This document shows positions 1 to 32,000 of a stretch of 32,000 nucleotides of DNA, one piece after another. The DNA comes from Candidatus Iainarchaeum sp. Lineage in GTDB: Archaea; Iainarchaeota; Iainarchaeia; Iainarchaeales; 0-14-0-20-34-12. The notes beneath the pieces are model-generated. The model saw only the letters and a program-made list of their open reading frames with translations, did not search any database and was not told the DNA's origin. Every line of letters starts with the position of its first letter. The stretch's first letter is position 1. The stretch spans positions 21,533 through 53,532 of the forward strand of contig JAUSKK010000008.1 of assembly GCA_030649345.1 (NCBI GenBank). The letters run 5' to 3'. The position numbers and the translations under genes are program-made.

Positions 1-861
1 AGACTGGATAGGCAATTCCAGGAACTGAATTTTTTCTTTGAGTCTTTTTTCCAGTTTTCTTTTTTTAATTTTATTTATTGAATCCAATTTGTTTCCAGTT
101 ACAATAATGATTTTTCCTTTTTGGTTTAATACTTTTGCAGTCACAGGAATTTCCAAAAATGGGTCTAAAATAATGCGTACTGGATTTCTTCCATTTTTGA
201 TTCTACAAGTCAGTCTTGGATTATCCTGGATAACTGTTTTGACTCCAACCAAAATTCCGTCTAAAGTATTCCGCAATTGATGAACAAATCTTTGTGTTTT
301 TTTCCCATTAATCCAGTGTTCTTTTTGTTCTTTGCTCCAAATCAGTCCATTGGCTGTCATTCCAATTTTTTGCACAATGTACGGTATTCTTGTTTGAATC
401 CATTTCAAATAAGCTTGGTTTATTTCTATGCATTCTTTTTCTAAAATATTTGTTTGAACTTGAATTCCAGCTTTTTTAAGCGCTTGAATTCCTTTTCCTT
501 TAACTTTGGGATTCAGGTCTTTCATTCCAATAACTACTTTCCGAATTCCAGAATTTACAATGGCCGGAACACTGGGAGGCGTTTTTTTTTCTTTTCCAGA
601 ATGAAAACAAGGTTACAAAGAAACATACAGTGTACTTCCTTTTGCTTTGTTTCCAGCTATTTTCAAAGCATTAATTTCTGCATGATTTTCTCCAAACTTT
701 TCATGAAAACCTTTTCCTACAATTTTCCCATTGTTGACAATTAAACAGCCGACCAATGGATTGGTTTGTGTTCTGCCTAAACCTTTCAGAGCTAAATTAA
801 TAGCTAATTTCATAATTTTTTCGTTTTGGTTCAAGAATGCCATATATGTCTCTAAAACCAA
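1..861 (-). pseudogene. ribD: RibD-like riboflavin-pathway deaminase/reductase; 3' end runs off the window; broken by an in-frame TAA at 613-615
   Basis: ORF 613-861 reads ...GFHEKFGENHAEINALKIAGNKAKGSTLYVSL then TAA. My back-translation shows the same frame stays open from 612 to 1. It continues PCFHSGKEKKTPPSVPAIVNSGIRKVVIGMKDLNPKVKGKGIQALKKAG...RFVHQLRNTLDGILVGVKTVIQDNPRLTCR..., i.e. an HAE...PC...C-type deaminase motif followed by a RibD reductase-like region. The second Zn-ligand Cys position is Ser (AGT, 571-573). Confidence 0.6.
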
Positions 862-930
862 CCTTAATTTAGTTTATTCCATTTTAAGGCCTTTTAGTGA
901 CCTTTTTAAACCCTGTGTTTTATTATTATT

Positions 931-989
931 TTAACCAATTGAGCTGATGCTTCGAAAGAAGCAAGCGTTTTGCTTTGCTCTTGGTTTAA
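931..989. other. Compact GC-enriched nested stem-loop element in the ribD/rps19e divergent spacer
   Basis: Outer stem TTAACCAA(931-938)/TTGGTTTAA(981-989). Inner closing stem GAGC(941-944)/GCTC(977-980). These enclose GCTTC-GAAA-GAAGC (949-962, GNRA-type loop) and AAGC-GTTTT-GCTT (963-975). Strand and function unknown. Confidence 0.3.
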
Positions 990-1009
990 GGAAATTAATT
1001 ATTAAATAG

Positions 1010-1609
1010 GTGAATTATTTGGCAATTGAAAATGTGCATCCCAGTGACTTGATTTCAGGTCTAGCAAATGATTTTGAAAAAAATTTAAAAATGCAAAAAC
1101 CAAATTTTGCAGACTACGTAAAAACCGGTGTTCATCGAGAACGAGCACCCACTCAAGAAAATTGGTATTATTTACGCTTGGGTTCTTTGTTGTATAGAAT
1201 TTACAAAGACGGCCCAGTTGGAGTTCAAAGTTTACGTTCCTATTACGGCGGCCGGCAAGCACGCGGTGTCAGACCTCACAGACACAGAAAAGCCAGCGGA
1301 AAAGTTATTCGTTTTTGTTTACAAGAATTAGAAAAAGTAGGATTTATTGAAAAGTTTGGAAAAAAAGGAAGAAAGCTCAGCAAAAAAGGCCAATCTTTTT
1401 TGTACCAGAAAGCCAAACAATTAACTGCACAAATGCCTGAAATTTTGGCAGCTAAAGAAGAAGCTAAAATTGCCCGTGTTAAAAAATTGGAAACAATTTC
1501 AAAACAAGCACCTAAAGAAGATGCTTCTAAACAATTTGCCAGAAAAGGAAAAAAAGACAAAAAAGATGAAAGTTCTGATTCCGAAAAAGGATCCAAGAAC
1601 AAAAAATAA
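1010..1609 (+). CDS. rps19e: 30S ribosomal protein S19e with a ~55 aa K/E/S-rich C-terminal tail
   Basis: Motifs: KTGVHRERAPTQENWYYLRLGSLLYRIYKDGPVGVQSLRSYYGG...RGVRPHRHRKASGKVIRFCLQELEKVGF. GTG start at 1010 overlaps AGGTGA; an in-frame TTG at 1019 is an alternative start. Confidence 0.9.
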   Translation: MNYLAIENVHPSDLISGLANDFEKNLKMQKPNFADYVKTGVHRERAPTQENWYYLRLGSLLYRIYKDGPVGVQSLRSYYGGRQARGVRPHRHRKASGKVIRFCLQELEKVGFIEKFGKKGRKLSKKGQSFLYQKAKQLTAQMPEILAAKEEAKIARVKKLETISKQAPKEDASKQFARKGKKDKKDESSDSEKGSKNKK

Positions 1610-1610
1610 G

Positions 1611-1639
1611 TTATCAGATGTAGTTTAAGGTTCTGATAA
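1611..1639 (+). promoter_or_regulatory. Hairpin TTATCAGA-N13-TCTGATAA in the rps19e / PDCD5-like spacer, with the AAGG ribosome-binding-like motif in its loop
   Basis: Perfect 8-bp inverted repeat, 1611-1618 and 1632-1639, ending 1 nt before the ATG at 1641. Confidence 0.3.
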
Positions 1640-1640
1640 T

Positions 1641-1967
1641 ATGGATGAAAATTTAGATTCATTAAGGCAGCAGCGCATGCAGCATTTGAAAAAAAATGCA
1701 GAAGACAAAAAAAGCCAGCAAGAGCAAGCAATGCAAGCTCAAATGCAAGTGAATGCTTTAATGATTCAGTATCTAGAGCCGGCAGCCAAAGAACGGTTGA
1801 ACAATGTAAAATTAATTAATTCAGAATTGTACGGAAAAGTTGTTCAAACTGTTTTGTATTTGGTGAAAAGCCAAAAATTGAATCGAAAAATAACGGATAT
1901 TGAATTAAAAAAATTATTAACTTTGGCCACAGGTCAAAAACGAGAAATTAAAATTGTAAGAAAATAA
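1641..1967 (+). CDS. PDCD5/TFAR19-type dsDNA-binding protein (archaeal MTH1615-like)
   Basis: Motif ...IQYLEPAAKERLNNVKLINSELYGKVVQTVLYLVKSQKLNRKITDIELKKLL..., and the conserved position between rps19e and rpl39e. Confidence 0.8.
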   Translation: MDENLDSLRQQRMQHLKKNAEDKKSQQEQAMQAQMQVNALMIQYLEPAAKERLNNVKLINSELYGKVVQTVLYLVKSQKLNRKITDIELKKLLTLATGQKREIKIVRK

Positions 1968-2048
1968 ATCAGTAGTGCTGAATGAAATGAAGCACTACGT
2001 TCGACCAACCGGAACCCCGGTTGAGAAGTTAAAATTGTAAGAAAATAA
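1941..2048 (+). repeat. 27-nt direct repeat (1941-1967 and 2022-2048, 25/27 identical) duplicating the last 8 codons + TAA of the PDCD5-like gene around a 54-nt two-hairpin insert
   Basis: CGAGAAATTAAAATTGTAAGAAAATAA versus TGAGAAGTTAAAATTGTAAGAAAATAA. Insert hairpins are GTAGTGC(1972-1978)/GCACTAC(1992-1998) and CAACCGG(2006-2012)-AACC-CCGGTTG(2017-2023). Confidence 0.85.
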
Positions 2049-2068
2049 AAAAATATTGAGGAATCATA

Positions 2069-2356
2069 ATGGCAAGACATAAAACACAAGAATTCAAACA
2101 ATTTGCAATTGCAAAACGCAGAAGTGTCGGAAGTACTTTAAGTGCTGCTCCAGTTTGGACTTTTCAGAAAGCAAATCGCAGATTGTTTTCAAAGACCAGC
2201 AAGCGTACTTGGAAACAAATAGGTATTGGGAAGTTATTTGACGAACAACAACATACTAAAGAAACCCAAGCCATCAAGCATATGAAGCGTTCTTTTTTAG
2301 TCAAAAAAAGAGCACGATTAAATAAGAAAATAAAATCAAAAAAGAAAACAAATTAA
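2069..2356 (+). CDS. rpl39e: 50S ribosomal protein L39e, divergent, with a ~45 aa basic C-terminal extension
   Basis: MARHK...AKRR...APVW...KANRR...SKRTWK fits the L39e pattern MAR.K..AK...PVW..K.NRR...KR.W. Conserved operon position. Confidence 0.7.
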   Translation: MARHKTQEFKQFAIAKRRSVGSTLSAAPVWTFQKANRRLFSKTSKRTWKQIGIGKLFDEQQHTKETQAIKHMKRSFLVKKRARLNKKIKSKKKTN

Positions 2357-2374
2357 AATATGGGATGACTATTT

Positions 2375-2815
2375 ATGGTTGAAATTCGAGAATTTACAGT
2401 GGATTTAAAGAAAAGATACAAACAACCCAAGCCTGGCAGAGCCAATAAAAGTATCAATGCCATTCGCTTAAAGGTAAGCAAAGCTTTGCATGTTCCTTTA
2501 GATACTGTGAAATTATCCAATACTGTAAACGAAGCTATTTGGGAACACGGGCGAACCAAGCCTCCGCATAGAATTAAATTAACTTTAAAACAAGACACCG
2601 ATCGAGTGGACGTATTTTTATTCAGTGAATTTGAAGAAGTTAAAAAATTAGTTTCTGAAGAAAAAAAGAAAAAAGAATCCAAGAAAACTGAACCTAAAAA
2701 AGAAAAAACAGAAAAAGTTGAACCTGAAACAGAAGCAGGTGTTGCTGAAGCAGTAAAACAAAAACAGAAAAAAGAAATTGAAGAAGCTGCTCAAAGCATG
2801 GATCATAAACATTAA
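2375..2815 (+). CDS. rpl31e: 50S ribosomal protein L31e with a ~55 aa K/E-rich C-terminal tail
   Basis: EFTVDLKKRYKQPKPGRANKSINAIRLKVSKALHV..VKLSNTVNEAIWEHGRTKPPHRIKL, plus synteny. Confidence 0.85.
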   Translation: MVEIREFTVDLKKRYKQPKPGRANKSINAIRLKVSKALHVPLDTVKLSNTVNEAIWEHGRTKPPHRIKLTLKQDTDRVDVFLFSEFEEVKKLVSEEKKKKESKKTEPKKEKTEKVEPETEAGVAEAVKQKQKKEIEEAAQSMDHKH

Positions 2816-2833
2816 TGAATTCTTTTGAATTCA
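2816..2833 (+). terminator. Perfect hairpin TGAATTC-TTTT-GAATTCA immediately after the rpl31e stop
   Basis: 7-bp stem at 2816-2822 / 2827-2833. Its role in termination is inferred only. Confidence 0.35.
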
Positions 2834-2848
2834 TAATTAGGTAATCCA

Positions 2849-3508
2849 ATGAAATTTACTAAACAATATTTGAATTCCAGCCCCTACATTGGCGTATTTG
2901 CAGTTACCAGTGAAACGATTTCTTTATTTCCTGCTTTTATTACAAAAAAACAAAAACTTTATTTTCAAGACATTTTGGGAACAGAAATTATTCAAGGAAC
3001 TTTAGCAGGATCGCATTTATTGGGTGTGTTTGCTGTTGGATCGCAAAACAAGTTTTTAGTTTCCAATCTAATTTCAGACAAAGAATTGGATTTTTATAAA
3101 AATCAAGGATTGAAATTAGAAGTCTTAAGTGATAATTTGGCAGTTGGAAATTTAATTGCTTTAAATGATTTTGGAGCAGTTTGTAGTCCTATTTTTTCCA
3201 AAGAAGACATCGCAAAGATTAAATCTTTTTTGGGCACAGAAGTTGTTACTTCTTTGGTTGGAAATCATGATCTAACCGGGGCCAGTTGCAAGGCAACCAA
3301 TGTTGGATTTATTGTAAGTCCTATGGTTACAGAACAAGAATTTAGTGTTTTGCAGAAAACATTAAAGGTAGACGGAATGCGAACCACAGCCAATTACGGT
3401 GATAGATATGTAGGCAATGGATTAATTGCCAATTCAAAAGGCGCAGTGATTGGTGTTCCAACCACAACCCATGAAATGATTCGCATAGATGAAGCATTCA
3501 GAAAATAG
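2849..3508 (+). CDS. eif6: Translation initiation factor 6 (aIF6)
   Basis: 219 aa, NSSPYIGVFAVTSE..., repeated pentein-like segments, conserved position after rpl31e. Confidence 0.9.
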   Translation: MKFTKQYLNSSPYIGVFAVTSETISLFPAFITKKQKLYFQDILGTEIIQGTLAGSHLLGVFAVGSQNKFLVSNLISDKELDFYKNQGLKLEVLSDNLAVGNLIALNDFGAVCSPIFSKEDIAKIKSFLGTEVVTSLVGNHDLTGASCKATNVGFIVSPMVTEQEFSVLQKTLKVDGMRTTANYGDRYVGNGLIANSKGAVIGVPTTTHEMIRIDEAFRK

Positions 3509-3624
3509 GAATGAAATTTGAAGAGATGTACCACAAAATTTTAAATTTTGCGTATATACAAAATCGATGATTTTGTAGTACATCGAAACCGTAGGTTTGG
3601 ATAGACGAGGCATTCAGAAAATAA
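3485..3624 (+). repeat. 24-nt direct repeat (3485-3508 and 3601-3624, 21/24 identical) duplicating the last 7 codons + stop of eif6 around a structured insert
   Basis: ATAGATGAAGCATTCAGAAAATAG versus ATAGACGAGGCATTCAGAAAATAA. The insert carries a long imperfect hairpin, GATGTACCACAAAAT(3525-3539)/ATTTTGTAGTACATC(3570-3584), with inner stem ATTTTG(3545-3550)/CAAAAT(3559-3564). It also carries AAACC-GTA-GGTTT (3586-3598). Confidence 0.85.
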
Positions 3625-3659
3625 GAATAATTGAAACTAATATTTGAAAGGTGAAATGT

Positions 3660-3857
3660 ATGATGAAAAAATTTGAAATGAAAGGATCTTATAAAGAAAA
3701 AAAATCTTGGAAGAAATTTACTAGAACTGTAGAAGCTGTAAGTGAAAAACGAGCCCGAGAATTATTGCAAAGCTTATTAGGTTCAGAACACCAAGTAGTC
3801 AAGCATCATCTTAAAATTGATTCATTGCAAGAAGCTCAAGAAAAAACCGGTGAATAA
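3660..3857 (+). CDS. rplX: 50S ribosomal protein LX (L18Ae/eL20 family)
   Basis: KKFEMKGSYKEKKSWKKFTRTVEAVSEKRARELLQSLLGSEHQVVKHHLKIDSLQE fits the LX pattern F.v.G...F.k.v.A..e..A.E...s.lGS.H......I.I. AGGTGA at 3648-3653 lies 6 nt before the ATG at 3660. Confidence 0.75.
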   Translation: MMKKFEMKGSYKEKKSWKKFTRTVEAVSEKRARELLQSLLGSEHQVVKHHLKIDSLQEAQEKTGE

Positions 3858-4322
3858 ATGTCTAAATTAAGATCTGAGTCTAAATCATTGACTGCTCAGC
3901 AAGTTATGGAACTGCATTCCATGACTCGAAATCGATTGGAAGGCGTTCAACAACAATTGGGAACATTTAATTCGTTTTTGCAGGATTTAGTGAATGCCAA
4001 AGCATCCATTGAACAATTAGAACAAGCAACTTCAACAGACCCAGTAATGTTTTCTTTGAGTGCCGGTGTTTTTGTTTCAGCTAACTTGGATAAAAAGCCC
4101 AAATTTTTGATTACAATTGGAGACGAAATTTATCATGCAACTACTCCAGAAAATGCTAAACAAAAATTGGATGCAAGAAAAGAAGATTTATTGAAAGCCA
4201 TTGCATCCATGCAATTGGATCAAGAAAAATTAATCAAAAATTTACAAGACATGGAATCCATGCTAAATCAAGCTCGCCGAAAAGCACAACTTCATCCGGA
4301 AACTACTCCGGCTGTAAGTTAA
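3858..4322 (+). CDS. pfdA: Prefoldin alpha subunit
   Basis: 154 aa with coiled-coil / beta-hairpin / coiled-coil layout, and the conserved position between rplX and ftsY. Confidence 0.8.
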   Translation: MSKLRSESKSLTAQQVMELHSMTRNRLEGVQQQLGTFNSFLQDLVNAKASIEQLEQATSTDPVMFSLSAGVFVSANLDKKPKFLITIGDEIYHATTPENAKQKLDARKEDLLKAIASMQLDQEKLIKNLQDMESMLNQARRKAQLHPETTPAVS

Positions 4323-4331
4323 TTGATTTCA

Positions 4332-5369
4332 ATGTTTGATGTTTTAAAGCAAAAATTAAATGATTTTTCAAAAAAACTCAAAACTACTTTATCTCGCGAA
4401 CCCGAATCTTTTCCTCAAGAATCTAAACCTGCGTTACCTGAATCTAAACTAATTTCATCAGAAGAACCCAAGCGAGTATTGAAAGCAGAAATTTCTGCCA
4501 TTTCTAAAGTCAAACATGTTTTTTCTTCTAAAGTAAAACTTTCTGAAAAAGACTTAGAAGACTTATTGTTTGATTTAGAATTATCTTTGTTGGAGGCAGA
4601 CGTAGCTCATTCCACCAGCCAAGCTATTTGTTCTAGCATTAAAGAAAAACTTTTATCTATGGAATTTGATAAATCAAATTTAGATTCAGCTATTCAAAAA
4701 GAAATTCGCTCTGTTTTGATTTCTTCGATTTCCATTCCTTCGTTTTCTTTGTTTGATAAAGTCAAACAGTCTTCCAAAAAACCGTTTACCATTTTATTGT
4801 TGGGGCCCAATGGAGCTGGGAAAACTACTACGATTGCCAAGCTTTCGCATTATTTTTTAGAACATAACCTTAAAATTGTTTTAGCTGCAGCCGATACTTT
4901 TCGTGCTGCTTCCATTGAACAATTGGCTGAACATGCTCAACGTTTAAAAGTTCGAATGATTGCTCACACGTATGGATCAGATCCTGCTGCTGTGGCTTTT
5001 GATGCAGTGCGTTCAGCTGAAGCTGGGCACATAGATGTAGTGTTAATTGATTCTGCTGGAAGACAAGAAACGAATACTAATTTAATGCAAGAATTAAAGA
5101 AAATGGTCCGCGTAGTTAAACCTGATTTGAAAATTTTTATCGGCGAATCTTTGGCTGGTCATGCTTTATTGGATCAAGCATTGGAATATCATGAACAATT
5201 GTCTTTGGATGGATTTATTTTAACTAAATTAGATACAGACACTAAAGGTGGCACTATCATTAGTTTATTGCATGAAATCAAGAAACCTGTTTTGTTTTTA
5301 GGTATTGGTCAAAAATATTCTGATTTAATTGAATTTAATTTAGATTATATTTTAGAAAAAATTATCTAG
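4332..5369 (+). CDS. ftsY: Signal recognition particle receptor FtsY
   Basis: LLLGPNGAGKTTTIAKL, AAADTFRAASIEQL, LIDSAGRQ, ILTKLDTDTKGG. The ORF track starts at TTG 4323; the ATG at 4332 is preferred. Confidence 0.95.
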   Translation: MFDVLKQKLNDFSKKLKTTLSREPESFPQESKPALPESKLISSEEPKRVLKAEISAISKVKHVFSSKVKLSEKDLEDLLFDLELSLLEADVAHSTSQAICSSIKEKLLSMEFDKSNLDSAIQKEIRSVLISSISIPSFSLFDKVKQSSKKPFTILLLGPNGAGKTTTIAKLSHYFLEHNLKIVLAAADTFRAASIEQLAEHAQRLKVRMIAHTYGSDPAAVAFDAVRSAEAGHIDVVLIDSAGRQETNTNLMQELKKMVRVVKPDLKIFIGESLAGHALLDQALEYHEQLSLDGFILTKLDTDTKGGTIISLLHEIKKPVLFLGIGQKYSDLIEFNLDYILEKII

Positions 5370-6003
5370 CATTCAATCCGCGTTCTACGGCTGCATGAAT
5401 TAGAGTCATATGATGGGTAATTAAATCCCGGTCTAATTGCATGCGTACTTGTTCATTGAGCCAATGATTAAATACTGCAATATTGGCTTGACAAATGTCT
5501 TTTACATACGGAAAAATACTATCCCATGCTTCATTTACTTTATCTTTTCGTAAAGCTTGAGTGTGAATTTCATCTAAATCTCTTAAAAAATATTCTGCTT
5601 CTTTTTGCACTTTAAGTACTCCATCATGTTTTGCAATTTTAATGGCTTGTTGTACTACGCTTCTTACGTCGGCAAAACTTTTTCGTTCTCCGCTTAACAC
5701 TGCTATATTTAGGTCTTGCATTTGAAGATGCCGTGCAATTTCATTTCGTTGGCTTTTTTTAACATGGAGTCCTGCAACTAATTTTCCTAAAACTTTGGCT
5801 TTTACTAAATCATGAATAACATCTGCTGGAACTTTTCCTTTCAATTGTTTGCTTAAACGCAAAGCTTCGCGTACAAATTCTGTTGTAGTAAATTTTCGGT
5901 TAACGATTTCAGATTTTCTTCTCCGCTCATTTAATCGAACCCGCAATCCGGGTTTTCTCAAGCGTTTAATTGTTCGAACCATTGCTGGTTTTCGCATGCT
6001 CAT
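5362..6003 (-). CDS. Basic-N-terminus helical protein, paralog family member A (unknown function)
   Basis: MSMRKPAMVRTIKRLRKPGLRVRLNERRRK..., 213 aa. TATA-like CATATAAA upstream, no SD. Overlaps the ftsY 3' end by 8 nt (convergent). Confidence 0.7.
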   Translation of the reverse strand: MSMRKPAMVRTIKRLRKPGLRVRLNERRRKSEIVNRKFTTTEFVREALRLSKQLKGKVPADVIHDLVKAKVLGKLVAGLHVKKSQRNEIARHLQMQDLNIAVLSGERKSFADVRSVVQQAIKIAKHDGVLKVQKEAEYFLRDLDEIHTQALRKDKVNEAWDSIFPYVKDICQANIAVFNHWLNEQVRMQLDRDLITHHMTLIHAAVERGLNAR

Positions 6004-6085
6004 ATCATTGTTTTAGTTGACGTTGTTTATATGACTTTTCTACTAATTAGGCATTGTTTTAAGTTTAGTTTAAATATTATTTTTT

Positions 6086-7045
6086 ATGCAAAAACCAATT
6101 CGCAAACCTTCTAAAGGAAAAATGGCTCCAAGATTGGAACGAAAAGCTCGTGGAGCTTATACGCCAACTCAACCTCGTTTATTGGAAAATCGCTGGGCTG
6201 TAAATATTGGGACTGAAAGTAAGCCTAGGCTGAAAAGCAGATTGGATAGTCTTTTACGAAATCCAAAAAAAAGAATTGCTGAACGAAAATACTTTGCTGC
6301 TCGGTTGGATGCAGACCTTGAAGTTTTACATGCTTTTAATTCATCGGGTGAACGCAGAAAACCTTTGAATGAAACACTGAAAAGATTAACTGAAGTTTTT
6401 ACTGCTGAAGCAAGTCCGCATGCAGATGTGTATAGTGTTGGTAGAGAAATTCTTAATATTAAATTTAATGCATGGCTTCCACGCATTCTTAATTTAGCCG
6501 ATACTGTTATGGTTCACGGAACTCGAGAAGAACAAGCAAGTCAGTCTGCATTATTTGATGCTGTAATCAAATATATTTCCAGTCCTCCTGGAAAAGAACT
6601 TGAATTGAGTCATAGTAAGTCTATGCGAATGAAGAAAAAAAGAGAGGAAAGACCTGAAGTTTATGCAAAAGCAAAACAACTCAGAAAAGAAACTAAAAAA
6701 GAACAAAAACGCAGAAACTCTGAAAGGAAAGTGCGTTCAATTGTTTTTTTGAAGAAAACTTTTTTTGATTCACTTCAAGGCGGATTAAGAGAACTTGCTA
6801 AAGCACAAGAAAGACTAAAAGACAAAGCGTCTCCAATGAATCCTAATCTTACTAGGTTATATCATTGGCTGCTTCGAAGTCAAATTGATCTTATTTTTGA
6901 AAGAATTGACGAATTTAAAGCTACTCCAGTATTTCGGGGTATTTCAGTAGACGAACGCAGGCAAATTTCCGATACTGTGCATGCCTGCAATCTGGTTTTA
7001 CTAGAGTACTCTTTGAAATTGATTCGCAAGCCTCCAACAAAATAA
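6086..7045 (+). CDS. Basic-N-terminus helical protein, tentative paralog family member B (unknown function)
   Basis: MQKPIRKPSKGKMAPRLERKARG..., 319 aa, with a central K/R/E-rich segment. TTTAAATATT box about 10 nt upstream of the ATG. Divergent from member A. Confidence 0.65.
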   Translation: MQKPIRKPSKGKMAPRLERKARGAYTPTQPRLLENRWAVNIGTESKPRLKSRLDSLLRNPKKRIAERKYFAARLDADLEVLHAFNSSGERRKPLNETLKRLTEVFTAEASPHADVYSVGREILNIKFNAWLPRILNLADTVMVHGTREEQASQSALFDAVIKYISSPPGKELELSHSKSMRMKKKREERPEVYAKAKQLRKETKKEQKRRNSERKVRSIVFLKKTFFDSLQGGLRELAKAQERLKDKASPMNPNLTRLYHWLLRSQIDLIFERIDEFKATPVFRGISVDERRQISDTVHACNLVLLEYSLKLIRKPPTK

Positions 7046-7086
7046 TACCTTTTAATTAAATTTCTGTCCTAATTCTTTTAGATTTT

Positions 7087-8445
7087 ATGTCTTTCGGAGA
7101 AAAACTAAAAGGTGCATTTGACAAAATCCGCTTAGCTGCTGTAGTCGACAAAGATTTAGTTAAAGAAATTAACCGCGAACTTCAAAGAGCTTTAATTTCT
7201 GCAGATGTTCCGATTGATTTGGTTTTAGAGTTAAGCAAAAAAGTAGAGCAAGCCAGTATTGAAAAAATTCCAGAAGGATTAAGCCGAAAAGAACACTTGC
7301 TGAAAAAGACGCATGATTTTTTAATTGAATTATTAAATCCAGGAAAAGAACTTCCTTTAAGGCCAGAAAAAATTTTATTAATTGGTTTATATGGAAGTGG
7401 AAAAACTACGAGTGCTGGAAAATTAGCGAAATGGTTTAAACGAAAAGGACGCAGACCTTTATTGGTTGCAGCTGATGTTGATAGACCAGCTGCATTTGAA
7501 CAACTTCAACAACTCAGCGAAAAAATGTTTATTCCTTTTTTTGGAGAAAAACAAAACAAAAATGCAGCCCAAATTGTCGAACATGCTTTAGAGAATAAAA
7601 AAAATGCAGACCTAATTATTGTGGATAGTGCTGGAAGAAGTGCTTTGGATCAAAATTTAATTGATGAATTAAAACAAATTAAACAAACTTTAAATCCAGA
7701 TCAAATTTGGTTAGTGTTAAGTTCAGATATTGGTCAAGTAGCTGGAAAGCAAGCCAAAGCATTCCATGAATCTGTTGGCGTGAATGGAATTATTATTACA
7801 AAAACCGATGGTTCGGGTAAAGGCGGAGGTGCTTTAGCTGCTTGTCGAGTTGTTCAAGCACCTGTGTATTTTATTGGAACTGGAGAACATGCCGATGACT
7901 TTCAAGTATTTGATGCTGCTCGTTATCTTTCCAGATTAATGGGCTACGGTGATTTGCCGGGTTTGTTGGAAAAAATTCAAACATTGCAGGCTGAATCTGA
8001 TTTTAATCCAGAAGATTTATTGCAGGAAAAGTTTTCTTTGAAAACATTTTATGCTCAACTCGAAGCCACGAATAAGATTGGAACATTTGATAAAATTACT
8101 GAAATGCTGGGAATGAAAGAAGCGGTTCCTAAAAATGAAATGGAACGCATGCAAAAACGTTTAAGTGTTTACAAATATTTAATGGATTCCATGACTGAAA
8201 AAGAAAGACTAAATCCAGATATTATTACTGTTTCTAGAATGAAACGCATTGCCAAAGGTTCGGGCAGAACAGAACAAGATGTTCGAGAATTATTAAAACA
8301 ATTCAAACAAATGGATCGAATGTTTTCAAAAATGCAAAAACTCAATCCAGCCAATATGGAAAACATGAACCAACAAGACATTGGAAAACTCATGCAAAAA
8401 TTGGGTGCTGGAAAACAAAAAAAGAAAAAATTTAGATTCAAATAA
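7087..8445 (+). CDS. srp54: Signal recognition particle protein SRP54
   Basis: GLYGSGKTTSAGKLA, VAADVDRPAAFEQL, IVDSAGR, IITKTDGSGKGGGALA, and a Met-rich C-terminal M domain. Confidence 0.95.
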   Translation: MSFGEKLKGAFDKIRLAAVVDKDLVKEINRELQRALISADVPIDLVLELSKKVEQASIEKIPEGLSRKEHLLKKTHDFLIELLNPGKELPLRPEKILLIGLYGSGKTTSAGKLAKWFKRKGRRPLLVAADVDRPAAFEQLQQLSEKMFIPFFGEKQNKNAAQIVEHALENKKNADLIIVDSAGRSALDQNLIDELKQIKQTLNPDQIWLVLSSDIGQVAGKQAKAFHESVGVNGIIITKTDGSGKGGGALAACRVVQAPVYFIGTGEHADDFQVFDAARYLSRLMGYGDLPGLLEKIQTLQAESDFNPEDLLQEKFSLKTFYAQLEATNKIGTFDKITEMLGMKEAVPKNEMERMQKRLSVYKYLMDSMTEKERLNPDIITVSRMKRIAKGSGRTEQDVRELLKQFKQMDRMFSKMQKLNPANMENMNQQDIGKLMQKLGAGKQKKKKFRFK

Positions 8446-8449
8446 AATT

Positions 8450-8466
8450 TTAAGTTAATAACTTAA
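8450..8466. terminator. Palindrome TTAAGTTA-A-TAACTTAA at the convergent srp54 / member C junction, overlapping the first 17 nt (3' end) of the member C ORF
   Basis: Perfect 8-bp inverted repeat. Function as a bidirectional terminator is inferred. Confidence 0.3.
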
Positions 8467-9136
8467 GTCGTTGTGCAGCTATCACATAATCAATTTCAGA
8501 AAGCCTAGAAACCGCATTGGTTTCAACTAAAGTTTCACGAACCAAACTATTGGCTTGGTCGAATTCCTCCAAGGTTAAGTTTAATTTCAAAGAAATTTCA
8601 TGGGCATCGTATCCTTGAACGGTGAGTTCAAATAATTCACTCAATCTCTGAAAAATTCCAGAAGTACTGGTTAAGCCATATAAGTTATCTCTGCTGGCTT
8701 TTCTTTTCAAAGCAGCTAAAATTGTAGATTTTTTTAAATTTATTCTTTGCAACAAATCTCTAGAAACTACTTCCGGTATGTGTTGAAGTAATCTTTGACA
8801 TTCTCGAATTTGTCTTGCTTTAGTTTCTTTTCTGTATGCTTGTACCTCTCTTGCAATCAAAGGCTGTTGTCCTAAACGCAGTCTTAGTTTTGCATCTCTT
8901 TTTGTTCCCGGAAACTGCTTAACCCAGTTTATGTGAGCTTGTCTTAGTTGTTCTCTGTCTGTCACTCCTGAAAGAAAGTGATATATTTTGCTGACAACAG
9001 GCACTCTTTCTTTACTTTTTGCTCGTTTTTTCATTATTTCCAATATTTCTTCTCTGTTTTTCCCCTTTAATTTTAAAAGTCCTATTCTTAACAAAAGCCG
9101 GCTGCTTTTACTTAAATAGTTGGGTCTTCGAATCAT
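8450..9136 (-). CDS. Basic-N-terminus helical protein, tentative paralog family member C (unknown function)
   Basis: MIRRPNYLSKSSRLLLRIGLLKLKGKNRE..., 228 aa. TTAAATAAAAAA box upstream, no SD. Confidence 0.6.
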   Translation of the reverse strand: MIRRPNYLSKSSRLLLRIGLLKLKGKNREEILEIMKKRAKSKERVPVVSKIYHFLSGVTDREQLRQAHINWVKQFPGTKRDAKLRLRLGQQPLIAREVQAYRKETKARQIRECQRLLQHIPEVVSRDLLQRINLKKSTILAALKRKASRDNLYGLTSTSGIFQRLSELFELTVQGYDAHEISLKLNLTLEEFDQANSLVRETLVETNAVSRLSEIDYVIAAQRLKLLT

Positions 9137-9151
9137 TTTTTCAAGCCTTTT

Positions 9152-9787
9152 TTATTTAACTCGTGCAAATACTCTGGCTGGAGCTCCATCTTCGCATTTC
9201 AAATTCAACGGAGCAACTATTATTTCGCATACCTTTTGTTTAATTTTGTTTACATTCACTAAATTTTCTACAATCACAATTCCTTTTTTTAACAAAATTT
9301 TGTGTACAGTATATGGCGAATTGTCAACTGTAAATGAATCAATTCCAACCAGCTTGATTTTTTTCTTAATTAACCATTCAGCCAATTCTTTTGAAATCTC
9401 TGGATTTTTTTCCCAATAGTTTTGTTTTCCTATTTTTTGATTCCAGTTAGTACAAAAAATTACGCGTTTACATTCTTTGATTTCTGTTTCATATTTTTGT
9501 ACGTTTTTAATTTCAATTTTAGAAATTCCTTGCACTTTTACAATCACAGCTTTTCCAATAAATGTTTCCAGTGGAATTTGATTTTTGGATTTTCCATTTT
9601 TTATAAAATGTCTCGGGAAATCTACATGGGTTCCAGTGTGAGAATTTATGTGAATCAGTGACTGTTTGCAATATTGGGTTCCACCAGCGTTTATAGATAA
9701 AATCTGAATTTTTGGATCACCTAAATGAACTGGTGTTTTCGAGCTTAATTCCATGCTGATGTCAATGATTTTATTGTTTTTGCTCAT
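9152..9787 (-). CDS. Cyclase-family protein / kynurenine (aryl)formamidase-like
   Basis: The HTGTHVDFPRHF motif (HxGTHxDxPxH) is typical of the putative cyclase family. 211 aa. Confidence 0.75.
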   Translation of the reverse strand: MSKNNKIIDISMELSSKTPVHLGDPKIQILSINAGGTQYCKQSLIHINSHTGTHVDFPRHFIKNGKSKNQIPLETFIGKAVIVKVQGISKIEIKNVQKYETEIKECKRVIFCTNWNQKIGKQNYWEKNPEISKELAEWLIKKKIKLVGIDSFTVDNSPYTVHKILLKKGIVIVENLVNVNKIKQKVCEIIVAPLNLKCEDGAPARVFARVK

Positions 9788-9797
9788 ATCAAACTAT

Positions 9798-10352
9798 ATG
9801 CCTAAACTTAAATTAAATCTTGGTTCTGTGTCCAAGCCTAAATTGCAGGCTGTAGAAGATGCTTTTTTGAAATATTTTCCAGAAATTGCCTTGCAAGGTT
9901 TTCCAGTTTCTTCAGGTGTTTCTTACCAGCCTATGGGTTTGAATGAAATATTGCAGGGTGCTAAAGTTCGAGCTCATGAAGCTTTTAAGGCTAGAAAATG
10001 CGATTACAGTATTGGTTTAGAAGCCGGCTGGTTAGATGTTCCTGGAACCAATACAGGTTACATGGATATAGCGTTTTGTGTAATTTTTGACGGGAAAAAA
10101 AGCACGTTTGGAGGAAGCCCTTTGTTTGAATTGCCTCATAAAGTTGTTCAAAAAGTTGTTCATGAAAAAAAAGAATTAGGTTTAGTCTTTCCTGAACTTT
10201 GGCCGCATTTGCCGCATTCGAATGATCCGAATCACAAAGAAGCCATTCGTTTTTTATCCAAAGACGTAGTCAAACGTTCTGCTCTTTTAGAAATGGCAGT
10301 ATTAATGGCTTTATTGCCAATTGTGTCCAAAGATGATTTTTATGATTTTTAA
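9798..10352 (+). CDS. Non-canonical purine NTP phosphatase (YjjX / DUF84-like)
   Basis: LNLGSVSKPKLQAVEDAF...SGVSYQPMGLNEILQGAKVRA...IGLEAG. The ATG at 9798 is preferred over the longer track ORF, which overlaps the divergent gene. Confidence 0.7.
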   Translation: MPKLKLNLGSVSKPKLQAVEDAFLKYFPEIALQGFPVSSGVSYQPMGLNEILQGAKVRAHEAFKARKCDYSIGLEAGWLDVPGTNTGYMDIAFCVIFDGKKSTFGGSPLFELPHKVVQKVVHEKKELGLVFPELWPHLPHSNDPNHKEAIRFLSKDVVKRSALLEMAVLMALLPIVSKDDFYDF

Positions 10353-10357
10353 CTGTG

Positions 10358-11206
10358 ATGCAAATGACTGACCTTTTACTAATTCGAGAAATTGTTTTAT
10401 TGCTTGGTTTAATTTTAGCATCGTATTTTGATATCCGTAAACGCATTATTCCAGACAAACTTAATTATGCTTTAGCTGGTTTTGGAATTATTTTAAATTT
10501 TTTTGATTTTAATTGGATTCAGTTCATTTTTCCAGTTTTTGTGTTTGCTTTTTTTGCAGTAATTTATTATTTAGGAAAAATCGGCGGCGGAGACGTCAAA
10601 CTGTTTACAGCCACTGCTTTTTTACTGCCAATTTACAACAATCAGTTTTTTTTAATCCCTGCTTTGTTTTATAGTGCTTTAATTAGTGTCATTTTTTTAT
10701 CTGTTTATTATGTTTTGAAGTATATGTCTAAAGGAATTGATTGGAATGAAAACAAAAAAGGAATCCAGCAAGCAGTAGTGTTAGGCTTGTTTTTAGTTGT
10801 GTATGCTGGAGTATTTTATTTTTGGGGTAAACTGAATTCTTCTATGGTTATTTTATTTTTTGTTCCTTTGCTGTTTGGCTTGGTGTTTATGGCTTTCCAG
10901 CAAGGAATCAAAAAGCACTTTTTTTTAAAACAAGTTCAAGTATCTGCTTTAGAAGAAGATGAAGTAATTGCAAAAGAATTCTTGCCTATTTCTGTTTCTA
11001 AAAATTTTAATTTTTCTGTAAAAGGAATTGTTACAGAAGAAGATAAACAAAAACTAAAAGAACTGAATATTCTGGAAGTTCCAATTTATCGTGACTTGCC
11101 TCCATTTGCTCCGTTTTTTTTAATGGGTTGTATTTTGGCGTTTGGGTTTCCTTCCTTGCTGAATGACTTGTTTTTCTTTAGTTTTTTTGCTTTTCGGATT
11201 GTATAA
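10358..11206 (+). CDS. A24-family aspartyl peptidase (prepilin/preflagellin peptidase-like)
   Basis: Polytopic membrane protein with the two catalytic-Asp contexts, YFDIRKRIIPD and KIGGGDVKLF. Confidence 0.8.
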   Translation: MQMTDLLLIREIVLLLGLILASYFDIRKRIIPDKLNYALAGFGIILNFFDFNWIQFIFPVFVFAFFAVIYYLGKIGGGDVKLFTATAFLLPIYNNQFFLIPALFYSALISVIFLSVYYVLKYMSKGIDWNENKKGIQQAVVLGLFLVVYAGVFYFWGKLNSSMVILFFVPLLFGLVFMAFQQGIKKHFFLKQVQVSALEEDEVIAKEFLPISVSKNFNFSVKGIVTEEDKQKLKELNILEVPIYRDLPPFAPFFLMGCILAFGFPSLLNDLFFFSFFAFRIV

Positions 11207-11446
11207 TACAATAGTATTTCCTTTGGTTTCAATGACGCGTGCATTGCAATCTAAAGCTAGTTTTTCTGCAATTCGTGCTCTATCTGCTTGAAATGTTGGA
11301 TGTACTTTGATTTTGATTAAACTTCTTTTTTCAAACCGGTGTTTTAATTCTCCAACCAAACTTTCGGTTAATCCATTTTTTCCAATTTGAATTTCTGGAA
11401 TAATTTGCATGGCTTTGCTTTTCATTTCTTTTTCAAACTGATCCAT
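11120..11446 (-). CDS. YhbY/CRS1-type CRM-domain RNA-binding protein
   Basis: PEIQIGKNGLTESLVGELKHRFEKRSLIKIKV...DCNARVIETKGNTIVLY. The basic tail overlaps the peptidase gene by 87 nt. Confidence 0.75.
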   Translation of the reverse strand: MDQFEKEMKSKAMQIIPEIQIGKNGLTESLVGELKHRFEKRSLIKIKVHPTFQADRARIAEKLALDCNARVIETKGNTIVLYNPKSKKTKEKQVIQQGRKPKRQNTTH

Positions 11447-11449
11447 AGT

Positions 11450-11776
11450 TCATTCACTTCCTATTTTTGTTTTCCTTGTGATCTTGCATTCATTGCAAGT
11501 AATCTTCATCATTGTTCCCATGATTCGTATTTTGCAGTTTTTTCCAATTTTGAGAAAACTTCCGCAGTTTTTGCAAAATTGTTTTTTGAGTTCTTTTGGA
11601 ATCTTGACTTTGTTTCGAGTGCCAATTTTTCTGGCCAATTCAACATAGCGTGTGCTTCGTTCTTTGTGGTGTTCAAATTCTTGTTCAGCTAATTCAAACA
11701 ATCGATAGATTCGTTCCAGTGCAATTTGTTCTACAATGTTTTTGGTTTTGGCTCTTTGATGTTCTTTGTATCCCAT
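11450..11776 (-). CDS. rnp4: RNase P protein component 4 (Rpp21/Rpr2)
   Basis: IALERIYRLFELAE...RYVELARKIGTRNKVKIPKELKKQFCKNCGSFL...ITCNECK (CxxC...CxxC zinc ribbon). Confidence 0.8.
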   Translation of the reverse strand: MGYKEHQRAKTKNIVEQIALERIYRLFELAEQEFEHHKERSTRYVELARKIGTRNKVKIPKELKKQFCKNCGSFLKIGKNCKIRIMGTMMKITCNECKITRKTKIGSE

Positions 11777-11811
11777 ATAGATTATTAACTATTTAATTGT
11801 ATTAAATAGAT

Positions 11812-12462
11812 ATGGAACGTCCTAAAGTAAAGCCTGTAGCTAAATTTAAAACAAGCGTTTTTGGTTCTGGAAAAGTTAAAAGTAAAAAAGTTCAAGATTG
11901 GCTGCGTTGGCATAAGCATGCTTTATTGAATGCCGATCGATTTATTCAAGCGAAAGATTTTGCCCGCAGAGCTGTTTTGAATTCTTTGCGTGCTTATGCA
12001 GATACTTTGAAAATAAGTCCTCAAACCAAAGAGGCTTTACTGTTGGCGCAAGATACTCGTTTGGATTTAATGAATGTACTTTCAGGTTGTGTGACTCGCA
12101 AAGAATTGAATGGACGAAAGGGAGCGTTTTTTGATAGTCAACCTTTTGTTGGTTTTTTGAAAAAATATTGTGCTTTTTTGGATTCCTGGCATGATGTATT
12201 TCCAGCATCTCGATTGAAAAATATTAAAGATCATGCAATTGCTCAGTTAGAAGATGCCCAGGATTCAATTCGTACAGAAGGCATTACTCGTTTTTTAATT
12301 CCTAAAGAAGAACTGGAAGTCATGCAGCATAATATAGATACTGCTTCAGCTATTTTTTTAGGTTTTAAAGCTAAACGTTTTTTGAAGATTCGGGCAGCTA
12401 TTGTTCATGCAGTTGAACAACATGCACAGCTTCTGAAAAAGCCTTTAAAAGAAAGAAGTTAA
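11812..12462 (+). CDS. Basic-N-terminus helical protein, paralog family member D (unknown function)
   Basis: MERPKVKPVAKFKTSVFGSGKVKSKK... Contains RRAVLNSLRAYADTLKISPQTKEALLLAQDTRLDLMNV, which aligns to members F and E. Confidence 0.7.
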   Translation: MERPKVKPVAKFKTSVFGSGKVKSKKVQDWLRWHKHALLNADRFIQAKDFARRAVLNSLRAYADTLKISPQTKEALLLAQDTRLDLMNVLSGCVTRKELNGRKGAFFDSQPFVGFLKKYCAFLDSWHDVFPASRLKNIKDHAIAQLEDAQDSIRTEGITRFLIPKEELEVMQHNIDTASAIFLGFKAKRFLKIRAAIVHAVEQHAQLLKKPLKERS

Positions 12463-12499
12463 CCAACTCATTTTTATTTAATAAAAACGTATTCTTTTA

Positions 12500-13159
12500 A
12501 TGCAGCGCCCCAAAAAACCAATTCCTGGTGGTTGGAGTTTTCGTACTGTTCGAGAAGGAACTCACAGTAAAGTTGGCCGTGCCAGAGTTGAAAAACAACC
12601 AGTGTTTTCTAAACCAAAAATTAATTGGACAGAGCGTGCTTTTGTGATTGGAGCATCTCCAAATGTTTTAAAGTCTCCGCGAATGCGTCAGCATGTTTTG
12701 GTGCGTACTTTGCGTGAGTTTTTGCATTCGTTTTCGGATCTTTCTGAGCCTCGAAGAAACGCAATTTTAGATTTAGAAAAAGTTAGATTGGATATCCAAG
12801 AAGTTCAAGAAAAATATTCTGATCGTAAAGCAATGCCTGCCAACGAGTATACGCGTTTTTTGGTTTCTTTAAGTGCAGTATTTCGTACCGGTAGTCAATG
12901 TCTTCAAGATGAATATGTACGTAATGCTGCTGAACAAATGGAAAAAAATGCAACCACTGAACGAACACGAGTGAATACTCATCAATATCGTGCATTGACT
13001 GTTACACGTGATTTTTTTAAACCCAAATTAGATACTTTAGATGAAGTTGTTCGTAGGCTGGTTGGAAATGAAGTTCAAGCCAAAGAATTGATTGGTGTTC
13101 GTGAACAAATTTTGGAAGCCGTTGATACTTTGCAAGTCAGTATAGCTGAACGAAACTAA
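12500..13159 (+). CDS. Basic-N-terminus helical protein, paralog family member E (unknown function)
   Basis: MQRPKKPIPGGWSFRTVREG... Contains RQHVLVRTLREFLHSFSDLSEPRRNAILDLEKVRLDIQEV. TTTTATTTAATAAAA box upstream. Confidence 0.7.
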   Translation: MQRPKKPIPGGWSFRTVREGTHSKVGRARVEKQPVFSKPKINWTERAFVIGASPNVLKSPRMRQHVLVRTLREFLHSFSDLSEPRRNAILDLEKVRLDIQEVQEKYSDRKAMPANEYTRFLVSLSAVFRTGSQCLQDEYVRNAAEQMEKNATTERTRVNTHQYRALTVTRDFFKPKLDTLDEVVRRLVGNEVQAKELIGVREQILEAVDTLQVSIAERN

Positions 13160-13256
13160 AATCCTGTGGCTTAATTAATTGTTTTGTCTTTTATTTTTGT
13201 ATGGATTTAAATTTTGATGCAAAATTTAAAATTTTAAAATTTCAGGAGAAATTTTA

Positions 13257-13511
13257 ATGGACTTTGTTACACTTTTAGGTTTTGCAGCTGCTATTCTAAC
13301 TACTTTAGCGTTTGTTCCGCAATTGATTCAAATCATGAAAACTAAATCAACCAAAGATATTTCGCTTTTAACTTTTTCTGGTTTTACGGTCGGAGTATTT
13401 TTGTGGTTAGTGTACGGAATTTTAACCAATGCTTTGCCAGTCATTGCAGCCAATATTGTTACTCTTATTTTAGCTATTTTGATTTTGTTTTATAAAATCA
13501 AATACAAATAG
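13257..13511 (+). CDS. SemiSWEET / PQ-loop family small transporter
   Basis: 84 aa, three TM helices, LAFVPQLIQIMKTKSTKDISL PQ motif. Confidence 0.8.
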   Translation: MDFVTLLGFAAAILTTLAFVPQLIQIMKTKSTKDISLLTFSGFTVGVFLWLVYGILTNALPVIAANIVTLILAILILFYKIKYK

Positions 13512-13598
13512 AATTGGAATTCATTCAGTGCTGCTGTATTGTTACTTGTCTTAATGCACTGTCGTAACACTGCCATACTGCGAATGTTGACTCCTGAA

Positions 13599-14981
13599 CT
13601 AATAAGATTTTTTTTTGTGCAAATTAAGATGTTCTGTGCGTTCAATTTCTTTCAAATTACTCGGATCGTTGTTGTATTTGTTACCATCAATGTGATGTAT
13701 ATCGTAACCCACTTTTGGCCAACGTCCATGCGCATTTTTCCAGATCCATCTATGGACTGAAGTCTTCTTATCATAATCTTTTAGATCCAATCCCTCTTTA
13801 TAAAAATAATAATAGCCGCCCCAATAAGGATTTACAATAACCAATCTGTTACCTACAAGTTCATACGGAAAGGGTTTGTTCACCCGTTCCCATTCACTAC
13901 TCATATAATTTGCAAGTTTGTATGTTTTAATTTCAAATTTAGCTTTCAGATCGTCAAGCTTTTTTAATTCACTTTCTTTCTTATTATTTTTTTCCCTTAA
14001 AATACTAATTTCATCATCCATTTTTTCAATTTCATACTTTTGTTTTTGTATCTCTGCAGATATTAGTTTTTGTTTTTCAATTAGATTTTTTCTTTTACTA
14101 TATTCAATTGAATGATAACCAATTATCGAAATAACTATTATTATCACTAAGGCAATTATCAAGAATTGCAAGTTATCAAAAAAAATTTTATTATCTTTGT
14201 CCATTTGTAATTTCGTTCTCGCCTCAAGTATTGTTTGAGTTTCTATGCACAAGCCATTGGCATCAATAGCGCCATAAATACACTCTTGTTCACTGCAAAT
14301 TGGTTTGAAACCAATCTCAACACTCTTTTTTTTCACACATAAATTATTGTTGCATGAAACTTCGTCAGTTTTGCAAGTAAATCCTGGAAAAAACTCATTT
14401 TTATTATTGCAAATATTTTCAATACAAAATCCCCCTCCACACTCAGTGCCAATTGTGCAGGTGGCTCCATCATTTAGGCAATTTTTATCTAAGCAAGTTT
14501 TGCAGTTGTCTGTGGTGATTATTTCTTTTTCAGTTTTAAGATATGTAAAATCGTTTTCTAAAATAGTGTATTCTATTGATTCTTGGTTTATTCGAGGGGA
14601 GCTGCCAATACTTTCCCATTCATCTGTTACAACAGATCCGCCTGCTGGAACGTCAAAAACATGACCTGCCTTGTTGCCAACCCGGTTATTCCAATAATAT
14701 GAAATGTCTAATTTTATCGGAGTAATGTAACTATTGTAAATTGTGAATCCAGTGTGGTCGTTTCTAATATAAAAGTCACCAAAACGTATGGGCGTTTTGG
14801 TTATATAGTTATCAGTTATATTTTTGACGAAAATAACTTCATTGTTTTCCTTATTAAATAGTTTTTGTGCATATATTTCTCTTTGTGTTTGGGTAGTGTA
14901 TTGGCAAGCCAATGTCTGCGCTGAAACTATCGGCAAAGATAAAATAACAATCAGTGCTAAAAAAAGAATTTTGATTCGCAT
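13599..14981 (-). CDS. Single-pass membrane protein: signal peptide, Cys-rich ectodomain, TM, coiled coil, C-terminal HNH nuclease domain
   Basis: MRIKILFLALIVILSLPIVSAQ signal. 13 Cys between aa 159-245. TM FLIIALVIIIVISIIGYH (aa 272-289, nt 14115-14168), then KRK. Heptad-like K/E segment. HRWIWKNAHGRWPKVGYDIHHIDGNKYNNDPSNLKEIERTEHLNLH (aa 410-455, nt 13617-13754) matches the HNH_3-type pattern. Confidence 0.75.
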   Translation of the reverse strand: MRIKILFLALIVILSLPIVSAQTLACQYTTQTQREIYAQKLFNKENNEVIFVKNITDNYITKTPIRFGDFYIRNDHTGFTIYNSYITPIKLDISYYWNNRVGNKAGHVFDVPAGGSVVTDEWESIGSSPRINQESIEYTILENDFTYLKTEKEIITTDNCKTCLDKNCLNDGATCTIGTECGGGFCIENICNNKNEFFPGFTCKTDEVSCNNNLCVKKKSVEIGFKPICSEQECIYGAIDANGLCIETQTILEARTKLQMDKDNKIFFDNLQFLIIALVIIIVISIIGYHSIEYSKRKNLIEKQKLISAEIQKQKYEIEKMDDEISILREKNNKKESELKKLDDLKAKFEIKTYKLANYMSSEWERVNKPFPYELVGNRLVIVNPYWGGYYYFYKEGLDLKDYDKKTSVHRWIWKNAHGRWPKVGYDIHHIDGNKYNNDPSNLKEIERTEHLNLHKKKSY

Positions 14982-15037
14982 TTCATAATTTATGCAAAAC
15001 TTATTATAATATCTTTCACACCTTCAAAAAAACAGAA

Positions 15038-15195
15038 TGCAGCCATCGGGATTCGAACCCGAGTCGCAACCTCTCGCCAAACGAACATAAACGTGAAGAA
15101 GCCGGTCGATCGAGCGTTAGCGAAGATCGTCCTAAAGCGTCAACCGATTTTGCGGTTGTGGAAGGGTCGCATCCTGACCACTAGACTATGGCTGC
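15038..15195 (-). tRNA. tRNA-Gly(UCC) with an 86-nt intron at the canonical 37/38 position (intron 15073-15158)
   Basis: Hand fold: GCAGCCA/TGGCTGC acceptor, GTCT..GGAT D arm, CGACC/GGTTG anticodon stem, loop CTTCCA|A, TCGGG-TTCGAAT-CCCGA T arm, discriminator A. 37 + 86 + 35 nt. Confidence 0.85.
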
Positions 15196-15264
15196 TTTCT
15201 TATTAGATTGTTTTTGCGAGTTTTTTTAAACACATTGTTTGCCAATTTGTGTTAAGGTTTTACT

Positions 15265-15897
15265 GTGAATCGAAAAGGTTTATTTATTGTTTTTGAAGGC
15301 TTGGATGGTTCCGGTAAAGGCACTTTGTTAGCCAAAACTTCGGAGTATTTGTTTAATTCGTTTAAAGAATTGGATCAAATTGTTTTAACACGCGAACCAA
15401 CATTTTCTGGAATTGGCAGAAATATTCGAGATATATTAAAAAAATCTCAATCTCCAAAGAGTGACGCGAAGCGTTTGCTTTCTTTGTATTTAGAAGACCG
15501 AAAAGAACATTTAACTAATTTAATTTTGCCGGCTCTTTCTAAAGGAGCTGTCGTTTTATGCGATCGCTACAAATACAGTACTTTAGCATACCAGCAAACT
15601 CAAGGAATTGCTTTTGAACAAATTGTGAACTTGCATAAAAATATGTTGGTTCCAGACTTGGTTTTGTTATTGGATGTAGATCCTGAAACTGCTTTGCAAA
15701 GAATTAAGACTGACAGAACCCAAATTGATAAATTTGAACAATTAGAGTTTTTAACTGAATTAAGAGAAAACTATTTAAAGTTGAAAACCTTATTGCCCAA
15801 TGAACACATTGCAGTTATTGATGCCAATTCAAGTATTGAAACAGTTTTAGAATCCATTAAAAAAGAAATCAATTATTTATTGCAAGCCAGGAAATAA
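15265..15897 (+). CDS. tmk: Thymidylate kinase
   Basis: FIVFEGLDGSGKGT P-loop, DRYKYSTLAYQ, 210 aa. GTG start. Confidence 0.9.
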   Translation: MNRKGLFIVFEGLDGSGKGTLLAKTSEYLFNSFKELDQIVLTREPTFSGIGRNIRDILKKSQSPKSDAKRLLSLYLEDRKEHLTNLILPALSKGAVVLCDRYKYSTLAYQQTQGIAFEQIVNLHKNMLVPDLVLLLDVDPETALQRIKTDRTQIDKFEQLEFLTELRENYLKLKTLLPNEHIAVIDANSSIETVLESIKKEINYLLQARK

Positions 15898-15898
15898 T

Positions 15899-16810
15899 AT
15901 GACTGAAATTAATTTTTCTGATTTTTTTAAGTTTTCATTTTCTTGGTTGTCTAAAGATTTTTTGAAATTTATTTTTATTTATTGGATAATTCAAATCATT
16001 TTTAGTTTAGGAATCTTGCTGGCTATTTCTGCATTTTTTTCTTCTTTGTTTTCTTCAGCTACTTTGTTTTCTTTTTTTAGTGCAAAAACATTGGGTCCGC
16101 AGATTTTAAGCAAGATTGTGGAATTTATTGTTTTGTTTACAGTTTGGATTTTTTTGTTTTCTTTAACTTTAATGGTTTTTCAAATAGTTTGTTTTACTCA
16201 CGCTTTGAAAAAAAGTGGTTTGCCTGTTCGTCCTTTTTCTGTAAAACTAGTACTTCGTTATCTGGTGTTAAATATCTTGGAGCTTTTAGCAGTTTTATTT
16301 TATTCTTTGGATAAAAAAGTTTTGGTCTTGCAATGGTTTTCTTTGTTTTTAATCATTTTAAGCGCCTTTACGCAAACTACCAATCCTTTAATGATTGTTT
16401 TAATGGGTGTTCCTTTGTTGTTTTATTTTGGAATTGTCTGCTTTAATGCCGTTCATTGGCTTTGCTTGTCTCCTGTTTTTTTGTCTACAGAGAATGCAGG
16501 AATTCGTTCTAGTTTTCGAAAATCTTGGAATTTAATGAATGGCAAAGTCTTTGAAGCATTTGCTGTGTTTTTTATTTTATTCATTATTTTAATCATTGTG
16601 CAAGCCATTTTGTCCGTGATTTTTTCTCCAGTAGTTGATCCCTTGATTCAATCTATTTTTTCTTCTCTGCCGAAACAAATAATTATTGACTCTAATTTTT
16701 CAAGTGTTTTTGCTTCAGTGGTTACTTTCTTTTCAACTATTTTTGCAGTAACTTTTTTCTACAAACATTTATTGCAATCTCAATCTTTGCAAGAACCGGC
16801 AAAGCTTTAA
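15899..16810 (+). CDS. Polytopic membrane protein, unknown function
   Basis: 303 aa with at least 6 long hydrophobic segments. Starts 1 nt after the tmk stop, so probably co-transcribed. Confidence 0.6.
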   Translation: MTEINFSDFFKFSFSWLSKDFLKFIFIYWIIQIIFSLGILLAISAFFSSLFSSATLFSFFSAKTLGPQILSKIVEFIVLFTVWIFLFSLTLMVFQIVCFTHALKKSGLPVRPFSVKLVLRYLVLNILELLAVLFYSLDKKVLVLQWFSLFLIILSAFTQTTNPLMIVLMGVPLLFYFGIVCFNAVHWLCLSPVFLSTENAGIRSSFRKSWNLMNGKVFEAFAVFFILFIILIIVQAILSVIFSPVVDPLIQSIFSSLPKQIIIDSNFSSVFASVVTFFSTIFAVTFFYKHLLQSQSLQEPAKL

Positions 16811-16886
16811 GTATTGGATTCAAGTAAAGTCAGAGTCTTGTAAATCAAACATATGTTTTTATTTGTTCAATACCTTGAGACTATTT

Positions 16887-17240
16887 ATGTACAAACAAAT
16901 TATTGTTGTTCGAGCTGATTTAAAAATGGGCCGAGGAAAACAAGTGGCACAAGGAAGCCATGCTTGCCTGGAAGCGTATAAAAAAGCTTTAACGCAAGAT
17001 GAAGAAATGGTTGCAGAATGGGAATCTCAAGGAATGCCAAAGATTGTTTTGAAAGTGAATTCAGAAAAAGAATTATTAGATTTGTTTGAAAAACTTAAAC
17101 GCAATTTTCAAGGCTATCCTGCTTTGATTAAAGATGCCGGCCGAACCCAAATAGAACCTGGTACTATTACTTGTTTAGGGATTGGTCCAGTGCGCGAAAC
17201 TGAAATTGACAAGTTTGTAAGCTCTTTAAAACTATTATAA
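16887..17240 (+). CDS. pth2: Peptidyl-tRNA hydrolase, archaeal type (Pth2)
   Basis: KQIIVVRADLKMGRGKQVAQGSHA...PKIVLKV...IKDAGRTQIEPGTITCLGIGP. ATG at 16887 preferred over TTG at 16863. Confidence 0.85.
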   Translation: MYKQIIVVRADLKMGRGKQVAQGSHACLEAYKKALTQDEEMVAEWESQGMPKIVLKVNSEKELLDLFEKLKRNFQGYPALIKDAGRTQIEPGTITCLGIGPVRETEIDKFVSSLKLL

Positions 17241-17254
17241 CACTATTATAGTAT

Positions 17255-18028
17255 ATGACGAAGAGTTTTTGGGCTAGTTTTCACGAAGTTGTAGAAGAAG
17301 CTGATTTAGTGATTGAAGTTTTGGATGCGCGTTTTCCTGAATTGACAAGAAATACTTCGATTGAAAATTTAGTGAAAGCCAATAATAAAGTTTTAGTTTT
17401 TGTAATCAATAAGTCTGATTTAACTAATTTAGAAATTGTGAAAACTGCCAAGCGAGAATTAGATACTCTGGGGTCAGTTGTTTTTTTGTCTGCTCAAAAA
17501 AGGAAAGGCATTGCAAGATTGCATAAAGTTTTGCGTTCATTTGGAGAGCAAGCCAAAAAAGAAATCAGAGTAGCTGTGGTAGGTTATCCGAATGTAGGAA
17601 AAAGTTCGTTGATTAATGCTTTAACTGTTCGTGCTTCAGCTCGTGTTTCTCCAAAGTCTGGTTATACGCGCGGAAAACAATTAATTCGATTAAACGATCA
17701 TGTACTATTAATTGATTCTCCTGGAATTATTCCGTTTTATGAAAAAGACGAATTTTTATTAGCTTTAATTGGAGCCAAGAGTGCAGAAAATATTTCAGAT
17801 GCCGAAGGTATTGCTTTAAAATTGGTTCAATTTATTTTAGCCCGCAATCCAAAAGCCATTGGCAAAGGATTTGGTGTAACTTTAACCAAAACAGAGCCTA
17901 TTGATTGTTTAGAAGAATTGGCGCGGGCTAAAAAGAAATTAATAAAACACAATGAGCCGGATTTAGATGCTATCGGAAAACAATTGATTACCAAATGGCA
18001 AAATGGGGAAATAAGACTGAATTCGTAA
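17255..18028 (+). CDS. Circularly permuted ribosome-biogenesis GTPase (YlqF/RbgA-like)
   Basis: The G4 motif INKSDL precedes the G1 motif GYPNVGKSSLINAL, followed by LIDSPGI. Confidence 0.8.
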   Translation: MTKSFWASFHEVVEEADLVIEVLDARFPELTRNTSIENLVKANNKVLVFVINKSDLTNLEIVKTAKRELDTLGSVVFLSAQKRKGIARLHKVLRSFGEQAKKEIRVAVVGYPNVGKSSLINALTVRASARVSPKSGYTRGKQLIRLNDHVLLIDSPGIIPFYEKDEFLLALIGAKSAENISDAEGIALKLVQFILARNPKAIGKGFGVTLTKTEPIDCLEELARAKKKLIKHNEPDLDAIGKQLITKWQNGEIRLNS

Positions 18029-18082
18029 GCAAATCTTTTGCAGTCAGCTGTTTGAGACTTGCCTTATTTTTAAATTAAGTTT

Positions 18083-19162
18083 TCATTTTTGTGCTGATTC
18101 ATTTATGACTTTTTGTAATTTTTCTAAAAACTCGCTTGTGTCTACAAAATAGTTTGGATACGCTTTTTGCAGATCAGAAATAGTATCTACTCCAACAAGA
18201 ACAACATCATATTCTTTTCGATCTCTCGTTCTTTTTTCAGCTTCAGCGTAATCTTCAATTGCTTTTTTTTCCTGCTCTTTTGTATATAATCTATACGTCA
18301 ATTTTCCAGCTAGAATATCTAGCTCCAATAGGAAATATTGTGCTTTTCTAGTGCCTTTAAGTGTTTCAGTAAAATGTGTAATTGTGGCAGCCCATGTTTT
18401 CATTTTGCTGATTACTTTTAGTTCTTCTTCTTTTTTCTTAATTTCCAAGTATAATTCTTTTTTATCTGAAATGGTACCCGGAACTGTTGGGCAATTTTCT
18501 ATTTTTGCAAAGGCAGAACTTACAAGTCTAAAAAAATTCATCCATTCTGCATTTCCTTCATTGGATTTAATTGCCTGTCTAGTAAAAAAATCCACTGTTT
18601 CAATAGCGGTTGCCCACAAATGCTGCAATTTTGACCTTAACTGAATCTCAACCAGCAAACCATTATAATCTGTTTTTCCTTTTTTGTCACTAAAATATTT
18701 ATAAATAATATGAATACTTCGGTAACCGTCTTGCTTTGGATGGATGATATAATCTTTTACTCCAACTCTTTTGTGTTTTAAATCTCCCTTTATATAATAA
18801 TCTTGATAAAGTTTTCTTACTTGCGGTACTGTTTCTAAAACAGCTCTGCATCCGCCAATGTCCTGCATTTGACTTAGTTTCATTGTTGGAGGCAGTTCAT
18901 TGTAACTTCTTTTTAATTTTTTAATAATCGCAGGAATTCGCTTTAACCGCTGTGCAGTTAATGCGTTTTTATTAACTTGAATTGCCTTTCTCTTTAACCT
19001 GATCTTGAATACATGCATTGGATAACTGTGAATGGCCCTGAAATTATCCAAAATTTCAATTGCGTTATTTTTTTCATCTTCTGAGGCAGAATCACTGCTT
19101 AAAATACTGCCGGCATGATCGATCTTGGATTTTGATACGTGAATTGGTTTTGTCCATTGCAT
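18083..19162 (-). CDS. RelA/SpoT-homolog nucleotide pyrophosphokinase (small alarmone synthetase / toxSAS-like) with a ~150 aa C-terminal extension
   Basis: Synthetase motifs QRLKRIPAIIKKLKR, QDIGGCRAVL, DYIIHPKQDGYRSIHIIY, VEIQLRSKLQHLWATAIE. No hydrolase HD motif. TATAAATATAG box directly upstream of the ATG. Confidence 0.8.
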   Translation of the reverse strand: MQWTKPIHVSKSKIDHAGSILSSDSASEDEKNNAIEILDNFRAIHSYPMHVFKIRLKRKAIQVNKNALTAQRLKRIPAIIKKLKRSYNELPPTMKLSQMQDIGGCRAVLETVPQVRKLYQDYYIKGDLKHKRVGVKDYIIHPKQDGYRSIHIIYKYFSDKKGKTDYNGLLVEIQLRSKLQHLWATAIETVDFFTRQAIKSNEGNAEWMNFFRLVSSAFAKIENCPTVPGTISDKKELYLEIKKKEEELKVISKMKTWAATITHFTETLKGTRKAQYFLLELDILAGKLTYRLYTKEQEKKAIEDYAEAEKRTRDRKEYDVVLVGVDTISDLQKAYPNYFVDTSEFLEKLQKVINESAQK

Positions 19163-19198
19163 TCTATATTTATATAGCCTTCATTATTTAAGTCTTTC

Positions 19199-19317
19199 AT
19201 TTTGCGCGGTTATAGGCTAAATTCATTTTGGTAAGAATGCTTGAAATACTGCGTTTATTAGCCAATTTTGAAATATTGGTGATAATCTAATGTTCTGTAA
19301 GTTAATTTTGCGCGGTT
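19199..19317. repeat. Two exact copies of the 13-mer ATTTTGCGCGGTT (19199-19211, 19305-19317) in the 228-nt non-coding spacer upstream of the RelA/SpoT-like gene
   Basis: Exact direct repeat 106 nt apart. These are the only GC-rich words in an otherwise AT-rich spacer. Confidence 0.6.
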
Positions 19318-19396
19318 TCAAATAACCTTGTGTTGTCCTAGGGTATTGTGTTTTCTAATTACAAATCTTTAATAATTTGAAATTCTTTATTTGTGC

Positions 19397-20056
19397 ATGG
19401 CTCAATTGAAACGTAAAGTAACTTTGGTTTTCTTTTTCTTGTATGCTATTTTTGGCATCATTTTAATGTATTTGTTTTTCTTTAATTTAGGCCTAACCTT
19501 TGAACGCCAAATTATAGAAGGCCAGCCCATAATTGTTTTAAAGAACAATTCATTGCATTTAATTCGAGACATTAATTTGCTGGATTCTAAAGGCGAATCC
19601 AAGCTTTCGTTAGCTCAATTATTGCCTGGCGAACAATCGGTTGTAGATTTGAGTTTGTTTTCTGGAAACAAAATTTCAGCTACGGCTCCGTTTCATTCGA
19701 GTGCAGAAATTGTTTTAGCTCAAGGCGGGAATATTTCAAACCTTACAGCCCCTAAATTAGCGTATAATTCAACGTATCCTGTGCCGGCTATTGTAAGTCA
19801 ATTATTTCCGGTTTCATTTGATGTCTGTAATTCTGGCCAGCAGTCTGCAGATGTTGTGTTAAGTTTCGCTTTTGATGTGCAATTCTTTTCTTCTTCAAGC
19901 ATAGAACAAACTGTAACCATTGCAGGTTCAGAGTGTAAAAATTTAAGTTTCCAGTTTATGCCTTTAAAAGCAGGAGATTCTTCCATTCGGTTTGTTTTAC
20001 AATATGGAGATACCAGGGAAAATATTCCTGTAAGTATTCAAATTGTTGGAACGTAG
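19397..20056 (+). CDS. N-terminally anchored extracellular beta-rich protein, unknown function
   Basis: TM VTLVFFFLYAIFGIILMYLFFF, then Ser/Val-rich segments such as PVSFDVCNSGQQSADVVLSFAFD (CARDB-like flavour, unverified). Confidence 0.5.
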   Translation: MAQLKRKVTLVFFFLYAIFGIILMYLFFFNLGLTFERQIIEGQPIIVLKNNSLHLIRDINLLDSKGESKLSLAQLLPGEQSVVDLSLFSGNKISATAPFHSSAEIVLAQGGNISNLTAPKLAYNSTYPVPAIVSQLFPVSFDVCNSGQQSADVVLSFAFDVQFFSSSSIEQTVTIAGSECKNLSFQFMPLKAGDSSIRFVLQYGDTRENIPVSIQIVGT

Positions 20057-20117
20057 TCCAGTTGGTTTTTTAAATGACAAAGTTATAAGTTATACAATAA
20101 TCTAAGGTGAAATTTGA

Positions 20118-20789
20118 ATGGCAGTACCTAAACCTGAACAATCGCAAGATGTTAGTATTATTAAAATTATTCAAGACATGGTTCGCGAAGGAGAAAGCGA
20201 AGAAAAAGTTATTCAAACTTTAAAAGAACTGGGTGTCGAACCCGACAAAGCCAAACGCTTATTGTTGTTGGGCCAAGCAGACACGTTTGGTTTATTGCGC
20301 GGAGAAATTTCTAAAATTGTGCAAGATGATTTAGAAAAACAAAAACCTTCTATTCAAAAATATTTACAAGAACAATCTGAGAAAGCTGGAAAAGAATTAA
20401 AGAAAACAGTTACCGGTGAAGTTTTAGAAGACGTTAAAAAATACGAAAAAGAAATCACCGGGCAAAGCACTACGTTTAAAGATCAAATGAATGAAAACAT
20501 TCATCGAGTTACAGAATTAACGGATCGAGTGACCCGCTCCAGTGATACCTTAGGTGTGCGTGTAACTAAAGTAGAAGAAGACTTGGATGAAATGAAAATT
20601 AAAGGAATTGGAATGCGCAACAAATACATTGCAATCGGAATGCTGGTTTTGGGCTTGCTGTTTGTTTTAGCTTCTTTGTATTTGTTTTTTGTCAGCTTTA
20701 AAGGAATCCTAGTCATTGACACATTAATTGTAACTGTAATTGTTGCCTTGATTGGAATTACTTTAATGTTTGTAAGTACTTTGGTATAA
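20118..20789 (+). CDS. Coiled-coil protein with two C-terminal TM helices, unknown function
   Basis: AAGGTGA SD 7 nt upstream of the ATG. K/E-rich helical body. C-terminal IAIGMLVLGLLFVLASLYLFFV and LIVTVIVALIGITLMFV. Confidence 0.55.
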   Translation: MAVPKPEQSQDVSIIKIIQDMVREGESEEKVIQTLKELGVEPDKAKRLLLLGQADTFGLLRGEISKIVQDDLEKQKPSIQKYLQEQSEKAGKELKKTVTGEVLEDVKKYEKEITGQSTTFKDQMNENIHRVTELTDRVTRSSDTLGVRVTKVEEDLDEMKIKGIGMRNKYIAIGMLVLGLLFVLASLYLFFVSFKGILVIDTLIVTVIVALIGITLMFVSTLV

Positions 20790-20791
20790 GT

Positions 20792-21430
20792 TTAAACTAG
20801 CAATCGATTGAGTGCTGTTTGATGAACTAGTAAATGCAGAAATTGTTGTCGTTCCGGTAAAATGCGTTGAAGTTCAGTAAGCAAAATGTCTTTTCCAGAA
20901 GATTGAAATGCTCTTTTTAAAACATTAAAAAATGCATTGTATTCGGCTTGTTTTCTAGTTCTGTGTGCTTCAATTTCCAATTGAGTCATAAGACCATTCA
21001 AGGAATGTACAAGTCTTCCAATGTCGCTGTGTTCTTTCACATTGTGTTCTCTGCTAATTTGTACAAGTTCACGCAATGCTTTTTTAACAAGTTCTGGTTC
21101 GGTTGTTTTTCCAGTTATGATTTCTTCAACTAAATCAATAGTTGTAATCAATTCCAATACACGCCGTTTTCGGAATGGATTTATTTTCAAACTGTTTGCC
21201 AGCTCTTTAAGCGCTTGATTTTTTACTGCTCTTCGCGCAGCTTCTGGATCAATTGCTTTTTGAATTAATTTAGTATAAGCCCTCACTGCTTTTTGGATTA
21301 ATGGTTCATCTATTGTTCGATAGGGTTCTGGTTGTATCTTGTGTTTAGTTTTTATGCGTTGTTTTTCTTTTTTGGAAAGTGCACTTCTCTTTATTTTAGG
21401 AGAGCGTGCTGGTTTTTTTGGAATCGGCAT
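20792..21430 (-). CDS. Basic-N-terminus helical protein, paralog family member F (unknown function)
   Basis: MPIPKKPARSPKIKRSALSKKEKQRIK... Contains RRAVKNQALKELANSLKINPFRKRRVLELITTIDLVEEI, which aligns to member D. Confidence 0.7.
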   Translation of the reverse strand: MPIPKKPARSPKIKRSALSKKEKQRIKTKHKIQPEPYRTIDEPLIQKAVRAYTKLIQKAIDPEAARRAVKNQALKELANSLKINPFRKRRVLELITTIDLVEEIITGKTTEPELVKKALRELVQISREHNVKEHSDIGRLVHSLNGLMTQLEIEAHRTRKQAEYNAFFNVLKRAFQSSGKDILLTELQRILPERQQFLHLLVHQTALNRLLV

Positions 21431-21461
21431 AATTTGTTTTTGTGATAATTTCTAATATGTT

Positions 21462-21638
21462 TTAATTTTGTCCAAACTTGTGTTTTCCAAAAACTTTTTC
21501 TGGTTTTCCTTTTTCAATCTCATGTGCTTTCTTTAAAGCTTCCAAAGCAGCTTCCAGTAAGACTTTTTCCCGCAAGCTTTCTGAAACCTTGTATCTTCGT
21601 TCGACTTCAATTACAATATCTCCCAATTCCATGTACAT
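21462..21638 (-). CDS. Small hypothetical protein (58 aa)
   Basis: MYMELGDIVIEVERRYKVSESLREKVLLEAALEALKKAHE... GAGGGTGA SD 6 nt upstream of the ATG at 21638. Beta-strand-then-helix layout (RHH-like guess only). Confidence 0.45.
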   Translation of the reverse strand: MYMELGDIVIEVERRYKVSESLREKVLLEAALEALKKAHEIEKGKPEKVFGKHKFGQN

Positions 21639-21690
21639 TTTTTTCACCCTCTACTACCAATATGCTTCAATTTTGTTCTTAAAGATTTCC

Positions 21691-22098
21691 TCACGTTTTG
21701 AACACTGCTTGTTTTCCAATTAAAACCTCAAACGTTTTTCCAATATTTTGTGCGTCTTCTAAGTTAATGGAATAAAACTTCCCAGTATTTCTTAATTGAT
21801 TTTCTTTTAAAAAAATCCATCCTTTTCTGGGAACTTTCCAAGCAATCAGTAACTCTAAACCTGAAACTTTAGCCCAAGCTTGTAATTCTTCAAATTTGCT
21901 GACTTCAATATTCAAGTAGTTTCCATTCCAGGCTTTGGCTTCCACGGCAAAACCTTTTCCGTTTTTTAATGCAACCAAGTCTGGGCAAGGAATATCACTT
22001 GAACCAGAACCTGCGACTCGTGCACAAGCATAGCCTTCTTTGAATAACATTAACAATAATTCGCGTTCTGCATTGGCTCCTTTAGCATAATGTGTCAT
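21691..22098 (-). CDS. hjc: Holliday junction resolvase Hjc
   Basis: KGANAERELLLMLFKEGYACARVAGSGSS..PCPDLVALKNGKGFAVEAKAW (archaeal Hjc E..D..EAK nuclease core). Confidence 0.85.
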   Translation of the reverse strand: MTHYAKGANAERELLLMLFKEGYACARVAGSGSSDIPCPDLVALKNGKGFAVEAKAWNGNYLNIEVSKFEELQAWAKVSGLELLIAWKVPRKGWIFLKENQLRNTGKFYSINLEDAQNIGKTFEVLIGKQAVFKT

Positions 22099-22281
22099 AT
22101 GCTAGAATTAAGCTTGAAAACCTTAAAAAACCAATGATTGGTACAATTGTCTTAGTTTTTGGTACAGGGTCTTTTTTAAAAACACCTTGGTGTACTAGTT
22201 TTATATAAATAATTCAAATTTAATAATTTGAATAATACATTTACAAACAGAATTAGCCTAAAAAATGGCTGAGATTATTTA

Positions 22282-22572
22282 ATGCTTAATCAGCAAACCA
22301 GCAAAGGAATTGTTTTTAAGGTAAAAGTTTTACCGAATTCCAATGCATTTGAAGTTTTAGGCTTTGATTCCTGGCAGCAAGCCTTGCGAATCAGAGTCCA
22401 AAGCCCTGCAATTGAAGGGCAAGCAAATCAAGAATTGGAAAAAAAATTGTCAAAATTTTTGGAAACGAAAATAGAAATTATTCAAGGACATACTTCAACT
22501 CAAAAAATAGTGCGAGCTGAAACTTTTTCCAAGCCTTTATCTCAGCTTTTTTTAAAAACTAATTCTAAGTAA
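22282..22572 (+). CDS. DUF167 / YggU-family protein
   Basis: VKVLPNSNAFEVLG....ALRIRVQSPAIEGQANQELEKKLSKFL...IEIIQGHTSTQKIV. Confidence 0.8.
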   Translation: MLNQQTSKGIVFKVKVLPNSNAFEVLGFDSWQQALRIRVQSPAIEGQANQELEKKLSKFLETKIEIIQGHTSTQKIVRAETFSKPLSQLFLKTNSK

Positions 22573-22610
22573 ATTGCGAAAATGCATAAAACATAAAGGA
22601 GAGATACAGT

Positions 22611-24011
22611 ATGGCTAAAACCTACATTAATACAGTAAAATACGAAGTTACCATTAACTTTAATATTGACGGTGTTGTGGAAAAACACGATATTGTCGGA
22701 GCAGTCTTTGGACAAAGCGAAGGTCTTCTTGGAGAAGACTTAGATTTGCGAGAATTGCAAAAAAATGGAAAAATTGGAAGAATTGAAATTGATCAAAAAA
22801 CAGCCGGTGGAAAAACCAACGGAACACTAATTATTCCCAGCAGCTTAGATATGGTGGAAACCTGTATTCTAAGTGCTGCAATTGAAACCGTAGACAAAGT
22901 CGGACCCTATGTGTCTGGTTTTACTACAGTCAAAATTGAAGACACAAGAAGCTTGAAACGAAAAGCTGTCACAGAACGTGCCAAACAATTATTGCGTACT
23001 TTAATGCAAAACCAAATTCCTGAATCTTCAGAATTGGCTCGAGAAGTAAGAGAAGAAGTTCGAGCTTCTGAAATTGAAGAATGGGGGCCAGAAAAATTGC
23101 CTGCAGGTCCTGCAGTCGAAGAAAGTGACTCAGTCATTGTAGTAGAAGGACGAGCAGATGTTGTGAATTTACTAAAAAACAACATTAAAAATGTAGTTGG
23201 AATGCGCGGAGGAAATATTCCTCGAACCATTATGGAATTAGGTAAACGGAAGTCGATTACTTTGTTTGCCGATGGTGATCGAGGCGGAGAATTAATTTTA
23301 AGAAAACTCCAGCAGACTACGAATGTAGACTTTGTGGCCCGTGCTCCGATTGGAATGGAAGTAGAAGAATTGCCACGCAAAGAAATTATTATTGCGTTGC
23401 GGAAAAAAATTTCCTTAACCAATAAAGCCAGACCAACCAGCGATGACTTTGGTCCAGTGGAAGATGCTCATGTTGAACCTTCCGTTGAATCAACTAGTTT
23501 GCATGAAGCACCCAAACCTTTTGTGCAACCTGAACGAAAACCGTTCTTTCAAAAACAAGAATTTAGAACAGAACGAAAAGATTTTAGACCTGAAGTTCGA
23601 AGTTCTTTTTCTGAGCCTAGGTTAGAACCTTTGCCTTTAGAAGAAGAAGATTCTTCGGTTCCAAAATTAATGGATGAAGACCCAGAAATCAAATCATTCA
23701 AACCTTTGCCATCCATTCATAAAACAGGTGGAACAGATGGAAATGAGTTCTTATCCGTTTTAGAAGAATTGAAAGGAACAGGCAAAGCAAAGTTTTTGGA
23801 TTCTTCCAACAAAGAACTGAAAACAGTGGAAGTCCGAGATTTGGTTCATAGTATCAAAGAAGCCAAAGGCTTGCATGCCATTGTCTTTGATGGAGTTGTA
23901 ACCAAACGTTTGGCTGAAGCTGCAGAAAAATATTCAGTATCTTTTGTAGTAGGACGCAAACGAATCAAATTCAGAGATCCTAAGAAAACCAAAATCATTG
24001 CAGCCGAGTAA
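22611..24011 (+). CDS. dnaG: Archaeal DnaG-type primase / exosome-associated Toprim protein
   Basis: INTVKYEVTINFNIDGVVEKHDIVGAVFGQSEGLLGEDLDLRELQKNGKIGRIEI, and Toprim VIVVEGRADVVNLL...LFADGDRGGELI. AAGGAGAG SD upstream. Confidence 0.9.
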   Translation: MAKTYINTVKYEVTINFNIDGVVEKHDIVGAVFGQSEGLLGEDLDLRELQKNGKIGRIEIDQKTAGGKTNGTLIIPSSLDMVETCILSAAIETVDKVGPYVSGFTTVKIEDTRSLKRKAVTERAKQLLRTLMQNQIPESSELAREVREEVRASEIEEWGPEKLPAGPAVEESDSVIVVEGRADVVNLLKNNIKNVVGMRGGNIPRTIMELGKRKSITLFADGDRGGELILRKLQQTTNVDFVARAPIGMEVEELPRKEIIIALRKKISLTNKARPTSDDFGPVEDAHVEPSVESTSLHEAPKPFVQPERKPFFQKQEFRTERKDFRPEVRSSFSEPRLEPLPLEEEDSSVPKLMDEDPEIKSFKPLPSIHKTGGTDGNEFLSVLEELKGTGKAKFLDSSNKELKTVEVRDLVHSIKEAKGLHAIVFDGVVTKRLAEAAEKYSVSFVVGRKRIKFRDPKKTKIIAAE

Positions 24012-24025
24012 TTCGTTTGAAAAAT

Positions 24026-24043
24026 GGGAAAGTTTTCTTTCCC
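24026..24043. terminator. Hairpin GGGAAAG-TTTT-CTTTCCC followed by a T-rich run, between convergent dnaG and member G
   Basis: Perfect 7-bp stem at 24026-24032 / 24037-24043. Confidence 0.45.
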
Positions 24044-24044
24044 T

Positions 24045-24626
24045 TTATTTTCTTTTTTTTAACATTTCTAAATCAAAATCAGTGATTCCTTTTTCAATTT
24101 CTCTAAATATTTCAGCCGATGTTAAATCTTGTTCAATTCCTTCTTCAATTGCTGAATGAACTATGGACAAGACTCGCGTACTCAATTTTTTTTCACCAGA
24201 AATGGTTTGAACCAATTCAGGGTATTTTTCTGCAAGTCCTAGTGTTTCTACTCTAGCTAGACTAATTGCATGTTCACCTATTTCAGTCATTCTTTTAAAA
24301 TAATTTGCTGCGTGTGTTGTGCCTAACATTTTTTGAGCGATTCCAAATTGTCTTAATCGTTCGCTTGTAGGTTTACTGAAATCTAAAAATGCATGAATTG
24401 CACGATAAGCAGTTGTTTTTTGAGTTTGATTTAAAGAAATTTTATATTTTTGAATCGCGCGATTGAATGCTCCAACAACTAATTTGGTTCCAGCATATCG
24501 AACTATTTTTTGTTCAAAAATTGCTGGTTCAGCTCTATGTCTGCGTTGAAGTCTTCGATCTTTTTTCCCACGCAATCGTACTTCATACAAGCGTTTCGCT
24601 GAACGAACAAAAGCATTTTTTGGCAT
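24045..24626 (-). CDS. Basic-N-terminus helical protein, paralog family member G (unknown function)
   Basis: MPKNAFVRSAKRLYEVRLRGKKDRRLQRRHR... Shares K-x-A-[MF]-V-R-[ST]-x-K-R-L with member A. Contains NRAIQKYKISLNQTQKTTAYRAIHAFLDF. Confidence 0.7.
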   Translation of the reverse strand: MPKNAFVRSAKRLYEVRLRGKKDRRLQRRHRAEPAIFEQKIVRYAGTKLVVGAFNRAIQKYKISLNQTQKTTAYRAIHAFLDFSKPTSERLRQFGIAQKMLGTTHAANYFKRMTEIGEHAISLARVETLGLAEKYPELVQTISGEKKLSTRVLSIVHSAIEEGIEQDLTSAEIFREIEKGITDFDLEMLKKRK

Positions 24627-24655
24627 AGTTTCAGTTATTTTTTTATTTTAATTAT

Positions 24656-25060
24656 CTATTTTTTCTTTTTACTTTTGCTTTCTTCCATTACTGGAACTGA
24701 AACTCTTACGCTAGTATACAAACCATAACCAAACATTAAGATTGCAATCCAGATGAATAAGAATGCTACATCGGGTGCAACTGCACTATACATTTGTCTT
24801 ATGCCTAGTTTGCTTTGATCTGGTCTAAAATATACATTCATAGAATCTTGAGCAATTTGCTGACAGGTTCCTATAAAAGTTAAGTCATTGCCTGCACTGA
24901 TAATACAATTGTTGACTACTTTTACATTTTCCCATGTTTCAAACATTCTAACTCCTGCTTGAAAAAACATTAATAGTCCAGCAAAAAATAAAAATGCACC
25001 CAGCATTCGAACCAATTGCAAAGTTTTCCCGCTTAAAGAATATGTTAACATTCGTTTCAT
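24656..25060 (-). CDS. Small membrane protein (2 TM), unknown function
   Basis: LVRMLGAFLFFAGLLMFF and VAFLFIWIAILMFGYGLY hydrophobic helices. 134 aa. Confidence 0.5.
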   Translation of the reverse strand: MKRMLTYSLSGKTLQLVRMLGAFLFFAGLLMFFQAGVRMFETWENVKVVNNCIISAGNDLTFIGTCQQIAQDSMNVYFRPDQSKLGIRQMYSAVAPDVAFLFIWIAILMFGYGLYTSVRVSVPVMEESKSKKKK

Positions 25061-25183
25061 ACATTCAACCTCGTAAATTACACTGATATACTGTGTATTT
25101 TGGGTCTATTTATTTGTTCCGAGTGCTGTTTTATTTAAAAAAACAACGCAATTTAACTTTTAATACACTTAAACTGCAGATTT

Positions 25184-25254
25184 TGAGCCCGTGGTTTAAT
25201 GGTAGAATGGCGCATTGACATTGCGTCGAAAGGAGTTCGATTCTCCTCGGGCTC
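25184..25254 (+). tRNA. tRNA-Val(GAC), no intron
   Basis: Hand fold: GAGCCCG/CGGGCTC acceptor, GCGCA-TTGACAT-TGCGT anticodon arm, AGGAG-TTCGATT-CTCCT T arm, discriminator A. No encoded CCA. Confidence 0.9.
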
Positions 25255-25377
25255 AACCGTAACCCAGTTGACGTGTTGTGGTGCGATTACACCTTGAGTG
25301 TAATGCACATTAAAACGTGTTCGTTTTAATTGTGCTTTCGTTACACTTCAGCACCACTGCCTTGATAGGTTGATTTT

Positions 25378-25743
25378 ATGTTAGTGAAATCGTTGAAAGA
25401 TTTACCGGAATTTACTGCCGGAGATAATTCTTTTTTGCGCGAAATTTTAAATTCCAATAAAGAAAAACTTTCAATAGGTTATTCTTTGGCTTGGTTTCGA
25501 GTTCTTCCAAAACATAAAACATGGCAACATGCTTTGGCTGCCAGTGAAGTGTATTACATTATTTCCGGAAAAGGAATCATGCATATTGACAAAGAATCTA
25601 AAGAAGTCCAAGCCAATGACACTGTGTACATTCCTCCGAATGCTTTGCAATGGATTGAAAATAGTTCAGAAACTGAAACTTTGGTTGCTTTATGTATTGT
25701 AGATCCTGCATGGAAACCTGAACTGGAAACTGTTTTAGAGTAA
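25378..25743 (+). CDS. Cupin-domain protein
   Basis: QHALAASEVYYIISGKGIMHIDKESKEVQANDTVYIPPNALQWIENSSETETLVALCI (cupin_2-like two-motif layout). Confidence 0.65.
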   Translation: MLVKSLKDLPEFTAGDNSFLREILNSNKEKLSIGYSLAWFRVLPKHKTWQHALAASEVYYIISGKGIMHIDKESKEVQANDTVYIPPNALQWIENSSETETLVALCIVDPAWKPELETVLE

Positions 25744-26268
25744 AATGTAAATTAATTGCACTAAACCCTGTTTGAATTTTTTAACCTTAATCAGTTTTAG
25801 TTTTTTCTGTTTTTGTTTTCCATTAAATAAAGGAATTCCATTTCCTAAAAAAACAGGAATGACTGTAATAATAAATTCATCAACCAAATTGTGTTTCAAA
25901 AATTCGTTTACAGTAAAAGCTCCTCCCACTAACCAAATAGGTTTTTGTTCTGTATGTTTTAATTTTTTTACAAACGAATTTACATTTCCTTTTACAAAAT
26001 TTACATTTTCGTGCTTGGGTCTTTGTTTGCTGTTGGTAAAAACAAAACATTTTTTTTCAGCAAACGGAAAAGACGAAAATCCCAAAGCTTGCCGGTAGGT
26101 AGTATTTCCTACCAAGACTGTGCCAATTTTTTTGTAAAATGTTTTGTACCCATAATCTTCGCTTTCATTTTCAAATGGCTTTAACCAGTCAATGGACCCA
26201 TTTTTTCGTGCAATAAATCCATCCAAACTCATGGCGATGTATAGAATAACTTTAGTTTTGGGTTTCAT
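25735..26268 (-). CDS. Dihydrofolate reductase-like protein (RibD C-terminal domain family)
   Basis: KVILYIAMSLDGFIARKNGSIDWL...VLVGNTTY...IWLVGGAFTVNEFLKHNLVDEFIITVIPVFLGNGIPLF. Confidence 0.75.
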   Translation of the reverse strand: MKPKTKVILYIAMSLDGFIARKNGSIDWLKPFENESEDYGYKTFYKKIGTVLVGNTTYRQALGFSSFPFAEKKCFVFTNSKQRPKHENVNFVKGNVNSFVKKLKHTEQKPIWLVGGAFTVNEFLKHNLVDEFIITVIPVFLGNGIPLFNGKQKQKKLKLIKVKKFKQGLVQLIYILL

Positions 26269-26350
26269 AAATTCACTGTAAGCATTGCAATTCCATTCTT
26301 TTAAAAGGATTTGTTTTCAAATAATTTATTATCCAGCGGATGTGGTTTAG

Positions 26351-27358
26351 TTAGATTGCAGTTTTTGCAATTGTGGCTTTTTGAGAAATGCAGGTGTGTT
26401 CTAATGGCATGAAACGACCTTGCCAAGGTCGAAGTCCGGGTCCGATTCCCGGCTCCTGCAAATACTTCTCAAAATTAATTTCTGCGTAATGAATGTCTTT
26501 GTGTCTTGGTACAATTCCTGTTTCTTTGTAAACTTGATATTTGTATAGGTGCTTTGGGTTATTGGGTTTTATTTTTTGAAAGAATTTGTCAATTTCGTTT
26601 CTGTCTAGAATCCAAATTTGTTCTTTTCCAATTTTTGCGTTAAATCCTAAATCTAAAAACATATTCCAAACTTCTTTCAAAAACACTGGATCGTGTGAGG
26701 TTATTTCAATTTGCGCGCTGTGTGTATGATGTCTGTGAAACCCACCGTCTGTGTCAAATAGTCCTCGCAGAAATGCTTTTTTGTATTCAGCTTGTTCATA
26801 AACTTGTTTTGGAATGTGCATTCTTCCTTTTTTATATCCAACCGGAATGCTAAATTCAAAAGCTAAATATTGATGTGCTTTTTTGGATGACAGATTGCAA
26901 TGCACTACATTTCGCTGGTATCGAAACCAAGGTTCTGCTTGAAACAAGTTTTTCATTAATTGTTTTACATGAGATTCAATATAGATTTTGTCTGAAACTA
27001 TTCCTTCTGAAATAATGATTCCATAATTCTCTGTTGTCAAACATCCATCTCCATATACTATTCCAAGGAATTCCGCTAGTTGTTCGGACATTGCAGGTAA
27101 GCTTACTTCATGTGTTCTAAACTTTAAAGTAACAAATTTTAATTTGTTTAAATTAACTGTAATATTTGCTTTTTGTATCAATTTTAATAAATTATTTTGA
27201 GGGATTTTTATAGTTCCTGAGTTATAAAACAAAACTGTTGATCGATTTACTTCTAAGAATTCAGATATTTGAGTCCAAGTCATTCCAATGTTTTGCTTTA
27301 TAGTTTGCAATAGTTTGTGTTGTTCTTCTTTTCCAATATTCAAATATGAGTTATCCAT
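26351..27358 (-). CDS. Free-standing double-motif LAGLIDADG endonuclease-like protein with an N-terminal HTH
   Basis: LAEFLGIVYGDGCL and AFLRGLFDTDGGF motifs. N-terminal TWTQISEFLEVNRSTV HTH-like segment. The last ~36 codons run antisense through the tRNA-like sequence at 26390-26460. Confidence 0.8.
   Translation of the reverse strand: MDNSYLNIGKEEQHKLLQTIKQNIGMTWTQISEFLEVNRSTVLFYNSGTIKIPQNNLLKLIQKANITVNLNKLKFVTLKFRTHEVSLPAMSEQLAEFLGIVYGDGCLTTENYGIIISEGIVSDKIYIESHVKQLMKNLFQAEPWFRYQRNVVHCNLSSKKAHQYLAFEFSIPVGYKKGRMHIPKQVYEQAEYKKAFLRGLFDTDGGFHRHHTHSAQIEITSHDPVFLKEVWNMFLDLGFNAKIGKEQIWILDRNEIDKFFQKIKPNNPKHLYKYQVYKETGIVPRHKDIHYAEINFEKYLQEPGIGPGLRPWQGRFMPLEHTCISQKATIAKTAI
26390..26460 (+). tRNA. 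tRNA-Gly(GCC)-like sequence (possibly functional, possibly degenerate)
   Basis: Hand fold: GCAGGTG/CTCCTGC acceptor (one U6-U67 mismatch), CGACC-TTGCCAA-GGTCG anticodon arm, CCGGG-TCCGATT-CCCGG T arm (C at position 55 instead of U), 3-bp D stem. Confidence 0.55.
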
Positions 27359-27548
27359 TCAATCCCTCTCTAAGTTGAAATAACTTGCATTTTTTTTGTT
27401 TATAAAGAATCTGAGACCCTGCAGTTCCTCTGTTTCCAATGAAATTCCTACTAGTGCATTCCAATACCTGTTGGCATTGAATGTTAACCGGAAACACCGG
27501 AAGTCTACTTCAAATTCTTTTTTAAACTCTCAATTCCTTTTACTGTAT

Positions 27549-28628
27549 ATGACTGAATTTTCAATGATTGAAGCTGCAGCTCGAACTATTATTGAATCTG
27601 AAAAAACGCGAAACAAACTGGTGCAGGAATTAATGCCTTTGCGCAAACAAGTTTTGCCCAGTTCTCCTGAACTCTTAGAATCTTCTTTAACTTTCAAACT
27701 TTCCAAAGCTGTTTTAAATCAAAAAATTGCAGCAGCAGACTCTGGTTTTTTGGGAAAAAACTTGCATGCTTTAGATTTGGTTGTTATTCGCACTGCAGGC
27801 ATTGTTTTCTATTATCAAGATAATAAAGTGCAAGCCTGTGAATATTTACCTAGCTTTTATCCGTTTCCTAAAATTGTAATCTTAAATGATCCTTTGCAAA
27901 GAGAAGAATTTGACTGCAATCAATCCTTGCATAGACTCAAAGAAGAAATTCAAATGTGCATTGATTTAATTCAAAAATTTTCTCCTCAATGCTGTTTGAT
28001 TGATGGAAGCATTGTTCCCCAGTATGCGGATAAGCCCAGAAATAATTCAAAGGCGCATTCGTTTTATTTAGAAGTCATTCAATTGTTTGAAAAATTATAC
28101 AAAATAGCTGAAGAAAACAATTGTGAATTGATTGCCTGTGTCGAAGATTCTCGCGGAAACAGATTTAATTCTATTTTAAGCCAAGAAATTTTAAACCAAG
28201 AAAATTCTTCTTTGAAAAACTTGTTTGATTCTGTTTTATTAAATTCTTTTTTAGCTGAAGGTGAACGAACTTTTGCATTCAAGTATGCTTCCAATTTCAA
28301 AGAACATCCCATATTGAATGACTTTAAACCAGAAAATGCGCACTCAATTTTTGCTTGCTATTTGAAACCCAGCGAGTACGATAAACCTTTACGCTTTGAA
28401 TTTTTGCATAAAACTGGAAATTTAACCGAACACACCAATCAAATTGCTTCCATTATTTTTGCTTTATCTAGTTTTCACCGCGAGTACGCTTTTCCCACTC
28501 CCTTAATTGAAGCTGATTTACGCGCTAGACTTAAACAAGAAGAAATGGATTTAATTTGCAACAAAATATTTGACAAGGTTGGAATGCAGTCCAAGTTTGC
28601 CATGCGCAGAAGCAACCGGCCATTTTAG
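27549..28628 (+). CDS. nurA: NurA-like 5'-3' nuclease, with no adjacent HerA
   Basis: IAAADSGFLG, CCLIDGSIVPQ and ACVEDSRGNRF fit the acidic NurA motifs. ATG at 27549 preferred; the upstream track extension from 27396 looks non-coding. Confidence 0.55.
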   Translation: MTEFSMIEAAARTIIESEKTRNKLVQELMPLRKQVLPSSPELLESSLTFKLSKAVLNQKIAAADSGFLGKNLHALDLVVIRTAGIVFYYQDNKVQACEYLPSFYPFPKIVILNDPLQREEFDCNQSLHRLKEEIQMCIDLIQKFSPQCCLIDGSIVPQYADKPRNNSKAHSFYLEVIQLFEKLYKIAEENNCELIACVEDSRGNRFNSILSQEILNQENSSLKNLFDSVLLNSFLAEGERTFAFKYASNFKEHPILNDFKPENAHSIFACYLKPSEYDKPLRFEFLHKTGNLTEHTNQIASIIFALSSFHREYAFPTPLIEADLRARLKQEEMDLICNKIFDKVGMQSKFAMRRSNRPF

Positions 28629-28689
28629 TCCAAAGTATTATAAGCACTTATTGCACTAATTTTAGTGTAAACAGTGCGGAGGTGAAGGA

Positions 28690-28932
28690 ATGAAGAATGT
28701 AACTTTAACTTTATCTATCTCTAGAGAATTAAAAGAAGAAATGACTGAAATTAAAGGAATTAATTGGAGTCAGGAAACACGGCAGTTTTTAGAAGAGCGA
28801 ATTAAGCGGTTAAGAGTTCTGCAAAAATTAGATGCTTTGACTAAGAATAGTTCTCTTACTGAAAAAGACGTTCTTGAATTGGGCCGAAAAATAAACCAAG
28901 GAATTGCGCGCAGGCATGCTTTCAAAAAATAA
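28690..28932 (+). CDS. Putative antitoxin (VapB/CopG-like) of the downstream PIN gene
   Basis: 80 aa with an N-terminal beta-strand-like VTLTLSISRELKEEM followed by helices. GGAGGTGAAGG SD upstream. Located 12 nt upstream of the PIN gene. Confidence 0.5.
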   Translation: MKNVTLTLSISRELKEEMTEIKGINWSQETRQFLEERIKRLRVLQKLDALTKNSSLTEKDVLELGRKINQGIARRHAFKK

Positions 28933-28944
28933 GAATGTGATTCT

Positions 28945-29370
28945 TTGCCTGAATTAAAACTTGTAGTTGATGCCAATGTAATTGTTTCTGCTTTATTGAA
29001 GAATGGTCAGACGCGTGAACTTTTGCTTTCCGGAAAATTTGAAAAGTTGGCTGTTCCTGATTTTATTCAAGAAGAGCTTTTCAAATATTTAGATGAATTT
29101 TCGAAAAGACTGGACTGTGAAAAGAAAGAACTTCAAGATACATTGGCTGAACTTTTTGAATCTGCCAAAATTGAAATTTTTCAATCTGAATTTTATTCAG
29201 ATTTTTCAACGAAAGCAAAGTCTTTAATTTCAGATTCTAAAGATACTGCTTACTTGGCTTTAGCGCTGAAATTGAATTATTCTATTTGGTCGCAAGACCC
29301 AGATTTTAAGGCTCAAAATGAAATCAAAATTTATACTACGCTTGATTTAATTAAGTTAATTTCAATTTAA
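28945..29370 (+). CDS. PIN-domain ribonuclease (VapC-like toxin)
   Basis: LVVDANVIVSALL N-terminal acidic motif, later DTAYLALALKL and SQDPDF. TTG start. Confidence 0.7.
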   Translation: MPELKLVVDANVIVSALLKNGQTRELLLSGKFEKLAVPDFIQEELFKYLDEFSKRLDCEKKELQDTLAELFESAKIEIFQSEFYSDFSTKAKSLISDSKDTAYLALALKLNYSIWSQDPDFKAQNEIKIYTTLDLIKLISI

Positions 29371-29403
29371 TCAATTTGTCCTGAGAAGAAGCAATCGGGT
29401 GTT

Positions 29404-30789
29404 TTAGTTTACTTTTTTCACAATTCCTTGGCTGGCATCTACTTGTACTAAGTCTCCGTCTTTGAATACTTTGGTGCCTTGTCCTGTTCCTACAATACAA
29501 GGTTTGTTCATTTCTCGGCTGACAATGGCTGCATGGCATAGTATTCCGCCTTCGTCTGTAACAATGGCTTTGGCCTTATGCATAACAGATACATAATCCG
29601 GATGGGTTGTAACTGCAATCAAAATATCTCCTTCGTGTACTTTATGCAAGTCATTGACTCCTTTCACAATTTTTGCAGTTCCTTCAACTATTCCCTGGCA
29701 AGCACTTAATCCTTTAACCTGAATAATTGGGCTCGTTGATATTCCTTGGAATTTGAATATTTTTTTCAATGTGGGAACAATTTTGTTTCCAGAAATTACC
29801 TGCGTTTTTTTGTTTTTTAAAAATATCAAGAATCCTTGCATGCGTTGTTCAATTTCGTATTGGTTTGGAACTTTTTTCTTTTTCAAAAAATCCACAATTT
29901 CTTGCTGAGTTAAATAGGAGAATTCATGTAAACTTAAATTCATTTCATCTGCGATCAATTTGAAAAATTTTCTGGCGAAGAAAATACTCTGTCTTCGAAA
30001 ATCATCTCGTGCATCTTTCAGGTAGCCTAGTTTTTTTGCTAAATGAATTGCCTTTAAATCGTTTTTAGAAATTTTTAATTCCTTAACTATTTGATCAAAA
30101 CTCACAGGCTGTGTTATCTTAGAGCTTTTTAAATTTTCTGCAAATGCACTAAATTCTGTGATGCTCCAAGGTGCATTGTGAATATCCAGACACGACATCC
30201 ATGAGTATTCTTCAAATAATTCTTCCAACTTTTGTTTGCTTGGTTTTTCCTTAAGTTTTTTTAGTTCTTCCTGCAAAATAATAATTTTGGCTTTCTGTGC
30301 CGGCCGCAGCAATTCAGTTGAGTATTGCATTACTTTTTTTTCTGGAATTTTTCGCATGTATTCATTTAAAATATTTGCAGTTTTTTTGGAAAAGAATTCA
30401 CTTCCAATATGTGCAATCCATAACACAGTTGCATATTCGATGGCAATCTTTTGATATTCTAAATAATCCTTTACTGTGTTTGAATTTATTTTTTTTAATT
30501 TTGCCAATTTTTTAGATACTGCAAGATATTCATTCCCTTTTTTGAAGAATATTTTAGAAAATTTCTCCAAACTTTTAGTGTCTTTGCAATGATTTTCAAT
30601 GATCGTGTCTTCAAATTGTTTCCAGTCAGCTAATTCTGCATAATATGCTTCATTGCTATTTTCTGGAGTAAAAAACTGTCTATGAACTGGTTGTGAAATC
30701 ATTCCATTTACCTTATTTGAAATGCATTTCAGTGCAATTTCTGTGTATTGAACACCGTATTCTCTAGAATAAAACTTTTTCCAATTCAT
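29404..30789 (-). CDS. Protein with a C-terminal PEP-utilising-enzyme mobile (phosphohistidine swivel) domain and an uncharacterised ~330 aa N-terminal region
   Basis: GLSACQGIVEGTAKIV...EGDILIAVTTHPDYVSVMHKAKAIVTDEGGILCHAAIVSREMNKPCIVG (swivel His in GGILCHAAIVSRE). Confidence 0.75.
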   Translation of the reverse strand: MNWKKFYSREYGVQYTEIALKCISNKVNGMISQPVHRQFFTPENSNEAYYAELADWKQFEDTIIENHCKDTKSLEKFSKIFFKKGNEYLAVSKKLAKLKKINSNTVKDYLEYQKIAIEYATVLWIAHIGSEFFSKKTANILNEYMRKIPEKKVMQYSTELLRPAQKAKIIILQEELKKLKEKPSKQKLEELFEEYSWMSCLDIHNAPWSITEFSAFAENLKSSKITQPVSFDQIVKELKISKNDLKAIHLAKKLGYLKDARDDFRRQSIFFARKFFKLIADEMNLSLHEFSYLTQQEIVDFLKKKKVPNQYEIEQRMQGFLIFLKNKKTQVISGNKIVPTLKKIFKFQGISTSPIIQVKGLSACQGIVEGTAKIVKGVNDLHKVHEGDILIAVTTHPDYVSVMHKAKAIVTDEGGILCHAAIVSREMNKPCIVGTGQGTKVFKDGDLVQVDASQGIVKKVN

Positions 30790-31385
30790 TTTTTTTCCCC
30801 TTTCAAACCAAGCAATTGTTCAGCATACAACTTTTTTTCTGGAAATCCCAATTCTTTTCGAATTAAAATAATTCTTTTCAAATATTCAGCTAATTTTTCT
30901 TTAGGCTTATTATCATAACCCTTATCGGTGTACAAAAAACAATCCAATACATCTGCATCTTTGGCTAATTCTACATACGGATTTTTTGAATAAATATGTT
31001 TGTCACTGTGTTGGGCAATGGCGTCTGAAATTAGCTTGATTTCTTGTGAAGAAAATTCTTTTGATATTTCCATCCATTCTCTTGCAATTTCACTGCCTTT
31101 CAATGCATGGTTTTCATATTTTCCAGTTAACACCACTGCTAAATCATGCAGGCAACCTATAATTTCTGCATATTCTATATTTAATCCTCGTTTTTCAGCT
31201 AAAATTCTAGCCATTTGTGCACAGGATGAGCTGTGTTTGAGTTCCCATTCAATTGAACTGTCCCGTTCTTTATTTGGAATTTTTGAATGTATTAATTCAA
31301 ACACCACACGAACCTGAAGTTTTTCCGAACGATTCAATGAATTTCCAATAAAATGATGATAGCTCATTATCTTGCCCCCATACAC
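30786..31385 (-). CDS. HD-domain phosphohydrolase
   Basis: HSSSCAQMARILA...IIGCLHDLAVV...DADVLD. Its TGA overlaps the ATG of the downstream swivel-domain gene (ATGA, 30786-30789). Confidence 0.75.
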   Translation of the reverse strand: MYGGKIMSYHHFIGNSLNRSEKLQVRVVFELIHSKIPNKERDSSIEWELKHSSSCAQMARILAEKRGLNIEYAEIIGCLHDLAVVLTGKYENHALKGSEIAREWMEISKEFSSQEIKLISDAIAQHSDKHIYSKNPYVELAKDADVLDCFLYTDKGYDNKPKEKLAEYLKRIILIRKELGFPEKKLYAEQLLGLKGEKK

Positions 31386-31417
31386 ATACTGAGTTAAGTA
31401 AGTTAATATTGTTCTTT

Positions 31418-31434
31418 ACCCCCCGTAAGGGGGT
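31418..31434. other. GC hairpin ACCCCCC-GTAA-GGGGGT in the divergent HD / TrmB promoter spacer
   Basis: Five G:C pairs closed by a GNRA-type GTAA loop. This is the only GC block in an 81-nt AT-rich spacer. Confidence 0.4.
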
Positions 31435-31466
31435 TATTATTTAATTGTTTAGGGATAAAGATTTCT

Positions 31467-32000
31467 ATGAATGAATCTTTATTGAATGATTTGGGTTTAA
31501 CCCATGGAGAAGCCCGAGTTTATTTATCTTTATTGAATTTAGGTCCTTCGAAGGTTGGTTTGATTGTAAAGAAATCCAATGTGGCTTCTTCGAAAGTATA
31601 TGCAATCTTAGATAAGCTCATTCAAAAAGGATTGGTTAGTTACATTTTTCAAGGAAAACTAAAAGTGTATTCTGCAGCGAATCCTTTACGGTTATTGGAT
31701 TATGCGGAAGAACTGAAGGATAAAGTAGACGAAACTAAAATTCAACTGGAAAAAATATTGCCTTTGTTGGAAAGTAAATTTTTAGCAACCCGGGCTGACT
31801 ATCACGCGGAAATTTTTGAAGGCTTGAGGGGTATACGAAATTTTTTTGATTTATCTAAAAAAGATTTAAAAAAAGGAGAAGTTTTGTATACCTTGGGATA
31901 TACGCAAGAAGCCAGTAGTTTATTTTCCGGTTACTTTAAAGAATACCATCGCTGGAAAGCCAAACAAAAAGTTTTGTCCAGAGTTATTTTTACTTACGAT
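31467..32000 (+). CDS. TrmB-family transcriptional regulator (3'-partial, runs off the window)
   Basis: My translation from the ATG at 31467: MNESLLNDLGLTHGEARVYLSLLNLGPSKVGLIVKKSNVASSKVYAILDKLIQKGLVSYI..., a typical TrmB N-terminal winged helix. Not in the supplied ORF track because it is open-ended. Confidence 0.75.
   Translation, partial: MNESLLNDLGLTHGEARVYLSLLNLGPSKVGLIVKKSNVASSKVYAILDKLIQKGLVSYIFQGKLKVYSAANPLRLLDYAEELKDKVDETKIQLEKILPLLESKFLATRADYHAEIFEGLRGIRNFFDLSKKDLKKGEVLYTLGYTQEASSLFSGYFKEYHRWKAKQKVLSRVIFTYD

Follow-up and report, generated by a model that had tools for sequence, protein, structure and literature searches.

Why should the end of a complete archaeal gene be repeated a short distance downstream of its own stop codon, with a structured stretch of DNA enclosed between the two copies? 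The question is raised by a 32-kb window (the whole stretch of DNA analysed here) from one MAG of Candidatus Iainarchaeum sp. (DPANN, Diapherotrites), with a GC content of 33.7% and very tightly packed genes. Its + strand carries a conserved archaeal cluster formed by rps19e, a PDCD5-like (dsDNA_bind) gene, rpl39e, rpl31e, eIF6, rplX, pfdA, and ftsY. Within this cluster, rps19e (1010-1609) is followed by the PDCD5-like gene (1641-1967), a complete ORF of 108 aa that ends in REIKIVRK* and is assigned to its family by the match of an identical product to Pfam PF01984. Downstream of it come an rpl39e-like gene (2069-2356), recognized by its ORF and by its position in the conserved operon and whose product gave no Pfam match, rpl31e (2375-2815), the eIF6 gene (2849-3508; 219 aa ending in IDEAFRK*, PF01912), and rplX (L18a/LX; 3660-3857, PF01775), all of them on the + strand. 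The PDCD5-like and eIF6 genes, after which the two inserts described here are located, are both complete, with the stop codon placed before the insert. In Pfam scans, the 39 proteins of the window also included a free-standing HNH protein and a LAGLIDADG protein.

At the first site, CGAGAAATTAAAATTGTAAGAAAATAA (1941-1967) is repeated as TGAGAAGTTAAAATTGTAAGAAAATAA (2022-2048), with 25 of 27 positions identical at an offset of 81 nt, in agreement with every detail given by the sequence-only reading that drew attention to the locus. The best-defined form of the repeat lies one position further (1942-1968 versus 2023-2049) and shows 26/27 identical positions, a score that none of 1000 shuffles equalled. 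Copy 1 (1942-1968, + strand) is the functional gene end, consisting of the last 8 codons, the TAA that follows them, and 1 nt, and copy 2 (2023-2049, + strand) is a non-coding copy of this gene end located 20 nt upstream of the rpl39e ATG. Translated, copy 2 reads *EVKIVRK* where the gene reads REIKIVRK*, the codon difference between the copies being ATT>GTT. Copy 2 also contains the sequence TTAAAAT about 36 nt before the rpl39e ATG, a possible TATA box that could take part in a promoter for this gene.

Both copies enclose insert E1 (1969-2022, + strand), of 54 nt and 50% GC, which is predicted to fold into two hairpins. The first one (1972-1998) has a perfect 8-bp stem, GUAGUGCU/AGCACUAC, closed by the 11-nt loop GAAUGAAAUGA, and has a homologous counterpart at the head of a further element (E3, see below). 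The second one (2006-2023), CAACCGG-AACC-CCGGUUG, has a perfect stem of 7 bp, is preceded by UCGAC, and abuts copy 2, its last base being the first base of this copy. The folding z-score of the insert is -4.5, and none of 200 shuffles folded as well. The early description of an insert of 54 nt, GC-richer than its surroundings, with two hairpins of which the second runs into the downstream copy, holds at every point, as does the contrast of EVKIVRK* with EIKIVRK*, which can be read directly from the sequence. A small ORF (1987-2040) in the insert region encodes MKHYVRPTGTPVEKLKL*.

The same architecture had been pointed out at the end of eIF6, and there it was indeed found, with a 28-nt repeat (25/28 identical) around a two-hairpin insert of 88 nt. 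Copy 1 (3485-3512, + strand) comprises the end of eIF6 with its TAG and the following GAAT; insert E2 (3513-3600, + strand) has a GC content of 31%, and copy 2 (3601-3628, + strand) is placed 31 nt upstream of the rplX ATG. The copies differ by GAT>GAC, GAA>GAG, and TAG>TAA. E2 is made up of a long hairpin (3525-3584), then UCGA, and then a small hairpin, AAACC-GUA-GGUUU (3586-3598), which abuts copy 2, as in E1. A TATA-like sequence, AAAATAAG, is located within copy 2, about 39 nt before the rplX ATG, and the AT-rich, TATA-like stretches present in the second copies of both sites might act as promoters of the respective downstream genes. This insert region also contains a small ORF (3511-3570), encoding MKFEEMYHKILNFAYIQNR*, whose product is not similar to that of the ORF at 1987-2040.

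No other short-range direct repeat in the 32 kb is as long as those at the PDCD5-like and eIF6 genes, whose identity over extended lengths is 83% and 85%. Downstream copies of a gene end were found at only 2 of the 42 gene ends of the window, with 23/24 and 21/24 matching positions against a background maximum of 17/24. Nothing like them was detected among 556 gene ends from 82 related archaeal loci, where the maximum was 18/24. The lengths of 27 and 28 nt belong to sequences that are unrelated to each other apart from AGAAAATAR, and each repeat ends at or just after the stop codon. Three of the four differences within the repeats are synonymous, a proportion that is not significant (p roughly 0.05-0.1).

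An assembly or sequencing artefact, for instance strain variants collapsed into a false tandem copy, would fit with the few transitions by which the copies differ, as strain variants would, and with the origin of the sequence in a single MAG. However, both sites are 100% identical in an independent Logan assembly of run SRR13727527 (locus L002), which may be built from the same reads as the MAG; the sequence is the same from two assemblers and is not the consequence of an assembler quirk. In addition, the interior of the inserts is unique and structured, without being a repeat of neighbouring sequence, and the architecture is seen twice, with related inserts. An artefact is consequently hardly credible, and the duplicated gene ends with their hairpin inserts are a real observation.

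The state of the same junctions in relatives indicates which arrangement came first. In relatives with 42-44% eIF6 identity (L001 and L004), both junctions are overlapping or nearly abutting (4 nt at most), and in those with 50-52% eIF6 identity, eIF6 is followed by plain spacers of about 115 nt and, in the 52% relative, 69 nt, without duplication. The nearest relative (73% eIF6 and 64% PDCD5 identity) shows a PDCD5-rpl39e gap of 173 nt, and the nearest PDCD5 homologue (P0032) ends in the same REIKIVRK. The compact junction is therefore ancestral and the duplicated state specific to this lineage. The search for empty sites in relatives, proposed together with the sequence-only reading, found compact junctions at 42-44% eIF6 identity and no duplicated ends in the 82 related loci.

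Further light on the inserts comes from comparing them with each other and with the rest of the window. BLAST between the copies gave nothing significant, the similarity being short and patchy, and a loose structural descriptor proved unspecific, as its big stem gave about 7 chance matches in each shuffled window. What E1 and E2 have in common is found at their ends. Both share at the left the motif GAATGAAAT(TT)GAAG, whose 9-mer has three occurrences in the window, the inserts accounting for two. At the right, directly before copy 2, both carry TCGA-N0-3-AACC-loop-GGTT, which matches these two sites only in the window, against 0.07 expected. This pattern had no match in 364 kb of loci from other organisms, L002 repeating the same two sites.

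In the only fully a priori test, since the motif patterns were defined after the sequences had been seen, a covariance model built from E1 alone (R1) gave its best non-self match on the minus strand of the block that follows tRNA-Val (25309-25360; 16.2 bits, E=0.014). This block, E3 (25256-25362, - strand), is a larger hairpin block (fold z -4.4) in inverted orientation that immediately follows tRNA-Val (25184-25255, + strand). It has CAGUGGUGCUGAAG.. as its head and carries the small hairpin UCAACUG-GGUUA-CGGUUGA, which extends over the final bases of tRNA-Val. E1 and E3 have in common CAGTRGTGCTGAA plus the small hairpin: E3 reads CA-GUGGUGCUGAAG... and ends with the hairpin just mentioned, and E1 reads CA-GUAGUGCUGAAU... 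and ends with CAACCGG-AACC-CCGGUUGA. A look-alike at 11340-11376 was discarded as a coding coincidence, as it lies inside a small YhbY-like gene.

A fourth hairpin of this kind belongs to a tRNA gene. With 0.01 occurrences expected, the 6-bp hairpin CAACYG-N3-8-CGGTTG is present at three sites of the window, and in 364 kb of relatives it was found once, besides the copy of the E1 site in L002. The hairpin CAACCG-CAAAAU-CGGUUG (15141-15158, - strand) occupies the initial 18 nt of an intron of roughly 85 nt, which lies at the canonical 37/38 position of the tRNA-Gly(UCC) gene (15038-15195, - strand). The same tRNA is intron-less in eight relatives, and the intron is therefore a lineage-specific gain. 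In all, 3-4 related copies occur in the 32 kb, and this family evidence comprises four short sequences from one MAG. Those flanked by duplications are two, 1.5 kb apart in one operon, and no flanking duplication was detected at E3 or at the intron copy. The copies are found in both orientations relative to their neighbours, which favours an element acting at the DNA level over one common cis-acting RNA.

Outside the window, R1 gave nothing significant on 364 kb of relatives, its top match (in L059) lying within coding sequence; exact-pattern scans of viral contigs and metagenome contigs yielded 0 further copies, and a Logan contig that extends past the end of the window, reached through the window-end protein, added nothing new.

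If the inserts are not an artefact, one alternative is that cis-acting RNA structures, involved in processing, in stability, or as feedback leaders of rpl39e and rplX, evolved in place after a tandem duplication of the junction. Ribosomal-protein genes follow closely behind the hairpins, a weak resemblance links the left 23 nt of E1 to the Shine-Dalgarno and ATG region of rpl39e (16/23, one gap, p about 0.02; p about 0.01 for the whole insert), and E2 begins with ATGAAATTTGAA, resembling the start of rplX. However, the right halves of the inserts are dissimilar to the downstream genes, the comparison for the eIF6 unit scored below the shuffle mean and worse than most shuffles, and AAATTTGAA is a common 9-mer (8 in the window versus 6.4 expected). 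The head of E1 is closer to E3 than to the rpl39e leader, and related modules are antisense elsewhere. A repeat identity of 93% beside an interior that cannot be aligned also misfits simple divergence, and no Rfam leader was found at threshold. For all this, we give structures evolved in place a small chance of being the right explanation. A simple tandem duplication of the junction was rejected, as the similarity is limited to the first ~23 nt of E1 and does not cover the whole unit.

In Rfam searches of the sequence at gathering and permissive thresholds, only tRNAs passed, and the matches in or near the inserts were far below threshold. The idea that a small RNA gene had been captured between the duplicated ends finds no support in these empty Rfam results or in the related copies present in both orientations. 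Readings of the hairpins as C/D box, H/ACA, K-turn, or tRNA-like structures were also rejected, as no boxes were seen by eye and no Rfam matches were obtained.

An archaeal bulge-helix-bulge (BHB) intron, or a processed RNA excised by the splicing endonuclease, had been proposed too. The genome does use this enzyme, since its tRNA-Gly(UCC) gene is interrupted by a long intron, this intron starts with the small hairpin also seen in E1, and the splicing endonucleases of DPANN archaea are reported to be broadly specific (PMC3239211). Nevertheless, scans of 1900-2090 and 3450-3670 in both topologies found no hBHBh' motif, although the strict scan also misses the window's own relaxed tRNA intron and is therefore a weak test for relaxed motifs. 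Among in-register splice pairs (offsets 81 and 116, ±1), none had a central helix of at least 3/4 with at least 4 bp in the outer and at least 2 bp in the inner helix. Splicing in register would require a palindromic 4-mer between complementary flanks, and none is present; the best out-of-register candidate (1929/2023), with a 3-bp outer and a 2-bp inner helix, would shift the frame. Moreover, splicing would leave the protein unchanged, the genes being complete when unspliced, and the small hairpin is located at the 3' end of E1 but at the 5' end of the tRNA intron. With no motif in the strict scans and a gene that is complete without splicing, the intron proposal is not supported, and we consider it very improbable. 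Neither recoding, readthrough, nor ribosome hopping is a plausible use of the second copy, as the gap contains three in-frame stops and the gene encodes a complete protein without it, and a diversity-generating retroelement was discarded because the differences between copies are not adenine-specific.

The two inserts most likely belong to a small, undescribed family of insertion elements, and neither an intron nor an assembly error. Of the candidates listed in the sequence-only reading, the miniature mobile element is the best-supported direction, on account of the end motifs shared by E1 and E2 and of the related hairpin modules at two further sites. That reading as a whole stands in its description, in the odd 27-nt duplication, in the eIF6 twin, and in the mobile-element direction, and finds no support for its BHB intron and its small RNA gene. 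The explanation that we tentatively prefer is that E1 and E2 are members of a small family of hairpin-forming insertion elements specific to this lineage, and that their insertion duplicated 27/28 bp of target through a staggered cut. The duplications of equal length on unrelated sequences, the hairpins, the shared motifs, the occurrence of copies in either orientation, and the compact junctions of relatives are direct observations; from them, we infer mobility, the staggered-cut mechanism, the involvement of an enzyme, and a function for copy 2.

According to this preferred explanation, the elements would be 50 to about 110 bp long, without terminal inverted repeats or coding capacity, and would be able to insert in either orientation. 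Landing in a very compact genome, they would persist only where they are harmless, such as after a tRNA gene (E3), at position 37/38 of tRNA-Gly(UCC), from where they would be removed as an intron, and at the two operon junctions, where insertion would be accompanied by a target duplication of 27 or 28 bp. This duplication would result if the target were cut with a fixed stagger and the gaps were then filled in. Copy 1 would complete the upstream gene by supplying its reading frame and stop codon, and copy 2 would keep its original context, probably a promoter or a 5' leader, before the downstream gene. In a genome whose genes nearly touch, a duplication of this sort would also be the only tolerable way to insert at these junctions. 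For E3 and the intron copy, where the duplication is missing, the target-duplication model must assume its decay. No terminal inverted repeats were found, as the ends of E1 (TCAGTAGTGC.. / ..CCCCGGTT) and of E2 (GAAATTTGAAG.. / ..GTAGGTTTGG) are not complementary, and Pfam scans of the 39 proteins of the window revealed no transposase, integrase, recombinase, Cas1, or reverse transcriptase. A more specific and rather doubtful version would have tiny double-hairpin mobile elements inserted by an enzyme with a ruler of ~27-28 bp (Cas1/casposase-like or other), which would let them enter the final codons of essential genes harmlessly, with one copy making the tRNA intron at 37/38.

A direct repeat of the target gene end is present at both borders of each insert, and this could also be the trace of att-type integration. 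In such a case, an element with an attP mimicking the 3' end of the gene would have integrated, leaving copy 1 as the element-borne end and copy 2 as the displaced original, and the body of the element would have been deleted later. A reconstituted gene with a direct repeat at the other border and inherited mismatches is a known outcome of archaeal integrases, and the conservation of E1 and E2 at the insert ends only is in line with it. The copy differences, mostly synonymous or conservative, may indicate that copy 2 was under coding constraint at some earlier time. E3 is placed at the 3' end of a tRNA gene and the fourth hairpin in a tRNA anticodon loop; tRNA 3' ends and anticodon loops are classical integration sublocations. 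However, one integrase cannot use two unrelated cores, yet the inserts are related and the repeats are of equal length. No integrase gene or fragment was found in the window, only 54 and 88 nt separate the repeats, and trimming to <90 nt would have had to spare both borders in each of the two elements. In addition, no second att copy was found at E3 or at the intron. The agreement in length between the duplications of two unrelated targets (27 and 28 nt) favours target-site duplication, and we regard an att-type origin as unlikely.

Another route to the same structure would require no mobile-element enzyme. In a templated insertion through replication template switching (FoSTeS/MMBIR-like), a stalled fork would copy a hairpin module from another place and resume about 27 nt upstream. 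An insertion with flanking duplication is the expected signature of template switching; modules similar to the inserts exist at other places in the genome, perfect hairpin stems are typical of template switches, and no transposase was found in the window. Against this, two independent events would have had to arrive by coincidence at duplications of 27 and 28 nt that both end at a stop codon, none was found among >500 gene ends in relatives, and the small hairpin that always abuts the right-hand junction is left without explanation. Template switching has, in our opinion, a slim chance of accounting for the inserts.

If insertion elements are indeed the right explanation, a very compact archaeal genome would accommodate new DNA within an essential ribosomal operon whose genes are tightly packed, a long target duplication regenerating the interrupted gene end and preserving the upstream signals of the neighbour. 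They would represent a further class of small archaeal elements, with duplications of CRISPR-repeat or casposon length and without known enzyme signatures. The intron of tRNA-Gly(UCC), which shares a module with intergenic elements, offers a testable case for the origin of archaeal tRNA introns, and small DNA elements would be tied directly to the birth of archaeal introns if one copy did create this intron. If the reading is wrong, the inserts are two curious isolated mutational scars.

Compared with known systems, the parts of this architecture, that is, small hairpin repeats and duplications of gene ends at the borders of insertions, are of known kinds. Their combination (double-hairpin inserts of 54-88 nt without inverted repeats, duplications of 27-28 bp by which the ends of essential genes within a ribosomal operon are rebuilt, and a module shared with a newly gained tRNA intron) appears to be new, being absent from the sources consulted.

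MITEs, REP/BIME sequences, Rickettsia palindromic elements, and the double-hairpin or repetitive hairpin-forming elements of mitochondria are likewise tiny, non-coding, and hairpin-forming, and small hairpin repeats occur, as here, as few related copies in the little non-coding space left in a compact genome and in both orientations. MITEs have terminal inverted repeats and target duplications of 2-10 bp, whereas E1 and E2 lack such repeats, are flanked by duplications of 27 and 28 bp, and were seen in only 3-4 copies; the 27-nt duplication, singled out as odd from the sequence alone, remains so by this measure. We know of no 27-bp duplications associated with REPs or double-hairpin elements. 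Hairpin elements that invade the mitochondrial genomes of sponges have been described (PMC2800124).

The long target duplication of fixed length recalls that of casposons, the only archaeal elements known to make long target duplications at gene 3' ends. Theirs measure 14-35 bp, a range that includes the 27 and 28 bp found here, and affect both tRNA and protein genes (PMC4779613). Casposons insert preferentially at the 3' end of tRNA genes or of a single protein gene, and the gene end is duplicated with the gene left intact. In contrast, E1 and E2 are devoid of terminal inverted repeats, Cas1, and PolB and measure 54-88 bp where casposons span kilobases; the proteins of the window include no Cas1 either. 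Spacer integration by Cas1-Cas2 in CRISPR adaptation also duplicates a full repeat, of about 24-37 bp. Nevertheless, E1 and E2 are not spacer-like, being too long (54 and 88 nt), mutually related, and structured, and in a CRISPR mini-array spacers of about 30-45 nt would alternate with one repeat common to all loci, whereas the repeats of the two sites are unrelated.

With integrative elements, the likeness consists of the reconstituted gene and the displaced direct-repeat copy at the other border. The e14 element and phage 21 likewise rebuild the 3' end of their target gene at icd of E. coli. In archaea, integrases of the SSV1 and pNOB8 types rebuild the 3' end of the target tRNA gene, mismatches between the copies being inherited, and SSV1 leaves a 44-bp repeat at tRNA-Arg (PMC3293823). 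These elements, however, span kilobases, carry their own integrase, and use one specific core each, in contrast to inserts of 54-88 nt with no integrase and two unrelated cores.

Finally, with respect to BHB introns and the transposition of tRNA introns, the borders of E1 and E2 show no BHB, the inserts are outside the reading frame, and their excision would have no coding consequence. The likeness here lies in the family member that forms the start of a new tRNA intron at 37/38, and a mobile element has already been proposed as the donor of a tRNA intron (PMC3293823).

At the canonical 37/38 position, the tRNA-Gly(UCC) gene of the window (15038-15195, minus strand), which was overlooked by ARAGORN but detected through an Rfam match, is interrupted by a roughly 85-nt intron, whose bulge-helix-bulge motif is of the relaxed kind (3/4 pairs in its central helix). 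Because the tRNA-Gly(UCC) genes of eight related archaea contain no intron, the one in the window is a recent gain. Its 5' start corresponds to the same hairpin as that found in E1, the two-hairpin insert lying between the duplicated ends of the PDCD5-like gene.

Likeness to E1 was also found on the minus strand of E3, a strongly structured block of 107 nt (25256-25362; 44% GC, fold z about -4) located directly 3' of tRNA-Val and before a cupin gene, for which Rfam returned no match.

The window also contains two free-standing homing-endonuclease-like genes, both on the minus strand. The first one (13599-14981), whose 460-aa product bears an HNH_3 domain at its C-terminus, adjoins the intron-bearing tRNA-Gly, and the second (26351-27358) encodes a 335-aa LAGLIDADG_3 protein and overlaps with its 3' end, in antisense, tRNA-Gly(GCC) (26389-26461, plus strand).

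Regarding other genes, the protein encoded by the rpl39e-like gene (2069-2356) reaches 95 aa, roughly double what is usual; it has a long, basic extension at its C-terminus and is matched by no Pfam family. In the nearest relative, the gene is called at 85 aa. The RibD-like deaminase gene (1-861, minus strand) presents an in-frame stop (..YVSL*PCFHSG..) that replaces the Glu of the conserved LEPC motif, and the second Cys of this motif is missing; this is probably a pseudogene or a base-calling error. An apparent 243-nt "intergenic" gap is filled by a gene overlooked by simple ORF picking (11207-11449, minus strand), encoding a small YhbY/CRS1-like RNA-binding protein (..IGKNGLTESLVGELKHRFEKRSLIKIKV..). 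Finally, two copies of the GC-rich direct repeat TT(C/A)ATTTTGCGCGGTT (19196-19211 and 19302-19317), spaced 106 nt in the divergent intergenic region adjoining a RelA/SpoT-domain gene, may be a pair of operator sites.

Among 364 kb of related loci, the stem of the E1 small hairpin was found at a single site, an intergenic two-hairpin block (positions 6815-6870 of locus L037) from a relative with 35% eIF6 identity, in which TATCCCG..CGGGATA is followed by CAACCG-TCGAAA-CGGTTG, the latter with a stem identical to that of E1.

Follow-up and report, generated by a model that had tools for sequence, protein, structure and literature searches.

The window, that is, the whole 32-kb stretch of Candidatus Iainarchaeum DNA analyzed here, includes a ribosomal operon in which two cistron boundaries, 1.6 kb apart, are expanded in the same manner. 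At each of them, the end of the upstream gene is found a second time a short distance downstream, and a structured insert lies between the two copies. The genes and features are as follows.

1641..1967, plus strand: gene for a PDCD5-like dsDNA-binding protein (108 aa, PF01984), complete, with a TAA stop
1942..1968, plus strand: repeat A, proximal copy; last 7 codons of the PDCD5-like gene, the stop codon, and flanking bases
1969..2022, plus strand: insert A, 54 nt; approximately half G+C by our own count
1972..1998, plus strand: hairpin 1 of insert A; 8-bp stem GTAGTGCT/AGCACTAC with an 11-nt loop
2006..2023, plus strand: hairpin 2 of insert A, CAACCGG-AACC-CCGGTTG, with the AACCG-loop-GGTT motif; abuts the distal copy
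2023..2049, plus strand: repeat A, distal copy; 26/27 identical (ATT to GTT), non-coding
2069..2356, plus strand: gene for a small basic protein at the L39e position, the next cistron after the PDCD5-like gene
2849..3508, plus strand: eIF6 gene (219 aa), a complete open reading frame with its own TAG stop
3485..3512, plus strand: repeat B, proximal copy; last 7 codons of eIF6, the stop codon, and GAAT
3513..3600, plus strand: insert B, 88 nt, 33% GC, between the copies of repeat B
3525..3584, no strand assigned: long imperfect hairpin of insert B; 26-nt arms, 81% complementary, 8-nt loop
3586..3598, plus strand: short hairpin of insert B, AAACC-GTA-GGTTT; ends 2 nt before the distal copy
3601..3628, plus strand: repeat B, distal copy; 25/28 identical, non-coding and frameless, in the leader of the LX gene
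3660..3857, plus strand: gene for ribosomal protein LX/L18Ae, the next cistron after eIF6 (gene call; Pfam Ribosomal_L18A in locus L001; named L18Ae by NCBI)

The Pfam eIF-6 match comes from the identical gene call in locus L001, and the eIF6 homologues share the C-terminus HEMIRIDEAFR[KR]. As reported in the preliminary description of this DNA, the eIF6 gene end ATAGATGAAGCATTCAGAAAATAG (3485-3508) is found again 116 nt downstream as ATAGACGAGGCATTCAGAAAATAA (3601-3624). The repeat extends through the following GAAT to give the 28-nt core of 3485-3512 and 3601-3628, and a repeat search of the pair returned 33 nt at 85% identity. The distal copy is out of frame with eIF6 (116 mod 3 = 2) and has a TAG upstream in its own frame at 3592-3594. 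The three differences between the copies (T/C, A/G, and G/A) are third-position transitions, so that both read IDEAFRK*.

Both hairpins described earlier for the eIF6 insert, the long one and the short one, were recovered, and the fold of the insert reaches -22.0 kcal/mol on the plus strand (z = -4.15, with none of 200 shuffles as stable) and -26.8 kcal/mol on the minus strand (z = -7.05). The long hairpin contains a TATA-like palindrome, AAAATTTTAAATTTT, and 17 nt of it recur exactly in the intergenic region at 13219-13235; the short one contains the AACCG-loop-GGTT motif at 3587-3597. Insert B also includes a GAAGAG-ATG mini-ORF, the ATG of which is located in a stem. An antisense 59-aa ORF that spans the insert had no Pfam match, and scans for bacterial-type promoters and terminators were uninformative.

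The same layout of a long hairpin followed by a short one had been noticed after the PDCD5-like gene, which proved correct, and that insert is likewise bordered by a duplicated gene end (1942-1968 and 2023-2049, with 26 of 27 positions identical and a spacing of 81 nt). Its fold is similarly stable (-23.3 kcal/mol, z = -5.65). In the loop of hairpin 1, the GA...GA borders make up a candidate K-loop-like pattern, recognized by eye. Past the distal copy of repeat A, the next start codon follows after 20 nt.

Reality, coding status, and distribution of the repeats

A direct-repeat scan of the 32-kb window (at least 20 of 24 bases matching, 30 to 400 nt apart) returned three pairs, those at eIF6 and PDCD5 and a weaker one within the prefoldin gene; the same scan on 20 shuffles returned about none (1, 0, 0, and so on). 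The eIF6 and PDCD5 pairs are thus the only clear short-range repeats of this type in the 32 kb. Local alignment of the last 60 nt of eIF6 with the downstream sequence gave a score of 36, compared with a mean of 14.9 and a maximum of 30 in shuffles. The lengths of the two repeats are nearly equal (27 and 28 nt), and identity falls off abruptly at both edges of the repeats.

The possibility raised earlier, that the duplication was produced by the assembly process, is contradicted by an independent k = 31 assembly of the run SRR13727527, which is 100% identical to the window over positions 659-5463. The contigs of that assembly (Logan) are built from k-mers with at least 2 observations (PMC12424806), and every 31-mer across them is distinct and was seen at least twice. 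The longest identical runs between the copies, as read from the sequence, are 14 and 21 nt, so that no graph branch joins the copies, and these runs are too short to be confused at k = 31.

The silent nature of the eIF6 differences had been taken to suggest that both copies were under selection as coding sequence. The distal copy, however, lacks a start codon and an open frame and has the in-frame TAG just upstream, which argues against such selection. If the changes were unconstrained, the probability of all three being silent would be 0.005 when any change is allowed and 0.025 when only transitions are considered. The functional copy, however, is free to change only silently; by our own arithmetic from the silent fractions, each difference would then look silent with a chance of 0.3 to 0.5, which gives approximately 0.03 to 0.125 for three of three. 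The pattern is therefore not significant, and silent differences in a gene-end duplicate indicate neither splicing nor that the second copy is coding. In repeat A, the single difference is a non-synonymous one at the first codon position (ATT/GTT, Ile/Val). All three eIF6 changes would also be explained by transitions from GC to AT, of which two would have occurred in the functional copy and one in the relic; this direction fits a genome of 34% GC. The distal eIF6 copy uses the rare codon GAG (15 GAG versus 206 GAA in the codon counts).

The eIF6 3' ends of related genomes were compared, as proposed in the preliminary description. In most of the ∼65 related loci, eIF6 and the following gene are spaced by -8 to +27 nt, so that they nearly abut; at the two loci with the largest apparent gaps, the ORF rule had missed the LX gene. 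No relative examined contains insert B, none of the ∼65 loci has a gene-end duplicate, and a search of 350 kb of related loci likewise gave no such duplicate. The locus L004, whose eIF6 is 50% identical, has a 117-nt gap with no significant duplicate. The closest eIF6 relative, P0002, is 73% identical. The feature is carried by one genome only, and the state with duplication and insert is, judging from these sequence comparisons, derived and not ancestral.

In L007, the closest relative with available DNA, the PDCD5 junction is likewise expanded, by AT-rich tandem repeats of 33 nt and not by hairpins. Direct tests for a distal PDCD5 copy in L007 were not significant (P = 0.12 to 0.4); via a reconstructed junction, a degenerate copy of gene end and spacer was recognized with a modest P value of 0.006.

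A hairpin motif shared by the inserts

The two inserts end in the same type of hairpin, AACCG-loop-GGTT, located at the distal copy or within 3 nt of it. This motif has 9 matches in the window versus 1.09 expected. Its longer form, AACCG-N3-8-GTTGA, is found at three sites of the window (in insert A, at the 5' edge of the intron of tRNA-Gly, and at the tRNA-Val 3' end) versus 0.25 expected, and none of 100 shuffles reached 3; in ∼340 kb of other archaeal loci, it occurs once, in a coding region. In this genome, the short hairpin is part of a small family of dispersed motifs. Another string common to both inserts, GAATGAAAT, was not enriched. An internal duplication was also suspected in the intron-bearing tRNA-Gly gene; it was not significant.

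Whole-insert comparisons of A with B, and of both with the tRNA intron, were not significant, the inserts not being alignable as wholes, and no further full copy of either was found in the 32-kb window. The ends of insert A (TCAGTAG.../...CCCCGGTT) and insert B (GAAATTTG.../...GGTTTGG) form no terminal inverted repeats; the inverted repeats detected are the internal hairpins only. The two reconstructed empty target sites were no more alike than other junctions (P = 0.06 to 0.17). Among ∼30 window proteins compared with Pfam, there was no transposase, integrase, cas, or reverse transcriptase family, and searches of inserts A and B against IMG/VR, phages, and plasmids gave no match beyond a chance-level 34-nt hit in Shewanella.

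The preliminary description also noted that similarity continues past the stops. This similarity is weak. Strict local alignment of insert with flank was not significant for either insert, and permissive and anchored alignments were marginal; when anchored past the repeats, they beat shuffles with P = 0.033 for B and 0.010/0.006 for A. Against 21 post-stop regions, the true partner of insert B came out on top (27 versus a maximum of 25). At the PDCD5 locus, the similarity was no better than with unrelated post-stop regions, some of which outscored the true partner of insert A (11 versus a maximum of 18).

Origin of the duplicated gene ends

The preferred explanation, to which we assign a probability of roughly 0.45, is that the two loci represent separate insertions of small hairpin DNA at cistron boundaries, with target duplications of 27 to 28 bp. 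In each case, a hairpin-forming DNA of 54 or 88 nt would have entered the chromosome at a staggered break of ∼27-28 bp, and the target stretch would thereby have been duplicated on either side as a long target-site duplication. The duplicated target would have happened to span the final codons of the upstream gene together with its stop. The proximal copy still completes the gene, and the distal one would remain as a relic without coding function within the leader of the next cistron; owing to this duplication, both genes would have survived the insertion. Each inserted DNA would consist of a long variable hairpin followed by the short AACCG-loop-GGTT hairpin. The inserts would simply be transcribed as intercistronic stem-loops, with nothing being spliced. 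Such stem-loops may stabilize or insulate the transcript, and insert B may contain a candidate internal promoter. The anatomy, its statistics, the derived state, and the lack of splicing signals are observed, and the staggered cut, the mobility, and a role of the RNA are inferred from them.

An insertion is favored by the same anatomy in two independent cases, by the terminal hairpin common to both inserts, by the derived state, and by the foreign look of the inserts against their surroundings; the folds of both are far beyond those of shuffles (z = -4.2 to -7.05). Several observations are counted against it. There are no terminal inverted repeats, and none of the ∼30 predicted window proteins compared with Pfam matched a transposase, integrase, or cas family; the two inserts cannot be aligned as wholes, and neither has a further full copy there. 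The target sites are not significantly alike, and the feature is known from one genome only. The L007 junction has grown by AT-rich tandem repeats instead of hairpins, and the anchored similarity past the repeats would fit a decayed tandem duplication. To our knowledge, a 27-28-bp target duplication is a property of no characterized archaeal transposon.

An unlikely alternative is that a junction segment of ∼81-116 nt, consisting of gene end, spacer, and the start of the downstream gene, was duplicated in tandem and subsequently decayed, so that the outer copies remained functional and the inner relic of the gene start was remodeled into hairpins, e.g., by template switching that buried the duplicated ribosome-binding site and ATG. 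This would account for the similarity that anchored alignments show between the inserts and what follows the distal copies, for the collinearity of insert B with the Shine-Dalgarno sequence, the ATG, and the first LX codons (P = 0.002 to 0.035), for the GAAGAG-ATG mini-ORF kept in insert B with its ATG in a stem, and for the 33-nt tandem repeats and the degenerate copy of gene end and spacer at the L007 PDCD5 junction. However, an equal rate of neutral decay would be expected for both inner relics, whereas identity is 89 to 96% in the repeats and ∼55%, with many gaps, just outside them. The strict local alignments are not significant, and the true partner of insert A is outscored by unrelated regions. 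Further, insert A, which is approximately half G+C and contains two perfect stems rich in G+C, is located in an AT-rich spacer, and the AACCG-loop-GGTT hairpin next to both distal copies and at the tRNA sites would be left unexplained.

Recombination with a foreign molecule, either by Campbell-type integration at an attachment site or by homology-facilitated illegitimate recombination, appears improbable. One copy would then be the resident one, the other would stem from a related strain, and the differences would reflect standing, mostly silent divergence between orthologues. The differences are indeed few, all transitions, and silent in 3 of 4 cases, as between orthologous gene ends; the rare GAG codon of the distal copy would be compatible with this origin. 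Integrative elements typically leave direct repeats in which a gene 3' end is included. Nevertheless, the putative element would be just 54-88 nt long, with no recombinase of its own and no integrase in the window; the event would be needed twice, at two different gene ends of one operon; the silent pattern is statistically not compelling; and no collection of phages, plasmids, or viruses provided a match. The earlier proposal of an invading element stands in part: an insertion that leaves two copies of the gene end agrees with the preferred explanation, and nothing requires that the element brought its own gene end.

Processing at the RNA level is very improbable. In that case, the insert together with one repeat would be an intron, of the bulge-helix-bulge (BHB) or another type, or a self-cleaving RNA; processing would join the gene body to the distal copy, and both copies would be kept coding. 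The strong structure of both inserts, the three silent eIF6 differences, and the presence of the AACCG-loop-GGTT hairpin also directly 3' of the tRNA-Gly 5' splice site could be seen as favoring such processing. However, a helix-bulge-helix-bulge-helix motif defining an intron of 116 or 81 nt was not found around the two inserts, the BHB search giving only weak, chance-like hits of 2-5 bp; this strict search also missed the motif of the tRNA-Gly intron of the window itself, so relaxed motifs may escape it. Covariance models of Rfam 15 at the gathering threshold detected tRNAs only, and at E ≤ 5, no relevant family, introns and ribozymes included, was found at positions 1900-3700. Moreover, the eIF6 and PDCD5-like genes each have their own stop codon, so that splicing would leave the protein unchanged, and repeat A has a non-synonymous change. 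The earlier suggestion that splicing links the gene to its distal copy is not supported.

The weakest explanation, that two strain alleles of a gene end were chained within one contig, could draw on the allele-like silent differences and on the possible origin of the Logan contig and the metagenome-assembled genome from the same run, which would make them not independent, but is hardly credible in view of the identical 4.8 kb from two different assemblers, the unique 31-mers, each seen at least twice at k = 31, the identical stretches of at most 14 and 21 bases, the unique structured sequence between the copies, and the presence of the same architecture twice.

Relation to known systems and implications

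The inserts resemble miniature non-autonomous insertion elements (MITEs), derivatives of DDE transposons, and the bacterial REP/BIME palindromes in being short (50-100 nt), non-coding, hairpin-forming, lineage-specific, and located after a stop codon within an operon, and a short palindromic motif recurs here at several non-coding sites. MITEs are flanked by duplications of 2-10 bp and REPs by none. Unlike MITEs, the inserts have no terminal inverted repeats and are bordered by duplications of 27 and 28 nt; they cannot be aligned with each other as wholes, and the 32 kb holds no second full copy, the part that recurs in the window being only the terminal hairpin motif of 11-18 nt. REP/BIME palindromes are imperfect, recur at many intergenic sites, and are associated with a RAYT (Y1 transposase) gene; here, the motif is enriched in the window (3 versus 0.25 expected) and located in non-coding RNA regions, and a Y1 transposase was not found in the window. 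A literature search for MITEs of DPANN archaea found nothing relevant.

Cas1-family integrases, which act in CRISPR spacer uptake and in casposons, also insert short DNA and duplicate a target of fixed length on both sides, and ∼28 bp falls within the range of CRISPR repeat lengths. A target duplication of repeat length is present here (27 and 28 nt), a feature that does not by itself define membership. In contrast to spacers of 30-45 nt, the inserts are 54 and 88 nt long and highly palindromic; the window has no array or leader, the ∼30 window proteins compared with Pfam include no cas1 or casposase, and the targets, which are gene ends, have no significant sequence in common. Casposon target duplications are ∼14-15 bp, and the inserts, which are non-coding, lack the terminal inverted repeats and the polymerase of casposons.

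Integrative elements at the 3' ends of tRNA and protein genes leave flanking direct repeats that contain the gene 3' end, an intact gene, and slightly different copies, as observed here; however, these elements comprise kilobases with an integrase, compared with 54-88 non-coding nt and no integrase in the window. Diversity-generating retroelements, which are common in DPANN archaea, similarly have the 3' end of a gene repeated shortly downstream with a hairpin in between. Unlike in those systems, the repeats are 27-28 nt and not at least 60 nt, the eIF6 differences are not adenine-specific (with the distal copy as presumed template, one of the three affects an adenine), housekeeping genes are the targets, and the window yielded no reverse transcriptase domain. 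Finally, archaeal BHB introns, known from tRNA, rRNA, and the cbf5 mRNA of Crenarchaeota, are likewise small structured intervening sequences in transcripts, and one hairpin motif is common to the inserts and the tRNA-Gly intron of the same genome. The inserts differ from such introns in having no correctly spaced BHB motif and in being located past the stop codon, outside the reading frame; duplication of an exon is foreign to BHB introns.

It is conceivable, albeit doubtful, that the two inserts represent an undescribed class of tiny hairpin elements of DPANN archaea, with no terminal inverted repeats and with a long variable hairpin followed by the AACCG-loop-GGTT hairpin, which would insert where genes and tRNA exons end on the 3' side and duplicate ∼27-28 bp of target in a ruler-like manner. 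Such a class would imply an unknown integrase or a Cas1-like activity on non-CRISPR targets and a possible link to the origin of the long tRNA introns in these archaea. If the two loci are insertion footprints, the motif that they have in common with a tRNA intron and a tRNA trailer hints at one source of the non-coding inserts of this genome.

Should the loci turn out to be decayed tandem duplications only, they would be an ordinary mutational scar. If they are insertion footprints, the extremely compact DPANN genomes would still acquire small structured DNA at operon junctions, with a stagger of ∼27-28 bp that is known from CRISPR repeat duplication and not from archaeal transposons, and the duplication would explain how tightly packed, probably translationally coupled genes survived the insertion.

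Duplicated gene ends in the S19e-FtsY operon

The window, an AT-rich stretch (34% GC) from the MAG of a DPANN archaeon whose identical proteins are named Candidatus Diapherotrites by NCBI, contains two genes whose ends are repeated a short distance downstream. Both duplications lie within the conserved archaeal operon that extends from S19e to FtsY:

1010-1609, S19e
1641-1967, PDCD5-like dsDNA-binding protein
2069-2356, + strand, small basic protein (95 aa) at the L39e position
2375-2815, L31e
2849-3508, eIF6
3660-3857, LX/L18Ae
3858-4322, prefoldin alpha
4323-5369, FtsY

No Pfam family matches the product of the L39e-position gene, and a search of 5.8 billion proteins gave just two homologues, 78% and 70% identical to it. 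Two basic ORFs, also without Pfam matches, are found between ftsY and the SRP54 gene, at 5362-6003 (- strand, 213 aa) and 6086-7045 (+ strand, 319 aa).

As noted in the preliminary description, the last seven codons and the stop of the eIF6 gene, ATAGATGAAGCATTCAGAAAATAG (3485-3508), are found again 116 nt further along, as ATAGACGAGGCATTCAGAAAATAA (3601-3624). The core of this repeat comprises 28 nt with 25 identities, continuing through GAAT, and a repeat search lengthens it to 33 nt (85%). All three differences are coding-silent third-position transitions, so that both copies spell IDEAFRK*; the distal copy is not in frame with eIF6, and a TAG in its own frame lies ahead of it. The 88 nt between the copies (insert B) consist of a long imperfect hairpin with 26-nt arms (3525-3584) and a short AAACC-GTA-GGTTT hairpin (3586-3598). 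Insert B folds at -22 kcal/mol, with none of 200 shuffles as good, and its opposite strand is more stable (-26.8 kcal/mol, z = -7.05).

The similar layout described after the PDCD5-like gene is likewise borne out, and this two-hairpin insert, too, is flanked by a duplicated gene end. The last 27 nt of this gene (1942-1968) reappear at 2023-2049, a spacing of 81 nt, with 26 of the 27 positions identical; the sole difference, ATT versus GTT, falls at a first codon position (Ile/Val). The intervening 54 nt (insert A) hold two perfect stems, GTAGTGCT/AGCACTAC and CAACCGG/CCGGTTG, and fold at -23.3 kcal/mol (z = -5.65).

When all 32 kb were scanned for direct repeats lying 30 to 400 nt apart and agreeing at 20 or more of 24 bases, both pairs and a third, weak one were returned, compared with almost none in shuffled sequences. 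The weak pair, located within the prefoldin alpha gene (3984-4009 and 4185-4210, + strand, 201 nt apart, best window 20/24), probably reflects the two coiled-coil arms or chance. For both genes, alignment of the last 60 nt with their own downstream sequence scored above all 1,000 shuffles. Window positions 659-5463, both structures included, are matched with 100% identity by a Logan contig (run SRR13727527), although the MAG possibly derives from the same reads. Logan assembly (k = 31) discards k-mers that occur only once, and each 31-mer is unique within the contig set (PMC12424806). Given that the longest identical runs between the copies are 14 nt (eIF6) and 21 nt (PDCD5), no branch or false join is possible in such a graph, and an assembly artefact is very unlikely. 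The doubled structural oddity is real and statistically solid, in a single DPANN genome.

A hairpin motif shared by the two inserts

The two inserts show no whole-length match to each other or to sequences in phage, plasmid, and viral collections. What they have in common is their architecture, a long hairpin followed by a short AACCG-loop-GGTT hairpin that reaches the distal repeat or comes to no more than 3 nt from it. The pattern AACCG-N1-10-GGTT has 9 matches (6 loci) in the window versus 1.09 expected; for AACCG-N3-8-GTTGA, there are 3 versus 0.25 expected, a count that no shuffle reaches. These copies and the short form in insert B are as follows:

2007-2024, + strand, AACCG-loop-(G)GTTGA, in insert A
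15140-15157, - strand, AACCG-loop-(G)GTTGA, first bases of the ~87-nt tRNA-Gly(UCC) intron
25255-25271, + strand, AACCG-loop-(G)GTTGA, tRNA-Val 3' end
3587-3597, + strand, AACCG-loop-GGTT (short form), in insert B

All the AACCG-loop-(G)GTTGA copies in the window are in non-coding transcribed sequence, and those of insert A and tRNA-Val are identical, by eye, at about 15 of 18 positions. In ∼340 kb of other archaeal loci, AACCG-N3-8-GTTGA was found once, within a coding region.

In addition, an exact 17-mer, AAAATTTTAAATTTTGC, is common to the long hairpin of insert B and a palindrome upstream of a PQ-loop gene (13219-13235). This palindrome, TTTAAATTTTG-ATG-CAAAATTTAAA (13206-13235), may be a TATA-like promoter element, and the shared 17-mer suggests that insert B could carry promoter-like sequence.

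Several other features were observed around the tRNA genes. The tRNA-Gly(UCC) gene (15038-15195, - strand), found by Rfam and missed by ARAGORN, has its intron in the anticodon loop and is directly adjoined by a 460-aa ORF (13602-14981, - strand) carrying an HNH_3 endonuclease domain at its C terminus. The ∼100 nt directly 3' of tRNA-Val (25268-25365, + strand) are strongly folded (z = -3.2, 0 of 200 shuffles as good) and contain neither a known Rfam family nor a plausible gene. A LAGLIDADG_3 homing-endonuclease-like ORF of 335 aa (26351-27358, - strand) overlaps tRNA-Gly(GCC) (26389-26461, + strand) in the antisense direction.

Related loci

The eIF6 loci used for comparison came from one GTDB genome, several Logan/ENA contigs, and 71 JGI metagenome contigs. 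Most of these loci have a gap of -8 to +27 nt between the eIF6 stop and its downstream neighbour, and the two largest apparent gaps were due to an ORF rule that missed the LX gene. The same repeat scan of ∼350 kb of related eIF6 loci detected no gene-end duplicates; its hits were all coding repeats in frame or tails of low complexity. The duplicated state is derived and lineage-specific.

The nearest eIF6 relative (protein P0002, 73% identical) is encoded on a contig that extends 71 nt past eIF6 and in which the PDCD5-like gene is followed by a gap of 173 nt. In the Logan contig of the same organism, L007, which spans the PDCD5 junction, this gap (positions 263-435) is an AT-rich spacer with no G+C-rich hairpins and with 33-nt tandem repeats resembling the spacer plus the start-codon region. 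A gene-end relic in L007 was not significant in direct tests and was modestly significant (P = 0.006) with a reconstructed junction (gene end and spacer joined). The PDCD5 junction is thus unstable in this clade, yet the window's inserts are its own.

In another relative (protein P0033; ENA ERZ27297570, a 1,249-nt contig), the L39e-position gene is preceded, after 43 nt, by a partial 196-aa gene of an unidentified family, so that the PDCD5-like gene may be absent there. In the ENA contig L008 (coverage 1.04), ∼170 nt at about 965-1140 are ∼90% identical to window positions 3727-3900 (the LX 3' end and prefoldin start) amid unrelated genes; this contig is probably chimeric.

Origin and possible roles of the inserts

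The two duplications are most plausibly the scars of insertions that left exceptionally long target duplications: foreign or dispersed hairpin DNA would have been inserted across a staggered break, catching the gene end in the duplicated target (probability of roughly 0.45). This reading fits the matching core repeat lengths of the two events (27 and 28 nt), the sharp identity edges of the repeats, the structured inserts unrelated to their flanks, and the shared terminal hairpin. Against it, the inserts have no terminal inverted repeats, the two target sites share no significant common sequence, no second full copy of either insert was found, and none of the ∼30 window proteins scanned matched a transposase, integrase, or Cas family in Pfam. 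We know of no archaeal element with a 27- to 28-nt duplication length.

The main rival, in which the entire junction was duplicated in tandem and the inner relic then decayed, is considerably less likely. Anchored alignment of each insert with the stretch that follows its distal copy is of marginal significance (P = 0.01 to 0.03), and the true partner of insert B scores highest among 21 post-stop regions, whereas that of insert A does not. Such a history would leave without explanation the shared hairpin motif and the 89 to 96% identity of one relic next to ∼55% in the adjoining one. Still less probable is recombination with foreign DNA bearing its own gene end, the invading element of the preliminary description: the silent differences would follow naturally, but two very small elements, lacking a recombinase and specialised for two genes, would be required.

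The same differences had been taken to suggest coding selection on both eIF6 copies, a view that is not supported, given that the distal copy has no reading frame and the silent pattern can be explained without selection. Three silent differences would be improbable in unconstrained sequence (P = 0.005 for any change, 0.025 for transitions). However, the proximal copy, as the working gene end, can change only silently. If s, the silent fraction, is 0.18 to 0.33, the probability that a difference looks silent, whichever copy it arose in, is 2s/(1+s), or ∼0.3 to 0.5; by this arithmetic, P is ∼0.03 to 0.125 for three of three and ∼0.09 to 0.31 for three of four with the PDCD5 case added. Another reading of the eIF6 differences is as three GC-to-AT transitions, of which the functional copy would have undergone two and the relic one; this is the direction expected for a genome of 34% GC (codon counts are GAA 206 versus GAG 15 and TAA 10 versus TAG 2). 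Thus, coding selection on a frameless copy is not needed.

Splicing to the distal copy, also proposed earlier, is highly improbable: it would alter neither protein, because both genes end in their own stop codons, and the inserts have no Rfam match even at E ≤ 5. In a scripted search for helix-bulge-helix-bulge-helix motifs, the matches were weak and chance-like, and none had the geometry to excise 116 or 81 nt; the strict motif overlooked the tRNA-Gly intron of the window as well, and relaxed motifs may therefore have escaped it.

Each distal copy lies in the leader of the gene that follows it, 20 nt (PDCD5) or 35 nt (eIF6) before the start codon. The inserts are likely to be transcribed as stable intercistronic stem-loops, with possible roles in transcript stabilisation, in translational insulation between cistrons, or, for insert B, as an internal promoter. 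Their interest would be low if they proved to be two decayed tandem duplications and greater if the whole genome held a family of such repeat-flanked inserts.

Follow-up and report, generated by a model that had tools for sequence, protein, structure and literature searches.

A DPANN archaeal family of single-pass membrane proteins with a Cys-rich ectodomain and a predicted cytoplasmic HNH nuclease: a possible SNIPE-like guard against incoming DNA

Introduction

SNIPE (PD-lambda-1) of E. coli is anchored in the membrane and, with a C-terminal nuclease on the cytoplasmic side, cuts the DNA of phages while it is being injected (Saxton et al., Nature 2026; PMC13190303); a form that lacks the membrane helix is toxic through its nuclease. 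The transmembrane (TM) helix of SNIPE lies near the N-terminus (in homologues, among the first 70 aa), only that short region being periplasmic, and its N-terminal adapter is the fast-evolving part of the protein (PMC13190303). SPEARE proteins, described in Nanohaloarchaeota and other DPANN archaea, have a large extracytoplasmic part of the adhesion type, a TM helix toward the C-terminal end and, in the cytoplasm, a domain that resembles restriction enzymes, for which a role in degrading incoming DNA has been proposed (Hamm et al. 2019; PMC6642349). Zorya ZorE is an HNH nickase that is recruited to the membrane on infection; type II Zorya consists of three genes, with a MotAB-like 5:2 ion-driven motor and a separate, soluble ZorE (PMC11890865). 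HNH_3 domains of the I-HmuI type (PDB 1U3E) belong to group 2 of the His-Me finger nucleases, and the description of this group in a survey of the superfamily mentions no transmembrane architecture (PMC5714182).

We analyzed one gene of a 32,000-nt stretch of Candidatus Iainarchaeum DNA (the window). The initial annotation had read its product as a cleavable signal peptide, an ectodomain, a TM helix, a K/E-rich helix and an HNH_3 nuclease, and knew of no described system with this layout; the latter statement does not hold, as SNIPE and SPEARE share it. With SNIPE the window protein and its family have in common a single-pass anchor, an elongated helical cytoplasmic part, a single-gene organization and a small C-terminal nuclease of the homing-endonuclease-type superfamily, predicted to face the cytoplasm in the DPANN family. 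In both, variability is greatest in the membrane-distal or N-terminal part, and the location-based self/non-self logic of SNIPE would apply to the DPANN family as well. On the other hand, SNIPE is bacterial and carries GIY-YIG and DUF4041 domains, whereas the archaeal family has HNH_3 and no DUF4041, and possesses a cleavable signal peptide and a folded, Cys-rich ectodomain of ~250 aa. SPEARE likewise is a mostly extracytoplasmic DPANN protein with one TM helix toward the C-terminus and a cytoplasmic nuclease-type domain (a predicted location in the HNH family). It differs in its very large size (at most 8,553 aa; 3,315-8,553 aa in the four main examples), in its laminin-G, serine protease and toxin-like domains, and in a cytoplasmic part that resembles type III restriction enzymes, while the 460-aa window protein consists of a beta-sandwich, a Cys-rich stalk and an HNH domain. 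In the window protein Pfam detected only HNH_3 and none of the domains of SPEARE, and on sequence comparison the HNH family is homologous to neither SNIPE nor SPEARE. Type II Zorya, in which a component embedded in the envelope extends a long helical tail into the cytoplasm and an HNH nickase acts at the membrane during infection, resembles the layout predicted for the family, but the HNH family comprises one polypeptide with one TM helix; MotA/MotB-like (ZorA/ZorB) genes did not adjoin the family genes in the neighbourhoods examined, and PADLOC gave no Zor match.

Results

The protein encoded in the window. The ORF list and its translation gave an ORF with an ATG start on the minus strand (the initial annotation had named no strand), whose parts are compiled in Table 1.

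Table 1. Features of the gene and its product, with positions in the window
Feature	Position	Strand	Details
Whole gene	13599..14981	minus	Type I membrane protein, 460 aa; stop codon 13599-13601; full-length homologues found
Signal peptide, aa 1-21 (MRIKILFLALIVILSLPIVSA)	14919..14981	minus	Hydrophobic window aa 3-21, positive N-terminus, VSA before predicted cut
Membrane-distal beta-sandwich, aa 22-158	14508..14918	minus	All-beta in AlphaFold model; begins with L-x-C-Q-Y motif
Cys-rich stalk, aa 159-246, 13 Cys (CKTCLDKNCLNDGATC...ECGGGFC...)	14244..14507	minus	Cys positions
Single TM helix, aa 271-289, then HSIEYSKRK	14115..14171	minus	Kyte-Doolittle 2.86
Predicted cytoplasmic charged helical spacer (probable coiled coil), aa 290-366	13884..14114	minus	AlphaFold helix and heptad test
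HNH_3 (I-HmuI-like) nuclease module, aa 367-460	13602..13883	minus	Pfam core aa 409-451 = window 13629-13757
TATA-like octamer TTATAATA	15002..15009	minus	21-28 nt upstream of ATG; read directly from sequence

The domain order was borne out by hydropathy, Cys positions and Pfam. The signal peptide reached a Kyte-Doolittle value of 2.59 over aa 3-21, is preceded by MR(I)K and ends in VSA|Q. Exactly 13 Cys residues lie within aa 160-245, in agreement with the 13 first counted in aa 159-245; Cys26 is the only other, and there is none after the TM helix, which is the single one expected and is followed by the KRK noted earlier. In the heptad-like K/E-rich segment, aa 292-366 are 47% charged and helical in the AlphaFold model, and heptad periodicity was modest, the best register scoring above 95.5% of shuffles (p about 0.045). 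The first AlphaFold run, which used 6 sequences, was poor (pLDDT 60) and a fold search from that model was meaningless; it gave aa 249-368 as one continuous helix (pLDDT 79-89). The model of the ectodomain was confident (pLDDT 91.4). Fold searches with it against PDB and BFVD (viral) returned no match at E<=0.001, only weak likenesses of the Ig, FnIII or PDE6D kind, and no recognizable ligand-binding fold. Judged from this model, the ectodomain looks new, with no significant structural relative in either database.

The nuclease module matched Pfam HNH_3 (PF13392) with 52.6 bits against a cut-off of 24.8 (E=3.6e-14), and PHROG HNH families matched it as well. It has the VHR...HH-x-D-G-N-K-x-N-N...NL...H motif of I-HmuI-type domains and the beta-strand region that precedes it. 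The initial annotation had allowed for degenerate catalytic residues; in an alignment of 109 HNH domains of the family the H430, N442, H451 triad was 100% conserved and H429 99%. As far as sequence goes, the module is a catalytically intact HNH nuclease of the I-HmuI type. The triad is invariant down to ~28% identity and the HNH domain is kept in 73% of the family proteins examined, which points to purifying selection on activity. Searches of PDB sequences with the whole protein and with the HNH part found no match. A profile alignment to I-HmuI (1u3e) was weak (E=0.71); it spans I-HmuI residues 55-93, where it ends, covers H429-H430 and N442, and sets H429-H430 opposite I-HmuI D74-H75. By extrapolation, with the count carried nine residues past the NL pair of the alignment, H451 would stand opposite I-HmuI N96. 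The metal ligands of I-HmuI are, we presume from the residue roles in 1U3E, Asp74 and Asn96, whereas those of the window protein would be two histidines (H429 and H451), H429 being a probable ligand. In contrast to I-HmuI-type enzymes, the window gene has no NUMOD or HTH modules, does not lie in an intron, intein or phage, and encodes its HNH domain as a fusion, C-terminal to a signal peptide, an ectodomain and a TM helix. At E<=1, Pfam found no NUMOD, HTH, DUF4041, GIY-YIG or type III restriction domain in the protein.

Family size and conservation. A word-indexed homologue search found 5 relatives only, an underestimate that was corrected by an exhaustive profile search. The ectodomain profile matched 254 protein clusters at E<=1e-3 and 206 at E<=1e-10, so the family comprises at least 254 clusters at 50% identity. 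Degenerate-pattern scans of genomes and metagenomes, with narrow patterns, gave few loci (6 and 3, respectively). The family to which the window gene belongs is large, unannotated (Pfam, NCBIfam and PADLOC have no model for it) and made up of single-pass type I membrane proteins of DPANN archaea. It appears to be confined to archaeal MAGs, of which the named ones are of DPANN lineages: Woesearchaeota, Nanoarchaeia and Iainarchaeum. No member was found on the viral contigs of IMG/VR.

Nearly all members have a signal peptide and one TM helix, and an HNH domain follows the helix in 110 of the 151 proteins examined (108 of the HNH_3 type and 2 classical HNH domains with paired CxxC motifs). The same order recurs in independent metagenomes and MAGs, which rules out a frameshift or gene-fusion artefact, a concern raised at the outset. 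No HNH domain was seen in the remaining 41 proteins; many of these look truncated, and P0006 is complete yet without HNH. The Cys-rich stalk is the best conserved region (mean pairwise identity 40%; Cys skeleton 88-100% conserved across the 151 proteins) and the beta-sandwich the most divergent (17.5%). The motif at the start of the ectodomain is well kept, with C26 at 94% and Y28 at 95%. We considered whether this Cys, found after the signal peptide in A-L-D-C, T-L-A-C or G-L-S-C, marks a lipoprotein, and on inspection rejected the idea since these sequences misfit a lipobox (Asp at -1, Leu at -2).

The one family scaffold carries at least three HNH subtypes. P0004 and P0005 are similar over their full length (34% over 436 aa), yet differ in HNH subtype, and ectodomain and HNH similarity are almost uncorrelated across the family (Spearman 0.06). 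In a few members the HNH domain is replaced by segments with PD-(D/E)xK-like motifs, a weak assignment (SduA_C E=0.018). Subtype swapping, uncorrelated similarity and replacement together suggest that the nuclease is the selected output of the scaffold. The distance from the TM helix to the catalytic His ranged from 66 to 336 aa in the 72 members where it was measurable.

Topology. Family members have on average 18.7 Cys on the N-terminal side of the TM helix versus 0.65 on the C-terminal side, and K+R in the 15 aa after the helix exceeded that in front of it in 103 of 142 proteins. In P0114 and P0157 a DnaJ J-domain lies C-terminal to the HNH domain, and P0133 also ends in a J-domain (E 7e-12 to 5e-14); to our knowledge J-domains work only with cytoplasmic Hsp70. 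An HNH domain inside the cell is indicated alike by the signal peptide with its stop-transfer TM helix, by the uneven distribution of Cys and by the variants that have a J-domain. The cytoplasmic C-terminus claimed initially is in this way supported for the family, an N-out/C-in topology being predicted from hydropathy, composition and domain logic.

Gene neighbourhoods. The window gene is chromosomal, lies between a tRNA gene and a PQ-loop gene, and has housekeeping neighbours (Tmk, PTH2, SRP54, FtsY); no defence-island signature was seen around it. Thymidylate kinase is encoded on the opposite strand, 284 nt upstream, the tRNA gene alone lying in between, and genes for an NTPase (DUF84) and a prepilin peptidase are found within 4 kb. 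An integrated element was considered because the gene directly follows a tRNA gene, and was rejected because there was no tRNA 3'-end repeat, GC anomaly or integrase. A tandem paralogy of two unknown genes at 11812-13159 was not supported either. In L008 a prepilin peptidase gene is immediately downstream, and in L001 a faint Tmk-like gene is near P0005. Apart from a ribbon-helix-helix (RHH) gene that turns up sporadically and one pair of prepilin peptidases (window/L008, E=2.6e-5), all-vs-all BLAST of 11 neighbourhoods revealed no conserved partner gene; the family gene is a single-gene unit. L007 and L008 have homologous RHH genes (35% identical, RHH_1 25.6 bits) with a 4-nt overlap with the start codon, L019 has a homologue two genes upstream, and L021 an RHH-like ORF that overlaps the start; the RHH gene is absent upstream in the window, L001, L005, L009 and others. 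Some family neighbourhoods contain a ParE, PemK, HsdM, Bro-N or Fic-motif ORF.

Discussion

The reading that we prefer, at a probability of roughly 45%, is by analogy that of a SNIPE-like nuclease which would cut incoming foreign DNA at the inner face of the membrane; action at the entry site, whether for defence or for processing of imported DNA, is the best reading of the family. The nuclease would cut viral genomes or other foreign DNA as these cross the membrane, and the tether would keep it from the cell's own chromosome by the logic demonstrated experimentally in SNIPE. The variable ectodomain may be an adapter that places the protein at, or recognizes, the entry site (a virus, a receptor or a host-contact apparatus), and it would either switch the nuclease on from outside or only localize the protein. 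Probably the helical spacer brings two HNH nickase domains together, and both strands could then be cut. DPANN archaea depend on cell-cell contact with their hosts and, as far as we know, lack most known defence systems. The single-gene organization, the toxin-antitoxin and restriction-modification genes near some members, the sporadic RHH gene and the fastest-evolving distal domain give the family the flavour of a conflict system, and we count the rapid evolution which that distal domain shares with the N-terminal adapter of SNIPE in favour of an entry-site nuclease. SNIPE and ZorE provide precedents for the mechanism. Against it we count the housekeeping surroundings in the window without an island signature, the lack of a detected equivalent of the DUF4041 DNA-binding domain of SNIPE, and the 41 proteins without HNH. 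Moreover, DPANN cells are so small that the tether alone may not protect the chromosome, and additional autoinhibition would be needed. The PADLOC defence models gave nothing for the window protein and only sub-threshold matches to the TM/coil part of relatives: the PD-Lambda-1 model did not match the window protein (P0001) and reached E=0.074 with P0002, in the TM/coil region only. We treated these weak LmuB, RmuC and PD-Lambda-1 matches to the TM and coiled-coil segment as compositional, and matches to FtsL, spanin and YscO as generic TM-plus-coiled-coil similarity.

An alternative that we regard as unlikely, but to be taken seriously, is that the protein serves DNA import and nucleotide salvage: the ectodomain would contact the host, or a pilus or pore, and the HNH domain would degrade or process entering host DNA, which would feed salvage. 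DPANN archaea rely on their hosts for nucleotides, and the family appears confined to archaeal MAGs of which the named ones are DPANN. The Tmk, DUF84 NTPase and prepilin peptidase genes near the window gene, with the peptidase of L008 and the Tmk-like gene of L001, would suit such a role, as would a context of housekeeping genes rather than a defence island. The same role has been hypothesized for the cytoplasmic domain of SPEARE, a DPANN protein of the same layout (PMC6642349). However, the conservation of these neighbours is minimal, with the window/L008 peptidase pair the only one that scores, other contexts hold toxin-antitoxin or restriction-modification genes, and no transporter or pore component is linked. 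HNH subtype swapping and a fast distal domain also fit an arms race better than housekeeping import.

We consider it improbable that the protein is an outside-in gated receptor, in which binding of a ligand or virus would shift the coiled coil in its register or oligomeric state and turn the HNH domain on, in abortive infection or in a host-contact response. Equally doubtful is the wider idea of a prokaryotic receptor nuclease comparable to receptor kinases, where a virus, host-cell or environmental ligand bound by the disulfide-rich ectodomain would lead, by way of the TM helix and the coiled coil and e.g. by dimerization, to DNA cleavage within a single polypeptide. The receptor-like topology with a well-folded, conserved ectodomain and the helix that AlphaFold continues from the juxtamembrane region through the membrane into the cytoplasm are compatible with gating, and the RHH gene upstream in some loci suggests a potentially toxic, tightly controlled product. 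Membrane SNIPE is reported to be auto-inhibited until infection (PMC13190303), and some activation step is therefore to be expected. Yet the wide range of the distance between helix and catalytic His is hard to square with an allosteric relay that has to be precise, conformational signals pass poorly through a single TM helix unless it oligomerizes, and a ligand-binding fold could not be recognized. The architecture is accounted for just as well by a constitutive tether to the membrane, like that shown for SNIPE.

That the protein is a surface adhesin with a parasitic or vestigial HNH domain from an accidental homing-gene fusion, or a secreted or polymorphic toxin as in colicins, is very improbable. 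The HNH_3 domain is one typically seen in mobile homing endonucleases (PMC5714182), close relatives of the module also occur free-standing (P0007, 58% identical and adjoined by a DNA ligase gene), small free HNH ORFs lie upstream in L019 and L021, and the exchange of the C-terminal module resembles that of polymorphic toxins (PMC3482391), but the retention of the HNH domain and its triad, the lack of members on IMG/VR contigs, the lack of a conserved downstream immunity gene in the 11 neighbourhoods, and a C-terminus that is predicted to be cytoplasmic and not exported, as a toxin would require, all speak against it.

If entry-site cutting of foreign DNA is indeed the function, DPANN archaea would hold an independent, non-homologous version of a strategy only lately demonstrated in bacteria, in which a nuclease tethered where DNA enters tells foreign from own DNA by its location. 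A 460-aa protein that runs from surface to nuclease would then be a tractable route to how DPANN cells handle viral and host DNA, and the single-chain layout a possible scaffold for engineered membrane-localized nucleases. The family could also be given Pfam, NCBIfam and PADLOC models. As a minor observation, the octamer upstream of the window gene is possibly an archaeal promoter, in which case the transcript would have a short leader or none.

Architecture and membrane topology

We analyzed the 460-aa product of the HNH gene (the window protein) and recovered each of the features listed in the initial annotation: a leader, 13 clustered cysteines, a TM helix followed by KRK, a charged helix and an HNH_3 domain. 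By computation the protein is a predicted type I membrane protein with an intact cytoplasmic HNH nuclease. It had no Cys residue after the membrane helix. The charged stretch, earlier described as heptad-like, had a modest heptad periodicity (p about 0.045 versus shuffles), and the AlphaFold model of the window protein placed one continuous helix over aa 249-368. The protein also matched ten phage HNH families with E below 1e-3.

Coordinates of the HNH gene, its protein domains and associated features
Feature	Locus or protein	Position	Strand	Remarks
HNH gene ORF	window	13599..14981	minus	460 aa, translated ORF
N-terminal hydrophobic leader	window protein	aa 3-21		ends VSA/Q
Cysteines	window protein	aa 160 to 245		13, plus Cys26
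Single hydrophobic TM helix	window protein	aa 271-289		then HSIEYSKRK
Charged helical stretch	window protein	aa 292-366		47% charged residues
HNH_3	window protein	aa 409-451		Pfam E=3.6e-14, 52.6 bits vs cut-off 24.8
tRNA with intron of about 88 nt at anticodon loop	window	15038-15195	minus	Rfam tRNA 48.9 bits, E=1.3e-9
RHH gene	L007	1097-1390
RHH gene	L008	800-1114
RHH gene	L019	2-181
RHH gene (RHH-like ORF)	L021	4745-4954
Small free-standing HNH ORF	L019	168-425		just upstream of family gene
Small free-standing HNH ORF	L021	4421-4645		just upstream of family gene
J-domain-bearing family member (P0114)	L018	1495-3192

A word-indexed search identified only five relatives, four with the full architecture (27-38% identity) and one, a Woesearchaeota protein, without HNH. 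Exhaustive HMMER with a profile built from the ectodomain alone enlarged the family to 254 clusters (50%-identity representatives) at E<=1e-3, of which 206 remain at E<=1e-10. Nearly all of 151 proteins examined had an N-terminal leader and one TM helix directly after the ectodomain, and 110 of them carried an HNH domain beyond the helix. Recurrence of the architecture across this family ruled out a fusion or frameshift artefact, which the initial annotation had raised. The HNH was of the HNH_3 type in 108 of these 110 members and a classical HNH with paired CxxC motifs in the other two, one of which (P0132) passes Pfam PF01844. Many of the 41 proteins without HNH were short and ended in the spacer, and were therefore probably cut off by contig ends. 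Members with source names came from MAGs of Woesearchaeota, Nanoarchaeia, Iainarchaeum or simply "archaeon", and none was found among IMG/VR viral contigs. One member lay on a contig of a Chloroflexi-labelled MAG (L010, JAFCCG010000004.1) together with diphthamide synthase and purine-synthesis genes; since diphthamide synthase was present, the contig is probably archaeal and mis-binned into a bacterial MAG.

Four independent lines predict that the HNH domain of the family is cytoplasmic (N-out/C-in), in agreement with the inside placement originally proposed. This orientation follows from a leader plus a single stop-transfer helix, irrespective of leader cleavage. In 142 family proteins, the mean number of Cys was 18.7 on the N-side of the helix and 0.65 on the C-side, and K+R in the 15 residues after the helix relative to that before it was higher in 103, equal in 20 and lower in 19. 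Lastly, a DnaJ J-domain was found C-terminal to a Pfam-detected HNH_3 in P0114 and P0157, and P0133 likewise ends in one (E 7e-12 to 5e-14 across the three); P0121 had a weaker J-like match. As is well established, J-domains function exclusively with Hsp70 in the cytoplasm. These fusions would recruit Hsp70 to a membrane nuclease.

The nuclease module and the ectodomain

The nuclease module is a genuine HNH_3 domain. H430, N442 and H451 were fully conserved in 109 family HNH domains, followed by H429 (99%), D432 (93%) and N437 (88%), so the degeneracy of catalytic residues that the initial annotation had considered was not seen. This is a conserved family in which the nuclease is the output domain under selection. 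The module profile aligned weakly with I-HmuI (1u3e; E=0.71) over VHR...DHKDGNKDNN...NL; in this weak alignment H429-H430 lay opposite D74-H75, and H451 falls opposite N96 only by counting nine residues past the aligned NL pair, the alignment stopping at I-HmuI residue 93. These three I-HmuI residues have known roles. A conserved strand region, PFPYE...NPYLGGY, opens the module about 40 residues ahead of the Pfam core.

The AlphaFold model of the ectodomain was confident (pLDDT 91.4, pTM 0.65; 150-sequence alignment) and showed an all-beta domain at aa 23-160 followed by a Cys-rich region of short strands. Foldseek found no match to it in PDB or BFVD at E<=0.001; the top PDB hits, such as PDE6D and FnIII, were beta-sandwiches of a generic kind whose TM-scores stayed below 0.25. 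Neither Pfam nor NCBIfam has a model for the ectodomain. Conservation reached 88-100% of members for the Cys skeleton and for a C-Q-Y motif located where the mature N-terminus is predicted. Mean identity was lowest in the beta-sandwich (17.5%), compared with 40% in the stalk and 28.5% in the HNH. Some family members (genes at L010 5944-7461 and L012 5929-7872) had the Cys-rich stalk in two tandem copies, with ectodomain HMM positions 158-240 matching twice.

Several sequence comparisons point to exchange of the C-terminal nuclease module. Pairwise identities of ectodomain and HNH showed almost no correlation (Spearman 0.06), and the closest neighbour was the same for both domains in only 3 of 108 cases; saturation at such distances may account for part of this. 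The HNH subtypes of P0004 and P0005 differ, although the two proteins share 34% identity over 436 aa. At L015 the family gene lies in two ORFs, ectodomain-TM-coil (5512-6537) and, in another frame, a 98-aa HNH (P0017, 6636-6932) that shares 63% identity with the HNH part of P0005; a frameshift, a pseudogene and a natural two-gene form are all possible explanations. Finally, a few members end in PD-(D/E)xK-like segments in place of HNH (weak: SduA_C E=0.018; motif inspection). The scaffold carries at least two HNH_3 subtypes. The window type is most closely related to small free-standing proteins, among them P0007 (111 aa, 58% identical, adjoining a DNA ligase gene); the P0005 type bears a C-terminal ...SGIxELK... 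extension and is closest to free HNH proteins from Patescibacteria and archaea (P0016, P0017). The small HNH ORFs in L019 and L021 may be cassettes for swapping the module.

Relation to known systems and possible function

SNIPE is anchored by a TM helix near its N-terminus and continues through an elongated cytoplasmic part into a GIY-YIG nuclease at the C-terminus; it cuts phage DNA during injection, becomes toxic via host DNA cleavage without the TM helix, and has a most variable N-terminal region proposed as adapter (PMC13190303). SPEARE proteins of DPANN place an adhesin outside and a nuclease inside; their proposed task is breakdown of incoming DNA, either as protection or to supply nucleotides (PMC6642349). 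In Zorya II, infection brings the HNH nickase ZorE to the membrane (PMC11890865). The likeness of our family to SNIPE and SPEARE is one of layout, with outside adhesin and inside nuclease common to SPEARE. The window protein is not a SNIPE, having neither DUF4041 nor GIY-YIG and no PADLOC hit, and the family belongs to neither SPEARE nor Zorya. Its module is HNH_3, as in homing endonucleases, but the context of the window protein does not agree with theirs. A 2017 survey of the His-Me finger superfamily describes group 2 (HNH_3) without mention of a transmembrane architecture (PMC5714182), and full-text literature searches found no description of the family. The family is an archaeal variation on the membrane-tethered nuclease theme, non-homologous and with an added ectodomain. 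The general principle is already published, and the function given here is entirely inferred.

Most likely, the HNH nuclease would be stationed at the inner membrane face and would act on DNA crossing the membrane; SNIPE is the strongest precedent for this. We tentatively favor entry-site defence (probability about 0.45). Processing of DNA during import or salvage is a less likely role. True outside-in gating, as the initial annotation envisaged, is more doubtful still, as a spacer of 66-336 aa speaks against a precise relay. A toxin or vestigial homing endonuclease is very improbable, as the predicted topology, catalytic residues that do not vary and the missing immunity gene speak against such readings. 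This large, unannotated and structurally distinctive family offers a testable inroad into how DPANN archaea deal with DNA entry and defence.

Genomic context

The window (34% GC) belongs to the core chromosome of an archaeon and contains genes for FtsY, SRP54, a Toprim protein, NurA, thymidylate kinase, PTH2, a GTPase and prepilin peptidase, the last also found near the family gene in L008. No att-like repeat or GC anomaly was found around the HNH gene. TATA-like TTATAATA lies 21-28 nt ahead of its ATG, and 57 nt upstream on the same strand is the intron-containing tRNA, missed by ARAGORN, whose anticodon loop CUUCCA suggests Gly-UCC. All-vs-all BLAST across 11 neighbourhoods found no conserved partner gene. 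A homologous ribbon-helix-helix (RHH) gene is directly upstream in L007 and L008, overlapping the family start codon by 4 nt, and two genes upstream in L019, where its C-terminal YINLR...ARKE motif recurs; an RHH-like ORF overlaps the family gene start in L021 but differs from these, and the window has none. ParE, PemK, HsdM, Bro-N or Fic-motif ORFs occur in several surroundings. With no conserved partner and varied neighbours, the family gene therefore behaves as a self-contained unit in housekeeping or accessory surroundings.

Three other window genes were noted. An 84-aa single PQ-loop (SemiSWEET-like) membrane protein (13257-13511, plus) is encoded convergently to the HNH gene, whose stop codon is 88 nt away. 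A 335-aa ORF with LAGLIDADG_3 (E=1.2e-11; 26351-27358, minus) overlaps an ARAGORN tRNA-Gly(GCC) (26389-26461, plus), leaving either the 3' end of the ORF or the tRNA call in doubt. A 359-aa protein (18083-19162, minus) has a RelA/SpoT nucleotidyltransferase domain (E=2e-16), making this an alarmone-synthetase-like gene in a DPANN-type archaeal genome.
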